A DNA stretch of 64,000 nt from a virus (Duplodnaviria; Caudoviricetes). The position numbers and the translations under genes were made by a program. This document shows, one piece after another, positions 1 through 64,000 of this stretch. Each line of letters opens with the position of its first letter. Positions within the stretch are counted from its first letter, which is position 1. Where the stretch lies: positions 64,001-128,000 of the IMG/VR virus record IMGVR_UViG_3300014000_000001, one strand, 5' to 3'. A model generated the notes under the pieces. That model was given only the letters and a program-made list of their open reading frames with translations, searched no databases and was not told where the DNA came from.

Positions 1-1939
1 AAATAGAAATGTTAAGAAGTATCTTGTCAATTTAAACACCCCTGCGGGACAGTTGGTTTACCATAATGATGTTGAGTATTATTTAGGCACATACAAAGGT
101 GGACAATTTAAAGGTCTATGTATCCCTGTCTTGCGCATTGATCCAATCACAACGATCACCAACAAAACCCATGCTATCCGTGCAGATGTAATCACTGATT
201 TGATTAATAAGAATGATTGGTTACAAAATGACGATGTACATATTATGGCGGTCATTCGTCAAGGTGGGATGTTGCGTGGATTAATTCATCAGAACACTCG
301 TATTGAGGAGTTATTTAAACTCCCTAACACTGTCGTGAATTCGGCCTTAACTGGGGTGAACGCATTGATGGATGAGTGGAAAGCAGCCAATCTTGAAAAA
401 GATGATTATGCTCAAATAGTGGAAGCAAAACGAGCAGCTGTGGTTGATGATCTGGTTTTTAATGCTTACGGTTATAACGCTATAGCTCGCTACCATCACC
501 CTAATCCGCTAACTGTTAGTAATTATACCACAGATGCAAATGGACAGAAATGGTATTCGGTTCAGTTATCTAATGTTGCATCAGAGAGAAACTCTTTGGT
601 ATCAAGTTCGGATAATGTCATTGAAGTGATCGAATACGATGATAAAGGTTTGTTCATTGGACGTAAGCGTGTTCCTTACATGAATGCTGGGTTACTTGTT
701 TCAGGTTATAGTGCAGCCCGACCTGTTAAGCTTATTGAACACTACATCAATAGTGTAAACGATACCACATTGAATTTAGGTGAAAACTTTGATAATGTGA
801 TCACCGACAATGATCTTGGGTTATTTGGTTTTGCAGCTTACATCACAACCAGCAACACCTCCACTATCGCTCCTAAGTGGGTAGACGTTAGTCATCTAAA
901 TACCTACTTTTATATTGATGATTATAAGCGAGCTGATGGTTCAGTGGTTAAACGCCTTACTTGGAATCTTGCCAACTTGCAAAACTTAGGTGCCCGTGGG
1001 ATGGTTCGAATAAACAACCGTAGCTGTTTTAAAACTTTCGATATTAAAAGCTTGATTAAGGGTGGTCGTAGTTTCCCAATATTGACTATCCCGAATAATA
1101 GCAATGGTAAAGTTCAAGTTGAACCAGGAACTATTGAGTTATGGATGGAGAATCGATTACTCATTGAAGACATTGATTATGTTGTTGCGTGGCCAAATAT
1201 TTATATTGGGCGACGTATTGAAAACATCAATACCGCAAAACTCAATGTTCGATTAAGTGGGCTTGCTAAACCTGAAACGTCCAAACATGATAAAGCTCGG
1301 GAAGTCGGATTTGTTCAGGGTGGTGTGTTATCGGTAAACAAACATTACGATATTCGAAATGACCGTAACATTCAGATCACAGTGGGTGGGGTGTTGAAGA
1401 CTCGCGATGAGGTAAGCTTCGAGGAAAAACCAACCACACCTTCCATTGTGGATGGGCAACCCTATCAGATTAAAGACTATATCACTCCTGTTGAGTTATT
1501 CACTAATCGGCGCACGATTATCGAGAAGGCTAAATCTGAAGATATTGATCAGCGAGTGATGGATTATCTTAATCAATATCTAACGGTTGCTGATGTTAAA
1601 AAACCAGTCATTACCAATACACGTTGGTTAATAGTATCTGTTTTTTTAGATGAAGTGATTGCCAGGCTTAAAGCAGGTTGGTTAGCGAATGAATTGAAAA
1701 CCATCTGGAACGTAAGTCAGATCGAATCTTGGATGAGTGATTTACGTTATCTACTTAATGTGGATGTTAGTTATTTTGATTCAACTGATTATAACTATAT
1801 TCGTTTAATTCCTCATGGGTTCGTAGGTTCGATTTCATTAACTGAAAGACAATACATGTTTTTAGAACAAGTGTGTGACCACTACCTTAAAGGTAAGGTA
1901 CAACTTAATCACTTGATCACTATTCAATTAGGAGTTTAG
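1..1939 (+). CDS. Virion structural protein, 5' truncated (phiKZ gp27-like by synteny)
   Basis: Frame is open from the window start; long beta-rich ORF upstream of a second structural gene and terminase, as in phiKZ-like phages. Confidence 0.6.
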   Translation, partial: NRNVKKYLVNLNTPAGQLVYHNDVEYYLGTYKGGQFKGLCIPVLRIDPITTITNKTHAIRADVITDLINKNDWLQNDDVHIMAVIRQGGMLRGLIHQNTRIEELFKLPNTVVNSALTGVNALMDEWKAANLEKDDYAQIVEAKRAAVVDDLVFNAYGYNAIARYHHPNPLTVSNYTTDANGQKWYSVQLSNVASERNSLVSSSDNVIEVIEYDDKGLFIGRKRVPYMNAGLLVSGYSAARPVKLIEHYINSVNDTTLNLGENFDNVITDNDLGLFGFAAYITTSNTSTIAPKWVDVSHLNTYFYIDDYKRADGSVVKRLTWNLANLQNLGARGMVRINNRSCFKTFDIKSLIKGGRSFPILTIPNNSNGKVQVEPGTIELWMENRLLIEDIDYVVAWPNIYIGRRIENINTAKLNVRLSGLAKPETSKHDKAREVGFVQGGVLSVNKHYDIRNDRNIQITVGGVLKTRDEVSFEEKPTTPSIVDGQPYQIKDYITPVELFTNRRTIIEKAKSEDIDQRVMDYLNQYLTVADVKKPVITNTRWLIVSVFLDEVIARLKAGWLANELKTIWNVSQIESWMSDLRYLLNVDVSYFDSTDYNYIRLIPHGFVGSISLTERQYMFLEQVCDHYLKGKVQLNHLITIQLGV

Positions 1940-1942
1940 TCA

Positions 1943-3628
1943 ATGGCAGCGACTACCGTCATTCCGATTCTCATTAGCGATTATGATCGCGAGGTTGGAA
2001 ATAAGCTTTGGCATTGGGAACAAATTTATCGTGGTTCCAATCTAGAGATTTATGATAATAAAAGTATTCTAAAGCGTTATGTTCCAGAAGTGGGTGATAT
2101 TGTCATGCATCCTACCAATGGGGATTGGATTGTTCAATCGGTTTCTGAAAACTATATTCCGACGATGACTCCAAGAACGATTGTGGATAATGATAGTGAT
2201 GTGAACGATAATATTGTTGTTCCTTCATCTAGTTACTCTCGACGTGCAGATGCAATTCATGTCGATAATACCAGTACTCCAATTCGTTTTTATATCAATA
2301 GCCGAATTTGGTTTAACGGTTCTCAAGCTTCTCATTACAAGATCTTTTTAGGTACACGTATTGGAGATGGAGGCAATTCAATTGGTGCCGTCTACAACGC
2401 TAACCACCAAATTGTTTCTGATAACATTGAACTTGAGTTAGCTGCATTTGATCGCGATGTAACCAACCTCACTGTTAAATCACCTAAGTCGGGATATCTA
2501 CGTGAACTCCCACCTGAGGGCGAGTTGGTCACTGTTGTAGCTTACGCAAATGATGGTCGTCAGCTAGATGCGCAGGTATTGGTCGTCACTTACGAAAATA
2601 TTATTGCGTCTAATAAGGCAGTTAAGTTCATTGCAGACATCAGCTTAGATACTCCATATTTAAGCGAAGATGATTCAAGTGTCGTTGAGATTCCAAGAAA
2701 CATGAATCTAGAATCTCTAGCTTTCTTTGGTATTGCAACTTACAATGACGGTTCCCCATCTCAACGTTATCCTGTTAATGGTACTAAGTTTTCACTATTC
2801 GGTGCTGAAGCTTACACTGCGTCGGTAGATATGAGTAGCGTTGGTGTGGTACTCTCGTATGCCCTTGGTGATGATGAATCTGCTGTAGATACTACAGGTT
2901 TAGTTACACGGAGTAAGACCAAGAGTTACCGAATCAAAACCTTACCTTCAGATGCGGCGTATTCTGTTAAGTTATTTGTACTTCCTTATTGGAATGCCCA
3001 GATTGCAAAATGGCAACTACGTTATGTACTTTACGATATGCGTCGCTCAATTAATATTGATGTGACTGATTTGGTTGAGGTTAACCAAGCCTATAAGTTT
3101 AATCCTGACTTGTATAATCAGAAACAAACCATTAAGGTTGCAATCAATCTACAGAACGTTGGTGCTGAATACACATTCTATCGTCCAGTACAAAGTTTCT
3201 ACATCACATTACTTAAGCCTGGAGAAACGCCGAATCAAGCCGCGTACTATCTCCTTAGTTATTCCAGTGATGTAACGATTGGTAGTACTCTGATCGCTCA
3301 ACGTCGCCAAAGCAGTGGTACTATGTCTTTGGATCTAAGCTGTGGTGCAACTTCAGTAGAGGATTACCTTGCTAAGATCTACAAGAACATCGAAGTACTT
3401 TATACTCCAGATGTAGCTGCTCCACCTAATCCAACCAAATTCCGTTTGAAACTTTACGGTACAAACGTTGTCAATGTTTACCCAATTGATAAAATTGTAA
3501 CTGGGGTTTCTGGGCTTGTGGGTTCTTGGGCTCAAGGACAAACGGCAGTAGTCGAATTCTTTGCTGAATCAGCAGGTCAGGCATTAGAGTTAGGAATGCT
3601 TGCTTATCCGATTAACGTTATCAACTAA
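1943..3628 (+). CDS. Virion structural protein (phiKZ gp26-like by synteny)
   Basis: 561 aa beta-rich ORF with GGAG RBS, immediately upstream of terminase. Confidence 0.6.
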   Translation: MAATTVIPILISDYDREVGNKLWHWEQIYRGSNLEIYDNKSILKRYVPEVGDIVMHPTNGDWIVQSVSENYIPTMTPRTIVDNDSDVNDNIVVPSSSYSRRADAIHVDNTSTPIRFYINSRIWFNGSQASHYKIFLGTRIGDGGNSIGAVYNANHQIVSDNIELELAAFDRDVTNLTVKSPKSGYLRELPPEGELVTVVAYANDGRQLDAQVLVVTYENIIASNKAVKFIADISLDTPYLSEDDSSVVEIPRNMNLESLAFFGIATYNDGSPSQRYPVNGTKFSLFGAEAYTASVDMSSVGVVLSYALGDDESAVDTTGLVTRSKTKSYRIKTLPSDAAYSVKLFVLPYWNAQIAKWQLRYVLYDMRRSINIDVTDLVEVNQAYKFNPDLYNQKQTIKVAINLQNVGAEYTFYRPVQSFYITLLKPGETPNQAAYYLLSYSSDVTIGSTLIAQRRQSSGTMSLDLSCGATSVEDYLAKIYKNIEVLYTPDVAAPPNPTKFRLKLYGTNVVNVYPIDKIVTGVSGLVGSWAQGQTAVVEFFAESAGQALELGMLAYPINVIN

Positions 3629-3633
3629 TAACC

Positions 3634-3667
3634 TTCATCAGAGTTAGGATATCCTAACTCTGATGAA
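3634..3667. repeat. Perfect 34-bp palindrome upstream of terminase
   Basis: TTCATCAGAGTTAGGAT-ATCCTAACTCTGATGAA; no U-tract on either side. Confidence 0.9.
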
Positions 3668-3683
3668 CCCAATAGGTATTACC

Positions 3684-5846
3684 ATGATTCTATTTATGGA
3701 TGATTGGAAAAAATATCCAGATGCAATTGTAGATACCAAAACCAATAATCGATCCTATCTACGTCTTGCAAAAATGCTTCAACACATGAAGGTGAAGAAC
3801 TGCGTATTTCATCTTGCGCTATTACAACCTGAGCTGCAAGGGGTTGATCCATTTGACCCTAATCTCACCATTGATCAAGTGGTGATGATCAAAGAAGAAA
3901 GCATAAAAAATCCTTGGTATTTTTTCCGTGAAGTTATTCGTCTCCCACCAGCATCTGGTGAGGATTCGGTTTATTTCGATATTAACCGCGGTGCTTTAGC
4001 GGCGTGGTGGTGTTATTTATCTCATCAAGATTATAACTTAACGATGCCTCGACAAACAGGTAAATCAACCTCAACGAACGTCTTATTGGTATGGTTGTTA
4101 TTTGTGGTTTATCGCAAGACTCGTGTCTTCTTGTTAACTAAAGATAATACCCTACGTACAGAGAACGTTGAACAAATTAAGAAGATTCAAGATCTTCTAC
4201 CATCGTACATGAATCCAAAGACTCGCGAGGATTTAAGTAACACCCAAACCATCACTTGTGCGAAATATGGTAATCGCTTATTCACAGGGGTACCACAAAA
4301 CTCTGAAGCCGATGCCAACAAGATGGGTCGTGGTTTAACTTGTGCGACTTACGTGACAGACGAAGGACCCTTTATTAAGTACCTTGAGAAGTCTTTACGT
4401 TCAATGCTTGCAGGTGGTACCAAAGCCATGCCAATGGCTGCTAAGAATGGATTACCTTATGGTGCGATCTATACCACTACTGCGGGTTCTAAAGCAGATG
4501 TGGATGGCGCGTACTATTATCGCATGATCATGGGTGGAGTCCCTTGGGATGAATCTTATTTCGATCTTAAAGATGATGTAAGTCTTCGTGATACGATTAA
4601 GAAGAACAAACGCGGCGTTCAATCAATTGTTAATATCACCATGAGTCACTTGCAGTTAGGTTATGATGATGAATGGTTAAAGGCTGCAATTGAACGTACG
4701 GGTGTAACTGGAGACGATGCAAACAAGGACTTCTTTAATGTGTGGTCTGACGGTTCAATGGAATCTCCTTTAGCCAAAGTATTGACCAACTTGATTCGTG
4801 CTTCTGAGCAGGAACCTGATTACATTGAATTCACCAAAGACAACTACGCAATCAATTGGTATATTCCAAGAGACAGTATAGAACGTCGTATGGCGGATGG
4901 GAAATACATTATCGGACTCGATCCATCACCTGTGATTGGTAAGGATGGTATTGGTATGTTCATGATTGATTCTAAAACCATGGAAACCATCGCTACCGTT
5001 GCGGTGAATGAAACCAACATCTTGAAGTTTGTGGATTGGTTATGCTCGTTCATGCTTAAATACGAGAACACGATCATCATTCCAGAACGTCGTGGAGGTG
5101 GTGAACATATCATTGCTGGTTTATTGATTGCCTTTACTGCTAAGCGTATCGATCCATTTAAACGGATTTATAACGTAGTTGTGAATAAAGGAGAACATAC
5201 TGATCCAGAAGGTAAGCGTTTAATCAATGATGTTCGTAATCGTCCAGATGCTGCAGATAAAGCAGTTAAGTATTTTGGATTTGCAACATCAGGTTCAGGT
5301 ACACACTCGCGTGAAGGATTGTACGATATGTTGACACGTGCTGCGAGTTACTCTGGACCAATATTGAAAGATAAACAAACCATTACTGAAGTATTAAGTT
5401 TAAGTAAGCGTAAAGGTCGCATTGATCACAGCATACTTGGACATGATGACTGCGTAATTGCGTGGTTACTCACTGTATGGTTCTTAACGAATGCACGTAA
5501 TTTAGATTACTACGGTGTTCACTATCCGATGTTTGAAGCTATTGATCATGTAGCTAGAATGCGTGTAACCAATCAAACTGCCGATAATGTCCTTGCACAG
5601 GATGTATTTAAAAAGGCTGCTGAACAAAAACGTATCCGCGATAAGATCAATGAGTATTTAGACTTAATTAAATCCACCTCTGATGAAATTCTCATCTTAC
5701 GTTATGAAGCTATGTTGAATCGTTTAGATGGTCAATATGAACGTGAAGACAATGAAGTACGTTCTATGGCTGAACTTATTATTCAAGCGAAAGAAGAGAA
5801 GAGAAACAAAAACAATAAATATGGGGGTTTGAAGAAGGCGGGGTAA
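3684..5846 (+). CDS. terL: Terminase large subunit
   Basis: Walker A MPRQTGKS, Walker B YVTDE, nuclease IIGLDPS and HDDCVIAW; start 3684 (MILF) preferred over 3663 because of the upstream TAGGT RBS. Confidence 0.93.
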   Translation: MILFMDDWKKYPDAIVDTKTNNRSYLRLAKMLQHMKVKNCVFHLALLQPELQGVDPFDPNLTIDQVVMIKEESIKNPWYFFREVIRLPPASGEDSVYFDINRGALAAWWCYLSHQDYNLTMPRQTGKSTSTNVLLVWLLFVVYRKTRVFLLTKDNTLRTENVEQIKKIQDLLPSYMNPKTREDLSNTQTITCAKYGNRLFTGVPQNSEADANKMGRGLTCATYVTDEGPFIKYLEKSLRSMLAGGTKAMPMAAKNGLPYGAIYTTTAGSKADVDGAYYYRMIMGGVPWDESYFDLKDDVSLRDTIKKNKRGVQSIVNITMSHLQLGYDDEWLKAAIERTGVTGDDANKDFFNVWSDGSMESPLAKVLTNLIRASEQEPDYIEFTKDNYAINWYIPRDSIERRMADGKYIIGLDPSPVIGKDGIGMFMIDSKTMETIATVAVNETNILKFVDWLCSFMLKYENTIIIPERRGGGEHIIAGLLIAFTAKRIDPFKRIYNVVVNKGEHTDPEGKRLINDVRNRPDAADKAVKYFGFATSGSGTHSREGLYDMLTRAASYSGPILKDKQTITEVLSLSKRKGRIDHSILGHDDCVIAWLLTVWFLTNARNLDYYGVHYPMFEAIDHVARMRVTNQTADNVLAQDVFKKAAEQKRIRDKINEYLDLIKSTSDEILILRYEAMLNRLDGQYEREDNEVRSMAELIIQAKEEKRNKNNKYGGLKKAG

Positions 5847-5852
5847 AAGCCA

Positions 5853-6242
5853 ATGGGCAGTTTAATCTTGCGGGTGATGATGCACTTTTGGAACATCATC
5901 AATATTTACCAAAGACCAGTTGTTTATCAACAAACTGTCACCAACAACAGATACATGAGCCATAAGCGTGAGCTTGATAATGTGACTCATGTATTTGATG
6001 TTAAGCAGCTAAAAATATCACGCACACCGCGTAAACCTTTCAGAGCTAAAGCGGTTTATAGTTATGAGGTTTCGCGCTATACATTCAGAGAAGGGGAATT
6101 CATTGATAAACACACAGTAAGAATGCCAGAACTATGTCTCTTCCTGTTTAGAAATACGAAAATCCCGCATGTATTAGCGATAAATGCTTTTTTAAATATT
6201 GAGCAAAATGATGCAGGGGGTTTAGATGAAGCAAAGAATTAG
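5853..6242 (+). CDS. Hypothetical protein
   Basis: 129 aa ORF tightly following terL. Confidence 0.5.
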   Translation: MGSLILRVMMHFWNIINIYQRPVVYQQTVTNNRYMSHKRELDNVTHVFDVKQLKISRTPRKPFRAKAVYSYEVSRYTFREGEFIDKHTVRMPELCLFLFRNTKIPHVLAINAFLNIEQNDAGGLDEAKN

Positions 6243-6885
6243 GATAGATGGGGAATATATTTATCTTGCTTTAACTGAAGCAGAGTTACGTAGTGTGCTT
6301 GAAGACATGGTTGAATGTGGAGATCTTCTTTCTCCACAAATTGAGATCGTGGATAATTGCGTACGTTTTAGGGATGCAGACATTAAGATGATGCAACCTG
6401 AATTGTTTTTTGGTAAAGCAGAACCACACATTAAAATGGATATGAAGTTATGGAAGACTGCTGCGATATTTAATGTGGTCATGTTATTTTTATTTATGTT
6501 GATCTATTATTTCTCCGCAGGTAATTTAGATATTGGTCACCGATGGTTGATCTTCTGTGGGGTAATGTGCGTTGCTAACAGTTGTGTGTATTTGTATTTA
6601 GATGGAGAGAATAAGGAACGTCATCGTAAAGCGTTGTATGCTAAAGCTAGGTTAGTAAGTTATTTTAACGCTACTGTGCAAATGGATATGACCACCTCTA
6701 ATAGCCGCTTAGATCGCTCTAGAGTGCGATTAGAAAAAGAGTATGAGATTGTCAAGCAAATGTTTCAAACCTTGTTAGAACAACAACCTAGTGAGGTTAA
6801 AGCACGATACAAAGATAACCTCTATCCAGATGGTGATCCTGTTTACGAAAAGACTGATGACATAAAACCAAAGAACCTCTCCTAG
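6226..6885 (+). CDS. Hypothetical membrane protein (2 TM)
   Basis: Two hydrophobic segments; ends in a terminator hairpin. Confidence 0.65.
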   Translation: MKQRIRIDGEYIYLALTEAELRSVLEDMVECGDLLSPQIEIVDNCVRFRDADIKMMQPELFFGKAEPHIKMDMKLWKTAAIFNVVMLFLFMLIYYFSAGNLDIGHRWLIFCGVMCVANSCVYLYLDGENKERHRKALYAKARLVSYFNATVQMDMTTSNSRLDRSRVRLEKEYEIVKQMFQTLLEQQPSEVKARYKDNLYPDGDPVYEKTDDIKPKNLS

Positions 6886-6897
6886 GAGAGGTTCTTT
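6870..6897. terminator. Palindromic terminator (CCTAGG centre)
   Basis: AAAGAACCTCTCCTAGGAGAGGTTCTTT followed by TTATGC. Confidence 0.75.
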
Positions 6898-6932
6898 CCT
6901 TATGCAGCTTTTCATTAATCTCAATTTATTTC

Positions 6933-6953
6933 AGATATATATTATCTAGGTGA
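6933..6953 (+). promoter_or_regulatory. Putative early phage promoter (AGATATAYATTATCTANGTGA family)
   Basis: One of ~12 intergenic copies, each upstream of a + strand gene. Confidence 0.75.
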
Positions 6954-7006
6954 ATCAAGTAGATCTATCTTCTACTTAAAACTTATATATTACAGAGGTA
7001 ATTATC

Positions 7007-7312
7007 ATGAAATTTTCAAACGACTCCATCGCCGCAATAAATGCGTTGTTAACCAACGCAGGTGAATCAGCCGTTGATGTCAACGCTGATCCAGTTACAG
7101 TATTAGAACAGATCTTAGCTGATAAGCTAAGTAAAAAGCATTTCGCACCGCAAACGCGAAGAATTACAAACCACGCAATAAATAACGGGGAAATCCCCGC
7201 TACCGAGTTATTGGAATGCGTTCACTTTGAATTGGGTAACTGTTACCAGGAGGAGTATGTCTACACCTTCTGGCGAATAGACGGTGATACCATCTATGTT
7301 ACTCAGAAATAA
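7007..7312 (+). CDS. Hypothetical early protein
   Basis: ACAGAGGT RBS, promoter motif upstream, terminator downstream. Confidence 0.75.
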   Translation: MKFSNDSIAAINALLTNAGESAVDVNADPVTVLEQILADKLSKKHFAPQTRRITNHAINNGEIPATELLECVHFELGNCYQEEYVYTFWRIDGDTIYVTQK

Positions 7313-7339
7313 ATAAAGGAGCTTTAAGCTCCTTTATTT
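7311..7339. terminator. Bidirectional terminator
   Basis: AAATAAAGGAGC-TTTAA-GCTCCTTTATTT between convergent genes. Confidence 0.8.
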
Positions 7340-7344
7340 TTTGG

Positions 7345-8583
7345 TTAATTTTTATCTTTTAAGAATGTACGTGCTAAGATATAAAGAACTAATCCAGTAC
7401 GAGCGGATGCAATGATGGTGGAGTTATTTGATTTCACAAACTTCTTCACAAACTTACCTCCAATGTCACGGATCTTTTCAATATCTCCTTTAGCACGAGG
7501 TGCTCCATAAAGAGAATGCATATACACCAAGAACTCAGCGATATTATCTGCTTTCTTTTGAATATCCTTGTCTTGTTGGATTTGTTGGAATGCGTGAAGT
7601 AAGATTAAATCTAAAAGCTCAGTACAAAGTTTATTCCCTTTGTTATATTGCTCATAAAACTTCACCACAGCATCAGAGAGCACAGGTGGCGGTAATCCTG
7701 GTCCTACTAACCCTAAAACTACATTGGCTACCTCAGATCGAATAAACGAGCTTCTATCACGTAAGGTAGTTTCAATGTAGTTCTTGTAGTTATCATACTG
7801 TCCAGCAACATCACGTACGGTTGTACCCTCTTCCATTTCCACCATCATGGATGAACGAAGATGTTTAGTCTCTTGTTGCTTTACATCAATCATTTCATCA
7901 TAGAGGTTCTTTACAATAGACTTCACACGCGTAATAGTATCTGAGATCATGTAAAGCACTTTAGGATCAGGTTCAAAGTTCTTCACCACATTATAATGAA
8001 TTGATTTTGGAGAGATCATATCTTCTGAACGCTCAAGAAGTAGATTATACCAATTACCTGTTTTCTTTAATGAGTATTTGTAAGAAAGATTGTTATATAC
8101 TTTCTCCGATGTTTCTTCGGTAGTTAAGAATTGGAAAGATTGGTTCATAAACGATGTGAGTGCTTTAATATTAAGCACCATGGCACAGGAAACCATAGCA
8201 TCGTGTTTAAGTTCAGGCATGAGCGAGGATTTATAAAAACGATAAATCATGTACACGCATGACATATTTACTACATCGGTATATTTCTTCCAGTCTTTTT
8301 TGATACTTGGTAATTCAACTAAGTCATTACGAACTTCAAGTTCATCAATGTCAAGGACATCGGTGAGCCAATCTAATCGATCTAAAGTTGAATAAACGAC
8401 TTTATAAACCCCAAAGCTATTGGAACCAAAGAAATGAATGTGATCTTCATTCTTGGTTCGAAACGCATCAATATACTGTTCAATACGTTTTAAAAGTTTG
8501 GCATCGAATTTTACATGGCTTAAATGTTTGTCCATGACAGCTTTAATATTCTTCATTTTTAAAACCCTAAATATATAATACAC
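7345..8583 (-). CDS. Conserved phiKZ-like helical protein, function unknown
   Basis: ~403-412 aa ORF on the minus strand near terminase; likely start is the second Met (MKNIK). Confidence 0.65.
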   Translation of the reverse strand: MYYIFRVLKMKNIKAVMDKHLSHVKFDAKLLKRIEQYIDAFRTKNEDHIHFFGSNSFGVYKVVYSTLDRLDWLTDVLDIDELEVRNDLVELPSIKKDWKKYTDVVNMSCVYMIYRFYKSSLMPELKHDAMVSCAMVLNIKALTSFMNQSFQFLTTEETSEKVYNNLSYKYSLKKTGNWYNLLLERSEDMISPKSIHYNVVKNFEPDPKVLYMISDTITRVKSIVKNLYDEMIDVKQQETKHLRSSMMVEMEEGTTVRDVAGQYDNYKNYIETTLRDRSSFIRSEVANVVLGLVGPGLPPPVLSDAVVKFYEQYNKGNKLCTELLDLILLHAFQQIQQDKDIQKKADNIAEFLVYMHSLYGAPRAKGDIEKIRDIGGKFVKKFVKSNNSTIIASARTGLVLYILARTFLKDKN

Positions 8584-8634
8584 TGTCTGTGTTGATCCAA
8601 ATGATTTGGCATAAATTAATATGAGTGTTTAGTT

Positions 8635-9030
8635 GTGCTAAAGAATTTGGAGTTTAGGAACATGTCAGTTCATCAGAGTTTCATGGGGTCATTTCAACAA
8701 AATAAACCGCAAGATAATTTCTTTAATTTACGTCGTAAAGAAGATATTAGTACCATCTACCACCAAGAGTATCTAGGTGATAGTGAGGGTTTAAGTGATT
8801 ATTGGTGTGAGCCTCCAGTTGGGTTTAAACATCGCTGCGATTATATCATTGGTATTTTTCGAGATAAGATTGGATTAGCAATTGGGGTATCACAAAGTGG
8901 GGGCAATAAGTTCTTCACGGTGTTGGTTAAAAATCCGACTGATGTTCCAAGATACTTGATTGATTATGGGATTAAGCATTTGTTTCCATATAGTGAAAAT
9001 GAAATTAACGATATTATTAATTCTTTATAA
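8635..9030 (+). CDS. Hypothetical protein
   Basis: ORF with GGAG/AGGA RBS before Met at 8662; terminator at 9035-9061. Confidence 0.6.
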   Translation: MLKNLEFRNMSVHQSFMGSFQQNKPQDNFFNLRRKEDISTIYHQEYLGDSEGLSDYWCEPPVGFKHRCDYIIGIFRDKIGLAIGVSQSGGNKFFTVLVKNPTDVPRYLIDYGIKHLFPYSENEINDIINSL

Positions 9031-9086
9031 TTTTAGATAGGAGGCTTTAAGCCTCCTATCTTTTTTTATGTCTTTTAGTAAAATAC

Positions 9087-9107
9087 AGATATACATAATC
9101 TATGTGA
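9087..9107 (+). promoter_or_regulatory. Putative early promoter
   Basis: AGATATACATAATCTATGTGA. Confidence 0.75.
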
Positions 9108-9131
9108 ACATCCACATAGAGGTAACAAATC

Positions 9132-10277
9132 ATGATTTTAAATCCAATGTTTTCGGGACAACCCGCCCGAATTAAAGTAGGGACTTATCTTGAACCAGCT
9201 GATTATCAGTATTATATTCCTAAACATAAAAACAATAATAACTGCATTGAGGTGAACGTTAATCGTAGAATTAAACAATCTGAAGAAATGATCCATGTGA
9301 TTAATAATGCCGAAGGTTTAATTCGACGACTAAACGCCAACGTTGATACATCGGGGGGATATACCAGTATTCCAGGGGAAGAAACCATTCATGTTCTTGA
9401 ACGTTCTTTGCTCGAAAATATACATCACCGCACACCATGGACACCGTTAGTAGGCTATGCCTGGGTGGAAAAGAAAGCAAAGCATATCAACTTCCCTGAT
9501 TATGCTCCTGTATTTGAACAACCAATTACAAATAACCTACACGATCTCCTAGTCAACAATTTAGCCTTTGTTGATCAACTACCGATATATTTCAACAACC
9601 GACCGACCACCACGATCAGTTACCATAGTTTTTCTAAATTCTTAGATTTAGCCCAATGTAATTCTGACTTCTTAGACTCTGATTATTTCACAGATGATGG
9701 TGATGTCTGGACCGATCTTAATGGAGAAGATACTGAAAAAGCAAATTGGCAAAGGGAAGAATATAATTCGATTATTGCTGATGCTAGTATTGACCTAATG
9801 AATGGGTTATTTGTTGATGCTTATAATCGTATTGAGTACTTTGTAATCTATACTGATGGTGAGATGAAAACTGTTGATCAGGGAAGAATGTTAGAGTTGG
9901 GCGCTCGTTATTACGAAGCGGCTAGCTTCTACTACATCCCACCTGATATTAAATTATTAGCCACTATCAATACGATAGGTAACATGCATGTTACGATCGC
10001 TCTTAACATACAAGGTAAAGAAGATCTAGTTCTTCTATTCCCTAAAGCCATCATTGCATCTGGGGATACGATGGATGTCGCTAAAGTAAAGGAGATGGCA
10101 CCTAACCATGAAGGGTTAGTGTTTTGGTACTACCCTGAAGAAGGCACTTGTACTTACTTTAATGTCAATCCATTTGGTTGCAGCTACGATGATATTGAAA
10201 AGATTTGGAATGAATCTTTAGATTATGGTAATTGGGTTCAGGAACAAATTAAACAATCAGCTGAAGATAAAGCATAA
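9132..10277 (+). CDS. Hypothetical early protein
   Basis: 381 aa, AGAGGT RBS. Confidence 0.75.
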   Translation: MILNPMFSGQPARIKVGTYLEPADYQYYIPKHKNNNNCIEVNVNRRIKQSEEMIHVINNAEGLIRRLNANVDTSGGYTSIPGEETIHVLERSLLENIHHRTPWTPLVGYAWVEKKAKHINFPDYAPVFEQPITNNLHDLLVNNLAFVDQLPIYFNNRPTTTISYHSFSKFLDLAQCNSDFLDSDYFTDDGDVWTDLNGEDTEKANWQREEYNSIIADASIDLMNGLFVDAYNRIEYFVIYTDGEMKTVDQGRMLELGARYYEAASFYYIPPDIKLLATINTIGNMHVTIALNIQGKEDLVLLFPKAIIASGDTMDVAKVKEMAPNHEGLVFWYYPEEGTCTYFNVNPFGCSYDDIEKIWNESLDYGNWVQEQIKQSAEDKA

Positions 10278-10329
10278 CATGCAAACATCAAAACCTAACT
10301 ACAAAGAAACAACCGCTAAGGAATAATGT

Positions 10330-11529
10330 ATGTTTGAGTTTACCACAATGAACCATAGACCTGAGTTACTTAATTTATATTTTGATTATAAACTCAATAT
10401 AAACGTTTATCAACATTCGTCAAATCCAAAGGTTAATCCATTACGGATAAAATTACCAAATAGTCCAAAACGGCCTTCCACTTCGGTGTGGTATGTTCCT
10501 AAAGAACTTATGACTCCAGATAACATGACTGTGGGGGTGTACGGGGATCATCTGATATATACCTTCTATAACTTCGAAGGTATTTTCAATATTCAGGTGC
10601 CTGAAATAAACCAAATGACGACGTATAACTATTTGAATCCAAATCAGGAGATTCAAGTCGTTCAACCTCTTGAACGTGGACACACGTTCAAGAAATGTAC
10701 GTTAGGTGAGGTCAGCAATGGAGATATGTCTAATATTAGCATTGAATACATTCAATTAGATACAAACCCCCCTAAAAGTTTCTATCAATTTAATTTATCG
10801 CAATTGATGGATAAACTTAAAGAGGTTGAATTTTTCCACACCTTATATTCTGATCCATTACATACTTTTCAACTCCAACAATGGTTGAAATTTGTAAAAC
10901 ATCAGACTTTCGCTATTTCTGTTCATGTTATTGATGAAGCTAGAAAAGGGGTGAGTTTTTCTAACACTAGCCTCATCACTTACGAAACCTTAGACGGTAA
11001 CTGCCAGACAGCTCCTTACACTGCTTTAAAATCAGACTCATCTTTATTCCCTGATGATAGTCCTGAGTATCCAGAGTATTCTTTCTTCGGATACCGTGAA
11101 ATCAACTTCGATGCTTTTAAGGATAAAATCAAATGGTTAGCCATAACAGATTCTTCCGAATCAAATATCGTTATTAATTTATATGTTTCTCAAAGTTTCT
11201 TTAACCAAGGTAATCTCATTCCTTTTCTTGGATTTAAAGATTTGACCAAGGTCGAATTAGACGTTGCGGCAAAAGTACTTGAAAAGTTTGACGGTACTCA
11301 AGTAAATATTAATACAGTTTGTAACTGGGTGTGTGAAATCATCACTCCTTACAATGGTGGTAATACTTGGGTGAAAACACCTAATCTTGACTTTTTAATA
11401 CTAGGTGGTGATGTAACTTATTTTGATCTTTATAAGTTACCACGCCTATTCTCTAAAGATGATTTAATTCAACTCATTGGTGAGAAAAGTTTTGAAGAAT
11501 TAATCGAATATGGTGGTTGTCCTTATTAA
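10330..11529 (+). CDS. Hypothetical protein, possible paralog of 9132-10277
   Basis: 399 aa, AAGGA RBS, hairpin at 11537-11568 downstream. Confidence 0.75.
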   Translation: MFEFTTMNHRPELLNLYFDYKLNINVYQHSSNPKVNPLRIKLPNSPKRPSTSVWYVPKELMTPDNMTVGVYGDHLIYTFYNFEGIFNIQVPEINQMTTYNYLNPNQEIQVVQPLERGHTFKKCTLGEVSNGDMSNISIEYIQLDTNPPKSFYQFNLSQLMDKLKEVEFFHTLYSDPLHTFQLQQWLKFVKHQTFAISVHVIDEARKGVSFSNTSLITYETLDGNCQTAPYTALKSDSSLFPDDSPEYPEYSFFGYREINFDAFKDKIKWLAITDSSESNIVINLYVSQSFFNQGNLIPFLGFKDLTKVELDVAAKVLEKFDGTQVNINTVCNWVCEIITPYNGGNTWVKTPNLDFLILGGDVTYFDLYKLPRLFSKDDLIQLIGEKSFEELIEYGGCPY

Positions 11530-11672
11530 TCATAAATTGAATCCTCATCCTACGGGATGAGGATTCAAGTACGCTGTCTATTAATTTTAACAGATTTAGA
11601 CATTATCTTTGTAGAGGTAAAGGATTGTATGAATCCAGAACCTATCTTAAAATCTAGAGGTTAGCTTTAATC

Positions 11673-12149
11673 ATGGAAAAGTATTCCACACTTGCACTTA
11701 TGTTACTCCCATTCGTTCCATCTTCTTATTCAAATCGTTGGTGGAGTTTAGCGTTACAACGTTCGTTTCAGGTGCATGGTGATCATAACTTACGCGTCCT
11801 AAACGAAGAACAATTGCAAATCGATGTTATGAAGAACGGATCTCAATGGTTTGATTATCCTGTTTTCGTTGATGGGTTTAAACCTGAAGCTGGTTTTTAT
11901 CATTTGAACGTCCAAACATCACACAAGATGTTTATCGGCTTTATGGAAATTCAAAGTGATGAATCCATCATATGGTGGGCAAGTAACGGTGGTGATTCTA
12001 TTCAGGTGGGTCGTGCTGGGGATAGTGATCGTTATTTAAATGATTATCGTTTCGAAGCTTATGAAGAGCAACTAGAGTGGATAAATGCTCAGCATTGTTT
12101 TAATAACTTCCCTGAAGGAACTACTATTTACGATATCTTAAAGTATTAA
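11673..12149 (+). CDS. Hypothetical protein
   Basis: 158 aa, AGAGGT RBS, degenerate promoter motif near 11594. Confidence 0.7.
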   Translation: MEKYSTLALMLLPFVPSSYSNRWWSLALQRSFQVHGDHNLRVLNEEQLQIDVMKNGSQWFDYPVFVDGFKPEAGFYHLNVQTSHKMFIGFMEIQSDESIIWWASNGGDSIQVGRAGDSDRYLNDYRFEAYEEQLEWINAQHCFNNFPEGTTIYDILKY

Positions 12150-12163
12150 TCTCATTTTATTTC

Positions 12164-12184
12164 AGTTATACATCATCTAGCTGA
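12164..12184 (+). promoter_or_regulatory. Putative early promoter
   Basis: AGTTATACATCATCTAGCTGA; upstream flank nearly identical to that of the 6933 copy. Confidence 0.65.
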
Positions 12185-12214
12185 ATAAGCAATTATCATT
12201 ATTGGAGTGGCGGC

Positions 12215-12592
12215 ATGAATACAGATATTCTTGCTCTTGACCTATCTCTAGAAAGCGCAGCAAAAAACGGAATCAGTTGGACTAAACGTGCTCAACTGGT
12301 TGCCGATAGCGTAGCTAAGCTTGTTGACTTAGGTCGGGAACTTAACGAAGAACCAGTAGTGATCAATAACCCGTTGGTTACTATCGTTGTAACAAAAACT
12401 GAGAATTCAATTGAAGTTTCAGTTACTGGAAACATTACGCAAGAACACCATAATGTTGGGTTACGACTTGACACTGGTACCCTCACATTGGATACACATC
12501 CTTGTGATTTAAATGCAATCAACCAAAAGATTGCACAAATCCTACTTAGCAATAAACCCCAAGAACAAGTAACTGCTTTGGTTTATTGTTAA
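12215..12592 (+). CDS. Hypothetical protein
   Basis: 125 aa, GGAG RBS. Confidence 0.7.
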   Translation: MNTDILALDLSLESAAKNGISWTKRAQLVADSVAKLVDLGRELNEEPVVINNPLVTIVVTKTENSIEVSVTGNITQEHHNVGLRLDTGTLTLDTHPCDLNAINQKIAQILLSNKPQEQVTALVYC

Positions 12593-12629
12593 TATATCTT
12601 AATCCGTAACAACACAGAGGTAATATAAC

Positions 12630-13145
12630 ATGTCTATTCAAGATATCAACACATACGTAGACGGCATCTTCAATCAGAAACTAAATGGGTCAGGTGACCT
12701 ATCTGAAATTGCATTACACTTCGATCTCATGAAAGATCGTATGGATCAATTGATGGCGTATATACACCATTATACGAACCTAGAAGAGCTTCAAGAACAA
12801 CCATGGATGCTTGGTAACGAACGTTTGTTTAAATTCGTCCAAGCAGTTGTGATTGAGCTTTTGTTTAACTCGGACAACATCAATCGTGATGTTATGTTCT
12901 TATTAGCTCATCCGTTCGATAAACAAACAGATGCAGCGAAGTTCAACGTCTATGCTATGAATCTAATGGCGTTCGCAGATGAACGCTTAACCGAGCGTTT
13001 AAATGGCGCGGGTTGGATCAAGCGCTTATTTAAAGGTTCTAAGCATTATTACGTGAATCAGTACTATAACTTGATTACTGAGAAAATCAAAATGCCTGAA
13101 GAAATCGAAGGTGATGTTGCTCCGTTTAGCCCTAAGTTGGGATAG
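12630..13145 (+). CDS. Hypothetical protein
   Basis: 171 aa, ACAGAGGT RBS, terminator at ~13155-13190. Confidence 0.75.
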   Translation: MSIQDINTYVDGIFNQKLNGSGDLSEIALHFDLMKDRMDQLMAYIHHYTNLEELQEQPWMLGNERLFKFVQAVVIELLFNSDNINRDVMFLLAHPFDKQTDAAKFNVYAMNLMAFADERLTERLNGAGWIKRLFKGSKHYYVNQYYNLITEKIKMPEEIEGDVAPFSPKLG

Positions 13146-13228
13146 ATAAAAATACTGCTGCTGGTTATCCTATAGGATAACCAGCAGTTATTTCTTTTTT
13201 TTTGTCTAAGAACGCAAGGATAAACGTC

Positions 13229-13903
13229 ATGCAAACAACGGTGAAAACTAAATCGTCAATCAAACCAAAATGGGGTAATAATCAAAAGCAATCAGTGTTT
13301 ACAGAAGCTGAAGTTGCTGAGATTTCACAGTACATGAATGAGCTTCGTTTAAGTGCTTTGAAGCTTAACTTCTTACAATGTGCGCTTATAAACACTGATC
13401 CATCTCTTGCTCGTTGGCTTCATGCTAAAGGTTTTAATACTTGGGTAAAAACAGGAAATCAACGTAATGGGAAAACACTATTAACTACTGCTCAGTTGAA
13501 AAATTTAGAAGTGGGTGAACAAGTCGTTCTAAACTTATTCAATAGCGATGAGAAGTTAAATGGCAAACTGTTCATTGAAGCGTTGGGGGATCGTCGCTAC
13601 TTGATTAGTGATGTTATTGCTGAACATCGTTATAACAACTTATATCAACGTGGTTTCTACCCTGACAAGATGTGTAATACAATTTACAATGTATGCATAA
13701 AAGGTAAAAAGGATATTACTTCTTCTCGTAATCCTGATTTCGTACATGCCTTTGAATACGTCCGAAACGTAGCTCGACAAAAACAAAAAGAATTCAATAC
13801 TCAATTTGAAGAATGGAAACAAACTATATCTGAACCAACCATTGAATTACTTCGTGAAATCAACCAAGCAGATTTCGAGTTGAAAAAATTAAATGCAGCA
13901 TAA
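13229..13903 (+). CDS. Hypothetical basic protein
   Basis: AAGGA RBS before MQTTVK; palindromic terminator at 13909-13934. Confidence 0.7.
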   Translation: MQTTVKTKSSIKPKWGNNQKQSVFTEAEVAEISQYMNELRLSALKLNFLQCALINTDPSLARWLHAKGFNTWVKTGNQRNGKTLLTTAQLKNLEVGEQVVLNLFNSDEKLNGKLFIEALGDRRYLISDVIAEHRYNNLYQRGFYPDKMCNTIYNVCIKGKKDITSSRNPDFVHAFEYVRNVARQKQKEFNTQFEEWKQTISEPTIELLREINQADFELKKLNAA

Positions 13904-13940
13904 ATGATAATAAGGTACCCTAGGGTACCTTATTCTATGC

Positions 13941-14114
13941 TCATGCTTCAGCTAACTTATGTGTAATTAAAAGAACTTCCCCACAAAAATTAAAGCCCAT
14001 CTTAAGGACTTGCTTGTGTTCTTTCTTGGGTATTACTCGCTTGGTGGATCGTTGATCTTGTTCAACATGATTAAACTTCTTAGGTGTTGCAGTTTCAATC
14101 AATACAGAGTTCAC
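13941..14114 (-). CDS. Small basic hypothetical protein
   Basis: AAAGGA RBS before a GTG start within the 75-aa ORF; converges on the 13909 terminator. Confidence 0.4.
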   Translation of the reverse strand: MNSVLIETATPKKFNHVEQDQRSTKRVIPKKEHKQVLKMGFNFCGEVLLITHKLAEA

Positions 14115-14267
14115 GACATATCCTTTTTTGTGTGCTTCTTGCCTAAAGAAGCTAGAGCAGGCCCCCACTCTAGCTTTGGTCTTAACTGGATTATCTCAAC
14201 CTTCCAGGCGGCTGGGTACATTAAAACTACTAATATACTCCGATCATATAAATATAGCAACAGCATA

Positions 14268-14582
14268 AAAAAAAACACTGACTACCCACGGCAAGAGGGC
14301 AGTCAGGGCTGATTGATCGAACAATTGATCAAAGGAGAAAGAGGCCTCCCGCATCAATGCAAAACTCTATATCGCTCATTCGGCTGTGAGTTCTGGTGAA
14401 TTGGGAGGTTGGGGCTTGATTAGAGGTTTCCCTCTTTTCAATATCGAAAGGTTCCAACCGATCGACAAAGGGCTCACATTTAAGAGCACACTAAGTACCC
14501 ACCCCAGAGAAGGTCTTATAGTAAGCATTGTTATGTACTTATTGCCTTGGACGCCTACTGGGATGGGAAACTGTTTTATTCC
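14268..14582 (-). ncRNA. Putative structured non-coding RNA (~320 nt), family unknown
   Basis: GC-rich intergenic island; several stems pair through G-U wobbles only on the minus strand; GAAA tetraloop hairpin; ends in an intrinsic terminator with U8. Confidence 0.6.
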
Positions 14583-14601
14583 ATATAATACATGTTTTTA
14601 C

Positions 14602-14622
14602 AGATATACATAATCTATGTGA
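14602..14622 (+). promoter_or_regulatory. Putative early promoter
   Basis: AGATATACATAATCTATGTGA, identical to the 9087 copy. Confidence 0.75.
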
Positions 14623-14651
14623 ATTATTGTTTTGTTATTACAGAGGTCGAT

Positions 14652-15413
14652 ATGAAAATTGCAACAGCGCAGAACTCTAAACCTATTCGTAAAGAATTGC
14701 AAGCTCACTTTAAAAAGTTGCTTGAAGATGGTGAACAACCCATCTCTACGAAGAATATCTTTGGTAATACATTAGCTGAAAAACCTGAATTAAGAGAACT
14801 ATTCTTCAATGAGCATGATCTTAAGAATCAAATGTATATTCATCTACATTCTCCTCACATCACCACCCGGGAAGAATTCGATGATTTATTGAAAGATCTT
14901 AAAGAGCATACGGAATATGAGGCATTAGATGTCTTGATTGGAAATATTGATTGCTTAGTTTATTCTAAGTGTAATGTGTTAAATGAAAACACCATTATAC
15001 AAATGAAAGCGTTACATTTAGGTAACAATGTAGATAACCATTGCGTGGAACATAATATCTTCATGGGTGCTGAAATTCGCACTTACCATATGTTTGATAC
15101 CGATACTGGGCGCAAACGCTTCTTGGGCTTTAGCACAGCTTATGGTGGGGTAGACGACACTACACTATGTTTATACTTAGATGAAAAGATCTTTCGTTTA
15201 ATTCAGCTGGTAATTCCAGGCGTGCGAGTATATAAAACCTTTCGAGAGGAGATTAGCAATATACACCCTATCAAATTACTAAGTCCAATGCGGGTGGTAC
15301 ATTATCCTATCGCTAGTAAAGGATATCGTGAACTATTTAAGTTTGTGAAACACCATTATGGTAACGAGCTACCAGCTCGCTGTATCAAATACATGAATTT
15401 AAAATCTATTTAA
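14652..15413 (+). CDS. Hypothetical early protein
   Basis: ACAGAGGT RBS before MKIATAQ (true start 14652, not 14592). Confidence 0.75.
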   Translation: MKIATAQNSKPIRKELQAHFKKLLEDGEQPISTKNIFGNTLAEKPELRELFFNEHDLKNQMYIHLHSPHITTREEFDDLLKDLKEHTEYEALDVLIGNIDCLVYSKCNVLNENTIIQMKALHLGNNVDNHCVEHNIFMGAEIRTYHMFDTDTGRKRFLGFSTAYGGVDDTTLCLYLDEKIFRLIQLVIPGVRVYKTFREEISNIHPIKLLSPMRVVHYPIASKGYRELFKFVKHHYGNELPARCIKYMNLKSI

Positions 15414-15430
15414 TACAGAGGTAATAAACA

Positions 15431-15703
15431 ATGACAGATCGTAAAACTGTGAGTTCAGATGAACTTGCTGAATTTGCTAAACAAAACAATTTCAAAGTAC
15501 ACAATGATGTACATGGGATACTTACTCGTTTTGAAAATTATCCTGAGTGTTTAGACACTTGGGTGAAAGATGGATCACTCGATAGCTTAAAATTGATTGA
15601 TCAAAATAATGTAGGGGTAAAGCTTTATTCCTTAAACAACTGTGGTGTTGTCATGTGGTATAACCCAGAAGACAAACCGCTTGCTTTATTCAGAGGTAAA
15701 TAA
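15431..15703 (+). CDS. Hypothetical protein
   Basis: 90 aa, ACAGAGGT RBS. Confidence 0.75.
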   Translation: MTDRKTVSSDELAEFAKQNNFKVHNDVHGILTRFENYPECLDTWVKDGSLDSLKLIDQNNVGVKLYSLNNCGVVMWYNPEDKPLALFRGK

Positions 15704-15756
15704 GATGAATATAATTGTAATTGGTGTTACGGTCGATACGCGGTGAGGCCAAACTA

Positions 15757-16176
15757 ATGAATCCATTATTTTTAAATCGTGATATTTGTCCAATGCGTGA
15801 AACGCCGAACATCGAGGAAATTAATCCCAATCGAGGGACTCACAATCATGGTGACCGTTTCGATGAATGGGATGATGAAAAGGTAATTACTTACCTTACT
15901 CTAAATGGTTTCACTAACCTTAAGAAACTCGAAGATGGAAGTTGGTGTGGTTTATACCGTCTAGCTTTCACTTGGAGTGTCTGTACCGATATCACATATC
16001 TCACACCTTACGCTTATCGATGGTGTTTTAAAGATAAAGCTGAAGCAGATTACTTCTTAGAGAATTTGAAGGAATTTGATGAAGTTCCCGTTAAACGTAC
16101 GTCATTAGTTGGGCATCGCTTTAGTGGTGAAGCTCGATTAATGGCTTTTGATAATTTAGGATTAAAGAAATGGTAG
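15757..16176 (+). CDS. Hypothetical phage protein
   Basis: GAGG RBS before MNPLF; WCG...RWCF motif. Confidence 0.65.
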   Translation: MNPLFLNRDICPMRETPNIEEINPNRGTHNHGDRFDEWDDEKVITYLTLNGFTNLKKLEDGSWCGLYRLAFTWSVCTDITYLTPYAYRWCFKDKAEADYFLENLKEFDEVPVKRTSLVGHRFSGEARLMAFDNLGLKKW

Positions 16177-16628
16177 ATGTTATTGGTGTTGATTTATCTG
16201 TAGTCAAAATGTTGGCGATTAAATACAACAAGGCAACGAGCATTACTCCAACCATAATAAATAAATTTTGTGGATTTGAGGTAATGCTTATAAAATCATA
16301 CATCCATAAAAACCATGTTGATTCATTCATGGAAAGTGTTATAAATGATCCAGTGGCAAAAGCATATATTGTGGGAAGTGCATGGCCTAATAACGATGGA
16401 TGGGAAGTCGTTTTTAGACCTGAAACTATTTTTGCTGCTCTCAACGGTTCTGTAGGTGCTTTTAAGTTATTTAAAATCAGCCCTGACTTTACTTTGGTTC
16501 AATTAGATATGGATAATCCACTAGAGTTAATTAAAGATGATGAATATATAGAACTAAATGTAACTTACTCCGACCTTTCATGTCTAGACATTATGTCTAC
16601 GATGAATAACGAAACTAAATTCAATTAA
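16170..16628 (+). CDS. Hypothetical protein
   Basis: 152 aa, overlaps previous stop, terminator downstream. Confidence 0.65.
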   Translation: MVDVIGVDLSVVKMLAIKYNKATSITPTIINKFCGFEVMLIKSYIHKNHVDSFMESVINDPVAKAYIVGSAWPNNDGWEVVFRPETIFAALNGSVGAFKLFKISPDFTLVQLDMDNPLELIKDDEYIELNVTYSDLSCLDIMSTMNNETKFN

Positions 16629-16656
16629 AATAAAGGAGCCTAGGCTCCTTTATTTT
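16627..16656. terminator. Palindromic terminator GGAGCCTAGGCTCC
   Basis: Same 14-bp core also at ~33036, ~44359 and ~58343. Confidence 0.8.
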
Positions 16657-16720
16657 TTTATGCTCTCATCTAATTCTTTGAAACGCTTATTATGGATAAT
16701 CATTACAATAGGGGAACATC

Positions 16721-17326
16721 ATGCTTTTAACAATAGCAACAAACCGTTATGCTTGCGGTCGTTTAGATCATGTGGATATTTGTTATCCAAGTTTCGTTGA
16801 TCCTACGGAAGTCAACGCCTCAGTGATTGCATTTGACGGTAGAACATTAACGCTTGATATTGAACCTTATAGTTTCGTTCGATTGAATCGAGATAATCAT
16901 TTATTTTTTGGTGTTCAAGATAAAGAACTAAAACTAATAGACCACACCACACGTAAAGTTGGGGTTTGTGATACAATCTCTCAATCGGTTTATAACGAAT
17001 ATAGTAGAATCATCCTAGGGCGTTTGTTTAAAAATAATCCTTTTGAAAATCCCATATTAGTAGATGCTCGATACGATTTTGGTAAATTCTATACAGGGTA
17101 TGTGAATCCTCAAGTTCTATTCTTAAAACGCTCAGATATGGCTGAAGAAGCTGGCCATTATTTGCATGGGGGCGATTATACTTATTTAATCGGACATAAT
17201 ATTGTTTATGTCGAAGATGATAAAATCCCCTATGTTAAAGAACTCCATAACAAGCTCTGCAAAGAGCTTAACTTCGGTATTCCTCTAGAGTTTAAATTCC
17301 TAGATACAATTTTGGATAATCTATAA
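16721..17326 (+). CDS. Hypothetical protein
   Basis: 201 aa, AGGGG RBS. Confidence 0.7.
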   Translation: MLLTIATNRYACGRLDHVDICYPSFVDPTEVNASVIAFDGRTLTLDIEPYSFVRLNRDNHLFFGVQDKELKLIDHTTRKVGVCDTISQSVYNEYSRIILGRLFKNNPFENPILVDARYDFGKFYTGYVNPQVLFLKRSDMAEEAGHYLHGGDYTYLIGHNIVYVEDDKIPYVKELHNKLCKELNFGIPLEFKFLDTILDNL

Positions 17327-17925
17327 TGAAAATGATTATTTTAAATGGTCCACCTGGTGGTGGAAAAGATACATTCATGGATCTTCTTAAAGCAGAAGAT
17401 GGGCTTGACACCAAGGGGAAGATTCTAGTTCCTTACTGTTATAAATGGACACTATGTGAAGCAGTGGGTAAACGTTATGGATTACCGACGATGGCTGTTT
17501 GGGATATTAATGCAACACGTGCATTGAAGGAACTTCCTAATGAGAAGTTTGGTGGGAAATCCGTACGTCAAGCGTTGATTTACGAATCTGAAGAAGTGAT
17601 CAAAAAACAATACGGTGAAACAGGGGTCGCCATTCAAACCTTTGAAAATATTAAACGTGATTATCATGATTTTGATTTTGATGAGTTAATTCTTCTTACT
17701 GCTTCTGGCGGCTTTAACTCTGAAACCACAGCTGCTTTTGAATTCTTTAACACCACACGAAAAGATTTATTCATTGTGCGTATCGATCGTGAAGGTTGTA
17801 GCTACGAAGCTGTGAATGATTCACGTGAATATTTAAAAGACCCTGATCTTGCTTTTCGTAACGATTACACCATTGATGACATGAAAGTCTACATTCCAGC
17901 AGTACAACAATTCATAGATCGCTAA
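17326..17925 (+). CDS. P-loop (deoxy)nucleoside monophosphate kinase-like protein
   Basis: N-terminal IILNGPPGGGKDT Walker A; R-Q-A-L-I and DSR motifs typical of phage dNMP kinases. Confidence 0.75.
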   Translation: MKMIILNGPPGGGKDTFMDLLKAEDGLDTKGKILVPYCYKWTLCEAVGKRYGLPTMAVWDINATRALKELPNEKFGGKSVRQALIYESEEVIKKQYGETGVAIQTFENIKRDYHDFDFDELILLTASGGFNSETTAAFEFFNTTRKDLFIVRIDREGCSYEAVNDSREYLKDPDLAFRNDYTIDDMKVYIPAVQQFIDR

Positions 17926-18426
17926 ATGCGATCTATGAATCCTTATGAGAACTTACTTTTTAGAGATTATACCATGACTGAATTCGTAACTGGGATTAAT
18001 ATCCTGCTTTCTATTATTATCATTGCAGTAACCTTAGGATTACACCATTACTGTGTTAAACAAATTAGTAATGGGTTTAAAGTCCCATTCTTTGAAGAAA
18101 CTACAGTAGTTAAATTTCTTAATTACTGGAAAATCTTCAACCGAGTACTTATTGGTTTAATCATCCTATCTTATTTTGTCTGGGCTATAAATGGGTATTA
18201 CCAGAGTGTGAAGAACCAAACTACAGTCTCTAACAAACCAGTGACTCCTGTAATACAAAAAGTGTATATTGAAAAAGCAACTCCTGTTAAAACTACACTG
18301 GATCAAGAAGTATTCTTTTATTGTTTAGATAAAGCTTCTAGTCGTAAAGATGGAGTGAGTGCAGAGCAAATTAAAGCCTGTAAAGAAGCTGCGCTTAATA
18401 CTGTTAACCGTTTAACTGAAAAATAG
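17926..18426 (+). CDS. Hypothetical membrane protein (2 TM)
   Basis: Two hydrophobic helices; C-terminal Cys pair. Confidence 0.65.
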   Translation: MRSMNPYENLLFRDYTMTEFVTGINILLSIIIIAVTLGLHHYCVKQISNGFKVPFFEETTVVKFLNYWKIFNRVLIGLIILSYFVWAINGYYQSVKNQTTVSNKPVTPVIQKVYIEKATPVKTTLDQEVFFYCLDKASSRKDGVSAEQIKACKEAALNTVNRLTEK

Positions 18427-18428
18427 AT

Positions 18429-18449
18429 AGACATATACTATCTAACTGA
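18429..18449 (+). promoter_or_regulatory. Putative early promoter (degenerate)
   Basis: AGACATATACTATCTAACTGA. Confidence 0.55.
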
Positions 18450-18523
18450 TGAAGTTCATCATTAAAAAATTAACCTATCTTAGCATCATTATGAATGCTA
18501 GATTTTAAATAGGCAGATTAGCT

Positions 18524-19357
18524 ATGTTTGTACCATATCGTAAACTCATTGACACATTAACCCGTACGAATAAAAAATACAATCAGGTGCGTTTAACCGC
18601 AACACTGAATCCACCTTTATTGTATTCTAAACATTCTGATAGTACGGCCATCCAATTATTAGAAAACGAATATCTTTACCTCATGCAAGATGGAGATATT
18701 TTAGTTAGTCCTCCAGTATGTCCAGATCAACGTACTTGGATTGCTAATGATATGCGTCACCTTGTGGGTGGGGAAAAAGATAAAACCATTTTACAATACA
18801 AAAAGGGTGCTGGACTTATTAGTTTAGCCGAACTACCCGATGATATGTTCAAAGTTTGTGAAATGAATGTTAAGCTTATTAATTTGTTTAAAGATGCGTT
18901 GAACAAAACCACGCAAGTAAAATTACCTTATGCTTTTTTAACTGGACTCACAGAACATCCTAGATTAAATTGCTTTACAGTAGATAAAACTAAATCTAAC
19001 TACAAAGCGTATTTAGAAAGAATGTTGAGTCAGCCTAACATTGCTGAATCTATCTTAGTCTCAGGTATGTTGAATAACTACCCGTTACCACTAAACTTTA
19101 TAGTTGGTGGTAAGTATGATTTTGTCAATATGACTTGGTTATTATTTTATCACCCGAAATACGGTGTGTCATTCATTGGATCAATTACAGATATTATTAA
19201 TCTCCAAGATGGGGATGTGATAGATTTAAAACTAAGCGATGAGTTAGAGGTTCGAATCAATACATGTAAAGACAAACAAACCTTTAAAGGTGAACTGTGT
19301 GTCGATGTAACAGCCCTTGAACTACCTGAAGCAATTATAGATATGGTGAAAGTCTAA
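18524..19357 (+). CDS. Hypothetical protein
   Basis: 277 aa ORF. Confidence 0.7.
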   Translation: MFVPYRKLIDTLTRTNKKYNQVRLTATLNPPLLYSKHSDSTAIQLLENEYLYLMQDGDILVSPPVCPDQRTWIANDMRHLVGGEKDKTILQYKKGAGLISLAELPDDMFKVCEMNVKLINLFKDALNKTTQVKLPYAFLTGLTEHPRLNCFTVDKTKSNYKAYLERMLSQPNIAESILVSGMLNNYPLPLNFIVGGKYDFVNMTWLLFYHPKYGVSFIGSITDIINLQDGDVIDLKLSDELEVRINTCKDKQTFKGELCVDVTALELPEAIIDMVKV

Positions 19358-20271
19358 TGCAAAAGTCTAATGATGCAATTCATCAAGTAGTTTGCAATCC
19401 TAATTTCAGTGATTCCATATGGTCATTAATTGAAGTGTTTAAAAAGTACTATCAGACCTTCACTGAAATGACATTTGAAATAGGTGATACTAACCAAGCC
19501 TTACAGTTATTTAAGCTATTCAACTACTTTAATGATGCTCCATTACCTAAAGTAATTGATGGTCAAATTCTAGGTGGTGGTTTTGGTTGGTTCTATGGTG
19601 GGGAAAATGGCAATCCTACTCACTTTATTATTCCTAAAGGCAATGTGGATTCGAGTTTAATTAACTCAGCTGTGATCTTGGGAGAAGATTGTGTAATATT
19701 GGGAGTTGATTGGTCAATGATCATTATTGATTTAAGGCACAACAAACCAAGTGGGATCACCTACACCACGATTGATTTTACTCGAAAGTATTTAATTGAA
19801 GGTAAAATTCTTCCTTTAATTCACGCGGATTTCAAACCTGTCAAAGTGAAGAAAAAGACATATCATAAACTTAATGAAATTATGATGAAGATCCACCAAT
19901 GGAAAACCATTCCCCAAGAAAAACGGATCTTAATGCAGGAGTTGTTTACTCAAACGAATGAGTATATTCAATATACTCAAGGATTAATTCATAATCTCAC
20001 TATGGGTGGATTTATTAATATATCTGCTAAAGACAATCTGGACTTCGATCTTAAGCAATGTATTTTAGATATCATAGAAGGTGGGTTAGTTGATAATCCT
20101 GATTTGGGTAAATTTATCTTATTATTACACTCGATCACACTGGAGTTAGTTGAGTTACAAGAGATGACCTTCTTTCATACACCACTTAACTTTAGTAATT
20201 TTAATTATTCCTCATCTAATGAAGGTGAATCAAATCCATATATGGAGATAACTCCCAACACATTCTGTTAA
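19357..20271 (+). CDS. Hypothetical protein
   Basis: 304 aa, TAATG coupling, terminator at 20276-20305. Confidence 0.7.
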   Translation: MQKSNDAIHQVVCNPNFSDSIWSLIEVFKKYYQTFTEMTFEIGDTNQALQLFKLFNYFNDAPLPKVIDGQILGGGFGWFYGGENGNPTHFIIPKGNVDSSLINSAVILGEDCVILGVDWSMIIIDLRHNKPSGITYTTIDFTRKYLIEGKILPLIHADFKPVKVKKKTYHKLNEIMMKIHQWKTIPQEKRILMQELFTQTNEYIQYTQGLIHNLTMGGFINISAKDNLDFDLKQCILDIIEGGLVDNPDLGKFILLLHSITLELVELQEMTFFHTPLNFSNFNYSSSNEGESNPYMEITPNTFC

Positions 20272-20326
20272 TAATAGGTTAAGGTTCCGTTTGGAACCTT
20301 AACCTTTCTTTATAAGGATTCATTTC

Positions 20327-20866
20327 ATGAAAGTTAAAACTCTTTATTTATACGCTTTATTCATCTGGGGAGCTGTCGCAATTGCATTTATCTGTTTGCT
20401 TACAGAAACAGGGTATGCTAAGACGGTAGATACAGGTTGGACACAACAAGGGGTGGGAAGTTATTACGCACATAAATTTAATGGGCGTAAGACCGCATCT
20501 GGGGAACGTTATCGTCATCAAGCATTAACTGCCGCACATCGTACTTTACCTTTTGGTACTAAGATTCAAGTCATGGACAAAAATACGGGCAAAGCTGTAG
20601 TAGTGACTGTTAATGATCGAGGACCTTTTCATAAAGGAAGGATTTTAGATTTATCAGGAAAGGCTGCACGAGAATTAGGGATTACCAAGAAGGGTGTATG
20701 TGATGTAGAGCTTACGGTATTATCCATCCCCATAAAGGGTAACAATAAACTTGATTCATTGCCACCATCATTAAATGATCTTCCTAAAACCAAATCCGTC
20801 TTTAAAGACCGTTCAGATTCCATTGCTAATCTGATCGCGGTAAACTTTGATATTAGTAAACTTTAG
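20327..20866 (+). CDS. rlpA: RlpA-family (DPBB) lytic transglycosylase with N-terminal signal/TM
   Basis: GVGSYY..F.GRKTASGE.Y....LTAAHRTLPFGT...V.VNDRGPF...RILDLS..AA.ELG signature. Confidence 0.92.
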   Translation: MKVKTLYLYALFIWGAVAIAFICLLTETGYAKTVDTGWTQQGVGSYYAHKFNGRKTASGERYRHQALTAAHRTLPFGTKIQVMDKNTGKAVVVTVNDRGPFHKGRILDLSGKAARELGITKKGVCDVELTVLSIPIKGNNKLDSLPPSLNDLPKTKSVFKDRSDSIANLIAVNFDISKL

Positions 20867-20888
20867 TAACAATACAGAGGTTAGAAAT

Positions 20889-21776
20889 ATGTTTCGTGTT
20901 AAATTAGTGGATTCACGTTTTCATGATAATGTAATCATTCAAGAAATTGATGAATTCATTTCAAGCATCCCTAAAGAACAAATTGCTTACGATTTACGTG
21001 CAGAGCAAACTCAATCCATGTTACAGGTGTTTCGTCTACTACATAAACTCTTTAAAGATCGTTTTAAAGAAGAACAAGTTGTGAATGAGATTTACCAGTT
21101 TAAAGCAGGTATAGGTATTGATCCACACTATCATGTGTTTCATTTAAGTGCAGGTAAGAAACTAACCCAACATAATGTAGCGTATTTAAAACCAAGTAAA
21201 GCAACCTCCTTTAACTATCTATTTAAAGATAAGAGCATTACTTTGTTCTTTAGCCCTAAACTCTACCCTTCTGATAATCGCACCTATATCTTTACCCCAC
21301 CTTCGATGTCAATCCGTAACATTGTGCACGGTAATGTGTTATTCAAGCAGATTTGGGCAAAGCGTAAAGTGAACGATACTAAAGCCATTTGGTTGATGCG
21401 ACCAGATGACATTAAATTTACTATCAAGACCTTAGTTGATCAACTATATGTAGATGTTTGTACTTTTCGTGGAACTCCAGCTAGAGAACTAAAAGCTCAC
21501 CAATATGCATACATCACCGAGAACATCCTTAAACGCGCGTTACAGCTATTCTCTTATATTCATGTCTATAACAACGTAGAAGCCAAAGATATTAAGCTAG
21601 TGCGTTTAGATTCGCATCTGCGCGCAGAATACTTCGATGTCACCTACAATGCTTTTAACCGTGATGGCGGAGCACTTGCCTTTGCCGAATGTTTATTACA
21701 GTATATTGGAATTTGGCTTGAATACATGTTCGTTGAGAACTACGGTCATTTGGCCACAACATTAAGAAAGGTATAA
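20889..21776 (+). CDS. Hypothetical protein
   Basis: ACAGAGGT RBS before MFRVKL. Confidence 0.7.
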   Translation: MFRVKLVDSRFHDNVIIQEIDEFISSIPKEQIAYDLRAEQTQSMLQVFRLLHKLFKDRFKEEQVVNEIYQFKAGIGIDPHYHVFHLSAGKKLTQHNVAYLKPSKATSFNYLFKDKSITLFFSPKLYPSDNRTYIFTPPSMSIRNIVHGNVLFKQIWAKRKVNDTKAIWLMRPDDIKFTIKTLVDQLYVDVCTFRGTPARELKAHQYAYITENILKRALQLFSYIHVYNNVEAKDIKLVRLDSHLRAEYFDVTYNAFNRDGGALAFAECLLQYIGIWLEYMFVENYGHLATTLRKV

Positions 21777-21780
21777 GGTT

Positions 21781-22323
21781 ATGACTAAGGTTGCTATATT
21801 GGGCGCTCCAACTGAAATCGGTAGAAGTAGTGCCATGCTTCATGCATTACAGCATGAACAAGCAGTACGTGCTACAGAGATGAAGAAACGTCGTGAGCAG
21901 ATTGGTGCTTTGCTAGAACCTCATTTAAGTTATGAGATTTTAGCTGGGTATGAGAATCTCTCACGTAAAGAGCTTAAGAAGAAAAGCAAAGAGTTTTGCT
22001 TTATTCACATGCAGATTAAAGATCTAGGCTTATCTAGATATGCAAGAACTCATAAAGGGATTAGTAATACCAACGTTGCTAAGATCTCAACTATAATGAG
22101 TTATATTTCGCATTCTAAGCAGTTTTGCGATATGGATATGGAAAAGTGTGATCAAGACTACTTTGACCTTGTACTCTCGATCTACGCAGCATTAAAGGGT
22201 ATTGGTGAGGTAATGACTAAATTCAATATCTCCTTAGCTGTTAAACAAAAGTATGTCTTCATCTCATCAGAGATTGGATTACGACTTTATTCACTTTATA
22301 TTGATCATCGCATGGATATGTGA
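21781..22323 (+). CDS. Hypothetical protein
   Basis: 180 aa; palindromic terminator at 22334-22359. Confidence 0.7.
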   Translation: MTKVAILGAPTEIGRSSAMLHALQHEQAVRATEMKKRREQIGALLEPHLSYEILAGYENLSRKELKKKSKEFCFIHMQIKDLGLSRYARTHKGISNTNVAKISTIMSYISHSKQFCDMDMEKCDQDYFDLVLSIYAALKGIGEVMTKFNISLAVKQKYVFISSEIGLRLYSLYIDHRMDM

Positions 22324-22398
22324 TTATAAATGAAAAGAAGAACCCTAGGGTTCTTCTTTTTTATGCTTTTTATGATTTTAATCTAAGGGGAATCTATT

Positions 22399-22914
22399 AT
22401 GTCTGTTTTATTATCAGAATTAGAATTGAATCGTTCTATCAGTAAAAACTTTAAATATAGTGAAATGTGCTTATCAGGTAAAGCACGTAGTTTAGGAATT
22501 AAGAATATTCCTACCCAGATAGAAGCTAACCATATTAAAGAATTAGTTGAGAATATCTTACAACCATTACGTGATGAGTTAGGCTTAGTGATTAAGGTTA
22601 ATTCAGGTTTTCGTAATCAGAAGGTTAATGCTTTAGTAGGTGGGGTTAAGAACTCAGCTCATCTATCAGGTTATGCAGCTGATATTCATTGTCCTGGTTA
22701 TAAGGGTGGTTCTATTAAGGAGTTATGTCTTTATATTGAACAGTTCTTAAAGAGTAAGGGTATTAAGTTTGATCAATTGATCTATGAGTATGGAGATAAG
22801 AATATCCCTACTAAAGGATGGGTTCATATTGGGATACGTGATCTAGGTGGTTATCAACGTAATGAAGTGATTACCATTAATAAGAAAGGTAAATTTAATG
22901 GTATTGTTGATTAA
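22399..22914 (+). CDS. Peptidase M15A family zinc peptidase (putative endolysin)
   Basis: LQPLRD...NSGFR...N..VGG..NSAH..G.AADI...WVHIG motifs. Confidence 0.9.
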   Translation: MSVLLSELELNRSISKNFKYSEMCLSGKARSLGIKNIPTQIEANHIKELVENILQPLRDELGLVIKVNSGFRNQKVNALVGGVKNSAHLSGYAADIHCPGYKGGSIKELCLYIEQFLKSKGIKFDQLIYEYGDKNIPTKGWVHIGIRDLGGYQRNEVITINKKGKFNGIVD

Positions 22915-22923
22915 GGAGTAGTT

Positions 22924-23055
22924 ATGAGTACATGGATGTTAGTGTTGCTAGTTATCGTTGGTTTAGTGTTGTTATGGTTAGGTATATTGTTTAGTTGTAT
23001 AGGATGGTATATCTATCGTAATGGTATTATTGTTTCTCCTAATTGTATTAAGTGA
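22924..23055 (+). CDS. Small single-TM protein (43 aa), absent from the ORF track
   Basis: TAAGGAG RBS; MSTWMLVLLVIVGLVLLWLGILFSCIGWYIYRNGIIVSPNCIK; terminator at 23063-23090. Confidence 0.7.
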   Translation: MSTWMLVLLVIVGLVLLWLGILFSCIGWYIYRNGIIVSPNCIK

Positions 23056-23186
23056 GTAAATGAATAGAGATAGCTTAAGCTATCTCTATTTTGTTATTAT
23101 GGTAATTTAATATTGAAGTTGACTATATTATATGTTGGGAATATTAGTTGGTTATTTAGTATTTCCAATGGGGAACATATCTCTCT

Positions 23187-23560
23187 ATATATAACGAATG
23201 AAATGAGTTATATATGCCTACAGTGGTTAGAGAAGAGCATAGCTATGAACGATAGTGAATAGGTAAATGCGATGAACTAACATGTAGAATGAGCTTACGT
23301 TACTACGTAATGAAATGGAGTAGGAATTAGTAAGCGATAGAGCATGAGCGGAGCGAATACCTTAGTCTGTAATAGATACTAACATAAGAGAATTATAACA
23401 TAAGAGCGCAGCTCTTATATATATTATATTTCATACAATAGGCAAATAATTAAAATAATAATTAAAGAGAATAAAGATTAAGAGAATGAGTACGTAAGTA
23501 AACTCATTCTTAAGTTAAGATATAGGGATAATGAATGATCCCTTTAGGAAGATCATTCTA
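23187..23560 (+). other. Non-coding cluster of hairpins with GA-NN-GNA-NN-GA apices (origin/primosome-site-like)
   Basis: No ORF; at least six stem-loops, three capped by the recurring apex plus a fourth copy of the motif. Confidence 0.5.
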
Positions 23561-23574
23561 GATAGATTAAATAA

Positions 23575-23604
23575 CTTAGGAGAAGGGGAAACCTTTCTCC
23601 TAAG
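23575..23604. terminator. Hairpin/terminator
   Basis: CTTAGGAGAAGGG-GAAA-CCTTTCTCCTAAG. Confidence 0.7.
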
Positions 23605-23638
23605 AATATATGCTGTTTTATGAAATTAATTTTATTTT

Positions 23639-23659
23639 AGATATATATTATCTAAGAGA
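23639..23659 (+). promoter_or_regulatory. Putative early promoter
   Basis: AGATATATATTATCTAAGAGA. Confidence 0.7.
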
Positions 23660-23697
23660 AGATAGTTGTTAAACTTAATGTTAGATTACAGAGGTAA

Positions 23698-25917
23698 ATG
23701 AAAATGATTACACATTTTAACCATACACTTGAAAAAGCAGAAATATGGAGTGTATTAGTGGGTAAGAACTATGCTGGACTAAAAGCATTGTTTCTTAAAA
23801 ACACTGATTTGATTACTGATATTCATCGTAACTTTAATGAAAGCTTTAAGCGAATGAAGATCAGTCAATTACAATATGATCGATTGACGTTAAACTTAGA
23901 AGATCCTATAGATGCTGATCGTTTATGTAACTTCTTTAAACGTTTTACTGAAGGACCAAATAAGTTTAACCCTAAGCTGAAATGGATTAGGAAAACCAAT
24001 CAAATTAAGATTAGTGTAGATATTGAGGAAGACTACTATGAGCGTCAGCGGGTGAATTGGTGGGCGATCCTCTTTTATATCCGCTATATTGAATATCATC
24101 AAACATTCATTGATGAACTTGGACGATCTTCATCAGAAGCTTCAAAGTCGTTATTGATTGACATTCGAGCTGCAAGTAAGGGTGGTCGCTTTTTAATAAG
24201 TTATGAGGGTCAGGTGTCAGAACAAGAGTTTGATTGGATCATGGGTTATGTGAAAACTTATGGGATGGACTCTCAAATATATGCAAGCCAGATAGGGGCT
24301 AAGATTAAGAAGGAAGAGGGCCCTGAATTCATACTATGGAGTAGTGGGCGTCGATGTCGTACGCGTGTTACATGTGATGAACCTGATGTTTACGCATATT
24401 ACCAAGATATGCGTGAAGTACTTAGTATCATCTGTCGAGGGGAGTATTATAGTATCCATGGATTGGTGAACTCCCCAGCCAGGATATTATTACAAGGATT
24501 TTGTTTATTGGAGAAAAGCATTAATTCGATTTCTTATTCTCCAGATGAAGATATGGTATATCTTCGAATGAAGGAAGAGAAGCTTGCTGAAGGGATAGAG
24601 TTGATCACTACTTTTAGAGATGCGTTAGGGTTACCTTCCTTAAAGTTCGACAATGAAGAAGGGATCTTGAGTATTTCGATATCGAAAGGATCTAGTTTTA
24701 ATTACAACCATCAAATATTTAACTTAACCGTATTGCATTTATTTGCATGGTGGTTATCAATTAAAAGATCTTCAGTACCGGAAGCTTTATTCCCTATAGA
24801 GCACCCTAAACCAAGAGTATCTCGCCCAGATCTAGCTCTTGGACAACACCACACATCAAACACAGAGGTAAGTAAAATGAATTGTAATGACAAAAAACCA
24901 TTGAATGAAATTGTGATAGCATGTTTAAATGGATTGTTCTCACTAAGAGTACCACGTCGAGGGTCTCCCCTTTTAGGTGATTTAAAATCAGATTTCGATG
25001 AATTAAGACAAATGATGACATTTATCCCACCAACACCAGGGTATAGCAACATCATTGATTTGTGTAATAAGATTGAAATCGGTGAGGGTTCTGGTAAGAA
25101 TCTAATGATTGATTTTTACCCGATAGGTTTTACTAAAGATCTATTAGATAAAATTTACAAATTAATATTCGTGGAATCTGGGAAGATCGACCAAAGAGAG
25201 TTAGAGGGGGTTTTTAACTTAAGTCAATCTGTTCGACATGGGTTAGATGTAGTTAGCTTGAAAATTAATATGGGTTATATCAACTTTAAGCAAACTATCA
25301 TTGAAACAAACTTAATGATCATGTTTATTGTCATGGTTTATGATTCATATTCGAGTCGTGATCAACAACGCTCAACAAGTAGACCATTTTGGGCAGATCA
25401 ACCTAGTACTGATTCACGATACTATGATCGAGCGAGACCTTCTCGTGTTGAACGTTCTGGAGTGCGTACCGACATGGCACCTATTCGTGAGTTTGATCAA
25501 GATGCAATAGAGCTAATCACGCACCGTGCTCGCAAAATTGATATCGCGATCAAAGCCCTAATTCAGGTACTGCATGTTGAATCATTCAATAGCAATTCAG
25601 TTTCAGATGATGTTAACGATATCGTTTATGGAATTGATAACTTGTTTGAATATTTCCAACCCTATGTTGGATTCAGACGTTCATCTGAATATCCAAATGT
25701 TAAACATCGAACCTCTTTGACCGATTATATCTCGTATTGGTCACGGGTGGCAGCTAAAATCACCCAGATCATTGATCCAACGTCTAATAATCAACCAGAT
25801 GTATTTAATCTTGTCGAAATTGAGAAATGGATATTCCTCAAAGAGTTAGATATGTATGTTCACGTTATTTCATGTTTTAATGAAATTGAATCCAATGAGG
25901 AACCAAAAGATGCATGA
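23698..25917 (+). CDS. Large hypothetical early protein with an internal in-frame start
   Basis: 739 aa; ACAGAGGT RBS at the 5' end and again before ATG 24877. Confidence 0.75.
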   Translation: MKMITHFNHTLEKAEIWSVLVGKNYAGLKALFLKNTDLITDIHRNFNESFKRMKISQLQYDRLTLNLEDPIDADRLCNFFKRFTEGPNKFNPKLKWIRKTNQIKISVDIEEDYYERQRVNWWAILFYIRYIEYHQTFIDELGRSSSEASKSLLIDIRAASKGGRFLISYEGQVSEQEFDWIMGYVKTYGMDSQIYASQIGAKIKKEEGPEFILWSSGRRCRTRVTCDEPDVYAYYQDMREVLSIICRGEYYSIHGLVNSPARILLQGFCLLEKSINSISYSPDEDMVYLRMKEEKLAEGIELITTFRDALGLPSLKFDNEEGILSISISKGSSFNYNHQIFNLTVLHLFAWWLSIKRSSVPEALFPIEHPKPRVSRPDLALGQHHTSNTEVSKMNCNDKKPLNEIVIACLNGLFSLRVPRRGSPLLGDLKSDFDELRQMMTFIPPTPGYSNIIDLCNKIEIGEGSGKNLMIDFYPIGFTKDLLDKIYKLIFVESGKIDQRELEGVFNLSQSVRHGLDVVSLKINMGYINFKQTIIETNLMIMFIVMVYDSYSSRDQQRSTSRPFWADQPSTDSRYYDRARPSRVERSGVRTDMAPIREFDQDAIELITHRARKIDIAIKALIQVLHVESFNSNSVSDDVNDIVYGIDNLFEYFQPYVGFRRSSEYPNVKHRTSLTDYISYWSRVAAKITQIIDPTSNNQPDVFNLVEIEKWIFLKELDMYVHVISCFNEIESNEEPKDA

Positions 25918-26146
25918 TTACTTTGTGTGGTTATTCAGTGTTGTAATAACCTTTGGATTGGGTGCGTTCATAGCGTACCATTTCACCTCTAAAGCTTTAA
26001 ACTCGCAACTTAAAGCGTTGCAAGATAAACATGATATATTGGCGGTGAATCATGAGCGTCTCGCTGATCGAGCTCGAATGCAATTTGAGCAAGATCAAAA
26101 AACCATTAACTTACTTAAATCAACTGAACGTAAGCGTGTTGAATAA
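25910..26146 (+). CDS. Small protein, N-terminal TM plus coiled coil
   Basis: GAGGA RBS before MHDYF; terminator at 26157-26186. Confidence 0.65.
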   Translation: MHDYFVWLFSVVITFGLGAFIAYHFTSKALNSQLKALQDKHDILAVNHERLADRARMQFEQDQKTINLLKSTERKRVE

Positions 26147-26287
26147 GCAGCATAAATAAGGGAGGAGTCCTAGGACTCCTCCCTTAAGTTATTTGTGTCA
26201 ATGTAGGTGACACAAATAAAGATGAATGAGCAGTAACTCATTCATCTTCGATGAGATCTCTCTCCTACACTCGATCTGGAGAAGAGC

Positions 26288-26395
26288 ATGAAGGCAAACA
26301 AAGATATTCTTTGGCAAATCAGTATCGTCACGGCAATTGCTAAACTGATCTATTTGTCCATTAAAATCCTTATTTTAATTCATTCATTACTCTAA
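26288..26395 (+). CDS. 35-aa hydrophobic peptide (type I toxin-like), absent from the ORF track
   Basis: GGAG RBS; MKANKDILWQISIVTAIAKLIYLSIKILILIHSLL; enclosed by 12-bp inverted repeat 26251-26262/26460-26471. Confidence 0.5.
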   Translation: MKANKDILWQISIVTAIAKLIYLSIKILILIHSLL

Positions 26396-26513
26396 TCGAT
26401 TTGTAGATTTGTTAAGCTTTATATGCTCTAAAAATATAAACCGACATTTATCAACAATGGAGAGATCTCATATTATATCCCTTATTTATAATTTATCATA
26501 GAGGTGTGAAAAT

Positions 26514-26636
26514 ATGTTAAATTTAATTATCTTCTTTGCAATACTCTATGCAGTTTATCGCTTAGGTTATCGTAGTGGACTTAAAGCTGGAATGAATCGA
26601 GTGGGTCCCTCTGATTATCGTAAACGAATTGATTGA
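26514..26636 (+). CDS. Small membrane-anchored protein (40 aa), absent from the ORF track
   Basis: AGAGGTG RBS; MLNLIIFFAILYAVYRLGYRSG... Confidence 0.65.
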   Translation: MLNLIIFFAILYAVYRLGYRSGLKAGMNRVGPSDYRKRID

Positions 26637-26919
26637 TGGATGTAAATAAACATATCAATTAATATTTATATAGCGTTTAGTGAATTGTGTAAGCAAAACG
26701 CCCATTAACCAAAACTCATTTAGGAGAAAGACCATGATTACAATGACTTAATATTTTAGTAAGTGTTTTTAAATTAATTGATGTTTCCCATTAACCCATT
26801 TTAATGAATGCAAAGATTAGCTTACTAACGCTGAACTAGAAGTAAAAAACATAGAAGATGGATAGGCCTCGCAACCTATCCATCTTAATTTATGTTGGTT
26901 TCTTTTTTGGAGAGATGAT

Positions 26920-27204
26920 GTGGATATTGATAATGATTGGGGCAAATTGGAAACAGCTCTAGAGTCATCTAATGATGAACATAACAAACTCATAAGTCAA
27001 TTAGACCGTTTAACCCCTGAACAAATCAAAACAGTTATTCTAAAACAACACCAGTTACTTGAACATTTTCAAAAATTATGTTTGTTAAACAGTACACGTA
27101 TCGTTCTTTCAGATGGAACTGACGTTAATGCTACAAAATACACATCTCTTTGGAAAGAGTTGGAGCAAACATTAAAAGAAATCGTATCAAGTAACAAAAT
27201 ATAG
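26920..27204 (+). CDS. Hypothetical helical protein
   Basis: 94 aa, GGAG RBS, GTG start. Confidence 0.6.
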   Translation: MDIDNDWGKLETALESSNDEHNKLISQLDRLTPEQIKTVILKQHQLLEHFQKLCLLNSTRIVLSDGTDVNATKYTSLWKELEQTLKEIVSSNKI

Positions 27205-27234
27205 CATTTGCTTATTTATTAGGAGGAAATGCTC

Positions 27235-27387
27235 ATGCAAGGTAATACCCGCAAACCCAACCCAAAGTTGTTTAAAGATAGCAAAGAAGATAAAGCCTTC
27301 AAACGACGCTATGGTTTAAACAATATCTTTCAAACGGTAGGTTATTTTGACCACCGTGATATTCAGAAGTTAGTTGCGCAAGGATAG
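27235..27387 (+). CDS. Small basic protein (50 aa), absent from the ORF track
   Basis: AGGAGG RBS; MQGNTRKPNPKLFKDSKEDKAFKRRYG... Confidence 0.6.
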   Translation: MQGNTRKPNPKLFKDSKEDKAFKRRYGLNNIFQTVGYFDHRDIQKLVAQG

Positions 27388-27427
27388 GGTTAAACCCTAT
27401 CCTTGTTCTTTGCATGTAAATATTTTC

Positions 27428-27448
27428 AAATATATATTATCTAACCGA
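27428..27448 (+). promoter_or_regulatory. Putative early promoter
   Basis: AAATATATATTATCTAACCGA. Confidence 0.65.
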
Positions 27449-27484
27449 ATTAACTTAATCATTTCACAACACAGAGGTTTTAAA

Positions 27485-28258
27485 ATGGACATCAGCGTAT
27501 TAATCCCATACTTATCAGCAATCGTTAATGAAGATGAACAATACTTCGAAGATCCTGACAATCTAAAAGATGTTCAATATCTTTTAAGACAACCCTTGGA
27601 TGAATGGGATGTTCTGGCAGTCGATCCAGTAGTAATCACAGAGTTGTTTGAACTATCAGCATTGATTCAAAACATCAGTGAAATCCTAACGGATACCATC
27701 ACCACCAATAAGTTTATTAGTGAGTTTTATACGCCTTATTTTAGTTTCACCTTCTTTGATGCTGATCCAATGGCATCACTTTCTGTTGCAGGTTGGATCA
27801 ATTACAATTTTGCTCGTCAAATGGATGAGCAAGATGGTCATCAGCCATCTCAATCTTTTCATGGTATTCATGATTTCATTCATGAACTTGTTGAAGCATC
27901 TCCTACTCGAGATGAATCATTACCTGAAAACATTGAAAGTCGTATTGCTGAGATGACTGAGCAAAGTGATGATGAGGCTTTAGAAGAATACTTCTTCACC
28001 GAATTGAATGATCAATGTTATACTTTATCTAAACTACTTAACATCCATGGAACTCTACTCATTCAAACTGTAGAGTTTGGAACAACAGGCGCGATTACTG
28101 AAGATGTTGTGGTTGATATTGTTGATCGTTTAAATGATTTAGTGAACAATATTCGCTCATCTTTCAAAGACGGTGAACAAGATTACCATGCGGTTACAAT
28201 CTTAGATAATAGCGTTGCTCGTCTACGTGATTATATTAATGATCTATTGGAATCTTAA
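27485..28258 (+). CDS. Highly acidic hypothetical early protein
   Basis: ACAGAGGT RBS before MDISVL. Confidence 0.75.
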   Translation: MDISVLIPYLSAIVNEDEQYFEDPDNLKDVQYLLRQPLDEWDVLAVDPVVITELFELSALIQNISEILTDTITTNKFISEFYTPYFSFTFFDADPMASLSVAGWINYNFARQMDEQDGHQPSQSFHGIHDFIHELVEASPTRDESLPENIESRIAEMTEQSDDEALEEYFFTELNDQCYTLSKLLNIHGTLLIQTVEFGTTGAITEDVVVDIVDRLNDLVNNIRSSFKDGEQDYHAVTILDNSVARLRDYINDLLES

Positions 28259-28323
28259 AAGGTAAATTATTTGACCGAGGTGCTACAGCACCTCTTCTTT
28301 TTGCATTCTTAGGATGAAGTAAA

Positions 28324-29364
28324 ATGGCCGATAAAACTTTTAATGAACAACCAATGATTACCGTGATTTCTGATTCTTTAGATCCGCGTGTAAAACGTCA
28401 ATTAAGTGCGCAATTGCAATCAACCATGTTATCTGTATCTGAATTAAACGCAGAGCTAGATAACCAAAAAGCAATGGAAGATATTAAAGCGCAAAAAGAT
28501 GCCGTGAAAGACCAGACGGAGTTCGATGATGACAACACCGAAGACAAATCTAACCCAACCGCAATCGAAAACAACCCAGATGCAGGCACAGCAAATTCGG
28601 AGCAAACTGGATCGAATGACAATGCAGGACAAAATCCTTCTAACGAAGAGTCTGAAGATGTTTTTTCAGACAATTCAAACGATGGGTTCGACAATTCAAG
28701 CAATGGCAATTCAGATGCGGGAGCAGTTCAGCAACCTCAAGATCAACAAAATAACCAACAGCAATCTCCTCCCGCTACTGATAATGGTCAAGACCAAGGA
28801 CAGCAGAATTCCCAAGGTGATGCTAACAATCAACAAAATGCTGGACAACAGCCCAACGGACAAGCGCAAACTCCACCGCCTCAAAACCAAAATAACCAAA
28901 CTCCAGCAGCTCAGCCAACAGCCCAAACTAACCAGCAAAATGGACAACAGGCTCAAGAAGCTGATGGAAACGGAGATAATGGCGATGGAGGAGAAGATCC
29001 ATTTAATGATGACAATGTAAACTTTGAAGCGTTTGCAGGAATTCTTGGATTTAGTTACAAATCTGAATCAGCGGCTCAAACTGAAGATTCCGATCTTCCT
29101 CCGATTAAAACCGTGGTTTATGTTAAAGCTGGGGATCAGGGGGTGGATAACCGCACCTCAGCAATTGTTGCTACGATTGAAGATCCTGAAAATACAGTGG
29201 TGATTTTAGACCAATCTGAAGTTGCTGAAGTAGAAGCAAAACTACAATTCAAAGCATTGACTAAACAATTGCAATCACGTGGCATTATGGTATGTGAATC
29301 AATCGATCAAGCGGTTGAATATCTAAACCAAGTCTATGATGAAGTATCGGGTAAAGCTGAGTAA
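28324..29364 (+). CDS. Protein with a long Q/N/D-rich low-complexity linker and a folded C-terminal domain
   Basis: 346 aa; central region is Q/N/G/D-rich. Confidence 0.75.
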   Translation: MADKTFNEQPMITVISDSLDPRVKRQLSAQLQSTMLSVSELNAELDNQKAMEDIKAQKDAVKDQTEFDDDNTEDKSNPTAIENNPDAGTANSEQTGSNDNAGQNPSNEESEDVFSDNSNDGFDNSSNGNSDAGAVQQPQDQQNNQQQSPPATDNGQDQGQQNSQGDANNQQNAGQQPNGQAQTPPPQNQNNQTPAAQPTAQTNQQNGQQAQEADGNGDNGDGGEDPFNDDNVNFEAFAGILGFSYKSESAAQTEDSDLPPIKTVVYVKAGDQGVDNRTSAIVATIEDPENTVVILDQSEVAEVEAKLQFKALTKQLQSRGIMVCESIDQAVEYLNQVYDEVSGKAE

Positions 29365-29429
29365 TTTTTACAGCATTGGGGATTAGATGAAACTAATCCC
29401 CTTTTAACAACATTCCGATAGGAAGAAAC

Positions 29430-30737
29430 ATGAAACAAATCAAAGATCATATTCAATATATCTTAGAAAATGGAATTTTAAAACCAGGACGCAATGGTAA
29501 GACCGACAGTGGTGATGCATCTTATTCTGTTTTCTCACGTCAACTTCGTTTTAATTTAAGCGAGGGGTTACCTTTTGTTACATCTAAGAAACTCCATGTA
29601 ATTCCGATGTTAAAAGAAATTACATGGATGCTTCGCGGTGAAACCAATGTTAATACTTTAGGTTGTGGTATTTGGGATAAATGGTCAGCATCTAAAGACC
29701 TAGGTGTTCGTCGCCCACGCTCTGAAAAAGAAGTGGTAGAAGATTTAATCAAAGCTGTACCCGAACTTACCAACTATCAAACCACATCCTTGTATTTGTT
29801 CAATTTGATGAAAACTCATTTTAAACAAGACCCAGAAAAAGCGATTGTGGATTTAGATGCTATTACAGATGCCACTATGATCACTGATGAAATCAACAGT
29901 ATGATTGATTGGAATGCAGTAGATCTAGCTATTAATGCTCTTGGGGTAGAAACCACTGAACTTATCGTTTACGTTAAGAAAGGTGAGTGTGGTCCTATAT
30001 ATGGTTCACAATGGCGTAACTTTCAAACTGTTGCACTATCGCAAGGTGTTAAAGGGCTTTATGGTATTGATCAGTTAATGATGTGTTATGACTTATTAAA
30101 CACCTCCCCTGATTCACGACGTATTATCTTCGGTGCATGGAATCCAGGTCTGGTGCCTAAATCAGGACAGAGTATAGACACCAATATTGCGATGGGTAAT
30201 ATGGGTTTACCACCTTGCCATATCATGGCACAGTTTTGGGTAGGCGCAGCTGTTAAAGGTCGTCGTTCCTTACATCTGAATTTACGTATGCGTTCTTCCG
30301 ATACAGGTTTGGGGCTACCATTCAATGTAGGCTCTTACGCTTTAATTGATCACATCTACGCGTTAGAATTCGATATGGATGTTGGTGAATTAGTGGTTGA
30401 CCTAATCGACGCACACATTTACAAAGATCACGTTATTGGTCTACGAGAATACCTAGACCGTCCAGAACACCCGCTTCCTAAATTTGTTTTAACTAAAGAG
30501 CAGTATGAACAACGTAAAACCGATCTCATCAACGCTTACATTGAACGTCAAGTTCCAGATGATGAGGATCGTGAATTCGCTATTCAGCGTCACCGTGAGC
30601 ACTTATTTGCAGACACCGATTCAGCTCGACGTACGCGATTTGAAATCTTACTTAACAACATTGACCACACCTTCTTTGAAGATGCGATTCAAAATTATGT
30701 TCACGAAGACGAAATCAAATTAAATCTTCATGACTGA
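29430..30737 (+). CDS. thyA: Thymidylate synthase with large insertions
   Basis: LPFVTSKK, EITWMLRG, GPIYGSQWR, PDSRR, LPPCH, RSSD.GLGLPFN, DAHIY..H motifs. Confidence 0.95.
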   Translation: MKQIKDHIQYILENGILKPGRNGKTDSGDASYSVFSRQLRFNLSEGLPFVTSKKLHVIPMLKEITWMLRGETNVNTLGCGIWDKWSASKDLGVRRPRSEKEVVEDLIKAVPELTNYQTTSLYLFNLMKTHFKQDPEKAIVDLDAITDATMITDEINSMIDWNAVDLAINALGVETTELIVYVKKGECGPIYGSQWRNFQTVALSQGVKGLYGIDQLMMCYDLLNTSPDSRRIIFGAWNPGLVPKSGQSIDTNIAMGNMGLPPCHIMAQFWVGAAVKGRRSLHLNLRMRSSDTGLGLPFNVGSYALIDHIYALEFDMDVGELVVDLIDAHIYKDHVIGLREYLDRPEHPLPKFVLTKEQYEQRKTDLINAYIERQVPDDEDREFAIQRHREHLFADTDSARRTRFEILLNNIDHTFFEDAIQNYVHEDEIKLNLHD

Positions 30738-30816
30738 TTATAATGATGATCCCCTCGCCCTAGGGCGAGGGATGACTAATCCACTTTATTACCTACCTTA
30801 CGATGAGAGATGTAAC

Positions 30817-31632
30817 ATGTCAGAGATCGAAAACACTCAAGCCCCAGAGATTGATGAAGAAGCTTTGCAAGAAACCAAAGTGATGAAAGGTTTCAAAGCA
30901 TTCACGTATATCGCCGATATTATGCAACGATATCCGTTTAGTTTAAATGAAACCAAAGGTGGTCGTATCTTCGTTGATGATGTTTTGGGTACTAAGCTCC
31001 GTCGCAAAATTATTAAAGGTCAACCTCAGCAAAACTACCTGTTTGAAACGTATAAAACCATTGATAATAACGCAGTTCCAATTGCATCTGTAGAGATCTC
31101 ATCAAACGGCTTCTCTCCATCAATGTTAATTGCTGCAGTGGCTGCCAAAGTGTCCAAAGAAGGTAATCCAAAATATAACTCTTTGGCGGTGATGTTATTG
31201 CAGGCAGCATCAGCTTTATTGCAAGATGGTGAAAAAGCATTAGCAGGTGAAAAACAACTTAACCCAACAGGTGATGCGTTGCGTAAAGAGTATTTCGCTA
31301 ACTTACACGGATTAACAGCACGAGCGAATACCTTCAGTATTTTAACAGATATGTTACAATGGCTTATTCGTGATGACGATGATTTCAATTCTGGGTTTGC
31401 CGATGAGATGGCGTCCCTACAAAAGTTTCGCAGTGTTGAGATGTTAGAATCTGGACAGTTCAATGAAGACGATGTTCAGGAAATCCACAACACCACAAAC
31501 CTATTGTTCACATCAATTGCTAACTTCGCATTTCATCCATCTATGCTTGATATCCAAGCCATGGCTGATGAAATCAAATCAAATATCGGCGATGCCGCAT
31601 TAACGGAACTTTCTGATAATGAACAACAGTAA
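30817..31632 (+). CDS. Hypothetical protein
   Basis: Start at MSEIEN preferred because a palindromic hairpin lies at 30749-30773. Confidence 0.7.
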   Translation: MSEIENTQAPEIDEEALQETKVMKGFKAFTYIADIMQRYPFSLNETKGGRIFVDDVLGTKLRRKIIKGQPQQNYLFETYKTIDNNAVPIASVEISSNGFSPSMLIAAVAAKVSKEGNPKYNSLAVMLLQAASALLQDGEKALAGEKQLNPTGDALRKEYFANLHGLTARANTFSILTDMLQWLIRDDDDFNSGFADEMASLQKFRSVEMLESGQFNEDDVQEIHNTTNLLFTSIANFAFHPSMLDIQAMADEIKSNIGDAALTELSDNEQQ

Positions 31633-32236
31633 AGAGATCTTGACACCTTATAAGGCATTAAAGGCTTTATCGGATTGTTTAGATAAAGCCTTAACAGAAC
31701 TTGATGCAGGTTGTGAGTTCTTTGAAATTGCGATGCTTCCAATGGATGAAGTTCAGGAAGAAACCAATGAAGAGAAAATGGATGAAATTCTAAAAGAAAT
31801 GAAAGGTTATACGCTTATGGCTAACTTTCTTTTAGAACATCCATTAATCAATGTTATTAAGCAGATCCGTGAGGAATCAAAGCTAACTGAAGAAGATACC
31901 ACGCTTTTAGCTCTGAAACACGAAATTGAAGTAGGGCAATTATATCGCCATTATAAAGGTGATGTTTACTTAGTGCGTCAATTAAGTAAAGATGCAGACT
32001 ACCCAATCATCGAGCAGGTCACTTATCAAGCCTTGAAGAACTTGATCGCGCTTGAAGAAAATACAGAAACTAAACCAGAGATTTGGTCATTGCCTGTTTC
32101 TGATTTTTCAAAACGTGTTAAACTAGGTGAACAGATGGTGAATCGTTTCCAACTAATTCCTAAAGAGTTAATTGAAAATGATGCAGAACTCAATCAACGA
32201 TGGCAAGATGTTATGCGTAATCTAATGTCAACATAA
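31619..32236 (+). CDS. DUF1653-like domain protein
   Basis: GQLYRHYKG..Y.V...V.YQAL...W..P...F...V.....V.RF motif. Confidence 0.75.
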   Translation: MNNSKEILTPYKALKALSDCLDKALTELDAGCEFFEIAMLPMDEVQEETNEEKMDEILKEMKGYTLMANFLLEHPLINVIKQIREESKLTEEDTTLLALKHEIEVGQLYRHYKGDVYLVRQLSKDADYPIIEQVTYQALKNLIALEENTETKPEIWSLPVSDFSKRVKLGEQMVNRFQLIPKELIENDAELNQRWQDVMRNLMST

Positions 32237-32305
32237 TTTTAATGGAGGACCCTAGGGTTCTCCATTATTCTTTTTCAACTTAATCAATTTATAGAGGTTT
32301 TAATC

Positions 32306-32638
32306 ATGCAACTTACATCATATCGCACCACTGGTGACGCTGTTAGCCTTTTTGCTGAATTTAGTTCATTTAAAATGAATATCAATCATTTAATGAACCA
32401 AACCAATAACAAAGAACTAGCTCAATGTGTTATTGATTTCTTCAATAATAAAAAGAGTTATCTAACCGCACTTGATGAAATAATTAGTATTTTAAAAGCA
32501 GTTAAACAACAAGCAGCTTTAGAATACGATGAAGTTGTTTTAGCTAAAGTAGCTTTTCTTATTTTAGAAACTACGACTAATCACGATGAAGATGATGATC
32601 AGCTTAAAGAACTTTACACCTTAGCTTTCACACATTGA
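32306..32638 (+). CDS. Hypothetical protein (paralog pair 1/2)
   Basis: AGAGGT RBS. Confidence 0.7.
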   Translation: MQLTSYRTTGDAVSLFAEFSSFKMNINHLMNQTNNKELAQCVIDFFNNKKSYLTALDEIISILKAVKQQAALEYDEVVLAKVAFLILETTTNHDEDDDQLKELYTLAFTH

Positions 32639-32648
32639 GGAATGTCAA

Positions 32649-33023
32649 ATGAGCACTACAATACAATACGACACTACTCTGAAGGCATTTACAATTGCAT
32701 CAAAAATTATCCAAGACAATCCGATTCGTAGTTTGACACATTTACTAGCAGCTAATCGCATTGTGGGTTATTTTCAAAATATCTTTCCTGATTTCAATTT
32801 CGATGACCCTACCTTAATAAAAGTAAATCGAGTAATTATGGATAAAAGATTGCTAGAAATGGATACTGCATTAGATGGAGTAAATGACCTAATATATAAT
32901 GAAATTCTTTTAGCTAAGGTATTAATTTTTCTCTTAAGTGATTACGATACCCATTATTTCGAAGGGGGATATTTTATTTATCCGTTCATTGAAAAACTTT
33001 ATAAGCTAGCATACCGAACATAA
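32649..33023 (+). CDS. Hypothetical protein (paralog pair 2/2)
   Basis: GAGGA RBS; C-terminus resembles that of the previous ORF. Confidence 0.7.
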   Translation: MSTTIQYDTTLKAFTIASKIIQDNPIRSLTHLLAANRIVGYFQNIFPDFNFDDPTLIKVNRVIMDKRLLEMDTALDGVNDLIYNEILLAKVLIFLLSDYDTHYFEGGYFIYPFIEKLYKLAYRT

Positions 33024-33059
33024 ATAAAAAGATCAGGAGCCTAGGCTCCTGATCTTTTG

Positions 33060-33869
33060 TTATAATCCAACCCGAGTAATCATGGATAGATGTTTTTTGC
33101 GCCTTGCTGGATCTGCCATGAACGAAACCTTTTTCCATTTCTCATTGAAGTATTCAGTGTATTGTTCGTACGCATCTTCATACCCTTCAACAATAGATGT
33201 AAATCGATTTAATTGATAACCGCCATCAATCTCTGCTTTATCCATTGTAACAATACGATTTGTCCAAATATAAGCTTTAGTTGCCTTCACACATAACTCA
33301 GCAAAAACATGATAAGCAGTTCGAGATAAAGTTGACATGTTTTCATCATACTCGACCATTACGGTTAAAAATAAGTTATTCGCAACCGTACCAGCACCAA
33401 CGACCATAATAGTGTTCTCACCAATCAGCTCAGTATCAATGGTTCCTGAGATTGTAGGGTTACGCACACTGTTAAGTAATTTATTGGTTGCTAAAGTCAC
33501 ATCACTGACCGCTTGAATGGTACCGTACGGCATCAGATAACCAGAAGATGGTAGATAGGTAGCATTTAAAACTTCAGTGATGGATCGATTTTGAGTATAA
33601 GTTTTTGGAACACGTACAATCATGTTATTGGAATCAATATTCTGACACCAACCAGAAAGTACTGGGATCTTCATCTCATTGGCACCGATGAGATTACAAT
33701 CAGTTAACACGATATCCCGAATCACCTTTTGTCGAATTAAACTATCCAAACTCACCGCTGAACGATAAGCTCTAAAACGATTGTTAGATTCAATAAAAGT
33801 TTTCTCTAAAATTTCTTTTGGAATATTGAGCTTGATTCGATTGATCGCGTGGTCAAGGGGTGTAAGCAT
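33060..33869 (-). CDS. Conserved phiKZ-like core protein
   Basis: 269 aa, AAGGAG RBS; divergent from the early cluster preceding DNA polymerase. Confidence 0.7.
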   Translation of the reverse strand: MLTPLDHAINRIKLNIPKEILEKTFIESNNRFRAYRSAVSLDSLIRQKVIRDIVLTDCNLIGANEMKIPVLSGWCQNIDSNNMIVRVPKTYTQNRSITEVLNATYLPSSGYLMPYGTIQAVSDVTLATNKLLNSVRNPTISGTIDTELIGENTIMVVGAGTVANNLFLTVMVEYDENMSTLSRTAYHVFAELCVKATKAYIWTNRIVTMDKAEIDGGYQLNRFTSIVEGYEDAYEQYTEYFNEKWKKVSFMADPARRKKHLSMITRVGL

Positions 33870-33968
33870 TTTTTACTCCTTTTTTAAATCAAATAGCTAG
33901 GGGTATAGCCTTTAATAAAAAAACACGATATTCGAGCATTTATGAAGAAAAGCGATAAACCATTTTAC

Positions 33969-33989
33969 AAATATACATTATCTAAGTGA
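33969..33989 (+). promoter_or_regulatory. Putative early promoter
   Basis: AAATATACATTATCTAAGTGA. Confidence 0.75.
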
Positions 33990-34010
33990 TATACCCAGAG
34001 GTCATAAAAA

Positions 34011-34358
34011 ATGTTAACCGTCGCTACAGACTTGTTAGAGATTAAGGGTGGGTTTTTATCCACTCCATCTATCACTGGACACTGTTATTTGTCGGAACGA
34101 GATTTTCATAATTGGGTTATGGCTTCAATAGATTTTCTTGGATTATTGGTTGTGGACTTCGATCACATTAGTTACTGGTCTCAAGACTATTACGAGTTTA
34201 GTGAACCAGTGACTAATTATTCACAGATACATGATCTATATCAGCAGTTGGTGATATTGTTAGATTGCCCTCATATTCGTGGACGTGAAGTATTTCGATG
34301 CTTCGGTCAGTTTAAAGGAGATCTACTATGTTTCCACATGGAGTTTTTAAATGATTAA
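34011..34358 (+). CDS. Hypothetical early protein
   Basis: CAGAGGT RBS. Confidence 0.7.
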   Translation: MLTVATDLLEIKGGFLSTPSITGHCYLSERDFHNWVMASIDFLGLLVVDFDHISYWSQDYYEFSEPVTNYSQIHDLYQQLVILLDCPHIRGREVFRCFGQFKGDLLCFHMEFLND

Positions 34359-35292
34359 TGCCACATATTCAATCGACATATTTGAATTGAAAGAAGAATA
34401 TAGTCAGTTCGTACACGAGATATGTAAGAAATACCGAGTGAACTGTCGGGCGACTGAACGTGTGTTTAATGAAACAATTAAGACCCATGTACTTGCATTA
34501 TTGAACGAACGAACTCATATGTTGTTTAATCCGATTTCTGATGACTGGGAAGCAGGTATTTTAGATATCTTATTCTCGAATGAGTTTAGTTTTGCCCAGT
34601 TTTACAATGCCCATTCTGAACGCAATCTACACCCTGACGAAATCGTTTCAGTGATTATTAACCACGACCCATTCCTGAAACAATTAAACACCACCATTCG
34701 TACATTGCTCAAACCATTGTTAAATAAAGTAGATCCCTTGTTTACAATTTGGGAGGTGGAGATTTACCCTGGGGCAATCTGCATTAATGCTGTTGGTGAT
34801 TATCGTATCGAGCAATGGCATGTTGATTACGGGGTATCTAAATCAACCACTCAAGAGACTTATACCTTACAGCTTGATGATCTAGGTTTCTATATCAAAA
34901 AGCTTATTGATTTCCGTAACCAACCCGCTAAAGTCAGAGGTCGACACAAATCAGAAATATTGAATAGTCTTATACAAAGTAGTGTAAGTTATTTTCTTTC
35001 CGATCAATTGCAACATTTAGACAACGCAAACATTTTACTGGAATATTTCGGATATGGTCAATCAACATTAATCCAAATACAACAGTTCTTTAACTTAGAG
35101 TATATGCCTGGTATTGAAAAGTCATCTAACTTCTCAAGCATTAGTCATTATACAGTATTTGAAAATTCATTAGTGATTCACTTTAACCCTAAGGTGAATC
35201 ATAACAACTACCGACAGTTATCTCGTGCCGAACGCGAAGCAATGGTTGCCGAGAATAACATGGATTATATCCCAAAAAGACAGAGGTTTTAA
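34351..35292 (+). CDS. Hypothetical protein
   Basis: 313 aa, GGAG RBS. Confidence 0.7.
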   Translation: MINATYSIDIFELKEEYSQFVHEICKKYRVNCRATERVFNETIKTHVLALLNERTHMLFNPISDDWEAGILDILFSNEFSFAQFYNAHSERNLHPDEIVSVIINHDPFLKQLNTTIRTLLKPLLNKVDPLFTIWEVEIYPGAICINAVGDYRIEQWHVDYGVSKSTTQETYTLQLDDLGFYIKKLIDFRNQPAKVRGRHKSEILNSLIQSSVSYFLSDQLQHLDNANILLEYFGYGQSTLIQIQQFFNLEYMPGIEKSSNFSSISHYTVFENSLVIHFNPKVNHNNYRQLSRAEREAMVAENNMDYIPKRQRF

Positions 35293-35294
35293 AA

Positions 35295-35876
35295 ATGCAA
35301 TCAACGAATATAGATTTAATGGATATAATGGGAGTTAACTCCCATCAGAATGTTTCTGATGAAAACTTGAGCGTGTTATCTGATTCATTAACGATAGTGG
35401 TTGAGGTTGATGATATTCTTGCAATCTTTGGTTCCACATTAGTATTTGCTGATATTAGTAAACAATTGGGAACCATCGATGAATTTTATAAACGCATAGT
35501 GCATCCAACTATAGCTGAACTTTATAACGGCACAGAAGATCAAGCCCGACTGCAAAACATCTACAAAGATGATAACATTGCGAATTTCATTTATGATTCG
35601 CTTGATAGCAAAGCATTCCTTTGGGTTGAAGGCATGTCTGCTAACAATCACATTACTGTACCGAATGAAGAAGTTATTCGTTTAGGTACCTCGATCATTG
35701 AGTTGCTAGTTACACACATTACCACATTGGTTAATGAACGTAATGGACATCATCCATCTACGGATGTGCCACATTCCATCAATATCGGTCAACGTGCTAA
35801 AGCGAGTGCGCTACCGAGTGGGAGAGATCCTCGGTTACTTGAAATCACACTTGAATATTTCTGGGTATATTGCTAA
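35295..35876 (+). CDS. Hypothetical acidic protein
   Basis: ACAGAGGT RBS. Confidence 0.7.
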   Translation: MQSTNIDLMDIMGVNSHQNVSDENLSVLSDSLTIVVEVDDILAIFGSTLVFADISKQLGTIDEFYKRIVHPTIAELYNGTEDQARLQNIYKDDNIANFIYDSLDSKAFLWVEGMSANNHITVPNEEVIRLGTSIIELLVTHITTLVNERNGHHPSTDVPHSINIGQRAKASALPSGRDPRLLEITLEYFWVYC

Positions 35877-36640
35877 TGAAGGACTATCACGGGGACACCT
35901 ATCCACATTTTGTCTGGGTAACCCGTGAGTTCGATTTCGATGTTGTGAAACGTTTGATGGGTATGGAAAGAGAACAGGTCATTGATGCTATTACTTGTTT
36001 TGATGGTTATGTTGAAGTCAATAATCTACACGGATATATTGATGTTTCTGACATCTTAACTGATGCATTTAATATCACATTGGATAGTAATTTCATTTAT
36101 CAAGATGAAGTGATGTTAAATCGAATCAACTGGTGGAGAGACTATTTTGCATTGCTGTGGGACACCGTAAGCTCTAATGAAGATTTAGATGATAATGATG
36201 ATGTAACTTATGCTGACGCAATTACGGACGTTGGTGATTCGGCGCATAAACTCTTGAATATATTAGTTCTAGGTCTAGCTATTCATTTTGATGAAACCGA
36301 GAAGGAATATCTAGCAAATCATGTTGCATGGAAACAGGACATAGAACAATATAGTAGCTATGACCCATACCAAAACTCATATTTACACATGTGTGGAGAT
36401 TTAATCATCTTCCCTTGTTTAATAGGTGAAGACTGTGAAAGTGAAGACCAGCGACAAATACATTCTGTTTATAGGTCTGTCTGCGATAGAAAACTACCCT
36501 CTACTTCACAAAGAGATAGACGCCATCCGCACAGAACTATCGCCCATAATCAATCAGATCATGCAAGATGTTTATCAAAGGAAACTAACCGAGATAGACG
36601 AGGAAAAATTGATCCTTTTGATCGACTCAGAAATTTCTGA
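35876..36640 (+). CDS. Hypothetical acidic protein
   Basis: TAATG coupling with the previous gene; 3' end overlaps the next ORF. Confidence 0.65.
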   Translation: MKDYHGDTYPHFVWVTREFDFDVVKRLMGMEREQVIDAITCFDGYVEVNNLHGYIDVSDILTDAFNITLDSNFIYQDEVMLNRINWWRDYFALLWDTVSSNEDLDDNDDVTYADAITDVGDSAHKLLNILVLGLAIHFDETEKEYLANHVAWKQDIEQYSSYDPYQNSYLHMCGDLIIFPCLIGEDCESEDQRQIHSVYRSVCDRKLPSTSQRDRRHPHRTIAHNQSDHARCLSKETNRDRRGKIDPFDRLRNF

Positions 36641-36875
36641 ACAAACGTGGGTGAATCTAATCGAACATCACGGAGTAGAAGTCCAAACCTGGGTATTAAA
36701 TTCCATCATGGAATATCTTTACCATTTAAAGGATGAGACTTTAAACTTTACCCTCATTCATCAAGCTGAAAAGATAGCATTCCTAGGCAATGCGTCTTTT
36801 AAAATACCAATTCGCTTTTTAGTGAATTTGGATCAACCCAAACTTAACGATATTAATATCGAGGTAGGGATATGA
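36426..36875 (+). CDS. Hypothetical protein
   Basis: TAGGTGA RBS region with GTG start. Confidence 0.6.
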   Translation: MKTVKVKTSDKYILFIGLSAIENYPLLHKEIDAIRTELSPIINQIMQDVYQRKLTEIDEEKLILLIDSEISEQTWVNLIEHHGVEVQTWVLNSIMEYLYHLKDETLNFTLIHQAEKIAFLGNASFKIPIRFLVNLDQPKLNDINIEVGI

Positions 36876-37630
36876 ATATGAGATACTCAACCTCCCACAC
36901 GAGCAGTCGTGTGGGGGTGGACGCATATATGCGGTTCGAGGTTGAACCCGATTCGATCAATTATCCTTATTTTGATGACATTCATCATTTTGTGGATTAC
37001 AGGGAGTTAACAACTCCAGAGGAGGTTTTAGAAAAATATCTTTGGCATGGTCTCAAAATATCCATGCGTGAGATTGCCAATAATCTAGATTTTGATGATC
37101 GAAGTGATCCAGATAATCCGTTTGATCGGCATTGTTTCGGAGAACTAATACGGGTTTCAGCACTTGGTTTGGCGCTAGATTATATAGATGATTTAAATAG
37201 TTGCCCGCCTGAATGGGTGGATTTTATCAGCGAGCTTGATCAGCATGATATACAGCAAGATTTTGAAGATTCGGTAGATTATCTAATTAATTCAGCAGAA
37301 TTTGAAGTAATGTCTTATTTGTTTGGTAAACATTATGAAGAAGAAACAGGTAAAGATGATTCGGATGTTATCGATGATTTTATCATTACCGCCCAAGAGG
37401 TAATATGGTCAATCATCGTTCATTTAAAGAGCGTTATTCCAAATCTCATGGACATTATGGAAATATGTACCTTCACAGATGGTTATCTTACTGGTAAGTG
37501 GGAAAATGATCATTTGGATTTATATTTAATGACTGAGGGAAAACGCCCTTGGCCTGAAAGATTTAATAGAGGTTTTAAAGAAAATGAAATTCGATCAAGA
37601 CACGATAGTCCAAGTCGACGTAGGCGCTGA
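36872..37630 (+). CDS. Hypothetical highly acidic protein
   Basis: GAGGT RBS, 252 aa. Confidence 0.7.
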   Translation: MNMRYSTSHTSSRVGVDAYMRFEVEPDSINYPYFDDIHHFVDYRELTTPEEVLEKYLWHGLKISMREIANNLDFDDRSDPDNPFDRHCFGELIRVSALGLALDYIDDLNSCPPEWVDFISELDQHDIQQDFEDSVDYLINSAEFEVMSYLFGKHYEEETGKDDSDVIDDFIITAQEVIWSIIVHLKSVIPNLMDIMEICTFTDGYLTGKWENDHLDLYLMTEGKRPWPERFNRGFKENEIRSRHDSPSRRRR

Positions 37631-38012
37631 TGTAGATAACTTTATTCATGTTCTTAGTATGTTTGGTTCATCACACTTACAATCTGAAGACATGGAACGT
37701 TATTTTATCGCCAAAGCACTAATGGCGGTTTCAGCACTCACACCAACCGACGCATTAGTGAATTCAGTTCATGATAAGATTCACGATTCCCTACGTCAAG
37801 AGTTTAACAAGGATGACTCAATTAAACAGAAAACCAAAATTATGCAAGAGTGGTTAGTTTTGGTGGATACCTTAAAAGCCTCACTGAATCAATATCTTTA
37901 TGAAGATGGTGGACGAAATCATTTAGTTGTGACATATCGAGATTATCTAGGGAATGGGGTACTTCAACTCATCCTCCACGATGGTCGTGATGATGTCTCA
38001 GAAGAGAGGTAA
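37584..38012 (+). CDS. Hypothetical protein
   Basis: AGAGGT RBS. Confidence 0.7.
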   Translation: MKFDQDTIVQVDVGADVDNFIHVLSMFGSSHLQSEDMERYFIAKALMAVSALTPTDALVNSVHDKIHDSLRQEFNKDDSIKQKTKIMQEWLVLVDTLKASLNQYLYEDGGRNHLVVTYRDYLGNGVLQLILHDGRDDVSEER

Positions 38013-38013
38013 T

Positions 38014-38376
38014 ATGGATGTCTATATTGAATCCCCCGTAACCAATGAATACGTGGAAAATATGACATGTTTATTGGAGAGTGCGATAGCTGTTTCTGAT
38101 GAACAAGCGTGGAATCCTAAACGACTGGCAAGTTCCTTAGTCAATCGTTTAGTGACGGATTTGATTAATCAACAAGATTCTGAGGCAATACAAGATCTAA
38201 AAGATTGCTATAAGGAAGATTTTAATTATCTAAGCATAATTGCCCAAGATATAAGGGATCAGTTGATTGATCACTTTTTATTGATGTCTATCGCGGCTTC
38301 ATCCGTTAAGGTGAAGAAGCTAACTATAACAGGCTCTTTAATTTATTTAAAGGTAGTACCAATTCATGAGTTATGA
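38014..38376 (+). CDS. Hypothetical protein
   Basis: AGAGGT RBS before MDVYIE. Confidence 0.65.
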   Translation: MDVYIESPVTNEYVENMTCLLESAIAVSDEQAWNPKRLASSLVNRLVTDLINQQDSEAIQDLKDCYKEDFNYLSIIAQDIRDQLIDHFLLMSIAASSVKVKKLTITGSLIYLKVVPIHEL

Positions 38377-38767
38377 TCTATTACGTAAACCCAATCAAGT
38401 CATCTCTTTCCAAACCAAGCAATCCCCATACCTACCACTTAAATACACTAACGTAACAACTGAGGGTGTGGTGAGCTATGGGATTGCTTTATCTGTAGAA
38501 GACATTAGTGCTAAGTTCCAGCAAATGGTGACTTACTATCCAGAATTAAGTACTGATCCCACCAAAGCTGATTTCGTGATTATCCGTCATAACTCTGGTG
38601 AGCGAGAAGTATTAGCTTTACAATGGGTGGATGAAGACACAATCCAATCTACTCAACGTGTGAATAAACGTATTGATCTATATGGAGTTGATTCAACAAT
38701 CAATGAACGTTTAATCAAAATGCTAAAACTATTAAATGTTACTGACTTTAAAATCACAGATGTGTGA
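38366..38767 (+). CDS. Conserved phiKZ gp49-like protein
   Basis: 133 aa directly upstream of DNA polymerase; DP....FVII...SGE..VLAL.WVD..TI pattern. Confidence 0.6.
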   Translation: MSYDLLRKPNQVISFQTKQSPYLPLKYTNVTTEGVVSYGIALSVEDISAKFQQMVTYYPELSTDPTKADFVIIRHNSGEREVLALQWVDEDTIQSTQRVNKRIDLYGVDSTINERLIKMLKLLNVTDFKITDV

Positions 38768-38852
38768 TAAATAGCTCCCTTCCAAGACGGAAGGGAGCTA
38801 TTATTTTTTGCTTTTTTACAGTAAGCGCACATGTATGAGATAGGAGTATGAC

Positions 38853-41090
38853 ATGGGTATTCAAGTAATCAATCCTTTTGTCAAGGAACCAAATTATTAT
38901 AAAAGAGAGATGGATATTATCGGAGGATACGTAGATGCATCAGCACAATTCCTTCATTCTAAACATCCTCAATATTCTTTAGACTACTGTACAACTTACG
39001 TTAAAGATCAAATGAAAGAAGGAGGGTCTAATCAAATCAAAGATCCTCGTGTAATGTTCATCTCACAACGTAAGCGTGGTAATAGAAAAAAAGAAGTAGG
39101 TACCCTGACTTCTTTATTAGATGAGATCATTAATGATCAAAACCTGATCATGTCACCAGCGATGATCGCGTATCAACGTCCAGAAATTACCAAGTCTTTA
39201 TTATCGGAGTTCTTATTCGGTAACGTGAAGAAACGTAAGGACTATAAAGATTTAAAATTCAAATACGAACAAGAGGGTAATAAAACCCTACAAACCTTTT
39301 ATGATATTTTACAATCTTCAGTTAAAGAGTTAAACAACTCTCTTTCAGGAGCTGGGGTATCTAAATATAATGCGATTTATTGTAAATCATCCCATCTATC
39401 ATTGACTGCGGGTTGCCGTACTGCGACCAGTTATGCTAACGCATCAAATGAAAGATTCATTGCAGGTAACAGACATTATCATAAACCGAACGTAGTTCTT
39501 CAGGAGTTATCCAACGCTGTACTTTACGGACCTCATCGTGAGATCAAACAGGTTATTGAAAGATATAAACTCCGATACCCAACAGTAGAACAGACGATGG
39601 AATGTATCCTGAAGTCTAGTCGTAAATACTGGATTGATCAAGCTCGAGAAGATTTCATCCTAGATTACATCAACACCATGACTGATGTTGCGCGTGCAGC
39701 TTTTGTTTACACAGGTGATGCGTATCATTTATCTAAGTACAATCCTGGATTCGTTGAAGCGTTGTTCGAAGAGTTTACTGAAGTTGCTCGTGAATATCGA
39801 GAAGATGAAATTGTAAACGAAGACATCCTGAAAAAGATTGATGGTGATAAGGTTGTTACTGTATCATTATTTAAATCACAGAACTTAGTCGGCAAGAAAT
39901 TTAAGGAATTAAAAGAGAAATACCCTGAAGATTATAAGCAAGTAAATACATGCGCTCATAACTTTGAACTACTTATTCAAGAGCATGCTGACCTAATTGA
40001 CGCATTGTGGCGTCCACGTTACTTGGTATCTTCTATTGGTAAGTTTAGATCAATTATTCGTGAAGCAGTATTGACGTCAGATACAGATTCTACAATCTTC
40101 ACCACAATGTATTGGACTCATAAAGTTACAGGTAACTACGACTTTTCTAAGCAGTCTTACAATGTCGGTTATTTGGTGGTTTATTTCGCATCACAAATTG
40201 TATCTAACGCATTATCAATTATGTGTGCCAACATGGGTATTGGTGTTGAACAGTTAAATATGCTTCAGATGAAGAATGAATATTATTTCCCTGTTTACGG
40301 TTTAACCAATATTTCTAAACACTACTTCGCGTTACGCTCTGCTCAAGAGGGCGTGATCAAGATGAAGAAAGATAAAGAAACAGATTCGTGGATTGAAGCA
40401 CCAGAACTTGAGATGAAAGGGGTGCATTTGATTTCATCTAAAGCATCACTTAAGTTCATGACCGATTTCCAAGACTATGTTGAAAAACATGTGATGGCAT
40501 CTATCATGAATGATAAGAAGCTTTCTTGGAATGATATCATGGATCAACCAATTCAAGAAGAGTTACGTATCAGACATAACATCCGTACTGGTGGAATTGA
40601 TTATTACTCTCGTGAACAAATCAAGAATCCTGCCGATTATAAACAGGGCGAGGACAATAGTAACTATTTCCAATACTTAATGTGGCGTGAAGTGTTCGCA
40701 CAAAAATATGGCGATGTAGATAATCCTCCATTCTATGCGATGAAGATCCCAGTAGATTTAAATAAACCACGTAAGCTCAAACGTTGGATTGATTCAATGG
40801 AAGATAGAGCATTGGCAGATCGCTTGATGCGATTCTTGGGAGATAAGGATAAGGACAACTTTACATCTATCCTTATCCCACTACAAATCGTACAGATATC
40901 AGGGTTACCTGCAGAGCTATTGACAATTATCGATGAATCTAGAGCTGTGTCACAAATCATGACTCCATATTACCTAGCACTACAAACCTTTGGAATGTAT
41001 GTTGGTAATTCGAAAAACTCTAGATTACTCACTGATAATTATATTGATCGTTACATGGATAAACAGTTAAACTTGCAACAGGCTGCTTAA
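38853..41090 (+). CDS. Family B DNA polymerase, polymerase-domain subunit (phiKZ gp50-like)
   Basis: K..NNSLSGA, SDTDST catalytic motif, MKNEY, KHYFA, E.KGV; no exonuclease part, consistent with the split polymerase of this group. Confidence 0.9.
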   Translation: MGIQVINPFVKEPNYYKREMDIIGGYVDASAQFLHSKHPQYSLDYCTTYVKDQMKEGGSNQIKDPRVMFISQRKRGNRKKEVGTLTSLLDEIINDQNLIMSPAMIAYQRPEITKSLLSEFLFGNVKKRKDYKDLKFKYEQEGNKTLQTFYDILQSSVKELNNSLSGAGVSKYNAIYCKSSHLSLTAGCRTATSYANASNERFIAGNRHYHKPNVVLQELSNAVLYGPHREIKQVIERYKLRYPTVEQTMECILKSSRKYWIDQAREDFILDYINTMTDVARAAFVYTGDAYHLSKYNPGFVEALFEEFTEVAREYREDEIVNEDILKKIDGDKVVTVSLFKSQNLVGKKFKELKEKYPEDYKQVNTCAHNFELLIQEHADLIDALWRPRYLVSSIGKFRSIIREAVLTSDTDSTIFTTMYWTHKVTGNYDFSKQSYNVGYLVVYFASQIVSNALSIMCANMGIGVEQLNMLQMKNEYYFPVYGLTNISKHYFALRSAQEGVIKMKKDKETDSWIEAPELEMKGVHLISSKASLKFMTDFQDYVEKHVMASIMNDKKLSWNDIMDQPIQEELRIRHNIRTGGIDYYSREQIKNPADYKQGEDNSNYFQYLMWREVFAQKYGDVDNPPFYAMKIPVDLNKPRKLKRWIDSMEDRALADRLMRFLGDKDKDNFTSILIPLQIVQISGLPAELLTIIDESRAVSQIMTPYYLALQTFGMYVGNSKNSRLLTDNYIDRYMDKQLNLQQAA

Positions 41091-42158
41091 TTTACCATAG
41101 GTAGTATCTACTCCAATCCCAATATTATCGTAGAACTCACGATCATTGCGTAATGTTTTGATTCGTCTTTTCATGAATTCAATGTCTTGACGATTCTTCT
41201 CATTACCGTGATCGTTTTGATATTGGGCTAGGAAGTTCAACCAACTTAACCTCGATGCATCGTACACCCAACGTACTGAACGAGTGTAAGTCATCTCAGG
41301 TAAGATGAGAGTTTGCGCAACATTACCCATGCTCAGTTGAGGGATTTGTTGGTTGATTTCATTAAAGGTAAAACTACCTGAACTTATAATTTTAACAGCG
41401 TGAAGTAAAGCTCTATCCACATAATGGCTAGTATTATTCACAACAACACCACCAACTCTAAGAGTTTTAAAAGCTGCAGGCTCAATTTGGTTATAATGTT
41501 GAATAAAACGATTACGAAGAACAATATCCATGTGGCTATTGATGATATTAAACAAAGGATAACGACTTAGAAACATATGTGGTGATTCAGGATCAATCCC
41601 GTTACGTTCAGCCTCATAATGTTGCCACAGTCGATATTGTAAAATTAATACAGGAATATTGATACATATGTAGGCTTTATTTCCAAATACATTCTCACCC
41701 GTATAACGACTATTTGGAATACCGAGGTTTAAATCGCAATAGGGGTGATCAAGAACTCTAATAGGTTCTAGTAACTTCCAATTGTATTTAATCTCGTTAC
41801 CTAACGGAATGGAATCATCCATAACAAGGTATTCATTAATGTTGTTTGGGTAAGCTATGTTATTTGGTACATTTGTCATTCTTCTATATGGTGTTGAGAT
41901 ACCAAACAACTCAGCATCTTCTAACCAACGATTACGAGCTACTTCTAAAGTAGTATCTGCATTTTGATAAAGGGGAGTGTTATCACTTTTTAAAAGTTTG
42001 ACTAAAGGATGTGTATTTAAAACCCATTCACTAGATTCTCTGAAATAACGAGCAAGCTTATTTAGTTCTTTATAGAGTGCTTCACGAGCATTATTCCACC
42101 CAGGTAGGTTCTGTGCTCCTAAATTGAACATACGCGGATTGTTAAAAAGAGTATGCAT
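41067..42158 (-). CDS. Conserved phiKZ-like core protein (gp52-like by synteny)
   Basis: 363 aa minus-strand gene between DNA polymerase and chimallin. Confidence 0.65.
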   Translation of the reverse strand: MHTLFNNPRMFNLGAQNLPGWNNAREALYKELNKLARYFRESSEWVLNTHPLVKLLKSDNTPLYQNADTTLEVARNRWLEDAELFGISTPYRRMTNVPNNIAYPNNINEYLVMDDSIPLGNEIKYNWKLLEPIRVLDHPYCDLNLGIPNSRYTGENVFGNKAYICINIPVLILQYRLWQHYEAERNGIDPESPHMFLSRYPLFNIINSHMDIVLRNRFIQHYNQIEPAAFKTLRVGGVVVNNTSHYVDRALLHAVKIISSGSFTFNEINQQIPQLSMGNVAQTLILPEMTYTRSVRWVYDASRLSWLNFLAQYQNDHGNEKNRQDIEFMKRRIKTLRNDREFYDNIGIGVDTTYGKLSSLLQV

Positions 42159-42280
42159 AATTTTTCTCTGTCGGTATTTATTTACTTCATATCATTTATT
42201 ATATAGAGGATAAGCATCATTTTGATGTTTGCCATAAGTGTGGATATGTTGCCGTTAATCCTTAATTTAAAAGAAATTTG

Positions 42281-42301
42281 GATTATACATTATCTAAGTG
42301 A
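42281..42301 (+). promoter_or_regulatory. Putative early promoter of chimallin
   Basis: GATTATACATTATCTAAGTGA. Confidence 0.75.
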
Positions 42302-42366
42302 ATATCGGACAGTATATTCAATTAACATGTTAATTGTAAGTAAAAATCTTTAAAGAGGTAATAAAA

Positions 42367-44334
42367 ATGGGTATGACTCAAATCGGCGGTGGTTCAAATA
42401 ACAACGACCGCAAAAATGATCGCGATAACAACAACTACGGTAATGACCGTGGTCGTGAGCGTTCTCAAGAAGATCGCGATCGTGCTGATCTTCGCGGCGC
42501 AAGTCAGAGCTTGCGCCAAACAGCAGCTAACCCATTCGGTACGGCTGTTTCAACTTCGCGCTCTCTAGGAGCACTCAACAACTACACTTCAAACTACGTT
42601 GCTGCAAAAACCCGTGGTAAATCAATCGATATGAAAACCTTCGTGGTTGAAGAAGGGGTTGCAGTTCCATCGGTAGTGATTGCAGCGATTGCAAGCAAAG
42701 ACAATCAAAAGTTTGTTATTTCGCACGCAATCATGTTGGTGAACAACGCCCAACCACCTGCTCCTTTATTGGATCAAAACATCCAAGGCATCATGTACCG
42801 TGACAACACCACATGGGCAGATGCTTACGATGATAAATACCAAGCTGCAATCATCGAAGTGGTTGAGCGTGATTTAGCGGAAAAGGTGGAATTCATTTCA
42901 GCAGGTGCGACTGCTGTAGATTATACCTTTATTCCAACTGAAAAGTTGTTGAATGAAAACAACTTCCAATCATTACAGTTGGACAACTTGATCTTAAACG
43001 TAATGAGTGGTATTGAAGCAGTTCGTGCAATCGAATCTGACGATACATCTCGTGACATTAAACCATCTAACTCAAACCTAGATGCACAAATCGTTGCTGA
43101 TGTATCATTACAACCATCAACTTCAACTCAGCCAAACGGTGATCCATTGGCAGAAGACTTCTTGATTAAGTTGTCAGAAGTACCGAATGATCGTCGCGAT
43201 CGTAAGCGTAACGAACCACGTTCATTAAACCAAACAGGTGAAAGCAACAACCGAGCTTATGGTGCGGTATCGGGCCGTATTGATTTTAAATATGTAGAAC
43301 CAGTTCAAGTAGCTCGTGGATGGCGTCCACAACCAGGTGATTCAGCTTGCTTTATCCCTGAGTTCATTATCGCTGGTTTCGATGTATTGGATATGCAACC
43401 AAGCTTAACACTGATGTTGCAATTGATTGCATCCGTTGGTATCTTGGATTCTCGTAATCCTCCGTTTTATCTTGATGCATTCTTACCTGCTAACTTAACC
43501 AATAACAGTTCTCGTAACTTAGGTGCGTTGCAGGCGGAAATGCAAGATCCTGAAAATGGTCAACGTTTGGAACGTCTGGAGTTAAAACCATCAACAGACA
43601 TGATCACTTTCCAAAAGTTCGTGACTGCCGCGATTCAGGAAAAAGTATCTATTGCAATCGAAATCCCAACTCAAGGTCCATTGGTTGGTTTGTTAAACAC
43701 CTTCGATCAAGCAGTAGATTACAATGGTCGTGAAGGTACTGAAGCCGCTTACTTCAATGGTTTAATTGTTGAAGCTGCTGATGTATTGACTGAAGGTGCA
43801 TTCAGTGACATGTGGACTCCTGGTACACCAGTAATGTTACGTAAACGTGCAATCATTCCAACTGGTTACTGGATTGATGGTCAACAAAACAAACGTGATT
43901 CACGTGAGTTTGGTTACCTTTACTATGCGAATGTGGATAACCCACAAGAAGCTTATGAGCTTTCAGTACAGTACGATAAGTCATTCGACATTGATGATCA
44001 ATTGATTGCAGCCGCTGAACGTCGTCGTTTAATCGAAGATGTACAAGGTAGCAATTTCGTACAAACTGATAACGTAAGCCGCGTGTATTTCAATCCAGAA
44101 TTCTTCGCATGTTTGCTTGATGCGATGAACAGCTCAGGCATGGCGCCAGCAATTGGTAACGCAGCTTATGCTGGTCGTGGTCAATCTCGTCGTCGTGTGG
44201 ATGACAGCAACTACCTTGACAGTGGTCGTCTGGAAAACTCTTACCAACGTTACAACGGTAATAGCCGTGATGATCGTGGTTACAACTATAACTCACGTGG
44301 TTACGGTGCTTCACGTAACTGGCGTATTCGTTAA
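42367..44334 (+). CDS. chmA: Chimallin, major phage nuclear shell protein (phiKZ gp54-like)
   Basis: 655 aa between the gp52-like gene and nvRNAP beta'; IP.GYW.D....KRD.R.F.YL and RVYFNP.F motifs; highly biased codon usage; own promoter and terminator. Confidence 0.85.
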   Translation: MGMTQIGGGSNNNDRKNDRDNNNYGNDRGRERSQEDRDRADLRGASQSLRQTAANPFGTAVSTSRSLGALNNYTSNYVAAKTRGKSIDMKTFVVEEGVAVPSVVIAAIASKDNQKFVISHAIMLVNNAQPPAPLLDQNIQGIMYRDNTTWADAYDDKYQAAIIEVVERDLAEKVEFISAGATAVDYTFIPTEKLLNENNFQSLQLDNLILNVMSGIEAVRAIESDDTSRDIKPSNSNLDAQIVADVSLQPSTSTQPNGDPLAEDFLIKLSEVPNDRRDRKRNEPRSLNQTGESNNRAYGAVSGRIDFKYVEPVQVARGWRPQPGDSACFIPEFIIAGFDVLDMQPSLTLMLQLIASVGILDSRNPPFYLDAFLPANLTNNSSRNLGALQAEMQDPENGQRLERLELKPSTDMITFQKFVTAAIQEKVSIAIEIPTQGPLVGLLNTFDQAVDYNGREGTEAAYFNGLIVEAADVLTEGAFSDMWTPGTPVMLRKRAIIPTGYWIDGQQNKRDSREFGYLYYANVDNPQEAYELSVQYDKSFDIDDQLIAAAERRRLIEDVQGSNFVQTDNVSRVYFNPEFFACLLDAMNSSGMAPAIGNAAYAGRGQSRRRVDDSNYLDSGRLENSYQRYNGNSRDDRGYNYNSRGYGASRNWRIR

Positions 44335-44411
44335 TACATAAGACATAATTTAAAGAAAGGAGCCTAGGCTCCTTTCTTTTTTCTATAAACTTTTTACCTG
44401 TGGAGTGATCA

Positions 44412-45687
44412 ATGTTTCAACGACATATCGATCCAGACTATCCTAATTTCACCTATGACCCAGCAGTTGTGGTGGCTTTAGATAACTTGGATGATTACTT
44501 TAAAGAGGACTCATCGGAACGCGAAGTGTTTATCGCAAACGACTTTCAGGTGGATACGGAAGACAAACGTGAACATCTTGTAGATATGTTAACCAAAACA
44601 TATAGTCGTGAATTTCTTGATGAACCAATCAATGGTGCAAATTCCTTGTTTGAGAAAGTTGCTCCGTCAATGTGGATACGTCCAGTGGGTAATGGTAAAT
44701 TTGTTCAACCTAAGTTTCTATCCATGCTCACTAAAGCACTCACTCGTGATCGAGTGAATATGGTGCAATATGCGATGGACCCAAGTTATAAACTACCCAT
44801 TACTAAAACTCCATCTGGATTACTTAAAACATTCTTAGATGCTGGGTTCCCACGTGGAATGAAAGCATTCCATGATCATTTCGATGAAATCATGGATATC
44901 CTAATCATGAATCAATATCGTAAGCGTGAAGCTCGTCGTAATGCAATAGGTGAAGGGCGTAGAACCTCTGCTCGTAACACGATGGATTACATTGCGATGT
45001 GTATTGAGAAATACCGAGATTCAATCTTTTGTGAACATTTACCTGTGCCGTCTAATCAGGTATTTATCATGGAAAAGCGTGGAAAGAATAAAGTCTCTGA
45101 AGTACCACTTATGCAGTACGCGTTTGATGCGGTACATACGGTGACTTCTATTTCATCACGTATCCGTGGTGTGTCTCCACGTGAAGCAGATCGACTTGAT
45201 TATAAAGTCAATGATCTGATGAGTGAGTTCTACGAGAAATACTCTCAAAATTATCTTACTTCTAAACCTGGAGTGTTCCGTAAAAACAGTTATGGTACTT
45301 CATCGTCGTTTAATGCACGAGCAGTAATTGTATCTCGTCAAGGGATTCAAAACTACGATGAGATCATCATCCCTTATTCATTAGGATTTAAAATATTCGA
45401 ACACCATATTGCGAAAATCTATATTGATGATAAGCAGTTTAGCCCAATTGATATTTTTGAAATGCGTGCTGAATATGCAAAACAGTTTAATAAAGGTATT
45501 CATAATGTGATGAACACCCTAGTCAGTGATTTCTGGGGTGGACGTGGATGGCCGAATAACTTCTTACGCCATCCATATTTATCAAAATTATCCTCTCAGT
45601 TCTTCTACATTCCAGAAGTAGGAACTGACCCTTTAGATACCACGATACAATTATCCCCAATGGTATTAAAAGGTCCCAACGCAGACT
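44412..45687 (+). CDS. Non-virion RNA polymerase beta' subunit (phiKZ gp55-like), exon 1
   Basis: K.G.FRK..YG, F.ARAVI, R.P.L and GPNAD motifs; interrupted inside NADFDGD. Confidence 0.9.
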
Positions 45688-46122
45688 CAACCATTTCGTT
45701 CAAATGTCGGGGTCCTTATCATGGTAACATGGTTCGAAAAACTTCGTTAATTGCTGGAACGTACCCTAAAGCCGCTTAGCTAGTATTAGCGTCGAAAGAC
45801 AGAAACAATAAAGCGGATGGTCTAAGCTTAAATGAAAGCTTATCTGTTTAGATAGGTGCTAAGGATCGTGTTTAATGGGCAATCAGCAGCCACGTTTGCA
45901 TAGGCTTCAAAAGAGTAATGGAAACAGGTTCGACGGTCGTGAGGGTTGCGCCTCTTAGCCGATTCATGGATGAACGGTGAAAATGAAGCGTCCTAGGATA
46001 AGTCCCACAAGGATAATGTTAGGATGGTGGTATGACCTATAGATTCTCGAAAGAGATGAACAAAAGGAACATTTAGTTTTAAAGATTACATAAAGTGTGG
46101 TTCAGTAATGTGGAGAAAAAAG

Positions 46123-46881
46123 ATGTTAACCATTCTCGAACATATGGACTACGAACACCCAAACCCTGCAGTTATTAGCCATACTCAGGGTCGTTATGTC
46201 TTAGACAAAGACACTAAAATTGTCTATGATAACTATCTGAAAAAAGAAATTAATCCTGATCCGGATAGTGGGTTATATCCGATTAACGTCCTTGAACAAT
46301 ATAACATGACATACTGGGAATTATACATGTTGTCGTTCAAGGCAAATCATATCCCCACTCACGATTTCTTAAAAGCTCTAGGAAATGGCGCTATATTTGC
46401 TTATGTAGCACACCCCACTATCGATGCGGACGAGTTATCGATAGATCAGAATATACCTAGTCGGGATTTATCCTGGTTCATCGATGTGAAATGTTCAAAT
46501 ATAGCTGGAGCCCGGTATATTCCGACGTTTACTCGTTATGTGATGGATAACGATTTTAATATTTATCAATTAGGTGATGGGTCTTTTAAAAAGATTAATG
46601 AACCAATCCCTTGGGAAGCTGAAAATGTGGAGGAACAGCTTAATGATATAATTGTATTTCTTCAGAGAGATGATAATGTTTGGGAAGAAGTTTATTGGAT
46701 TGACCTTGTTGGGATAATGTTTCTAGAACCCAAAGATGATCCAATATTTGTAGATCATCTATTTACATCAAGACAGTATATATTTAATCAAATACCTCTG
46801 AAATTAGAAGATGTCGAAAGCGGTGATTGGTTATCACAAAATATCGATATGATTTTAGATGAAAGAGACGATGAGGATTAA
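46123..46881 (+). CDS. Intron ORF1: acidic paralog of the HNH endonuclease lacking the HNH motif
   Basis: GGAG RBS before ATG 46123; blockwise similarity to the N-terminal half of ORF2. Confidence 0.7.
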   Translation: MLTILEHMDYEHPNPAVISHTQGRYVLDKDTKIVYDNYLKKEINPDPDSGLYPINVLEQYNMTYWELYMLSFKANHIPTHDFLKALGNGAIFAYVAHPTIDADELSIDQNIPSRDLSWFIDVKCSNIAGARYIPTFTRYVMDNDFNIYQLGDGSFKKINEPIPWEAENVEEQLNDIIVFLQRDDNVWEEVYWIDLVGIMFLEPKDDPIFVDHLFTSRQYIFNQIPLKLEDVESGDWLSQNIDMILDERDDED

Positions 46882-46883
46882 AT

Positions 46884-48017
46884 ATGTCTAGCAAAAACAC
46901 TAACCGACCAATTCATCGCTGGCACCACAAAAACAAAGCGATATCCTATACTTTAAACCGTTTTGAATATGATCGATTGTTAGGTGTTGTAACAGATGTC
47001 GCCAATGGAGATATTATTCAGTTAATTGATGGGTATTTTCATTTAAATGATTTTATCTTTAATAAATTGACTGAAGCCGAAGCCTGGATGTTAACTCATA
47101 AACCCTTAAACATACCTGCTTGGGATTTTATCAGGGCTTGGAAGAATAACGAAATTAAGATCATAGGTAATTCAAGAAACCCTTCTAAAGATACTACGTT
47201 CTGGAAGTTTAAAATAGAATCTAGCTATTATCCTGGTTTCTATTACATTCCTGGTTACACGAACTACGTTGTTAACGAGAGTGGTCGAGTTATATCATTA
47301 TTTAAAGGGATTGAATTACGATTTCATTCTAACGGTGATGGTTATCTAACAGCGAATATGGTTTCGGATGACTCATTGAACGGCGTAGTTCCTATCCACC
47401 CGTTAGTTGCTTTTACTTTTAAGGATTGGAGTTTAGAGGATGTTATCAATAATGAAATAGATCATATTGATGGTAATACTGAAAATACTCATGAAAGTAA
47501 TTTAGAATTCGTATCTCAAGCAGAAAATATTAAGAGGATAGCTAGAAATAACTACTACGGTAAGAGAACTCACCATTGCGATATCTATTATCGGGATCTT
47601 AAAACAGGAGAAAAAGGTATTGTTAAAACCCAACGAGAACTAGCTAACCGAATTAGTGATTTAGGTGCGAGTACGATACAGAACCATCTAAGTAAATCCA
47701 AACCCAACGCGACCCTAAAGTCAAGATATGTAATCGCATATGTGAAAGATGAATCAGATATACAATACCTAGATGGTTTAGATGCTAAGTATTTTGATCT
47801 GCGTTCTGGTTCCCAGGCTAGAGCGACGCTGATAAAGAATATAAGCACTGGTGAAATCAAGCGTTTCGATAAAATGAGAGATGCTTTTAATTACATCAGT
47901 AGTATTATTAATATTACATTTAAACCATTTAGTGATAGGTTGGCGAAAGGTATTCAAAAAGATTTTGATGGTTATATCTTTAAATACGAAGATATAACAG
48001 ACGATTGGATTTTATAA
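46884..48017 (+). CDS. Intron ORF2: HNH homing endonuclease (NUMOD4-like, HNH_3, C-terminal NUMOD1-like repeats)
   Basis: IPGY.NY.V...GRV.S, GYL, IH.LVA.TF, IDHIDGN..N....NLE.VS..EN; two C-terminal K.GE-helix repeats. Confidence 0.9.
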   Translation: MSSKNTNRPIHRWHHKNKAISYTLNRFEYDRLLGVVTDVANGDIIQLIDGYFHLNDFIFNKLTEAEAWMLTHKPLNIPAWDFIRAWKNNEIKIIGNSRNPSKDTTFWKFKIESSYYPGFYYIPGYTNYVVNESGRVISLFKGIELRFHSNGDGYLTANMVSDDSLNGVVPIHPLVAFTFKDWSLEDVINNEIDHIDGNTENTHESNLEFVSQAENIKRIARNNYYGKRTHHCDIYYRDLKTGEKGIVKTQRELANRISDLGASTIQNHLSKSKPNATLKSRYVIAYVKDESDIQYLDGLDAKYFDLRSGSQARATLIKNISTGEIKRFDKMRDAFNYISSIINITFKPFSDRLAKGIQKDFDGYIFKYEDITDDWIL

Positions 48018-48118
48018 CTATAAACCAACTGAACCACACTTTATGTAATCTTTAGGCTAAAAAGATTTAAACTGTTCTTATGATTAGATACAAACTAATC
48101 ACTTAGGATACAAACCGG

Positions 48119-48303
48119 TCGACGGAGATGAGATGGTCTTGTCTCTTCATTTAGATAAATACACAGCAGATCTGTGGAGTTCAACTCGTCCTTCCGAGGG
48201 CGCATTGGATCAAAACAAAGCATTATCGTATTCAGGAGATTTAGATCTCTCTAAACCGATGATCCTTCAATTCTATCGATACCTAAGTCTCGATAAGAAG
48301 TAA
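48119..48303 (+). CDS. nvRNAP beta' subunit, exon 2 (absent from the ORF track)
   Basis: (F)DGDEMVLSLHLDKYTADLWSSTRPSEGALDQNKALSYSGDLDLSKPMILQFYRYLSLDKK*. Confidence 0.9.
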
Positions 48304-48325
48304 ATTTAATAATCTAGAGGTTAAA

Positions 48326-48961
48326 ATGAGAATCATTGAATTAGATGACGATTCAGATCGTGCATTAATCAGTGGTTATGTGGCACGAGAGGAAACCAGG
48401 CAGCGATTTGATCGTGATCGGGAGAACTTTCGAGAACGAGTAGGTCGTTACCGCGGTCGAGAATATCTTGACCGTTTTAGTGATTTCTCACGTTCGTTAG
48501 ATATTGATTACTTAGCCAGACGATCAATTGCAATTGGTCGTAAAATGCAATCTACATTTCGTGATGATACTATTTACGATATGCATACGGTTGCTGATTT
48601 CCAACATGCGTCTTCAAGAATGCAAAACTATATGTTGGCTGATTTAGAACTCAATTATCGTGCACGTAACCAACGAATGCAGGCTTGGTCTCGTCCAGTT
48701 GCTGATTACGCCTATCAGGAGAATGAAGATCCTAGAAATAATCCATATTATCGTGCGATGAATGATGGATACTTAAGAGTGTGTGAGGATGATAATAAGT
48801 CCATGTACGCTGAGAGTTTCCTAGGTCAAACTGAGCGAGATATGGACATCTTAAGTCATGATGAGAAGATGAGCTTACATCGTTCCGCTGCATTGCTTAA
48901 AGATCTTCTAGGTGAATACGGAGCAGAAGATCCAACATCTCCAGAAAACAATAGCCTTTAA
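48326..48961 (+). CDS. Conserved protein (phiKZ gp59-like by synteny)
   Basis: 211 aa, AGAGGT RBS, C-terminal EDPTS..N.L; UUCG terminator at ~48970-48988. Confidence 0.65.
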   Translation: MRIIELDDDSDRALISGYVAREETRQRFDRDRENFRERVGRYRGREYLDRFSDFSRSLDIDYLARRSIAIGRKMQSTFRDDTIYDMHTVADFQHASSRMQNYMLADLELNYRARNQRMQAWSRPVADYAYQENEDPRNNPYYRAMNDGYLRVCEDDNKSMYAESFLGQTERDMDILSHDEKMSLHRSAALLKDLLGEYGAEDPTSPENNSL

Positions 48962-49015
48962 TATATAAGTGAGCACTTCGGTGCTCATTTTTTATTTTTA
49001 TTTATAGAGGTAATT

Positions 49016-49294
49016 ATGTTGGCGCTACCTAGAATTGTTTGTGCTGCAGTAATGAATAAAGATGGAATTATTATTCCATCTCCTAGGCATTTTGATGAAA
49101 CCTTCTGGAAACTCTTTGAAAGAATGGGATTGAAAGAAGAAGACAACCATGAATGGATTCAGGGGTTTATTGATCAGTTTGGTAAATTCTTTGATCGTGA
49201 AGAAGCTTTGATTATTGCAAAGCGAGAAAACCAAATTTATCGTGAATCTCCAAATGTTGATACCACTGAATTGTTTAGTGAGAATCTTTATTAA
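49016..49294 (+). CDS. Widespread phage hypothetical protein
   Basis: RIVCAA...RH.D...QGFIDQFG.F.DREEA..IA...LFSE.LY pattern. Confidence 0.75.
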   Translation: MLALPRIVCAAVMNKDGIIIPSPRHFDETFWKLFERMGLKEEDNHEWIQGFIDQFGKFFDREEALIIAKRENQIYRESPNVDTTELFSENLY

Positions 49295-49324
49295 CAATTG
49301 CTATGAATGCAGGAGATTAATAAG

Positions 49325-49717
49325 ATGCCATCCAATCCATATCCTTCCATGGGTCCACAAGGTTATATTTACGATGCAGCGCAAAAGGCAGAATTTATTT
49401 TTGCAGATTACATCGCGGCTAAGAATTCACAAAGTACCTTGTTTTACGGACAAATCCAATCATTGTCCTTTGATGAGTTTAAAGGACAATACGAACCCAT
49501 TCTATCGGGTGAGGTGATTAAAGCTTCTTTAGAGAAGATTTATGATGCGTACTTTGATAGCGTGGATATTCAGGTGAGTGATAACCTCAATGAGGACACA
49601 CAAGTCACCAGAATTGAAATCACAGCAGATCTTAATGATAAAGGGGTTCAGTACCGTTTAAATGAGATCTTATCTGTGAATAACCAACGCATAAAACGAT
49701 TAGCGTCGTTTAACTAG
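49325..49717 (+). CDS. Conserved phiKZ-like protein
   Basis: AGGAG RBS before MPSNP; SQSTLF motif. Confidence 0.65.
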   Translation: MPSNPYPSMGPQGYIYDAAQKAEFIFADYIAAKNSQSTLFYGQIQSLSFDEFKGQYEPILSGEVIKASLEKIYDAYFDSVDIQVSDNLNEDTQVTRIEITADLNDKGVQYRLNEILSVNNQRIKRLASFN

Positions 49718-49729
49718 AGGTCAATAATT

Positions 49730-50020
49730 ATGTCTAAATCAATAGGGTCAGACGATGGTCAAATTGCAATTAAAGTACACGCTGTTAATTTTACCAGTAT
49801 TGCTGATTTAAAACAAGGTGATGTTTACGTAAAGGTATCCCGTGAAGGTTTTGCTGAAATCAAAAACGGAGTGTTAGTAGATATTCCAATTGAACAAGTC
49901 CCGAAACCTTTAGTAGATTGTGCTCTTAGTTTTGAAAACCAACCTGAGAACAATCTTAAGTATCCATATGCTTTATATTTGGAGAGTATCAATGACACAG
50001 CAATCAAACCCAAAATCTAA
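49730..50020 (+). CDS. Hypothetical protein
   Basis: AGAGGT RBS. Confidence 0.65.
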   Translation: MSKSIGSDDGQIAIKVHAVNFTSIADLKQGDVYVKVSREGFAEIKNGVLVDIPIEQVPKPLVDCALSFENQPENNLKYPYALYLESINDTAIKPKI

Positions 50021-50678
50021 TTACGATACTGCCCCAGAAGAAAATCTACCACCCAATTCCATTTTGTCTAAGGTGAAGATCTCATCTAAGATCAAACCAC
50101 CACCACATTTAATGCGTATTTTTAATACCTATTTGGAAAATGAAAAGAACTACCCAAATTGTGAAGAAATAGATTTTGCTGAATTTGGAACGAAGTGGTT
50201 ACCGTTATTTAACTATGGCGCACACGACGATCAAAAAGATATTCCAATTATGGATTGGGTGGAACAAGTATCGCTCAATCCATATCGTCCAGTGAAACTC
50301 ATGAATTGGGTAGATGGTCAGTATGTTTGTGTGGCTATCATTCCACCGATCTTTGATAACAATGTTCAGTTATTACGTGAGGATGAGCGAGACTACTTCA
50401 TGCAGTTGGCTACTCGTGAAGCTCATAAGCTTCAAGGTGTTCATCGTACTAGTCAGGCAAATGGATATATTTCACGAAACATCACTGATCGAATCGAAGT
50501 ACGTCGTCGGGTTCTTACTGATCATTTCCACAAAATGAATGAGATCTTTAAACTCTACGGAGTGGAACGTGAAATCCCTCAGTGGCTAGTAGATAATTCA
50601 AATGGCGAATTAGCTCCAGTAGTTAAAGATGAAACCACCCCAAGTACTTTTAGTTCAGGGATGATTGAAGAAGATTAA
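49992..50678 (+). CDS. Conserved phiKZ-like hypothetical protein
   Basis: GGAG RBS before MTQQS; lies upstream of sbcD. Confidence 0.65.
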   Translation: MTQQSNPKSNYDTAPEENLPPNSILSKVKISSKIKPPPHLMRIFNTYLENEKNYPNCEEIDFAEFGTKWLPLFNYGAHDDQKDIPIMDWVEQVSLNPYRPVKLMNWVDGQYVCVAIIPPIFDNNVQLLREDERDYFMQLATREAHKLQGVHRTSQANGYISRNITDRIEVRRRVLTDHFHKMNEIFKLYGVEREIPQWLVDNSNGELAPVVKDETTPSTFSSGMIEED

Positions 50679-50726
50679 TCTTTACATATTTTTCTTATCG
50701 TATAGAGATATATGAGATAAAGAATT

Positions 50727-51875
50727 ATGGAGATGTTAGCTTCGGATTATAGTGTGGGGTGGAGTCAAGATCAACACACTTTCCATAAACGTCTAGGAGT
50801 AGATCGAGTACTTGATGCGCTTCGTCGTGCATTTCCAGATAGTGAGCGTACAGGTGAGTTGACTTGTTTATTTTATGGTGGAGATTTTTGGGATCATGAA
50901 GTATCGAACGCTCACCCAGAACTACATAAAGTCCATGATTATATCGCATGGCGTTTAAAATCAGCACGTAAGCGTAATTATTCTGTTCGAGTATTAGAGG
51001 GAACTGCATCACATGACCGTGGTCAATGTAGGGTGTGGGAAACCATTAATAACTTACTAGACGAGCCTGCTGATTTAAAATACGTAGATACCGTATCAAT
51101 TGAGAGTCATCCAATATTAGGTGATATCCTTTACGTCCCTGATAATTGGAAACCAACTACAGATGAAGTCTGGGAAGATGTCTGTGCTGTAATGAAAGCC
51201 AAGAACCTTACTATGGTAGATTGGATAATCATGCATGGCGCATTTAAACACCAACTCCCAGAACATCTGCATGGGAAAGTACAATTACATGACTCCGATC
51301 GTTACTCAGCAATTACTCGAAAATATGTTTTAGTTGGACACGTCCATCTAAAATCACAATACAAGAATATCATTAGCATTGGTTCAATTGAACGCTTATC
51401 TCATAATGAGGAAGAACCGAAAGGTACGCTTAGAATCAATTGTTCAGAACACGGTGATGAGATTCTTTTTCAAGAAAACACCTTAGCCAGAATTGCGACA
51501 ACTCTGGATTTAGAAGGTCTGCCAGCCGAGCAAGCCTATGAACGAATTAGAGAAGAGATTGAAAAATATCACACTGGTTTAGATGGTATCTCTATTCGTA
51601 TCAAAGCAAAGAAAACTGATCACGCTCATTTAATGATAGCGCGGTTAACACGTGAGTATCCTCAGATTGATTGGGGATTTAAAGATGCAGATGAGAAAAC
51701 CAAACTTCATCTGGTTCGGTTAGAACGTCAAGAAATGCCTGCGATTGTTTATGATCTTTCGCACCACGCGGTAAAAGAGAAGCTGCTCCAGCGTATCGGA
51801 GATGAGAAAACCACTGGTTTAGTTGAAAAAGTAGATTCCTTATTTAAAGGTTATCAGATTGAAGTTAATAGTTAA
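50727..51875 (+). CDS. sbcD: SbcD/Mre11-like metallophosphoesterase nuclease
   Basis: DQH, GGDFWD, EGTASHD, MHG and GHVH metal-binding motifs; GS.ER..H.EEE.KG. Confidence 0.88.
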   Translation: MEMLASDYSVGWSQDQHTFHKRLGVDRVLDALRRAFPDSERTGELTCLFYGGDFWDHEVSNAHPELHKVHDYIAWRLKSARKRNYSVRVLEGTASHDRGQCRVWETINNLLDEPADLKYVDTVSIESHPILGDILYVPDNWKPTTDEVWEDVCAVMKAKNLTMVDWIIMHGAFKHQLPEHLHGKVQLHDSDRYSAITRKYVLVGHVHLKSQYKNIISIGSIERLSHNEEEPKGTLRINCSEHGDEILFQENTLARIATTLDLEGLPAEQAYERIREEIEKYHTGLDGISIRIKAKKTDHAHLMIARLTREYPQIDWGFKDADEKTKLHLVRLERQEMPAIVYDLSHHAVKEKLLQRIGDEKTTGLVEKVDSLFKGYQIEVNS

Positions 51876-51942
51876 AGAAGCTTTTGCGTATCGATATATT
51901 CAGTTAAAATTTATTCACAATGCACGATAATAGGTAACCAAA

Positions 51943-52791
51943 TTGAGTAGAATACTCGACGATAGGGAGATGGGTAATATACCCATCTCCATAGCTACTG
52001 CTTTGGCGCTGGACGGTTTATACAACCGCCACCCAGAGCTAAAACCTGCACGTAAATTGCCTGCATTGATGGCGAATATTATCTATATCAATGCAAGAAC
52101 ATTGTTTCGCAACATCATGGGAGCTATTGGCGACAATGATAAAGCGCTGAGTGTTTCAGCAAAAGATTATGCAGTGACATTATTAAAAGAGATGGATGAG
52201 ATCCGTTCCCATCTGTCTCAAGAAGAACATCCATTGGAAGTAGTCTATTATTTTCCAACGTATCATTCTTTGCAAAAGTATATGGGTAATGGTGAGCTAA
52301 GACCGTTATCTACGGAAATACAACAGAAACGAAATCAGTTGGAAAACGATTGCTTGCAATATATTTTCGACCAATATAAAGATCAACCTAACCCACCATT
52401 TATGAATGTGGATGTGGAGATCAAAGCACAGACTTACCAAAATATTTTCATTATTACCCATCTACCAATTGACCTGTTACACTTAGAACATGTAGCTGAG
52501 GTTTATTTGGTGGAATCCCATACAGGTAAAGTTAAACCTAAGGATCTGTGGTTTACCAAGTTTGCCACAGATCGAGATCCAAAAATTCCTTTTAATAAAG
52601 GAACCTTATTGTTCTTTGGTGATTCAGGACATTTATTTAAACCTCAACCGATTAAAGCGAGACGTCGTTTCTTAGAAGTTGCGGAGAAAAGAAAATGGAA
52701 TGCACACACAACTAAGGATCGTTTGATGCTTGGTTTTCAATTAGAACAAGAACCTTTCATCTTAAAAACATTGAAAGAATTATTCAAGTAA
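51943..52791 (+). CDS. Conserved protein (phiKZ gp66-like by synteny)
   Basis: P.SIAT.LA, IN.RTLFRN, ITH...DLL, L.ESHTG, FGD motifs. Confidence 0.7.
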   Translation: MSRILDDREMGNIPISIATALALDGLYNRHPELKPARKLPALMANIIYINARTLFRNIMGAIGDNDKALSVSAKDYAVTLLKEMDEIRSHLSQEEHPLEVVYYFPTYHSLQKYMGNGELRPLSTEIQQKRNQLENDCLQYIFDQYKDQPNPPFMNVDVEIKAQTYQNIFIITHLPIDLLHLEHVAEVYLVESHTGKVKPKDLWFTKFATDRDPKIPFNKGTLLFFGDSGHLFKPQPIKARRRFLEVAEKRKWNAHTTKDRLMLGFQLEQEPFILKTLKELFK

Positions 52792-52842
52792 GAGAATACA
52801 TAATTCTCTAGTTATATGCTAGCAACCAAGGAGACATTGATC

Positions 52843-53616
52843 ATGTCTGATGAAAAACAAGTTTACATTCCAAAGTCATCTCTAGACTCATTCGGTAATG
52901 CTTTATTTGCTGAACGTTTAGAGTTAGGTAGTCGCGAACCTACTTTGATGGTCAGTGTAAACATTAACCAAAAGAACCCACAATGGTCAACAGTGGATGT
53001 TCAAGTACGACACCATTTACGTGGTGAAGAAAAGAATAAAACCTTTGATGCGCCAACTAAACCACAAGTTGTGCAAGCGGCATTAGCGAAGCTGAAAGAA
53101 TACGCTAAAATTCCATATAGTTCAGATGAAAAATTCACCACCGCTTGGGACATTCTTGCGCCTAAAATCGTTAATGGTAAAATGACCTCCGAACGCATTA
53201 CCAAAGCCAAACTGGTGGTGGGACGTAATAAGAAAGGTCCTTTTATGTCAGTGGTGCATTGGAATAATAGTTATCCACAAATTCCATTCTATGCAGGTTT
53301 GCACGACGAAAACAACTATCGTTCAACAGTTAGTGACGATCCTGAAAAGCTGTACGACTATGTATGTGCTAATGCAATCGGTTGGGCTGAACATATTTCA
53401 GGTTTAATCACCAGCGAATGGCAATTCCAAACCAATAAAGTTTTAGATAACATGCGTAAAAACCAAAACAATAATGGTGGTGGTTCTTACGGTGGCGGTA
53501 ATAGCTACGGCAATAACAATCGTCAAGGTGGCGGTAGCTATGGGGGTAACAGTGGTGGCGGTCACTATGAGACCTCTTCACCAAGTTCTTCGAATGGTGA
53601 AGAATTCAGTTTTTAA
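52843..53616 (+). CDS. chmC: ChmC-like nucleus-associated nucleic-acid-binding protein (phiKZ gp67-like)
   Basis: Immediately upstream of the nvRNAP specificity subunit; folded N-domain plus G/N/Y-rich disordered tail ending acidic-Phe. Confidence 0.6.
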   Translation: MSDEKQVYIPKSSLDSFGNALFAERLELGSREPTLMVSVNINQKNPQWSTVDVQVRHHLRGEEKNKTFDAPTKPQVVQAALAKLKEYAKIPYSSDEKFTTAWDILAPKIVNGKMTSERITKAKLVVGRNKKGPFMSVVHWNNSYPQIPFYAGLHDENNYRSTVSDDPEKLYDYVCANAIGWAEHISGLITSEWQFQTNKVLDNMRKNQNNNGGGSYGGGNSYGNNNRQGGGSYGGNSGGGHYETSSPSSSNGEEFSF

Positions 53617-53676
53617 AACAGCATAAATACTAATAGCGGAGAGATTAATCTCTCCGCTATTGCTTTAAATATTTTA

Positions 53677-53697
53677 AGATATACATTATCTAAGTGA
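53677..53697 (+). promoter_or_regulatory. Putative early promoter
   Basis: AGATATACATTATCTAAGTGA. Confidence 0.8.
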
Positions 53698-53722
53698 ATT
53701 ATTCTTTCAGAGGTTTAAACAA

Positions 53723-55285
53723 ATGCGATTGAGCATCATTGATGTGAACACGATGAAGATCGAACACCCACATCAACAAACCCGCGTTGCATCTATACGT
53801 GAATTCTCTAAGACACGTTTTGTTAAAGATCGGGATGATGGTACTGGTCTTTTAGATCCGTTTAAAGAGATTAACTTATTTATTCACCAAAAGGTGAGTC
53901 AGGAAAATCAACTCAAACTTTATAATGCTTATGCTACCATTTTTGCTGAATTCTTAGATGGTTGTTACGATGTTGATATCGTCATGAATGTTGTAAATGA
54001 GCAATTTAAAATCATTTACGATATTATTAAAGTTCAAGATGTGCAAGACTTTATGGAACGTAACAATCTTTTCGATATTCCTCCAGATATCGAAAAGAAC
54101 TATACAGGTGAGTATAGTGAAGATCGTACTTACATTGAGCCTAAGTATAAGGGTTTGATTGCGCTTGCAATAGCTGCACGAATGGCAATTCCAGTATGGG
54201 GTGAGTTCTCCCCGATTCGTAAAGGGTCTGTTGGGTCAAAACGTATCCCGATCTTACTCATCCAAATGTTAAAAGGTTCTTCTATTTTAGATTCAGAGCA
54301 ATTTAAAGATTTGGAACGTTATTCAGATGCAACCGTGGAAGCAGGTAAATTCGACCCAGGGCGTGTGGTTGCAGGGTTTGGTTCTGAATACAATAAAGAA
54401 TTAAATCTAGCCTCTAACTTTGTTAAGAAAGTGGCTATTGCACCGAATTCAAGACATAACCCATTAGCTCAAGATATCTACAACTATATTGCAAATAGCG
54501 GCGCGTATAATGATGCTTCTTCTGGAGATATTGTCTGGAGTAAGAAGGACCCTAACCAAGAGGAAGAGAAATCCAAATGGGAAAAATACAACCTTCGTGA
54601 ACAAATGTCGCAAGGTGACATTTGCATGATTGAACATTACCTAAGCGATCCTTATCGTGGTATTCATCGTATTTTATCTGATGTTGATTCTGAAACTATT
54701 GATGCTTATACCCGTGAAGCAAATATCATAGCAGAACATTTAGATGCTGAGAATTTCATCCCTGAAATCGAGAACATTCGAATCGCACAATGGGTTCTAT
54801 CTTCAATTGTTCCTGCAAAAACACTGACATACGTGGGTTACTATTATCAACGTCGTGCATTGGTGGTTGCATTAACAGTATTAAAACATCTTAATTATCC
54901 GCTGCTATCTGCATTACTTGTCGCGAAGATCGCACAGTCAGCAGATGGCTTCATGATTTCATTTAAGGTTACTCGCAAACAAATGCCAGAAGACCTAGAG
55001 GAAAAACTTGAGAAATTTTATCCTGCATTTAAGAAGACTCGTGATCGTGATCGCGAATCAGGCAATATGTGTAAGAATGCGATTAACCGCTTCTACACAG
55101 AAATCAACAATTCAGTGATGTTGGTGGTAGCTCCACAGAGTTACATCAACTACCTAGTTGAACATAAGGTGTTGAATAAACACTTGCGTTTTAGTGTTCG
55201 GCCAGAAACCCCAATTGAGTTAGCGCAAATGTTAGTTGATTTATCAGAACTACAAATGCGTCAACACAAATTAACATTAATGTAA
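53723..55285 (+). CDS. nvRNAP promoter-specificity subunit (phiKZ gp68-like)
   Basis: 520 aa; F.EIN, TY....Y..L..LA...R...PVWGE motif; synteny. Confidence 0.72.
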   Translation: MRLSIIDVNTMKIEHPHQQTRVASIREFSKTRFVKDRDDGTGLLDPFKEINLFIHQKVSQENQLKLYNAYATIFAEFLDGCYDVDIVMNVVNEQFKIIYDIIKVQDVQDFMERNNLFDIPPDIEKNYTGEYSEDRTYIEPKYKGLIALAIAARMAIPVWGEFSPIRKGSVGSKRIPILLIQMLKGSSILDSEQFKDLERYSDATVEAGKFDPGRVVAGFGSEYNKELNLASNFVKKVAIAPNSRHNPLAQDIYNYIANSGAYNDASSGDIVWSKKDPNQEEEKSKWEKYNLREQMSQGDICMIEHYLSDPYRGIHRILSDVDSETIDAYTREANIIAEHLDAENFIPEIENIRIAQWVLSSIVPAKTLTYVGYYYQRRALVVALTVLKHLNYPLLSALLVAKIAQSADGFMISFKVTRKQMPEDLEEKLEKFYPAFKKTRDRDRESGNMCKNAINRFYTEINNSVMLVVAPQSYINYLVEHKVLNKHLRFSVRPETPIELAQMLVDLSELQMRQHKLTLM

Positions 55286-55308
55286 TAGTAGATCACAGAG
55301 GTTTTAAA

Positions 55309-56940
55309 ATGGATATTCTTTCAAACTTAATGGGTGGAAGTGGGAACTTTGGTAATCGTGGGTATGATGATCATCGTGGTAATACCTACGAAAAATTTGA
55401 TTACGAAGAACCAGTAACAATTGATGGTTATCGTGTATGTGCGATTATGCTCACTGAAACAGGAACGTATAACCCAGAGTTTCTTCGCCCATATACTGTA
55501 TCAGTAGATCGTGGTGATGTTTATAACATCGCTGATATTGCGAGTGAAAACGGCCAAGCATTGTTACGCCCTGAAAATATTGCAGGTGTTGCTGGTCGTA
55601 TTTTGCGATATTCTTCTCAGGTTGACAAACATGATTTGGTAGATATTGAAAATGGTTGGGACGTACGTCGTTTATCATTCTTGATTGAAGTAGTGGAAGA
55701 ATCCCGCACGGATTTTGATCTACGTGGTGATATGGAAACAGTTACCTACATCTCAGGGTTTACCGATCGTTTAGATGTGGTGGAAACACGTAATGGTCGT
55801 TATGGTGATTTTGCCCCAGCACCTGATCTTAAGTTTTATGTTACCAATATATATCGTATTGAACGTGAAACACGTCGTATTCACTCCAACTTCCAATTAC
55901 TCGTACCATCTCATCATGGTGTGGGTCGTTATGATCGTCAACGTGATAACCTTTACACTATCCGACCTCGCGATGTGTTTAATGATGGTGTTGTTCGTGA
56001 GAAAACCCCAATTGGTTCAAAGAGTTTTAATCAATCAAATCAATTGGTTGGAACATTGCCGAAATCATCACGTACATCTAACCTAAGTCCAAGTACTTAT
56101 ATGGCATCTTCAATCAATGCCTTGATCTCTTCTGAAACTCAGCGAGGTTCAGGTTCTGATGAGTATGGTAGTTACGATCCAACTCGTCGTCGAGGTGCAG
56201 ATGTGGTATATAGTACTGCGGCAGGTAAACTCAATGAAGAACCACCACTTCCTTATAATTCATTTACTTACTTGTTAAAGAGTAAAACAAATGAGTTTGG
56301 TTCACGATCGATCTTTAGTTGGGCTGATCTTGAAGATATCTTCGGGCCTGAGATTGCGCGAGTAACGTCTCTTTATAAACGTAAAACAGTTGAACGTAAT
56401 CGACGTAATAGTCGATGGGCCGCTGCTGGTGAAAGTTCTAATTGGGACAATAATGAAAACGAAGGTTATAATGCTGTATTCGCTACGGCATTAAAACAAA
56501 CATTACCAGGGTATGCTTTAGAATCCATGATCTATTCATGTCGTATTGAAGCTACTAATATCGTAGATCATTCCGATAGTTTTGATACAATCGCAGGTGC
56601 TTTAATTACGATATCTAATGTTGTCTTTATTGCACGAATGCCTTCAGCTCAACAAGAAGAATTTCTGATCGATGAATTTCGTCAGAAAATTGCTAACTAT
56701 GTTCTTCGTGACACATCATTAAACAATCAAGTACCTTACGATGTTGTTGTTGAATTGGACTGGCGTGGCGATAGTTTTATCTGGGTAGGGATTGATGGCG
56801 GGGAAATGATCGATTTCTCCACAGCTTCATTCTCAAATGCATTAACACCACCGATCATTACCACTAACCAAGATTTCTCAGAAGATATGATGACAGATCT
56901 TAAACAGGTAGTTGGTGAAATATTGGCAAGAGGTTATTAA
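55309..56940 (+). CDS. picA: PicA/Imp1-like phage-nucleus protein import factor (phiKZ gp69-like)
   Basis: ETGTY....RPY, I.NGW..RR..F, GFTD, RP.DVF motifs; directly after the gp68-like gene. Confidence 0.72.
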   Translation: MDILSNLMGGSGNFGNRGYDDHRGNTYEKFDYEEPVTIDGYRVCAIMLTETGTYNPEFLRPYTVSVDRGDVYNIADIASENGQALLRPENIAGVAGRILRYSSQVDKHDLVDIENGWDVRRLSFLIEVVEESRTDFDLRGDMETVTYISGFTDRLDVVETRNGRYGDFAPAPDLKFYVTNIYRIERETRRIHSNFQLLVPSHHGVGRYDRQRDNLYTIRPRDVFNDGVVREKTPIGSKSFNQSNQLVGTLPKSSRTSNLSPSTYMASSINALISSETQRGSGSDEYGSYDPTRRRGADVVYSTAAGKLNEEPPLPYNSFTYLLKSKTNEFGSRSIFSWADLEDIFGPEIARVTSLYKRKTVERNRRNSRWAAAGESSNWDNNENEGYNAVFATALKQTLPGYALESMIYSCRIEATNIVDHSDSFDTIAGALITISNVVFIARMPSAQQEEFLIDEFRQKIANYVLRDTSLNNQVPYDVVVELDWRGDSFIWVGIDGGEMIDFSTASFSNALTPPIITTNQDFSEDMMTDLKQVVGEILARGY

Positions 56941-58325
56941 TGAGTAAGTTAACAGGGTTTTATGAAAATTTAATCGAAATCTGTGGTGTGAAACTTGGCG
57001 AGTTTGGACGACTCGTCATTCCTGCAGAGGAAGATATTTATCTTAAGTTAGATGATAAACATATTGTTTTTCCAGAAAAGCAATATTTAAACCATGTGGA
57101 GAATCCAGCAATCGATACGGTGGTGTTCCATCCGTTATCTGAATCCAGTGTACGTAATGTGTCTGAAGTTCAGGAGATTTTACGTCGGGCTGCAATTCTA
57201 CGCATTAATCAGATTGGGCGAGTGCTTTTAAACAAAGCAATTGAAATCAATCGTAATGCTACGGCTGACTCATCTTACAAACTTAACCATAAGCAAAGTA
57301 AACTCTTTGCAACGATCGGAGAGATCGATGAGAAGTTTGTAAAATGGTGGTTGAAAGTCGATAACCGTATGACTGAAGATTCCAAGTGTCGTTTGTTCGA
57401 TGTGTATTTAAAAATGCATGGTGAATTTGATAACAAACGTTACGATCGCGTTTGTACAATTGCTTCACCTCTTTGGGATCAGGTGACGTTTACCACTGAT
57501 TCTAAAATATTTGGAGTAACTGTTGAGCGTAAGAAAGACGTTAATACCTTAAAGGAATTATTGAAAACATTATTCCCTCGTTTGGAAACTGGTGGTTACA
57601 TCTTTGGTTCTTCTGAAAATGTAGCTCCGTTCTTAAGCGTGTTCATTGATTCAGTGGTTGAGATCGAAACCCGCTTTAATGAAATTCTTAATATCTATGG
57701 ACGTGAAGCAAGCGACACTGAAGGTCTATACAGTAACGGTTTAGATATCAAACGTGATGCGGACTTTTCCAAGTTACGTAACTTGATTCCTGCTGATAAA
57801 GCGTATAACGTTGGAACCAGTAAGGATAAAGAGGATATCTCTGAGAAGAAACTTACTTCTCGTGAAAAACCAGTTGAACAACAGCGTATGAACGATGTTC
57901 GTGTTCCGCGTGGGATGACTGATTCTTTACAGATGACCAGTGCGCCAGCCCAACAACCAGAACCCGCATCAACTACCTCTGAGCGTCCTGTAGAGGAACG
58001 CCCACATCGCGATAGTATCTCATCACAAAACTCTCAACCATTCTGGAATCGCGATAGTCGTGATGATCGTTATTATGGTAACCGCGATGATTATCGTCGC
58101 GATGACCGCGGTTACGATCGAGGATATGATAACGGTTACGATCGTGGTCGTGGGTATGATAATCGTCGTGATGATCGTCGAGATTACCGTGGTTCACGTT
58201 ATGAAGATCGTCGCCCTAATGTAGAGCGTTATCCAAGTGATCGTGGTTACTCACGGCAATCTGAACAACGTAATGATTATTTCTGGAATCGTGATGGTCA
58301 CGATGACCGTTATTATCGTCGATAG
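56940..58325 (+). CDS. Conserved protein (phiKZ gp70-like) with an R/D/G/Y-rich disordered tail
   Basis: FHPLSES motif; synteny; low-complexity C-terminus. Confidence 0.7.
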   Translation: MSKLTGFYENLIEICGVKLGEFGRLVIPAEEDIYLKLDDKHIVFPEKQYLNHVENPAIDTVVFHPLSESSVRNVSEVQEILRRAAILRINQIGRVLLNKAIEINRNATADSSYKLNHKQSKLFATIGEIDEKFVKWWLKVDNRMTEDSKCRLFDVYLKMHGEFDNKRYDRVCTIASPLWDQVTFTTDSKIFGVTVERKKDVNTLKELLKTLFPRLETGGYIFGSSENVAPFLSVFIDSVVEIETRFNEILNIYGREASDTEGLYSNGLDIKRDADFSKLRNLIPADKAYNVGTSKDKEDISEKKLTSREKPVEQQRMNDVRVPRGMTDSLQMTSAPAQQPEPASTTSERPVEERPHRDSISSQNSQPFWNRDSRDDRYYGNRDDYRRDDRGYDRGYDNGYDRGRGYDNRRDDRRDYRGSRYEDRRPNVERYPSDRGYSRQSEQRNDYFWNRDGHDDRYYRR

Positions 58326-58390
58326 CATATAGTGAAGAATAAGGAGCCTAGGCTCCTTATTCTTTTTTTACGCTGTTATATTTAACCCAA

Positions 58391-58738
58391 TTAATTATTA
58401 GTTTGACTCTCATCGTAACGTAGTTTTAACATCGCAAGATAATTTAAATCAACTTGATAGAGTGGCCCATCTTTAGAACGAAATTCGCTGTATTCTTTAT
58501 AGTTATTAACACGCAATGTTACCCAATGTAAGTGGAAAGGAATACCTGCAATGTTACATAAAAGGTTGAAATTTTGATCAGCACGCGCTTTTTCAGTATC
58601 GGTGAGTTGAATCTCACCACCTTTAGCCATACTGCTCTGGCGTAGACCAGCTAAATTCATTTCAAAGAAGTCAATAAAGTTAGGATTATAAAGGTAATCA
58701 TAATCAGCTTGTCTTAATTTGGTAACTAATGAATCCAT
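58391..58738 (-). CDS. Small conserved minus-strand protein
   Basis: AGGAG RBS; HW.TLR.N motif; converges on the terminator at 58335-58364. Confidence 0.65.
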   Translation of the reverse strand: MDSLVTKLRQADYDYLYNPNFIDFFEMNLAGLRQSSMAKGGEIQLTDTEKARADQNFNLLCNIAGIPFHLHWVTLRVNNYKEYSEFRSKDGPLYQVDLNYLAMLKLRYDESQTNN

Positions 58739-58759
58739 ACGGTTCTCCTAAATATTTTA

Positions 58760-58780
58760 AGATATACATTATCTTAATGT
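58760..58780 (+). promoter_or_regulatory. Putative early promoter
   Basis: TAAATATTTTAAGATATACATTATCT identical to the 53677 copy. Confidence 0.75.
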
Positions 58781-58801
58781 AGTTCTATATAATAGAGGTT
58801 A

Positions 58802-60931
58802 ATGATGAACAAGTATGATAAGGATAGAGTCAAGTTCTATCGTTATGTTCAAATCCATCCTGAAGCAACAGGGACGGCAGGATTAAACTTCGCCCCTTAT
58901 AAAGTTTCTTCACCCAGACTACATATGTTGGCATCCCATATGGGGCAAAAACCTGCAATCATTCATGGTGAACCTCCTCTAGTTTACACAACTGTGGAAC
59001 GAGCTTATGCTGAAAGATTACATGTTATTGAAACACCAGCAAAGATCATTGTGCGAGAGGTTATTAGCAAATATTCATCGCTTACACCTTATGATCAAAA
59101 CCCACCTCTCACTTTAGTTATCTTCGAAAGAGCTGATACAGGTGAGATCGATGTCTTAGAGATTCCTCAAAATTACTGCAACCATCAAACATTCGGTTTC
59201 CGTTACATTCGAACTGCAGTGATGGAATCTATTTATCCAGGTCAGGTGATTGATGAGGGAGTTATTTTAGCAAAACCTGACACTCTAAATGATGATGGTG
59301 ATTGGTGCTTTGGACGTAATGTTCGAATGGGTTTCTTACCTTCAGAACCAGGGATTGAAGATGGCCTTTGTATCTCCGAATCTACGGCACGTAATTTTGC
59401 CATGTACGGTTACGGCACTGTGGAGATGTCGTTCGGTAAAAACAAAATCCCATTAAACACTTATGGCGATGATGATAATTATATTCCTTTTCCAAGTATT
59501 GGGGATATTATCAAACCTTCAGGCATCATCATGTCTGGTCGGGAATTTGATCCTAATCTCGCCCCAGGTAACATGACTAAGAAGTCCCTACAGAATACTA
59601 ACCAAACTGATGAGTCAGTATATGGCATTCCAGGGGCAAGAGTTGTTGGGATTCGAATCATCCGTGGTACGAATCAGTCCAATAACTTACCTCAAGAAGT
59701 TGATGATTATGTTGGAATCTTCACAAACAAAGATCAAGCATATCATAACTCAATCCTGAAACTCCACAATAACTTGAAGAAACAATATCAGTCAGAACAA
59801 TATACTGATACCAATGCTTGGCGTTGGCTTGTAACTGATGCGATGTTTGCATTAAACAAGAAAACAGGAATCAAAAAGGAAGCGTATCGTGGCGTTCCTT
59901 TAGATGATCTTCAAGTTATCATTCAATACGAATATATTTATATTCCAAACAAAGGAGCAAAATTCACAGGTCGTCAAGGTGATAAGGCGGTTGTTACCCG
60001 AATCAAACCTGACCATCTGATGCCGCGAGATGCGCGTGGTAATTATCTAGACGCATACATGGATGATTCATCAACCTCGAACCGAATGAATCCAGTGCGC
60101 TTGGATGAAATGGCAATTAATAGTTGTATGGAAACAGCTTTAATTGAGATTCGCGAAGCTTACGAACGTGATAATAATTTAGATCGTGCTTGGGCAATAT
60201 TGCGTGAAGCAATGGATTTCTTAAGTCCACTTACTGTGGATGCAATGGACGCTATTCAGTCACGCGATGCAATGCGTGAAGACATTGAATTCATGTTGTT
60301 ATCCCGCGAAGAAATTCCACCGCATTATGTTCCAGGAATTCGGGTAGCTTTACCGCCTGATAATCCAGTAGACTATCTTGCGGCTTTGGCAGCGTTGAAG
60401 AAACGTTTCCCACCGTTGAAGGATTATTTGTGGATTACTAACGATGACGGTACTGTAGTTCCAACATTAGAACCTACCCTCACAGGTTTTACCTACATGA
60501 TCCCGTTAGAACGTCAAGCGAATAAGTTCTCAGCAGCTTCGTCTCCTAAACGTCAACATCACGGTATTCCAGTAAAACCTTCTAAACGTGCGCGATTATC
60601 TGCACCAATTAACGACTCACCAACGCGCGATAAGGGCGAGGATGAAACTCGTGGAGGTATTTCAATTATGGGCGGTAATGTAATGGCTGAAAGTTTCGAC
60701 CGCAGCTTGAACCCATATGCACACCAGCAAGAATGTCGTTCAATTTATGCTGCAAGAAATCCAGCAAGAATCACAAACACTGTTCCAAGACATGATTATC
60801 AAATTGATCCAACGGTTGCAAGGCAAAAGGTGATCCCAATCACTGGTGGTCGAGTAGTTGAAATTCGAGATCATGTGTTACGTTGCGGCGGTGTAGTCTT
60901 CACTATGGGTGAGGATGGGGATCGGGTGTGA
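58802..60931 (+). CDS. Non-virion RNA polymerase beta subunit, C-terminal part (phiKZ gp71-73-like)
   Basis: SSPR..M..SH.GQ, IEDG..ISES, GAKFTGRQGDKAVV, RMN..R, GEDE.R motifs; uninterrupted. Confidence 0.9.
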   Translation: MMNKYDKDRVKFYRYVQIHPEATGTAGLNFAPYKVSSPRLHMLASHMGQKPAIIHGEPPLVYTTVERAYAERLHVIETPAKIIVREVISKYSSLTPYDQNPPLTLVIFERADTGEIDVLEIPQNYCNHQTFGFRYIRTAVMESIYPGQVIDEGVILAKPDTLNDDGDWCFGRNVRMGFLPSEPGIEDGLCISESTARNFAMYGYGTVEMSFGKNKIPLNTYGDDDNYIPFPSIGDIIKPSGIIMSGREFDPNLAPGNMTKKSLQNTNQTDESVYGIPGARVVGIRIIRGTNQSNNLPQEVDDYVGIFTNKDQAYHNSILKLHNNLKKQYQSEQYTDTNAWRWLVTDAMFALNKKTGIKKEAYRGVPLDDLQVIIQYEYIYIPNKGAKFTGRQGDKAVVTRIKPDHLMPRDARGNYLDAYMDDSSTSNRMNPVRLDEMAINSCMETALIEIREAYERDNNLDRAWAILREAMDFLSPLTVDAMDAIQSRDAMREDIEFMLLSREEIPPHYVPGIRVALPPDNPVDYLAALAALKKRFPPLKDYLWITNDDGTVVPTLEPTLTGFTYMIPLERQANKFSAASSPKRQHHGIPVKPSKRARLSAPINDSPTRDKGEDETRGGISIMGGNVMAESFDRSLNPYAHQQECRSIYAARNPARITNTVPRHDYQIDPTVARQKVIPITGGRVVEIRDHVLRCGGVVFTMGEDGDRV

Positions 60932-60961
60932 AAACACCCTCTTTTAATACAGAGGTGAGAT

Positions 60962-63064
60962 ATGCTGATTTCAATTCATGAGATCATGGGAAAATCAATA
61001 CAGGATGTCATTGATGAATTCCATGAACGTAAGGAAGAGTTCCAAATACAATTTGATGATGGGATTTTAGCTTGTGATGGTTGCATGATCGTGTGGGATC
61101 GCTTCATCTGGGAATATTACATACATTTACCTGTTAGGATTCCAGCATTAATGAAATACTCTTTAGCAGGAGGAAAAGTTAAATTCAGTCCACATGCACC
61201 GCTAGATCAATGTACTCTGATGTATCGTGATTATTTAGACTTATACGAGTTTACTGAAAACGATTTAGATGATAGTTACATGAACCGCATCGTCTATAAG
61301 AATGTTATTAATGGATTGTATAACTTCTGTGTGGAATATCTAGACGCATACGTGCAAGGTGCAGACACCTTCGATTTAATTGACATCATGAATCATCCTC
61401 CGATTCGTGAAGCTAACGAGAAGATCAAGAACCAAAGCTATGATCCAACTCCAGAAGAAATCAACGCTGTGCACGATATCGTGGAATATGAGCTTTTAAA
61501 TTCTAAAGAATTGAATCGTAACCCTTGGGCGATTGCTTTGCGTTGTAAAGCAATCAAAATGCCACAGTTCCAAATGATGGTAAGTTCAGTAGGTTATTGT
61601 ACTGATATTAACTCGTCATTATTCCCAAGACCATTAAGATGTGGGTTCTACGAAGGTAATGCTAAATTATGGGAGTTTGCGATAGAATCGCGTAACGCAT
61701 CGATTGCATCATTGTATAATGAATTGATCATGCCAATCTCTCAGTATGCTAACCGACGTTATCAGTTGATCTGTCAGCCAATGCGTTGGGTGGTGAGGGC
61801 GGATTGTGGTGCTCGGCGTTATAAAGAAACTTTAATTACTGATCAACGTAAACTTAACCGAATGGAAGGTTTATGGCGGTATGATGAGGTGACCAATAGC
61901 TTGCAACCACTGAAACCTACAGATACACACTTGATCGGGAAATTAATAAAACACAGAAGTTCTATATACTGTGATTGGAATGGTTCTCGCTCAGAAGTAT
62001 GTGCTGTATGTCATGGGCGTTTGTACCGATCAGTGATGAAGTTTGCCCCAGATTCACAATCTAGTGCTAAAGGTAATAATGTTGGACACATTGCTGCAAT
62101 CTCTGTTGGTGAGAAAAACTCATCGATTGTATTATCGAGAAAGCATCAAAACTCAACATCTGTAGCATCGAAGATGGTGTTAAGTATCGAGCAGAGTACT
62201 TATCTTGATGTGAGTGAAGATGGTCGTTATTTGTTGTTACATACCAAGTATCGTCCAATGAACAAACTGAAGATTCTCCTGCATAAAGATCAAGTGGAAA
62301 AACTACATGATGTGAGTGCTGGTATCATTGATACTACTTCACCTTCCTCTATTTCCCAAATTGAAAACTTTGTTATCATTGATGAAACCTTAGATGATGT
62401 GAATAACCGATTACCAATTACAATCGGTTCGAAACAACGTACGGGTTATTTGTCGGTAGATGCACTGGAATATATTAAGGATAAAGGTTGGGAATTTGAT
62501 GAACAACAGAACTTAATTATCGATTTAAAAGATTGGGATAAACGACACCCATTCTTTAATGTACCTCAAATTGAGTTCTCTCCTCCCGAATTTATTGAGG
62601 AGCTGACCAGTTTTATGCTTGGACCTTCGAAGCCTGCGAAAGAAGGTAAGAAAGGGGACAAGTTTAAAAAGGACACAATTGAAATACGTAGACTTGATAG
62701 TTATAAAACCCCTGATAAGGCGGTGGATGCGTTATATGAGGAAATCCAAGAACATCTGGATGTACACTATTCACATCTATCTATCATCGTGATTGCGTTA
62801 TCTGCAAACGATCCAATCAATGATGACTATCGTCTACCTTACCCGCGTTATAAAGGAACTATTGTCACTGAAACTCCATTGGTTGACAATAACTCTGCAG
62901 GGATGTCAATGGCTTACGAAAAACAGCATAAGATCTTATCTTCGCCAGCTACGTATGTCTTACACCGTCGCCGAGGACATCCTTTAGATGCATTATTGTT
63001 GAGTAGGGTGTATGGTAACATTAAGAAAGTACTCCCACCACTTCATGGTTGTAACGAACGATAG
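60962..63064 (+). CDS. Non-virion RNA polymerase beta' subunit, C-terminal part (phiKZ gp74-like)
   Basis: ESR.A, Y.NRR.QL, DCG, RS..YC...VC.VC.G zinc site, NVGH.AA. Confidence 0.88.
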   Translation: MLISIHEIMGKSIQDVIDEFHERKEEFQIQFDDGILACDGCMIVWDRFIWEYYIHLPVRIPALMKYSLAGGKVKFSPHAPLDQCTLMYRDYLDLYEFTENDLDDSYMNRIVYKNVINGLYNFCVEYLDAYVQGADTFDLIDIMNHPPIREANEKIKNQSYDPTPEEINAVHDIVEYELLNSKELNRNPWAIALRCKAIKMPQFQMMVSSVGYCTDINSSLFPRPLRCGFYEGNAKLWEFAIESRNASIASLYNELIMPISQYANRRYQLICQPMRWVVRADCGARRYKETLITDQRKLNRMEGLWRYDEVTNSLQPLKPTDTHLIGKLIKHRSSIYCDWNGSRSEVCAVCHGRLYRSVMKFAPDSQSSAKGNNVGHIAAISVGEKNSSIVLSRKHQNSTSVASKMVLSIEQSTYLDVSEDGRYLLLHTKYRPMNKLKILLHKDQVEKLHDVSAGIIDTTSPSSISQIENFVIIDETLDDVNNRLPITIGSKQRTGYLSVDALEYIKDKGWEFDEQQNLIIDLKDWDKRHPFFNVPQIEFSPPEFIEELTSFMLGPSKPAKEGKKGDKFKKDTIEIRRLDSYKTPDKAVDALYEEIQEHLDVHYSHLSIIVIALSANDPINDDYRLPYPRYKGTIVTETPLVDNNSAGMSMAYEKQHKILSSPATYVLHRRRGHPLDALLLSRVYGNIKKVLPPLHGCNER

Positions 63065-64000
63065 GAAAATCATTCAGCCGATATATGACTATTATCGTAA
63101 TCAACTTTCGGTCTTCAAGTTTGGTCGTAGTAAAAACAACAGAGGACCGAAGGAAATCGATAAGACGTTTGCATCAGCAAATAAGGAACGAACGCATTTT
63201 CGGATGCACATTAACTCGTTCCAAGATTTCATTCGTTATATGGCACATCGCGGTATTCCCGAGGCAACCTGGGATATCGAAGAAGTGGAGATGTACAAGC
63301 CAAAACCTGCAAAGTTTAAGTGTACGTTTCCACATCCACTTAGACCCAAACAGGTTGAAATTAAAGACTTCATCTTTACAAACAAAGATGGAACCGTTCC
63401 ATTAACAGACATACCACGACCCGCGTTAGATATATTGAGGATGCATCCAACGCGAGTCATCCCATTACAAATGGGGGGTGGTAAAACATTGATCGCTTTA
63501 TATTGCGCTGCGTTGTTGGGCGTACGCACAATGATTGAGATCGCCCCGCGGTATCGTGAGAACTGGGTGAAGAATGTATATGGGGATGAAAGAAAACTAG
63601 ACGTCGATGAAAAAGATGTGTTAGTGATTCAATCTACCCCTGACTTAATTCGAGCTATTCGTAAGGCGAAATCCAAATACGAGAAGTTTGATTATAAGAT
63701 CATTATTTGCCATAAGACCACGATTTCTAATTTTATCAAAGCTTATGTGAGAGGTGAACCACAGTTTAAGGACTATGGTATTAAGGTAGAGGACTTATAT
63801 AAAGTACTCGGTGTAGGGTTGATTATCCGTGATGAAGTACATGAAGAACTTCACGCGAATGCCAACCAAGACTTACATAGACATGTACCGATGGTGATTA
63901 ATCTTTCAGCAACACTGGAATTTGATGATCCTAAAGTAGATGATATGTGTAGAATTGTATTCCCTATTGTTGATCGTTTTAATGCGGGGGAATGGAATAA
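63012..64000 (+). CDS. SF2 helicase (phiKZ gp75-like), 3' truncated; absent from the ORF track
   Basis: Open frame from ATG 63012 to the window end: LRPKQ (Q motif), LQMGGGKT, IRDEVH, LSAT. Confidence 0.88.
   Translation, partial: MVTLRKYSHHFMVVTNDRKIIQPIYDYYRNQLSVFKFGRSKNNRGPKEIDKTFASANKERTHFRMHINSFQDFIRYMAHRGIPEATWDIEEVEMYKPKPAKFKCTFPHPLRPKQVEIKDFIFTNKDGTVPLTDIPRPALDILRMHPTRVIPLQMGGGKTLIALYCAALLGVRTMIEIAPRYRENWVKNVYGDERKLDVDEKDVLVIQSTPDLIRAIRKAKSKYEKFDYKIIICHKTTISNFIKAYVRGEPQFKDYGIKVEDLYKVLGVGLIIRDEVHEELHANANQDLHRHVPMVINLSATLEFDDPKVDDMCRIVFPIVDRFNAGEWN

Follow-up and report, generated by a model that had tools for sequence, protein, structure and literature searches.

The 64,000-nt window analysed here is taken from a 232.8-kb IMG/VR virus record with an estimated completeness of 86%, of which it spans bases 64001-128000. 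The chimallin (nuclear shell protein) encoded by this phage is just 22-27% identical to the chimallins of known phages, which places it as a deeply diverged nucleus-forming jumbo phage. Almost all of its genes are oriented on the plus strand, and the locus under study is a 663-bp stretch (13935-14597) bounded on one side by a palindromic, putatively bidirectional terminator and on the other by a plus-strand promoter motif. The upstream plus-strand gene ends at 13903, immediately before the palindrome, which is perfect and spacer-less. As the plus-strand units end and restart around the locus, the stretch between both elements lies outside the plus-strand transcription units. The two boundary elements are:

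13909..13934, both strands: palindrome AATAAGGTACC-CTAGG-GTACCTTATT, a putative bidirectional terminator closing both the plus-strand operon and the minus-strand module
14598..14617, plus strand: promoter motif TTACAGATATACATAATCTA, predicted to drive the gene at 14652-15413; a boundary mark, outside the RNA described below

The plus-strand motif consists of TTTCAGATATAYATWATCTA followed by nGTGAA, and 29 copies of it were found in the genome at ≤5 mismatches. Around 25 of these 29 precede plus-strand genes, placed 20-60 nt before the start codons, and the genes behind the motif have start codons preceded by an (ATT)ACAGAGGT ribosome-binding site. The motif is also present, with the same arrangement, in the two relatives described below, and it probably represents the early promoters of the clade, those used by the virion RNA polymerase. 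Copies in the window are located at 6929, 9083, 12160, 14598, 23635, 27424, 33965, 53673 and 58756, with more elsewhere in the genome. The copy at 14598-14617 serves the gene starting at ATG 14652, a start (253 aa) with AGAGGT 7 nt upstream that matches the pattern of the other genes; some gene callers place the start at ATG 14592 (273 aa), which lies within the promoter motif.

The palindrome at 13909-13934 is found as the same element, and in the same place, in both relatives. Palindromes of this kind, perfect and spacer-less around a CCTAGG centre but with arms that vary, number 29 in the genome and sit at gene ends, those of the window being at 6870, 13909-13934, 16627, 22333, 26157, 30752, 33027, 44352 and 58335; in several of them the arms are AAAGGAG/CTCCTTT. 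Judged by their sequence, they look like bidirectional terminators with a CUAG loop. A pairing of GGGUACCUU with the arms of these palindromic terminators was considered and dropped, as the adjacent palindrome alone has that arm.

Relatives of the locus were retrieved through a HMMER profile search with the flanking 253-aa downstream protein, which detected two remote homologues with 34% and 28% identity, encoded in the contigs L014 and L015, respectively. Both contigs are syntenic with the window, in such a way that a run of plus-strand genes, the palindromic terminator, a small minus-strand ORF, a gap of ~550 nt, the plus-strand promoter motif and the homologous gene follow each other in the same order. 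In each of the ~550-nt gaps, the minus strand carries a clear homologue of the RNA. We refer to this RNA as RNA1; its length ranges between 306 and 321 nt across the three lineages as extracted, and is ~316 nt in the window when measured to the end of the U run, compared with 306-313 nt in the relatives. The core of RNA1 is one of the three best-conserved DNA segments in the 13-kb syntenic region, with 74-77% identity. Since its complex fold is kept by compensatory mutations while the neighbour proteins are ~30% identical, RNA1 is under strong selection.

Several other searches for homologues were negative. Among GenBank phages, none was retrieved with the locus (blastn) or with either flanking protein (tblastn), and IMG/VR yielded no related loci with the flanking proteins, the chimallin or the three-lineage protein alignment as queries; a 30-mer of a related contig also had no match in IMG/VR. 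JGI metagenomes and GTDB genomes, searched at the nucleotide and protein level, gave no relatives, degenerate RNA patterns had no match in viral, metagenome and genome contigs, and word-index protein searches returned the phage's own clusters only. Two candidates were discarded as unrelated or irrelevant: a 43-kb high-GC phage from the IMG/VR search (L002), and P0018 from the profile search, a giant protein with cadherin repeats. A covariance model built on the three lineages (R2) found nothing at E ≤ 10 in the genomes of eight known chimalliviruses, LucasX, RTH11, Eowyn, KpGz_1, phiKZ, 201phi2-1, EL and SPN3US, and in the phage's own genome it detected a single copy (E 1e-43), with no paralogues of RNA1. 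RNA1 belongs to a small clade of jumbo phages that encode a chimallin (nucleus-forming) and had not been sampled before.

The transcript and the helices of its 5' part, all on the minus strand, are as follows:

14267..14582: whole RNA1 transcript, ~316 nt, delimited from folds, covariance-model matches and the layout common to the three lineages
14413..14582: conserved 5' core of 170 nt, helices P1-P6 with conserved junctions, from model matches, covariation and RNAalifold
14498..14567: P1 enclosing P2 and P3, from covariation counts
14558-14567 with 14498-14507: P1, 10 pairs, five of them double-changed, 100% paired
14545-14548 with 14510-14513: P2 (AAGG/CCUU), nearly invariant
14536-14541 with 14522-14527: P3 (UAAGUA/UGCUUA), nearly invariant, with an invariant U-G pair
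14472..14487: P4 hairpin, GCUC/GAGC stem with an invariant 8-nt loop UUAAAUGU, identical in the three lineages
14444..14465: P5 hairpin, with a conserved GGA-containing loop (GGU-UGGA-ACC)
14416..14441: P6, outer stem UUGA/UCAA and inner hairpin AGAGG-GAAA-CCUCU

A covariance model (R1) was built from the window sequence alone, over the core at 14413-14582 with 41 pairs assigned by us. This model scored 111.7 bits in L015 (E 4e-30) and 91 bits in L014 (E 3e-24), in both cases on the minus strand only. In the resulting alignment 95.9% of the cells of the 41 pairs are able to pair, and 12 of these pairs show compensatory double changes. The alignment used for counting covers three lineages and was fitted to the window-derived model, hence it leans toward the structure. 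Controls were made by sliding the 3' partners by 1-3 columns, which left between 0 and 2 pairs with double changes, and by column shuffling, in which none of 500 shuffles reached the observed value; both the gap between the real and the slid registers and the type of changes argue that the fitting bias is not the explanation. When RNAalifold was run on the R1-derived alignment without the assigned structure, the same helices were obtained, plus a short P0, with compensatory changes in 14 of 52 pairs.

The changes are distributed over several helices. The sequence-only reading had proposed the stem CCCAUCCCAG/CUGGGGUGGG, which proved to be P1: it is replaced by CCCAUUGAGG/CCUCAAUGGG in a relative, and half of its 10 pairs carry double changes. 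The stem of P4 appears as GCUC/GAGC, GCCC/GGGC and GCCU/AGGC in the three lineages, with two of its four pairs compensatory. P5 shows A-U / U-A and A-U / C-G exchanges, and the window has a 2 × 2 mismatch where its relatives pair. The AGAGG-GAAA-CCUCU hairpin, also proposed beforehand, corresponds to P6, whose inner stem becomes AGGAAC/GUUCCU in L014 with three double changes and whose loop is GAAA, GUAA or UAAC depending on the lineage. The stem AGUAGGCGU/AUGCUUACU of the same reading is not conserved, and the relatives support P2 and P3 in its place. These two helices and P7 (see below) lack double changes, so their assignment relies on conservation. The junction UACCUUGUG was also considered as the partner of the 3' domain in a pseudoknot, and this was rejected, as an 8-bp match exists in L015 only, and it is unsupported in the window and in L014; in L015 (5700-5720 versus 5838-5846) the junction ACCUUGUG is complementary over 8 bp to CACAAGGU, located just before P7.

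The minus strand of RNA1 has a folding energy of -105.1 kcal/mol, with a z of -4.6 with respect to dinucleotide shuffles, and that of the plus strand is -99 kcal/mol (z -3.3). In the alignment, 7 of 123 cells are G-U pairs, including the invariant U-G of P3, and the minus strand is favoured because these would be A-C mismatches on the plus strand. The strand proposed from the window sequence is thus borne out by the G-U pairs, and also by the orientation of the promoter block and of the terminator U runs. The absence of a credible ORF, stated in that reading too, holds in the three lineages, in which no ORF is conserved within RNA1; in L014, the ATG frame that runs for 50 aa in the window meets a stop after 3 codons.

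The 3' part of RNA1, on the same strand, follows a different pattern:

14345..14409: P7, ACCUCC(C) at 14403-14409 paired with GGGAGG at 14345-14350
14351-14402: variable hairpin domain inside P7, unalignable in sequence and about constant in length
14331..14344: pyrimidine-rich tract CCUCUUUCUCCUUU, predicted to be single-stranded
14313..14332: hairpin UUGAUC/GAUCAA ahead of the terminator, lineage-specific, with a different hairpin in each relative
14267..14306: intrinsic terminator, 10-bp stem CUGACUGCCC/GGGUAGUCAG followed by a U9 run

The 5' strand of P7, ACCUCC(C), is invariant in all three lineages, and its 3' strand is GGGAGG in the window, GGGAGGU in L015 and GGGGGU in L014, starting at nt 233 in all three. 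The pairing probability of P7 is high in the window and in L015, and in L014 a U-A pair is changed to U-G, a one-sided change alone. The stretch enclosed by P7 measures 52-61 nt across the three RNAs, and the stem AGAACUC/GAGUUUU of the sequence-only reading is located in this unalignable domain of constant length. The pyrimidine-rich tract is CCUCUUUCUCCUUU in the window, UUCCAGUUUUCUUUUCC in L015 and UCUAAUUCCUCUCU in L014, in such a way that its composition is kept and its sequence is not; its predicted probability of being unpaired is 0.83 in the window, and 0.61 and 0.78 in the other two RNAs. The terminator that had been proposed, CUGACUGCCC/GGGUAGUCAG plus a U run, is the third of five proposed stems to be confirmed, and each relative has in the same place a different G+C-rich terminator of unrelated sequence, also with a U run. 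A switch between P7 and an alternative P7', in which the tract would pair with GGGAGG and free ACCUCC, was dismissed, as it was no better than with shuffled tracts.

At the 5' end of RNA1 there is a putative promoter on the minus strand:

14578..14592, minus strand: promoter block TGTATTATATG(G/T)AAT, with TATG at 14585..14582 and a putative transcription start at G 14582

Within this block, the window, L015 and L014 agree at 15 of 16 positions, and the flanks vary. The TATTATATG element that had been noticed at the 5' end of the RNA is conserved in all three as TATTATATG(T/G)AAT and resembles, as was suggested, the late TATG promoter of phiKZ. In the three phages the block lies back to back with the plus-strand promoter motif, 5 nt apart. 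The 13-mer TATTATATGTAAT has two exact copies in L014, one before RNA1 and another before unit 2 (see below), and this second copy argues that the block is a promoter and not a part of the RNA fold. A similar TAACATATGTAAT is found upstream of the tail sheath gene of the phage (phrog_3242). An extended TATATG-type motif was not enriched upstream of genes genome-wide (7 sites versus ~10 expected), and it was discarded as a general late promoter; because of this, the promoter class and the late timing rest on analogy. In phiKZ, the late promoter is TATG and transcription starts at its G (PMC4666361), and the TATG at 14585..14582 fits the phiKZ-type late (nvRNAP) promoter motif as defined there. 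By analogy, RNA1 would start at G 14582 and would be expressed late in infection.

Downstream of RNA1, the minus strand holds a second unit:

13941..14254, minus strand: unit 2, with a second TATG block, a structured leader, a Shine-Dalgarno (SD) sequence with GTG start, and a small ORF
14242-14254, minus strand: second TATG block, between the RNA1 terminator and the small ORF
14145-14177, minus strand: terminator-like hairpin ending the unit 2 leader and preceding the small ORF in all three lineages
14112-14126, minus strand: SD and GTG start of unit 2
14114..13941, minus strand: small conserved ORF, 57 aa, GTG start

Unit 2 has the same composition in the three lineages: a second TATG block, a leader ending in the terminator-like hairpin, AAAGGAnAnGUCGUG and a GTG-start ORF of 56-60 aa. 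Its start differs between the ORF listing and the gene callers, giving 75, 57 or 93 aa. The encoded proteins are 37-42% identical across the three lineages and share the motif LKLGFKFSG.VLLI.HRL. In the AlphaFold2 model (mean pLDDT 69.5) the N-terminus is basic and disordered, and residues 36-53 form a confident beta-hairpin; the protein matched no Pfam family and nothing in the ESM Atlas. The conserved linkage is the sole hint that the small protein might work with RNA1.

RNA1 was compared with known families. In Rfam 15, no match at gathering score was found in the whole window, and none on RNA1 or on the RNAs of L014 and L015 at E ≤ 10; the families tested included 6S, RNase P, SRP, tmRNA, group I/II introns, pRNA, ROOL, GOLLD, riboswitches and T-box. 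ARAGORN detected neither tRNA nor tmRNA genes, whether in the window or across all 232.8 kb of the genome. The statement that the RNA lacks the hallmarks of tRNA, tmRNA, RNase P and group I introns therefore agrees with the searches, none of which assigned it to a known class. A group I intron was ruled out, as the locus lies between a terminator and a promoter and not in a gene, and the Intron_gpI family gave no match at E ≤ 10. A protein sponge, the other role suggested by the sequence-only reading, may still apply. Sponges of the CsrB/RsmZ type carry many looped GGA motifs; the P5 loop holds the sole GGA conserved in the three RNAs, so a CsrB-like design is not seen. The 86%-complete genome contains no gene for reverse transcriptase (RVT_1), Ro60 (TROVE), CsrA or Hfq, and RNAs of the retron, DRT or Y-RNA type were discarded on the lack of RVT_1 or TROVE matches in it.

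Some phage RNAs resemble RNA1 in part. ROOL and GOLLD are complex multi-helix RNAs linked to phages and prophages that were recognised by covariation before their function. RNA1 is likewise a complex multi-helix non-coding RNA in a phage genome, but ROOL and GOLLD are 2-3 times longer and their models do not match it at E ≤ 10, and RNA1 is confined to one small clade. The pRNA of phi29 is a stand-alone structured RNA encoded by a phage and bound to protein, in which the secondary structure is kept and the sequence drifts; RNA1 differs from it in size and architecture, does not match the Rfam pRNA, and shows no link to a packaging motor. Our literature search retrieved no description of RNA1, and the studies published on jumbo-phage transcription describe only short sRNAs derived from 5'UTRs, of unknown function (PMC11512511, PMC8244752, PMC13282480). 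Among these, sRNA005 of 201phi2-1 and the phiKZ sRNA upstream of gp182 were found by ONT-cappable-seq (PMC11512511). Like RNA1, these phiKZ-like sRNAs are non-coding, belong to nucleus-forming jumbo phages and are conserved among related phages (PMC11512511). However, they are shorter than 250 nt and arise through premature termination in the 5'UTR of a tail gene (PMC11512511), whereas RNA1 has ~316 nt, its own putative promoter and terminator, and is located among small genes of unknown function; R2 finds nothing in the genomes of either phiKZ or 201phi2-1.

The sequence-only reading had described a novel phage RNA on the minus strand. The relatives in synteny, the conservation, the compensatory changes, the conserved promoter block, the terminators, boundaries that fit a transcription unit of its own and the absence of Rfam matches support this, and it is very probable that the minus strand from 14582 to 14267 is a real, conserved, structured non-coding RNA gene representing a new family, as opposed to a chance structure. 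With respect to its role, the reading that we favour, as a reasonably likely one, is that RNA1 is an independent gene for a ~316-nt structured RNA that acts in trans through its folded 5' core, probably bound to a protein, late in infection. The phage's own RNA polymerase would start it at the conserved TATG-type block, and transcription would stop at the strong intrinsic terminator. Selection would act on the 170-nt 5' core, with P1-P6, the invariant junctions and the invariant 8-nt loop, and then on the next helix, P7 (ACCUCC/GGGAGG), and the 3' third would be built to a plan with its sequence free, consisting of the variable hairpin of constant length, the pyrimidine tract, a hairpin and the terminator. 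In this view the fold of RNA1 would be what acts, probably by serving a phage or host protein as scaffold or decoy, and a conserved antisense seed would probably play no part. The mechanism as such, a folded RNA acting in trans via its 5' core and probably with a bound protein, appears somewhat better than an even bet, even when the identity of the gene is included in the claim.

An alternative in which RNA1 would base-pair with messengers was also weighed; it takes up the idea of the sequence-only reading and shifts its centre to the invariant element. In this proposal, the C/U-rich ACCUCC of P7, the ACCUCU of P6 and the tract would pair with SD regions (AGAGGT) of phage or host mRNAs, or the SD-like GGGAGG would bind 30S subunits, either form shifting translation late in infection. 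ACCUCC(C), invariant in the three lineages, equals the core of the 16S anti-SD; among the ribosome-binding cores of the phage, AGAGG is the most frequent (54 of 205 crude gene starts); CCUC appears 3-4 times per RNA versus ~1 expected; and a single-stranded pyrimidine tract, a hairpin and a U-tailed intrinsic terminator at the 3' end, with equivalents in L014 and L015, constitute the usual build of a bacterial base-pairing sRNA. The anti-SD-like tract that the window sequence had suggested does exist at 14331-14344 and is predicted to be unpaired, but what is kept is its pyrimidine composition alone, and the tract of L015 lacks CCUCU. Moreover, its pairing with ribosome-binding sites, also proposed, is barely better than that of shuffled tracts: the duplexes with the ribosome-binding windows of the phage have a mean energy of -8.0 kcal/mol versus -7.1 ± 0.6, within 1.6 sd, so the tract shows neither a conserved single-stranded seed nor complementarity beyond chance. 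The reading of RNA1 as a translational regulator is weakened by the fact that a different C-rich element, ACCUCC(C), is the invariant one, with a predicted place in the P7 stem, and that the alternative pairing that would free it does no better than with shuffled tracts. In sRNAs of the RsaE/RoxS type, which share with RNA1 the C/U-rich motifs complementary to the SD and a terminator with a U tail, the C-rich motifs are unpaired and are the most conserved part, whereas in RNA1 the prediction places the invariant ACCUCC in a helix and the free tract varies in sequence. Base-pairing sRNAs normally conserve their seed better than any other part, and here it is the structured core that is conserved best; in L014, besides, the SD-like strand is GGGGGU. 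Taken together, both forms of this explanation are unlikely. More speculative, and to be given little weight, is a variant in which RNA1 would be the RNA subunit of an unknown RNP acting on translation: ACCUCC would mimic the 16S anti-SD and be masked by GGGAGG in P7, and a protein bound to the core would expose it late, so that it would capture SD regions of early or host mRNAs or compete at the 30S subunit. If true, it would be a phage RNA reprogramming ribosome choice.

The other two alternatives deny that RNA1 acts in trans or that it is an RNA at all. As a cis-acting leader, RNA1 would be a 5' sensor, either riboswitch-like or a protein-dependent attenuator, and regulated read-through of its terminator would control unit 2 and the small protein. 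This would fit the order of core, variable "platform", terminator and same-strand downstream gene kept in three lineages, and the second terminator-like hairpin before the small ORF in all of them. However, inspection of the three lineages revealed no upstream sequence able to compete with either arm of the terminator, a second promoter block (exact in L014) is placed between the terminator and the ORF, the ORF starts ~150-210 nt past the terminator, and no known riboswitch or leader family matches, so we regard this possibility as a poor candidate. The last one is that the locus is not an RNA gene but a DNA-level element (an origin, a packaging site or a protein-binding site) or a plus-strand UTR, in which the helices would be incidental. 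The plus strand also folds better than shuffles, and RNA1 is known from sequence alone. Against this, RNA pairing is preserved by the compensatory changes, some of the pairs being G-U, which on the opposite strand would become A-C; in three lineages the terminator U runs and the promoter block point in the minus-strand direction; and the plus-strand promoter lies downstream of the region, so no plus-strand transcript should cover it. An origin of replication with a priming transcript was also dropped, as the cumulative GC skew shows no origin-like turn at the locus. We consider this last explanation very improbable.

The interest of RNA1 lies in its biological setting. In nucleus-forming jumbo phages, transcription takes place inside a protein shell and translation outside, and the non-coding RNAs of these phages are almost unstudied. 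RNA1 adds to them a family absent from Rfam, its reach being limited for now to three uncultured lineages, and provides a concrete object for asking about structured RNAs or RNPs in late gene control, ribosome capture and host takeover.

In a wastewater metatranscriptome (X14), assembled contigs cover just 14304-14498 within the 1.5 kb examined. X14 is not among the runs that contain the next 2 kb, and other runs of the same study contain small parts. As these contigs have a depth of ~4 and phage DNA is present in many runs, X14 allows no conclusion on transcription. The DNA of the phage is found in samples from wastewater, surfaces and air, and also in some isolate runs.

Ten strain variants of the phage (L003-L013, from ENA and Logan assemblies) were also recovered, and being >99.6% identical they are uninformative on pairing. 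The U run of the terminator (14266-14268) is 7 to 10 long among them, and over the rest of RNA1 a single SNP was found across the ~10 strains, at 14384, in the variable domain. Finally, a 13-kb contig of a more abundant related phage, from the wastewater run X1, contains the palindrome of 13909-13934 and a 37/40 match to 14578-14617, separated by 673 nt; this contig is probably a fourth lineage with the same module.

Follow-up and report, generated by a model that had tools for sequence, protein, structure and literature searches.

A group I-type intron in the non-virion RNA polymerase (nvRNAP) β′ gene of a nucleus-forming jumbo phage carries, directly ahead of the gene for an intact HNH homing endonuclease (ORF2), a second gene (ORF1) whose product is, as judged from its sequence, a catalytically dead paralog of the same family. 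This second gene has been kept intact by selection, which makes a separate function for it probable. The features of the locus are collected in Table 1, with coordinates given relative to the window, the whole 64,000-nt stretch of viral DNA that was analysed.

Table 1. Positions of the intron, its host exons and its two genes in the window
Feature	Position	Strand	Basis
Exon 1, nvRNAP β′ N-terminal subunit (phiKZ gp55-like)	44412–45687	+	phrog_2987 and tblastn
Group I-type intron, 2,431 nt	45688–48118	+	exon ligation, RF00028 match, intron-less allele
Predicted ribozyme core, P1–P9	45691–46059	+	cmscan to RF00028, model positions 1–253
Internal guide sequence, GUCGG/GGUC	45706–45714	+	pairing read by eye from sequence
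27-bp stem, 5′ arm	46080–46106	+	perfect complement of 48028–48054
ORF1, 252 aa	46123–46881	+	BLASTP, hhalign, AlphaFold model; alternative ATG 46108
ORF2 ribosome-binding site, GAGGA	46873–46877	+	sequence; within final acidic ORF1 codons
ORF2, 377 aa	46884–48017	+	phrog_59/phrog_959, family profile, family alignment
27-bp stem, 3′ arm	48028–48054	+	perfect complement of 46080–46106
Exon 2 (FDGDEMVLSL...LDKK, stop)	48119–48303	+	exon ligation, gene calls

The first exon of the host gene matches phrog_2987, annotated as 'RNA polymerase beta subunit', with E = 4e-74, and its tblastn matches are the nvRNAP β′ genes of jumbo phages. Exon 1 ends in ...LKGPNAD plus the first base of a Phe codon, so that the intron interrupts the catalytic NAD/FDGD motif; joining 45687 to 48119 restores the host frame exactly and yields a 486-aa product containing NADFDGDEM, with CGCAGACT directly followed by TCGACGGAG at the ligated-exon site. 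The 56-aa reading frame of exon 2 is also called by gene callers in sibling contigs. The final base of exon 1 is U and that of the intron is G (48118). By manual pairing, with no tool, the GGUC of the guide pairs with the GACU at the end of exon 1 to form P1, with a U·G pair at the 5′ splice site, and its GUCGG pairs with the UCGAC at the start of exon 2 to form P10. A first covariance scan, of a 6-kb stretch, returned no intron match; cmscan aligned the predicted core over the full RF00028 model at 19.9–21.1 bits (E = 0.007), which is below the gathering score of 50. The element is described here as a group I-type intron, for which self-splicing is predicted. The ribozyme core is approximately 99% identical across the window, L006, L011 and L007, whereas their ORFs differ, and because it lies wholly 5′ of both ORFs, the cargo is placed in the loop after P9. 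An exact search with a 40-mer of the ribozyme gave no match in viral or metagenome collections, and a megablast search with the locus found nothing in phage records either. Contigs from four runs contained no spliced or intron-less junction, although contigs cannot show absence.

The insertion site is highly polymorphic: phages with about 98% identity elsewhere vary in the presence of the intron, in the presence of a second intron 7 nt upstream, and in the intron cargo. Among near-identical phages, the site was found without an intron, with the extra intron (which either contained a 297-aa HNH gene or lacked one), with a variant intron that is displaced by 2 nt and encodes a 418–420 aa endonuclease, and with at least three ORF1+ORF2 alleles. 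The allele without an intron, in L040, encodes an uninterrupted ADFDGDEM (GCAGATTTTGACGGAGAT; natural intron-less allele sequence, GCAGATTTTGACGG). In other near-identical siblings, this very intron has no ORF1 and encodes just one endonuclease, which is intact, belongs to the same family and is 418–420 aa in length, and remoter relatives, as well as phiKZ and PA7, have one intron ORF. ORF1 is thus no general requirement of either the family or the intron. Indeed, it was met in one phage group only by tblastn, phmmer and IMG/VR pattern searches: no ORF1 was found elsewhere by tblastn against 50,697 phage records or by the IMG/VR pattern search, and the ESM Atlas gave no usable match. A weak third match within this genome (L003, E = 0.02) proved to be a chance match within unrelated ORFs.

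Both genes sit in the loop closed by the 27-bp stem. In L006 this stem differs by three changes that are matched on both arms, and in L007 and L036 a wholly different distal sequence still pairs, bar one mismatch in the fold. Between the window and L006, dS is 0.42 for ORF1 and 0.37 for ORF2, as against 0.045–0.08 (5–9 times lower) for the flanking genes; the similar values for the two ORFs, well above those of the flanks, indicate that they travel together. ORF1 and ORF2 accordingly have the sequence signature of one recombination cassette, with the 27-bp stem as its predicted borders. The junction between the genes is equally compact. As first described, they lie 2 nt apart (TAA at 46879–46881, AT, then the ATG at 46884) and each has a ribosome-binding site, GAGGA 6 nt before the ORF2 ATG and GGAG (46112–46115) 7 nt before position 46123. 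In L007, the ORFs instead overlap by 11 nt, with GAGGA 7 nt before the ORF2 ATG; the motif therefore precedes ORF2 in both types of junction. The start of ORF1 had initially been placed at 46108, but 46123 is the likelier position, since the upstream ATG is missing from the orthologs, and gene callers choose the second one.

ORF2 comprises an N-domain, a NUMOD4-like sheet, an HNH domain and a C-terminal DNA-binding region. It matches phrog_59 and phrog_959 (E = 1e-18), and scores 20.2 bits against Pfam HNH_3, under the cut-off of 24.8. The ββα-metal motif, DH ... N ... N/H, is present, and the family alignment shows no variation at D193, H194, N201, N206 or N215; moreover, the middle-domain profile of the family matches I-HmuI (1u3e) with E = 1e-14. 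ORF2 is thus an intact I-HmuI-like HNH homing endonuclease, with DNA cleavage predicted from its conserved residues.

The colinear homology of ORF1 with ORF2, initially reported for two blocks, holds over a much longer stretch. BLASTP aligns the two proteins at 28% identity over 145 aa (E = 2e-7), with both blocks inside the alignment, and an HHpred-type comparison with hhalign gives a probability of 99.3% and E = 2.8e-20 over 184 columns (ORF1 10–215 with ORF2 12–197), reaching far beyond the blocks to take in the strand and helix with which the HNH domain opens. Searched with phmmer against 1.8 billion proteins, ORF1 recovers P0004, P0005 and P0006 at 2e-9 to 2e-4; there are no Pfam or PHROG matches. 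An alignment-based AlphaFold model has pLDDT of about 70–86 for residues 10–200 and low confidence for the last 50, while prediction from the single sequence (pLDDT 37) was not usable. Against BFVD, the model matches chimallivirus HNH endonucleases over approximately 200 residues (E = 5.7e-7 to 7.6e-6). Foldseek returned nothing significant from the PDB, I-HmuI being the top entry at E = 0.25; it is also the weak best structural match (Z = 5.2), with the N-domain of the model aligned to I-HmuI 1–92.

ORF1 therefore keeps the family-specific N-domain together with the NUMOD4-like sheet and, from the HNH domain, the first strand and helix, after which comes a low-confidence acidic tail. The alignment with ORF2 stops at the position of the catalytic DH. 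The initial annotation held that ORF1 lacks the HNH residues; this is correct for DGN, N201, N206-L207, N215 and NLE/EN, all of which are gone although DGN, N, NL and EN are invariant in the family, but not for the DH dipeptide, which the ORF1 of the window retains in the sequence VDHL, aligned with the catalytic DH. In the orthologs, EH (86% identity) and KL (55% identity) stand at this position. As first described, ORF1 is also devoid of the C-terminal DNA-binding region and is very acidic, with a pI of 4.3 and a net charge of −29; orthologs carry −26 and −31, the acidity being kept even where the tail sequence differs. On these grounds, ORF1 is a paralog of the ORF2-type family that is predicted to be catalytically dead. 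A 238-nt contig covering part of ORF1 (46621–46858) was present in a metatranscriptome library, in which DNA carry-over is possible.

That this dead paralog is retained, rather than neutral debris, is supported by several lines of evidence. Three diverged alleles (86% and 55% identity, dS 0.4–1.0) are all open, each followed by an ORF2-type gene, and a fourth, about 9% diverged, spans the ORF1–ORF2 junction with no indel in 1,332 nt. The dN/dS of ORF1 is 0.17 against L006 and 0.36–0.39 against L007, with Fisher p values of 1.2e-14 for the whole gene, 0.003 for codons 150–252 and 9e-5 for codons 200–252. In 5,000 simulations of neutral evolution, the frame never stayed open. Constraint is strongest in the N-domain (dN/dS 0.08–0.17) and lower in the C-terminal 100 residues (0.36–0.43); the combination of high dS with low dN places it on the protein and not on RNA or DNA. 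The suggested search for the same tandem found ORF1 under purifying selection and always beside an ORF2-type gene. Significant homology to ORF2 and the lack of neutral decay are the opposite of the two outcomes that the initial annotation had named as contrary to its proposal.

The branch of ORF1 is very long (2.8 changes per site), as expected after a loss of function. In the best trees, ORF1 falls with P0006/P0012 and ORF2 joins the 418-aa type (support 60–88), and a joint ORF1+ORF2 clade is not rejected by the AU test (p = 0.106); ORF1 may therefore derive from a tandem duplication or from a second invasion. An origin by internal deletion was considered because residues 212–237 resemble the extreme C-terminus of the family; MAFFT, hhalign (E = 0.34) and hmmsearch (conditional E = 0.07) gave the same match, but it was non-significant throughout and this origin was not adopted. 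No remnants of the lost parts were found in other frames. An internal duplication within the family is likewise not supported, since the hhalign match between N-domain and middle domain consisted of only 8 residues common to overlapping cuts.

The reading we favour, from sequence and structural models, is that ORF1 is a maintained, non-catalytic accessory protein. ORF1 and ORF2 would be read from the same intron loop; because ORF1 would be unable to cut DNA and unlikely to bind it, it would most likely act via the ligand of the shared N-domain, whose charge across the family (−7 to +4) gives no pointer to that ligand. In this way, ORF1 might influence how active ORF2-type nucleases are, when they act or where they localise, and it might do so as a competitor or inhibitor, for instance. 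A direct role as regulator or partner of ORF2 can be proposed tentatively; more tentative again is the specific case of a dedicated partner that inhibits ORF2, sets its timing or escorts it (to the phage nucleus, for instance), or that disarms rival endonucleases competing for the same RNA polymerase codon. Complex prediction for ORF2 with ORF1 (alignments A3 and A2) scored 0.01 against a mark of 0.32 and speaks neither for nor against binding. A different history would make ORF1 the functionless wreck of an older endonuclease, killed by an internal deletion and followed downstream by a second endonuclease gene, ORF2, with its frame kept open only because ribosomes have to pass through it to gain or expose the ORF2 start (translational coupling or polarity). 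Decay of the endonuclease gene is an expected stage in the life cycle of homing elements, and the truncated architecture, the marginal C-terminal match, the long branch, the placement of the ORF2 ribosome-binding site inside ORF1 with a 2-nt spacer or 11-nt overlap, and the sibling and distant introns without ORF1 would all fit such a wreck. Coupling, however, would remove stop codons but leave amino-acid changes free, yet at a dS of 0.4 the gene as a whole has a dN/dS of 0.17, and its N-domain one of 0.08 (p = 1e-14). The last 52 codons are still constrained (p = 9e-5), the acidic charge is kept where the sequence is not, and the allele about 9% diverged over 1,332 nt is free of indels, all of which make this history rather unlikely.

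Two further explanations assign ORF1 a function of another kind. Acidic immunity proteins against HNH DNases are a known principle, exemplified by colicin E9 and Im9, and ORF1 could be an immunity or decoy factor against a rival nuclease or that of its own phage, shielding the carrier genome during co-infection. The site is contested and highly polymorphic among near-identical phages, and cassette dS is 5–20 times that of the flanks, implying frequent exchange; furthermore, the HNH endonuclease of the PhiPA3 intron serves competition between phages (PMC11620839). Against this, ORF1 has no detectable similarity to known immunity proteins or DNA mimics, and it always accompanies ORF2 and not rival endonuclease types, so that such a shielding role appears improbable. 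Still less probable is that ORF1 acts as a maturase, assisting the folding and splicing of the 2.4-kb intron, or as an adaptor through which ORF2 is imported into the phage nucleus. Maturases classically arise when a nuclease loses its activity but its ORF is retained, as with degenerate LAGLIDADG proteins in organelles, and the intron loop is unusually large and closed by a long stem. Nevertheless, the maturase role, one of the options of the initial annotation, is disfavoured by the strong negative charge of ORF1: at −29 and pI 4.3, RNA binding is unlikely, and this acidity also argues against a DNA-binding role. Sibling introns with the same core and cargo of similar size, moreover, have no ORF1. 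An import adaptor would suit nucleus-forming phages, which import proteins selectively and, in the case of PhiPA3 gp210, import an intron endonuclease (PMC11620839).

If ORF1 is a partner of ORF2, the pair would constitute the first homing cassette of two proteins known from a phage group I intron, and the two genes would evolve as a single exchangeable unit. Intron homing endonucleases of nucleus-forming phages have recently been shown to be weapons between co-infecting phages; if ORF1 regulates, escorts or blocks such nucleases, it would add a layer of control to both homing and phage–phage interference, and would clearly illustrate how a gene of a selfish element can gain a new function. 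The locus is also a natural experiment, in which cassette exchange at an essential catalytic codon is open to direct study.

Introns with a single ORF are already known, as exemplified by phiKZ gp56 and PhiPA3 gp210, and the new part is the added dead paralog. The phiKZ gp55/gp56 locus and PA7, in which a group I intron with an HNH endonuclease is predicted in the nvRNAP β′ N-terminal gene, share with the present locus the order of chimallin, β′ N-terminal part, HNH ORF and small exon-2 ORF, and their endonucleases are related to the present one (tblastn, 24–28% identity, E down to 8e-22 for PA7); their introns contain one ORF, whereas here the dead paralog precedes the endonuclease. In phiKZ, gp56, gp72 and gp179 are listed as intron endonucleases (PMC10914365, PMC11512511), and splicing of the phiKZ introns went unseen in one long-read transcriptome (PMC10914365). 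PhiPA3 gp210 is a nicking HNH homing endonuclease used between co-infecting phages (Birkholz et al., Science 2024; PMC11620839). Its intron is likewise of group I and splits the DFDGD of a chimallivirus RNA polymerase β′ gene, but lies in the virion RNA polymerase gene (gp211/209), in contrast to the non-virion gene interrupted here, and has a single ORF, with no accessory paralog described. I-HmuI of Bacillus phage SPO1 (PDB 1u3e) matches the middle domain of the ORF2 family with its residues 8–105, including DH...N...N. An additional N-terminal domain of about 115 aa sets the ORF2 family apart, and ORF1 is without both the catalytic half and the helix-turn-helix part at the C-terminus. Persistence of a gene after loss of cleavage is also seen in the truncated I-TevIII of T4, LAGLIDADG maturases and PLE CapR, and some such endonucleases have gained a new role (PMC8096241). 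These retained dead endonucleases bind DNA or RNA, whereas ORF1 is strongly acidic, no longer has the DNA-binding region and, unlike them, stands beside an active-type paralog in the same intron.

The first gene of the intron, ORF1, is a dead, truncated and acidic paralog of the HNH endonuclease ORF2, to which it is linked, and it is under purifying selection. Homology between the two products, as claimed in the initial annotation, was borne out by BLASTP (E = 2e-7) and by profile comparison with hhalign (99.3% probability, E = 2.8e-20), in which ORF1 residues 10-215 are colinear with ORF2 residues 12-197. Apart from ORF1 orthologs, a phmmer search of 1.8 billion representative proteins returned only full-length members of the ORF2-type endonuclease family. 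An AlphaFold model of ORF1 from a 17-sequence alignment, usable at residues 10-200 (pLDDT ~70-86) and below 50 at 202-252, matched the chimallivirus HNH endonucleases of Goslar and PA7 over ~170-200 residues (E = 5.7e-7 to 7.6e-6). The ORF1-ORF2 alignment ends at the catalytic DH position, and here the annotation, which saw no HNH residues in ORF1, holds in part: DGN, N, NL and EN are missing, but VDHL stands at the DH position in the window (EH and KL in orthologs). The lack of a C-terminal DNA-binding part (a missing region of ~140 residues) and the acidity (pI 4.3, net charge -29; orthologs -26 and -31) were both as described. ORF2 matches phrog_59 and phrog_959 (1e-18); the profile of its family's middle domain matches residues 8-105 of I-HmuI (1u3e; E = 1e-14), and D193, H194, N201, N206 and N215 are invariant across nine family members.

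Features of the locus (window coordinates, + strand)
Feature	Coordinates	Size	Assignment
Chimallin-type nuclear shell protein	42367-44334		Pfam PF25677; phrog_4795, E = 1e-41
Non-virion RNA polymerase beta' subunit, N-terminal part	from 44412		next after chimallin gene; phrog_2987, E = 4e-74
Intron	45688-48118	2,431 nt	splits beta' catalytic motif
Loop-closing stem	46080-46106 with 48028-48054	27 bp, perfect	
ORF1	46123-46881	252 aa	acidic, HNH-dead paralog
ORF2	46884-48017	377 aa	predicted intact I-HmuI-like HNH homing endonuclease

In trees built on the 200 residues common to ORF1 and the endonuclease family, the branch leading to ORF1 is very long, at 2.8 changes per site, and lies beside the family members P0006 and P0012; ORF2 falls beside the 418-aa type. 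Support for these placements is only 60-88, and an ORF1+ORF2 clade was not rejected by an AU test (p = 0.106). MAFFT, hhalign and hmmsearch all aligned ORF1 residues 212-237 to the family's extreme C-terminus, at non-significant scores (E = 0.34 and 0.07); such a match, if real, would mean that an internal deletion took out the catalytic and DNA-binding parts.

The phage itself is a nucleus-forming jumbo phage, because it encodes a chimallin-type shell protein; its proteins share only ~25% identity with those of described members, and the IMG/VR record is 232.8 kb long. The beta' frame reads ...LKGPNAD and then runs into non-homologous sequence; joining 45687 to 48119 gives a 486-aa product with NADFDGDEM, the universal catalytic motif. 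Gene callers read on from exon 1 through 30 intron codons (45688-45779), giving a 455-aa ORF that ends at 45779, and treated exon 2 as an independent ORF of 56 aa (48133-48303); the spliced subunit is therefore missed by automatic annotation. No uninterrupted DFDGD- or DYDGD-coding sequence occurs in the whole record (232,790 bases), so that the catalytic site of the virion RNA polymerase beta' subunit must likewise be interrupted, be spelled in another way or lie in the missing 14%.

On four counts, the insertion behaves in its sequence as a group I intron. The last base of the exon is U and that of the intron G. A P1 helix with the end of exon 1 is possible at 45706-45714 (GUCGGGGUC; GACU/GGUC, with a U.G pair), as is a P10 between the exon 2 start UCGAC and the GUCGG directly 5' of the P1 segment in GUCGGGGUC. 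A first Rfam scan over 6 kb gave no match; RF00028 aligns over its full model length to 45691-46059, at a sub-threshold 19.9 bits (E = 0.007; gathering score 50), with the same sub-threshold result in the orthologous contig L007. A natural allele without this intron, in the sibling contig L040, reads ...GCAGATTTTGACGGAGATGAGATG, encoding ADFDGDEM. The ribozyme core lies wholly upstream of both ORFs, and thus the cargo sits in the loop after P9. The stem closing this loop is conserved as a structure and not as a sequence: three positions differ in L006, each on both arms, and in the L007/L036 allele the distal sequence that forms the stem is a wholly different one and folds with a single mismatch.

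Among these phages, flanking genes (chimallin, exon 1) have a dS of 0.045-0.08 and the ribozyme core is ~99% identical, whereas dS across ORF1 and ORF2 is 0.37-0.42 between the window and L006 and saturated against the L007 type; for the cassette (46080-48054) it is 0.37-1.0, or 5-20 times that of the flanks. The 27-bp stem contains the point at which identity between alleles breaks; both ORFs, together with the distal stem, therefore behave as one exchangeable cassette, exchanged as a unit, with a history much deeper than that of the host genomes. In six separate assemblies (L007-L012), the 55% allele each time ends ~350 nt into ORF2, at about window position 47230, in a conserved YPGFYYIPGYT-coding stretch; its other half (L036 and L037) begins there, which points to co-occurring variants with this stretch in common.

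Site alleles were compared among contigs with an identical downstream 211-aa gene. L007-L010 and L027-L031 carry, after GPN, an extra ORF-less intron-like insert of ~461 nt (L007:5095-5562; insertion between window positions 45680 and 45681), with flanks ~98.6% identical; parts of it resemble the main intron's 5' portion at ~70-75% identity, and an Rfam search with it gave no match. In L007-L010 two introns within NADFDGD are thereby separated by a micro-exon of only 7 nt, GCAGACT. L033 (562-1455) has this upstream intron with its own 297-aa HNH gene, and L040 (181-690) has the upstream intron only. A mosaic downstream intron in L033 (2438-3700) and L035 (2350-3606), different in its first ~100 nt and 3' end, splices 2 nt later (between NADF and DGD) and carries one intact 418-420 aa endonuclease of the ORF2 family, without ORF1. 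With at least five allelic states, this catalytic codon is a contested site. More distant relatives likewise have a single ORF in the intron; thus, ORF1 is specific to ORF2-type cassettes and dispensable for the intron and the family generally.

ORF1 remains open in other alleles and was correctly judged to be retained: the same tandem occurs on a 238.6-kb contig (ortholog P0002, 86% identical) and on eight contigs where an ORF2-type gene follows (P0003, 55%), and a fourth allele from a wastewater run, ~9% diverged, spans the ORF1-ORF2 junction over 1,332 nt without an indel. Nei-Gojobori dN/dS between the window and L006 is 0.17 for ORF1 (dS 0.42) and 0.036 for ORF2; against the L007 type, ORF1 gives 0.36-0.39 (dS about 1). 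Within ORF1, the N-terminal 90 codons give 0.08-0.17 and the last 100 give 0.36-0.43. In Fisher tests of non-synonymous versus synonymous changes, p was 1.2e-14 over the full gene, 0.003 over codons 150-252 and 9e-5 over codons 200-252; when neutral evolution was simulated 5,000 times with synonymous divergence set to the observed level, the frame never stayed open. Because dS is high and dN low, it is the protein that is constrained, and not an RNA or DNA element. A spacer of 2 nt divides the genes, each with the ribosome-binding site initially reported (GGAG 7 nt before the ATG at 46123; GAGGA for ORF2, inside the last codons of ORF1), and ORF1 is positioned for coupled translation with ORF2. 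Position 46123 is the probable start; an upstream ATG at 46108 is absent from orthologs. A 238-nt wastewater metatranscriptome contig (depth ~22) matches 46621-46858, towards the 3' end of ORF1, at 100% identity; this hints only weakly at transcription, with DNA carry-over possible.

The main rival reading, a remnant whose frame is kept open solely for this coupling, is contradicted by the low dN/dS, and we consider it unlikely. We rather favor a maintained non-catalytic accessory protein, which might act through a ligand of its conserved N-domain and might modulate the activity, timing or localisation of the ORF2-type nuclease; that it is a direct partner or regulator of ORF2 is a more tentative proposal. 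A decoy against rival endonucleases would be consistent with the contested site but seems improbable, and a maturase, one of the roles first suggested, is disfavored by the strong negative charge.

Chimallivirus RNA polymerase genes are already known to contain group I introns that carry HNH genes, and degenerate endonuclease genes are known too; our literature search found no description of a conserved, selected, nuclease-dead acidic paralog co-inherited with an active endonuclease in one phage intron. In phiKZ, gp56, gp72 and gp179 are given as intron endonucleases (PMC10914365, PMC11512511); phiKZ and PA7 share the layout of the present locus, but with one HNH ORF (gp56). PhiPA3 gp210, which has a role in phage-phage competition, lies at the equivalent DFDGD site, but in the virion polymerase gene (PMC11620839).

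What the first reader, a model, noticed from the sequence alone, without database searches (positions are those of the whole stretch)
46065..48079. Perfect 27-bp inverted repeat loops out the 1.9-kb ORF cassette from the ribozyme
Seen: 46080-46106 is the exact reverse complement of 48028-48054. Pairing extends outward imperfectly with G-U pairs (AGGAACA/TGTTCTT). The whole catalytic core (P3-P8) lies before 46040, so the cassette sits in the P9 region. Inference: a long stem brings the 3' splice site back to the core across ~2 kb. A wobble-free 27 bp is unusually perfect for an RNA stem, so it could also be a DNA-level terminal repeat of a separately mobile or invertible cassette, or an RNase III substrate that releases the ORF mRNA.
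Basis: partly seen in the sequence, partly recalled or inferred. Interest (0 to 1): 0.72.

Follow-up and report, generated by a model that had tools for sequence, protein, structure and literature searches.

The report
Long RNA stem closing an intron's endonuclease cassette
A self-splicing intron in a giant phage's RNA polymerase gene carries two extra genes, and an unusually long, perfect 27-base-pair stem folds them out of the way; this is a known design in an extreme form, not a new kind of element.

Summary
46080-46106 is the exact reverse complement of 48028-48054. It is the longest perfect inverted repeat (arms 6 kb apart or less) in the 232.8-kb phage genome, and each arm occurs only once.

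The repeat lies in a 2,431-nt group I intron (45688-48118). The intron splits the NADFDGD catalytic motif of the non-virion RNA polymerase beta' gene of a nucleus-forming jumbo phage. The ribozyme core ends at the P9 hairpin (46045-56). The repeat plus an imperfect outer extension with G-U pairs (46065-79 / 48055-79) forms a roughly 41-bp P9.1-type helix of -51.5 kcal/mol. Its loop is the two-gene cassette: a paralogue without the HNH domain, then an I-HmuI-like HNH endonuclease. A 64-nt tail holds P9.2 and the 3' splice site.

Homologous introns in other chimalliviruses occur without an ORF, with one ORF, or with a deletion scar. The ORF-bearing ones have closing stems of 5-13 bp, some with compensatory changes.

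So the RNA closing-helix reading is the best supported. A DNA-level transposon or invertible switch is not supported: no target duplication, no recombinase, single copy. RNase III processing remains open. The scan found the same design before on other DNA, with a 14-bp stem. DNA of the closest relatives could not be reached.

The parts
44412..45687 (+). Exon 1 of the non-virion RNA polymerase beta' gene, the gene just downstream of chimallin (42367-44334). It ends ...AAC GCA GAC T.
   Evidence: PHROG 2987 RNA polymerase beta subunit E=4e-74; chimallin PF25677 / PHROG 4795. tblastn to nvRNAP beta' of many chimalliviruses stops at residue 425.
45688..48118 (+). Group I intron, 2,431 nt. The 5' splice site follows U45687 and omega-G is G48118. 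Joining the exons gives AAC GCA GAC T|TC GAC GGA GAT GAG ATG = NADFDGDEM.
   Evidence: Read from the sequence. A profile of 11 related introns, built without the window, hits 45735-45902 with E=7.6e-21. Those relatives match Rfam Intron_gpI at 43-72 bits, four above the gathering score.
45706..45714 (+). Internal guide sequence GUCGG-GGUC. GGUC (45711-14) pairs with exon-1 GACU (45684-87; U-G at the splice site) to form P1. The adjacent GUCGG (45706-10) pairs with exon-2 UCGAC (48119-23) to form P10.
   Evidence: Direct complementarity, coordinates. P1 also appears in the fold of the cassette-deleted intron.
45742..46056 (+). Ribozyme core. P3 45742-48/45982-88; P4 45752-57/45883-88; P7 GGUCG 45935-39 / UGACC 46033-37; P7.1 45941-54; P7.2 45959-77; P8 45989-97/46019-26; P9 UCUC-GAAA-GAGA 46045-56.
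   Evidence: The 5' half is shown by homology. The 3' half was mapped by hand: P7 changes are compensatory relative to relatives, which have GACUA/UAGUC, GAUCA/UGAUC and GAGUA/UACUC. A covariance model of the 3' half aligns end to end at exactly 45929-46056 but scores only 8 bits, E=0.29, which is not significant.
46065..46106 (+). 5' strand of the long P9.1-type closing helix. The outer imperfect part is 46065-79 and the perfect 27-nt arm is 46080-46106.
46108..46143 (+). Local hairpin right after the long helix. The Shine-Dalgarno GGAGAA (46112-17) pairs with UUCUC (46133-37), and the ORF-A start codon (46123) lies in the loop.
   Evidence: Predicted in the whole-intron and local folds. Prediction only.
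46123..46881 (+). ORF-A, 252 aa. A paralogue of the N-terminal 142 aa of ORF-B without an HNH domain; no family match.
   Evidence: BLASTP 28% identity over 145 aa, E=1e-7. No Pfam or PHROG hit. Homologues of 86% and 55% identity begin at this methionine.
46884..48017 (+). ORF-B, 377 aa, an I-HmuI-like HNH homing endonuclease. Its start lies 2 nt after the ORF-A stop.
   Evidence: PHROG 59 and 959, E about 1e-18. Pfam HNH_3 20.2 bits, below the 24.8 cut-off. PDB 1U3E (I-HmuI) E=1e-4.
48028..48079 (+). 3' strand of the closing helix. The perfect arm is 48028-54, starting 10 nt after the ORF-B stop. The outer part is 48055-79, with an 11-nt bulge at 48062-72 in the predicted fold.
48081..48101 (+). 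P9.2 hairpin (UGAUUAG / CUAAUCA, 7 bp), followed by the 17-nt 3' end of the intron.
48119..48303 (+). Exon 2 of the beta' gene (DGDEMVL... to the stop).
   Evidence: It aligns in length and motif with the C-terminal tails of intron-containing relatives and of the uninterrupted gene of Xanthomonas phage RTH11.

Best explanation
The inverted repeat acts in the RNA. It is the closing helix of a peripheral P9.1-type arm of a group IA-like intron. The intron interrupts the catalytic NADFDGD motif of a chimallivirus non-virion RNA polymerase beta' gene. After the core (P1-P9, 45688-46056) is transcribed, about 1.9 kb of cassette follows: a non-HNH paralogue and an HNH homing endonuclease. When the 3' arm emerges, it pairs with the 5' arm. 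That shuts the cassette into a loop and places the 64-nt 3' tail (P9.2, omega-G, P10 partner) beside the core, so exon ligation can restore the essential gene. The arms sit 16 nt before the ORF-A start codon and 10 nt after the ORF-B stop. This is about as tight as a ribosome footprint allows. The cassette most likely entered a pre-existing peripheral hairpin, as it did in the PA7 lineage. Shown here: the repeat, the splice junction, homology of the 5' half of the core, the position of the helix, and shorter closing stems in relatives. Inferred: that the helix forms in vivo, that splicing needs it, and how it arose.
For: (1) The repeat is exact and far beyond chance. The whole 2.4-kb intron folds with it in the minimum-free-energy structure.
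(2) Splice sites: joining U45687 to U48119 restores NADFDGDEM. P1 and P10 use adjacent halves of one guide sequence.
(3) Intron family: nhmmer E=7.6e-21 to introns that match Rfam Intron_gpI.
(4) Position: the helix begins 8 nt after the P9 hairpin and is followed by P9.2 and omega-G.
(5) Relatives:
- Miami, HHBS8_1 and USC-1 carry one HNH ORF downstream of P9.2, closed by GCCUC/GAGGC, GCCUCUC/GAGAGGC and GUCCUUCA/UGAAGGGC. Three positions change on both sides.
- In USC-1 versus its ORF-less congener Aphrodite1, ORF and stem are present or absent together.
- PA7, whose endonuclease is the best database match to ORF-B, has a 13-bp perfect stem plus 5 more pairs. The start codon lies inside the 5' arm and the stop abuts the 3' arm (0 of 200 shuffles reached 13).
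- PS119XW has only a palindromic hairpin at that spot. KEN49 keeps the stem around a deletion scar.
(6) The outer 15 pairs include three G-U pairs. On the other strand these would be A-C mismatches, so at least that part is shaped for the sense RNA.
Against: Relatives manage loops of about 1 kb with 5-13 bp, so 27 perfect pairs (about 41 in all) is more than loop closure needs. The absence of any wobble pair in the 27 bp is mildly unusual for an old RNA helix. The window itself gets no Rfam Intron_gpI hit. The model of the 3' half of the core is not significant, so that half rests on hand-mapped helices. No compensatory change could be scored in this helix itself, because DNA of the 86%- and 55%-identical relatives was unreachable. 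No RNA data were available.
Confidence: 0.65

Rival explanations
1. The helix is also, or mainly, a double-strand-RNA processing site. Host RNase III cuts the perfect 27-bp segment and releases a bicistronic endonuclease mRNA from the intron. The proximal 15-25 bp still clamp the two ribozyme halves together. Splicing inside the phage nucleus would shield the pre-mRNA from the cytoplasmic enzyme.
For: 27 uninterrupted Watson-Crick pairs exceed the roughly 20-22 bp that bacterial RNase III needs (established knowledge of the enzyme, not tested here). The helix is two to five times longer than any closing stem in the seven other cassettes compared. The arms bracket the two ORFs tightly. The phage encodes chimallin, so transcription is presumably separated from the cytoplasm (PMC12908238).
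Against: No cleavage data. No RNase III gene in the phage record. The host is unknown. Relatives with 5-13 bp stems evidently express their endonucleases without such a site. Cleavage before splicing would endanger an essential mRNA.
Confidence: 0.2
2. The perfect repeat is a young, unselected by-product of how the cassette was inserted or rearranged, for example by template switching or duplication of a hairpin. It persists because it is harmless.
For: Perfect identity without wobble pairs fits a recent origin. In the PA7 lineage the arms look like a duplicated palindromic core (GACAUGUC) of a pre-existing hairpin, so insertion can itself create or lengthen such repeats. The inner perfect part contrasts with the degenerate outer part.
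Against: The window's arms are not themselves palindromic, so the PA7 route does not apply directly. The cassette is not brand new: ORF-A has 86% and 55% identical homologues elsewhere. The placement just outside the ribosome footprints at both ends looks adapted.
Confidence: 0.1
3. The repeat works in the DNA, either as terminal inverted repeats of a separately transposing cassette or as crossover sites of an invertible segment.
For: Exact 27-bp identity and tight bracketing of the cassette. In relatives, ORF and stem are gained or lost as a unit.
Against: No direct repeat flanks the arms. The cassette encodes only an HNH endonuclease and its non-HNH paralogue, with no transposase or invertase family. 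The arms are single-copy in the genome, and their 8-mers are not dispersed repeats. The exact arm sequence has no copy in the viral collection, and its 20-nt core has none in the metagenome collection. Both ORFs face the same way as the host gene and have ribosome-binding sites. The helix continues outward with G-U pairs.
Confidence: 0.05

Closest known systems
Phage T4 nrdD (sunY) group I intron with its endonuclease ORF downstream of the core (Michel et al. 1992 and Shub et al. 1988, recalled from memory; Loizos et al. as summarised in PMC3984707)
   Same: A phage group IA-type intron in an essential gene. The endonuclease ORF lies 3' of the catalytic core in the P9 region. The 3' splice site is far from the core and must be brought back by pairing of the sequences that flank the ORF.
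   Different: Here the closing helix is a perfect 27 bp (about 41 bp with its extension). The cassette holds two genes. The endonuclease is HNH (I-HmuI-like), not GIY-YIG. The Loizos-type resemblance between the ORF flanks and the exon junction is absent.
Introns with HNH endonucleases in the same nvRNAP beta' gene of other chimalliviruses (PA7/phiKZ-group gp56-type, Miami, HHBS8_1, USC-1). The phiKZ gp56 intron endonuclease was predicted in 2002, as cited in PMC10914365.
   Same: Same host gene, next to chimallin. Same catalytic motif targeted. Homologous ribozyme 5' half. HNH ORF looped out 3' of P9 by a stem. PA7's endonuclease is the best database match to ORF-B.
   Different: The insertion site differs: after GACT here, after GGT in most, after GGAGAT in PA7. 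Their stems are 5-13 bp and they carry one ORF. PA7's stem buries the start codon, whereas here the helix ends 5 nt before the Shine-Dalgarno, which a separate small hairpin may cover.
PhiPA3 gp210 intron endonuclease in a virion RNA polymerase gene (Birkholz et al. 2024, PMC11620839)
   Same: An I-HmuI-like HNH nicking endonuclease in a group I intron, placed at conserved aspartates of a chimallivirus RNA polymerase subunit.
   Different: A different polymerase (virion versus non-virion). That paper does not describe a long closing helix or a second ORF (no such passage).
Stem-closed homing-endonuclease cassettes noted earlier in this scan (e1-121773: 14-bp stem in a giant-phage RNAP intron; e1-5740669: 25-bp stem in a phage tmRNA gene)
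   Same: An endonuclease gene bracketed by a perfect or near-perfect helix that restores the host RNA's fold. Gene and stem are gained or lost together.
   Different: Those are AI notes. Only the general design was re-tested here, on other relatives. This helix is the longest of them and encloses two genes.

Membership tests
Group I intron (Rfam RF00028) | Removal restores a continuous, conserved reading frame | tested here: met
   U45687 joined to U48119 gives NADFDGDEM. The exon-2 tail matches the tails of homologues, including an uninterrupted gene.
Group I intron (Rfam RF00028) | U at -1 in a U-G pair of P1, a guide sequence that also forms P10, and G as the last intron base | tested here: met
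   GACU/GGUC and UCGAC/GUCGG lie on adjacent halves of 45706-14, and G48118 is the last intron base. P1 is only 4-5 bp.
Group I intron (Rfam RF00028) | Match to the family covariance model | tested here: not met
   The window has no Intron_gpI hit even at E<=10. Relatives score 43-72 bits. The 2-kb insert and the extra P7.2/P8 length may explain the miss.
Group I intron (Rfam RF00028) | Sequence homology to introns that pass the model | tested here: met
   An nhmmer profile built without the window hits 45735-45902 (P3-P6) with E=7.6e-21. blastn to the phage Miami intron gives E=5e-5.
Group I intron (Rfam RF00028) | P3/P7 pseudoknot and P8/P9 in the 3' half of the core | tested here: inconclusive
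   The helices are found by hand, and P7 is compensatory relative to relatives. The covariance model R1 aligns to the same endpoints but at 8 bits, E=0.29.
Group I intron (Rfam RF00028) | Self-splicing activity | not testable with these tools
   No RNA data.
Subgroup IA (P7.1/P7.2 between P7 and P3') | Extra hairpins between the 5' strand of P7 and the 3' strand of P3 | tested here: met
   Hairpins at 45941-54 and 45959-77. Relatives have one such hairpin with covariation. The finer subgroup was not determined.
Intron with ORF looped out of a P9.x helix (T4 nrdD-like layout) | ORF 3' of P9, flanked by complementary strands, with further intron sequence and the 3' splice site after it | tested here: met
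   P9 46045-56; helix 46065-46106 / 48028-48079; P9.2 48081-48101; omega-G 48118.
Terminal-inverted-repeat transposon / insertion sequence | Transposase gene, target-site duplication, more than one copy | tested here: not met
   No transposase family in the two ORFs. No flanking direct repeat. The arms are single-copy in the genome, the exact arm is absent from the viral collection and its 20-nt core from the metagenome collection.
Invertible DNA switch | Site-specific recombinase and both orientations in the population | tested here: inconclusive
   There is no recombinase in the cassette. Orientation variants could not be examined because no reads or close relatives were reachable.
RNase III substrate | About 20 bp or more of regular double-stranded RNA, and cleavage by the enzyme | tested here: inconclusive
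   The length criterion is met (27 perfect bp). Cleavage is not testable. No phage RNase III gene was found.
I-HmuI-like HNH homing endonuclease (ORF-B) | HNH motif with an N-terminal NUMOD4-like strand and similarity to I-HmuI | tested here: met
   PHROG 59 and 959, E about 1e-18. PDB 1U3E E=1e-4 over residues 122-218. Pfam HNH_3 is below its cut-off at 20.2 versus 24.8 bits.

The most novel reading that the evidence does not exclude
The helix is deliberately long enough both to be cut and to keep holding. A double-strand-specific RNase (host RNase III) cleaves the distal perfect segment. This frees a bicistronic endonuclease mRNA whose two ends stay paired, in a panhandle-like and exonuclease-resistant form. 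The proximal 15-25 bp keep the 5' and 3' ribozyme halves together, so splicing can finish in trans. Such a perfect double-stranded RNA inside an essential pre-mRNA would be tolerable because transcription and splicing take place inside the chimallin shell, away from cytoplasmic RNases.
Probability: 0.12. Interest if true: 0.6.

Novelty: new member of a known kind. Interest (0 to 1): 0.3.

Why it matters
This is a clean, extreme example of how a selfish endonuclease cassette can sit inside a ribozyme without breaking it. A helix insulates 1.9 kb of cargo in an intron that the phage cannot afford to lose, because the intron splits the active site of an essential polymerase.

The comparison set assembled here shows the full cycle at sub-intron level: ORF-less, one-ORF, two-ORF and scarred versions of related introns. 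It also shows that ORF and stem travel together.

The practical value is for annotation. Exon 2 and the intron are missed by gene callers in many jumbo-phage records. If the long perfect helix proves to be an RNase III site tolerated because of the phage nucleus, it would link intron biology to compartmentalisation, but nothing here shows that.

Tried and rejected
- **Rfam on the window.** Gathering and E<=10 searches gave no group I hit. The family was established through relatives instead.
- **Covariance model of the 3' half-core.** Built from 11 relatives. With default filters it missed the site. With filters off it aligned to exactly 45929-46056, but at a non-significant 8 bits. It is not used as support.
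- **Motif scan of viral contigs** with a conserved intron motif. The two hits (L006, L007) were chance matches on inspection.
- **Close relatives of the cassette.** The exact arm in viral contigs and its 20-nt core in metagenome contigs gave nothing. The search for related loci with beta' exon 1 and with ORF-A (single sequence or alignment) found no relative. ORF-B gave one distant locus (L005, 37% identity), which was not followed up. megablast and tblastn against phage records found no close relative.
- The contigs encoding the 86% and 55% ORF-A homologues therefore could not be read, and covariation in this helix could not be scored.
- **Mimicry of the exon junction by the cassette flanks** (Loizos-type). 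Alignment scores were at or below the shuffle mean. Rejected.
- **Promoter or dispersed-motif reading of the arms.** 8-mer counts are near expectation, and promoter- and terminator-like sites are no more frequent than in shuffles. Rejected.
- **Twin-intron reading.** It was prompted by the internal 9-mer UUCGACGGU at 45929-37. It would give a nonsense junction, and the 9-mer sits at the family's J6/7-P7 position. Rejected.
- **RNAduplex energies on 120-nt flanks** were uninformative. They were replaced by a longest-perfect-repeat test with shuffles.
Full report
**Observation**

The sequence shows 46080-46106 as the exact reverse complement of 48028-48054: 27 nt, with 1921 nt between the arms. 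I scanned the whole 232,790-bp virus record that holds the window. This is the longest perfect inverted repeat with arms 6 kb apart or less. The runner-up (22 nt) is two copies of a palindromic terminator-like hairpin, and everything else is a local hairpin of 19 nt or less. Ten shuffled genomes gave maxima of 14-18 nt. Each arm occurs once in the genome.

**Context**

The window comes from a nucleus-forming jumbo phage. 42367-44334 encodes chimallin (PF25677; PHROG 4795, E=1e-41). The next gene is a non-virion RNA polymerase beta' subunit (PHROG 2987, E=4e-74). tblastn matches to beta' genes of about 220 phages stop at residue 425 of the 455-residue ORF.

Exon 1 ends ...AAC GCA GAC T at 45687. 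At 48119 the sequence continues TC GAC GGA GAT GAG ATG. Joining them restores NADFDGDEM, the universal metal-binding motif. The 60-residue tail after DGD aligns in length and motifs with homologues, including the uninterrupted gene of Xanthomonas phage RTH11. The intron is therefore 45688-48118. Two other first-stage notes reached the same boundaries.

**Is it a group I intron?**

Rfam gives no hit on the window, even at E<=10. The evidence comes from relatives:
- blastn links 45791-45888 to an unannotated gap in the same gene of Klebsiella phage Miami. That gap matches Intron_gpI at E=3.6e-9.
- The Miami core finds homologous introns in the same gene of many chimalliviruses. FishSpeaker, AerS_266, Aphrodite1 and VP4B pass the Rfam gathering score at 55-72 bits.
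- An nhmmer profile of 11 such introns, built without the window, hits 45735-45902 (P3-P6) at E=7.6e-21.

By inspection the window also has the expected elements:
- A textbook guide sequence. GGUC (45711-14) pairs with exon GACU through a U-G pair. The adjacent GUCGG (45706-10) pairs with exon-2 UCGAC to form P10.
- P3 (45742-48/45982-88) and P4 (45752-57/45883-88).
- P7 GGUCG/UGACC (45935-39/46033-37), compensatory relative to the relatives' GACUA/UAGUC, GAUCA/UGAUC and GAGUA/UACUC.
- P7.1, P7.2, P8, a GAAA-capped P9 (46045-56), and omega-G at 48118.

One weakness must be stated. A covariance model of the 3' half-core aligned to exactly 45929-46056, but at only 8 bits, E=0.29. That half therefore rests on hand-mapped helices.

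**Where the repeat sits**

The long helix starts 8 nt after P9. In the minimum-free-energy fold of the whole intron, 46065-46106 pairs with 48028-48079. It comprises 7 outer pairs (AGGAACA/UGUUCUU, one G-U), an 11-nt bulge, 8 pairs with two G-U, and then the perfect segment. The energy is -51.5 kcal/mol in all and -40.2 for the 27 bp alone. After it come a 7-bp P9.2 hairpin (48081-48101) and 17 nt ending in omega-G. This is a P9.1-type peripheral arm whose loop is the cassette.

The arms end 16 nt before the conserved ORF-A start (46123) and begin 10 nt after the ORF-B stop (48017). A small predicted hairpin right after the helix pairs the Shine-Dalgarno GGAGAA with UUCUC.

**The cassette**

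ORF-B is an I-HmuI-like HNH endonuclease (PHROG 59 and 959; PDB 1U3E E=1e-4). ORF-A is a paralogue of ORF-B's N-terminal 142 residues (28% identity, E=1e-7) with no HNH domain and no family match. The cassette has lower G+C (0.35) than the core (0.42).

Homologous introns in this gene come in several states.
- ORF-less, about 370-400 nt: FishSpeaker, VP4B, Aphrodite1, pAEv1810.
- With one HNH ORF inserted between P9.2 and the last hairpin: Miami, HHBS8_1 and USC-1. Each is closed by a short stem: GCCUC/GAGGC, GCCUCUC/GAGAGGC and GUCCUUCA/UGAAGGGC. Three positions change on both sides.
- USC-1 differs from its congener Aphrodite1 by an indel that contains both the stem and the ORF.

The closest database match to ORF-B is in the phiKZ-like phage PA7, again in this gene.
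- There a 13-bp perfect repeat plus 5 more pairs brackets the ORF. An in-frame ATG lies inside the 5' arm and the stop abuts the 3' arm.
- PS119XW (92% identical core) has only a palindromic hairpin at that spot. KEN49 (97% identical) keeps the stem around a 17-nt remnant of the ORF.
- In this lineage the endonuclease entered the tip of a native hairpin and can be lost again.

Across seven other endonuclease cassettes, the longest perfect bracketing repeats are 13, 12 and 7-9 nt. The 7-9 nt values are at chance level, against 27 here. An earlier report of this scan described the same design with a 14-bp stem in another giant phage.

**Reading**

The best-supported explanation is an RNA closing helix that insulates the ribozyme from 1.9 kb of cargo and returns the 3' splice site to the core. 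I put this at about 0.65.

The DNA-level alternatives fare poorly:
- No flanking direct repeat.
- No transposase or invertase.
- Single-copy arms that are not a dispersed motif.
- Both ORFs oriented with the host gene.
- G-U pairs in the helix extension.

RNase III processing is possible on length alone. It is untested, and the phage has no RNase III gene of its own. A recent neutral origin cannot be excluded, because I could not score covariation in this helix.

**Known or new**

Introns with HNH endonucleases in chimallivirus RNA polymerase genes are known. Examples are phiPA3 gp210 (PMC11620839), the review PMC12908238, and the phiKZ gp56 prediction cited in PMC10914365. ORFs looped out 3' of the core are classical (T4 nrdD/sunY, from memory; Loizos et al. 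via PMC3984707).

What is particular here is a matter of degree: a perfect 27-bp helix (about 41 bp in total) and a two-gene loop, at an insertion site (GACT|TC) that none of the relatives examined uses. I file it as a new member of a known kind, with modest interest.

Noticed in passing
window 45681-45687 / 48119-48129; L010 2503-2994; L013 1150-1492; L019 1875-1893: At least five different group I intron insertion sites fall within about 25 nt of the NADFDGD-coding segment of this one gene across chimalliviruses. They are: before GCAGAC (AerS_266 intron 1), after GAT (ACP1 intron 1), after GACT (this window), after GGT (most phages), and after GGAGAT (PA7). ACP1 and AerS_266 each carry two tandem introns, separated by mini-exons of 9 nt (TTCGACGGT) and 15 nt. 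All four of those introns match Rfam Intron_gpI (E 2e-13 to 4e-8).
   Followed up: partly
outside the window: genome C1:46109-46510 (L017 about 1506-1990): A second, ORF-less group I intron in the same phage genome (Rfam Intron_gpI 44.2 bits, E=4.6e-11). It interrupts a gene at ...GGT GGC GAT AAA ATG TAT GT. A weaker candidate lies at C1:221789-221918 (E=0.003).
   Followed up: no
window 46160-46375 (ORF-A residues 14-84): In the 55%-identical ORF-A homologue P0004, a block of about 70 residues near the N-terminus is almost invariant, while the rest is about 40% identical. This suggests either a mosaic (recombination) boundary or a strongly constrained domain.
   Followed up: no
L019 2215-2227 / 3381-3393; L024 about 2316-2345; L023 about 2318-2375: PA7, PS119XW and KEN49 form a natural series. 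One has a palindromic hairpin (core GCGACATGTCGC). One has the same hairpin split by an HNH gene, with the 8-nt palindromic core present in both arms. One has a deletion scar that keeps the first 5 and last few codons. The annotated PA7 ORF start (2345) is probably 41 codons too late: an in-frame ATG at 2222 lies inside the 5' arm.
   Followed up: partly
window 45929-45937: The intron's J6/7-P7 segment reads TTCGACGGT. This is identical to the consensus exon 9-mer that lies between the two commonest insertion sites and equals the ACP1 mini-exon. The family consensus at this position (TTCAACGAC) already shares 7 of 9 bases, so this may be coincidence, but it could give the endonuclease or the guide sequence a second partner.
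   Followed up: partly
window 46108-46143: A predicted hairpin stacked on the long helix pairs the ORF-A Shine-Dalgarno (GGAGAA) with UUCUC, leaving the AUG in the loop. This recalls the translational masking of T4 intron endonucleases.
   Followed up: no
whole genome, e.g. window 3634-3667, 33027-33058, 58335-58364: Dozens of 15-17-nt perfect palindromes ending ...GGAGCCT|AGGCTCC... are scattered through the genome. They are probably this phage's intrinsic terminators.
   Followed up: no
L020 2279-2290 / 3554-3565: In FishSpeaker's virion RNA polymerase locus, another HNH gene sits between polymerase gene pieces. It is bracketed by a 12-nt perfect inverted repeat (1 of 200 shuffles reached it) that lies just inside the annotated ORF ends.
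   Followed up: no
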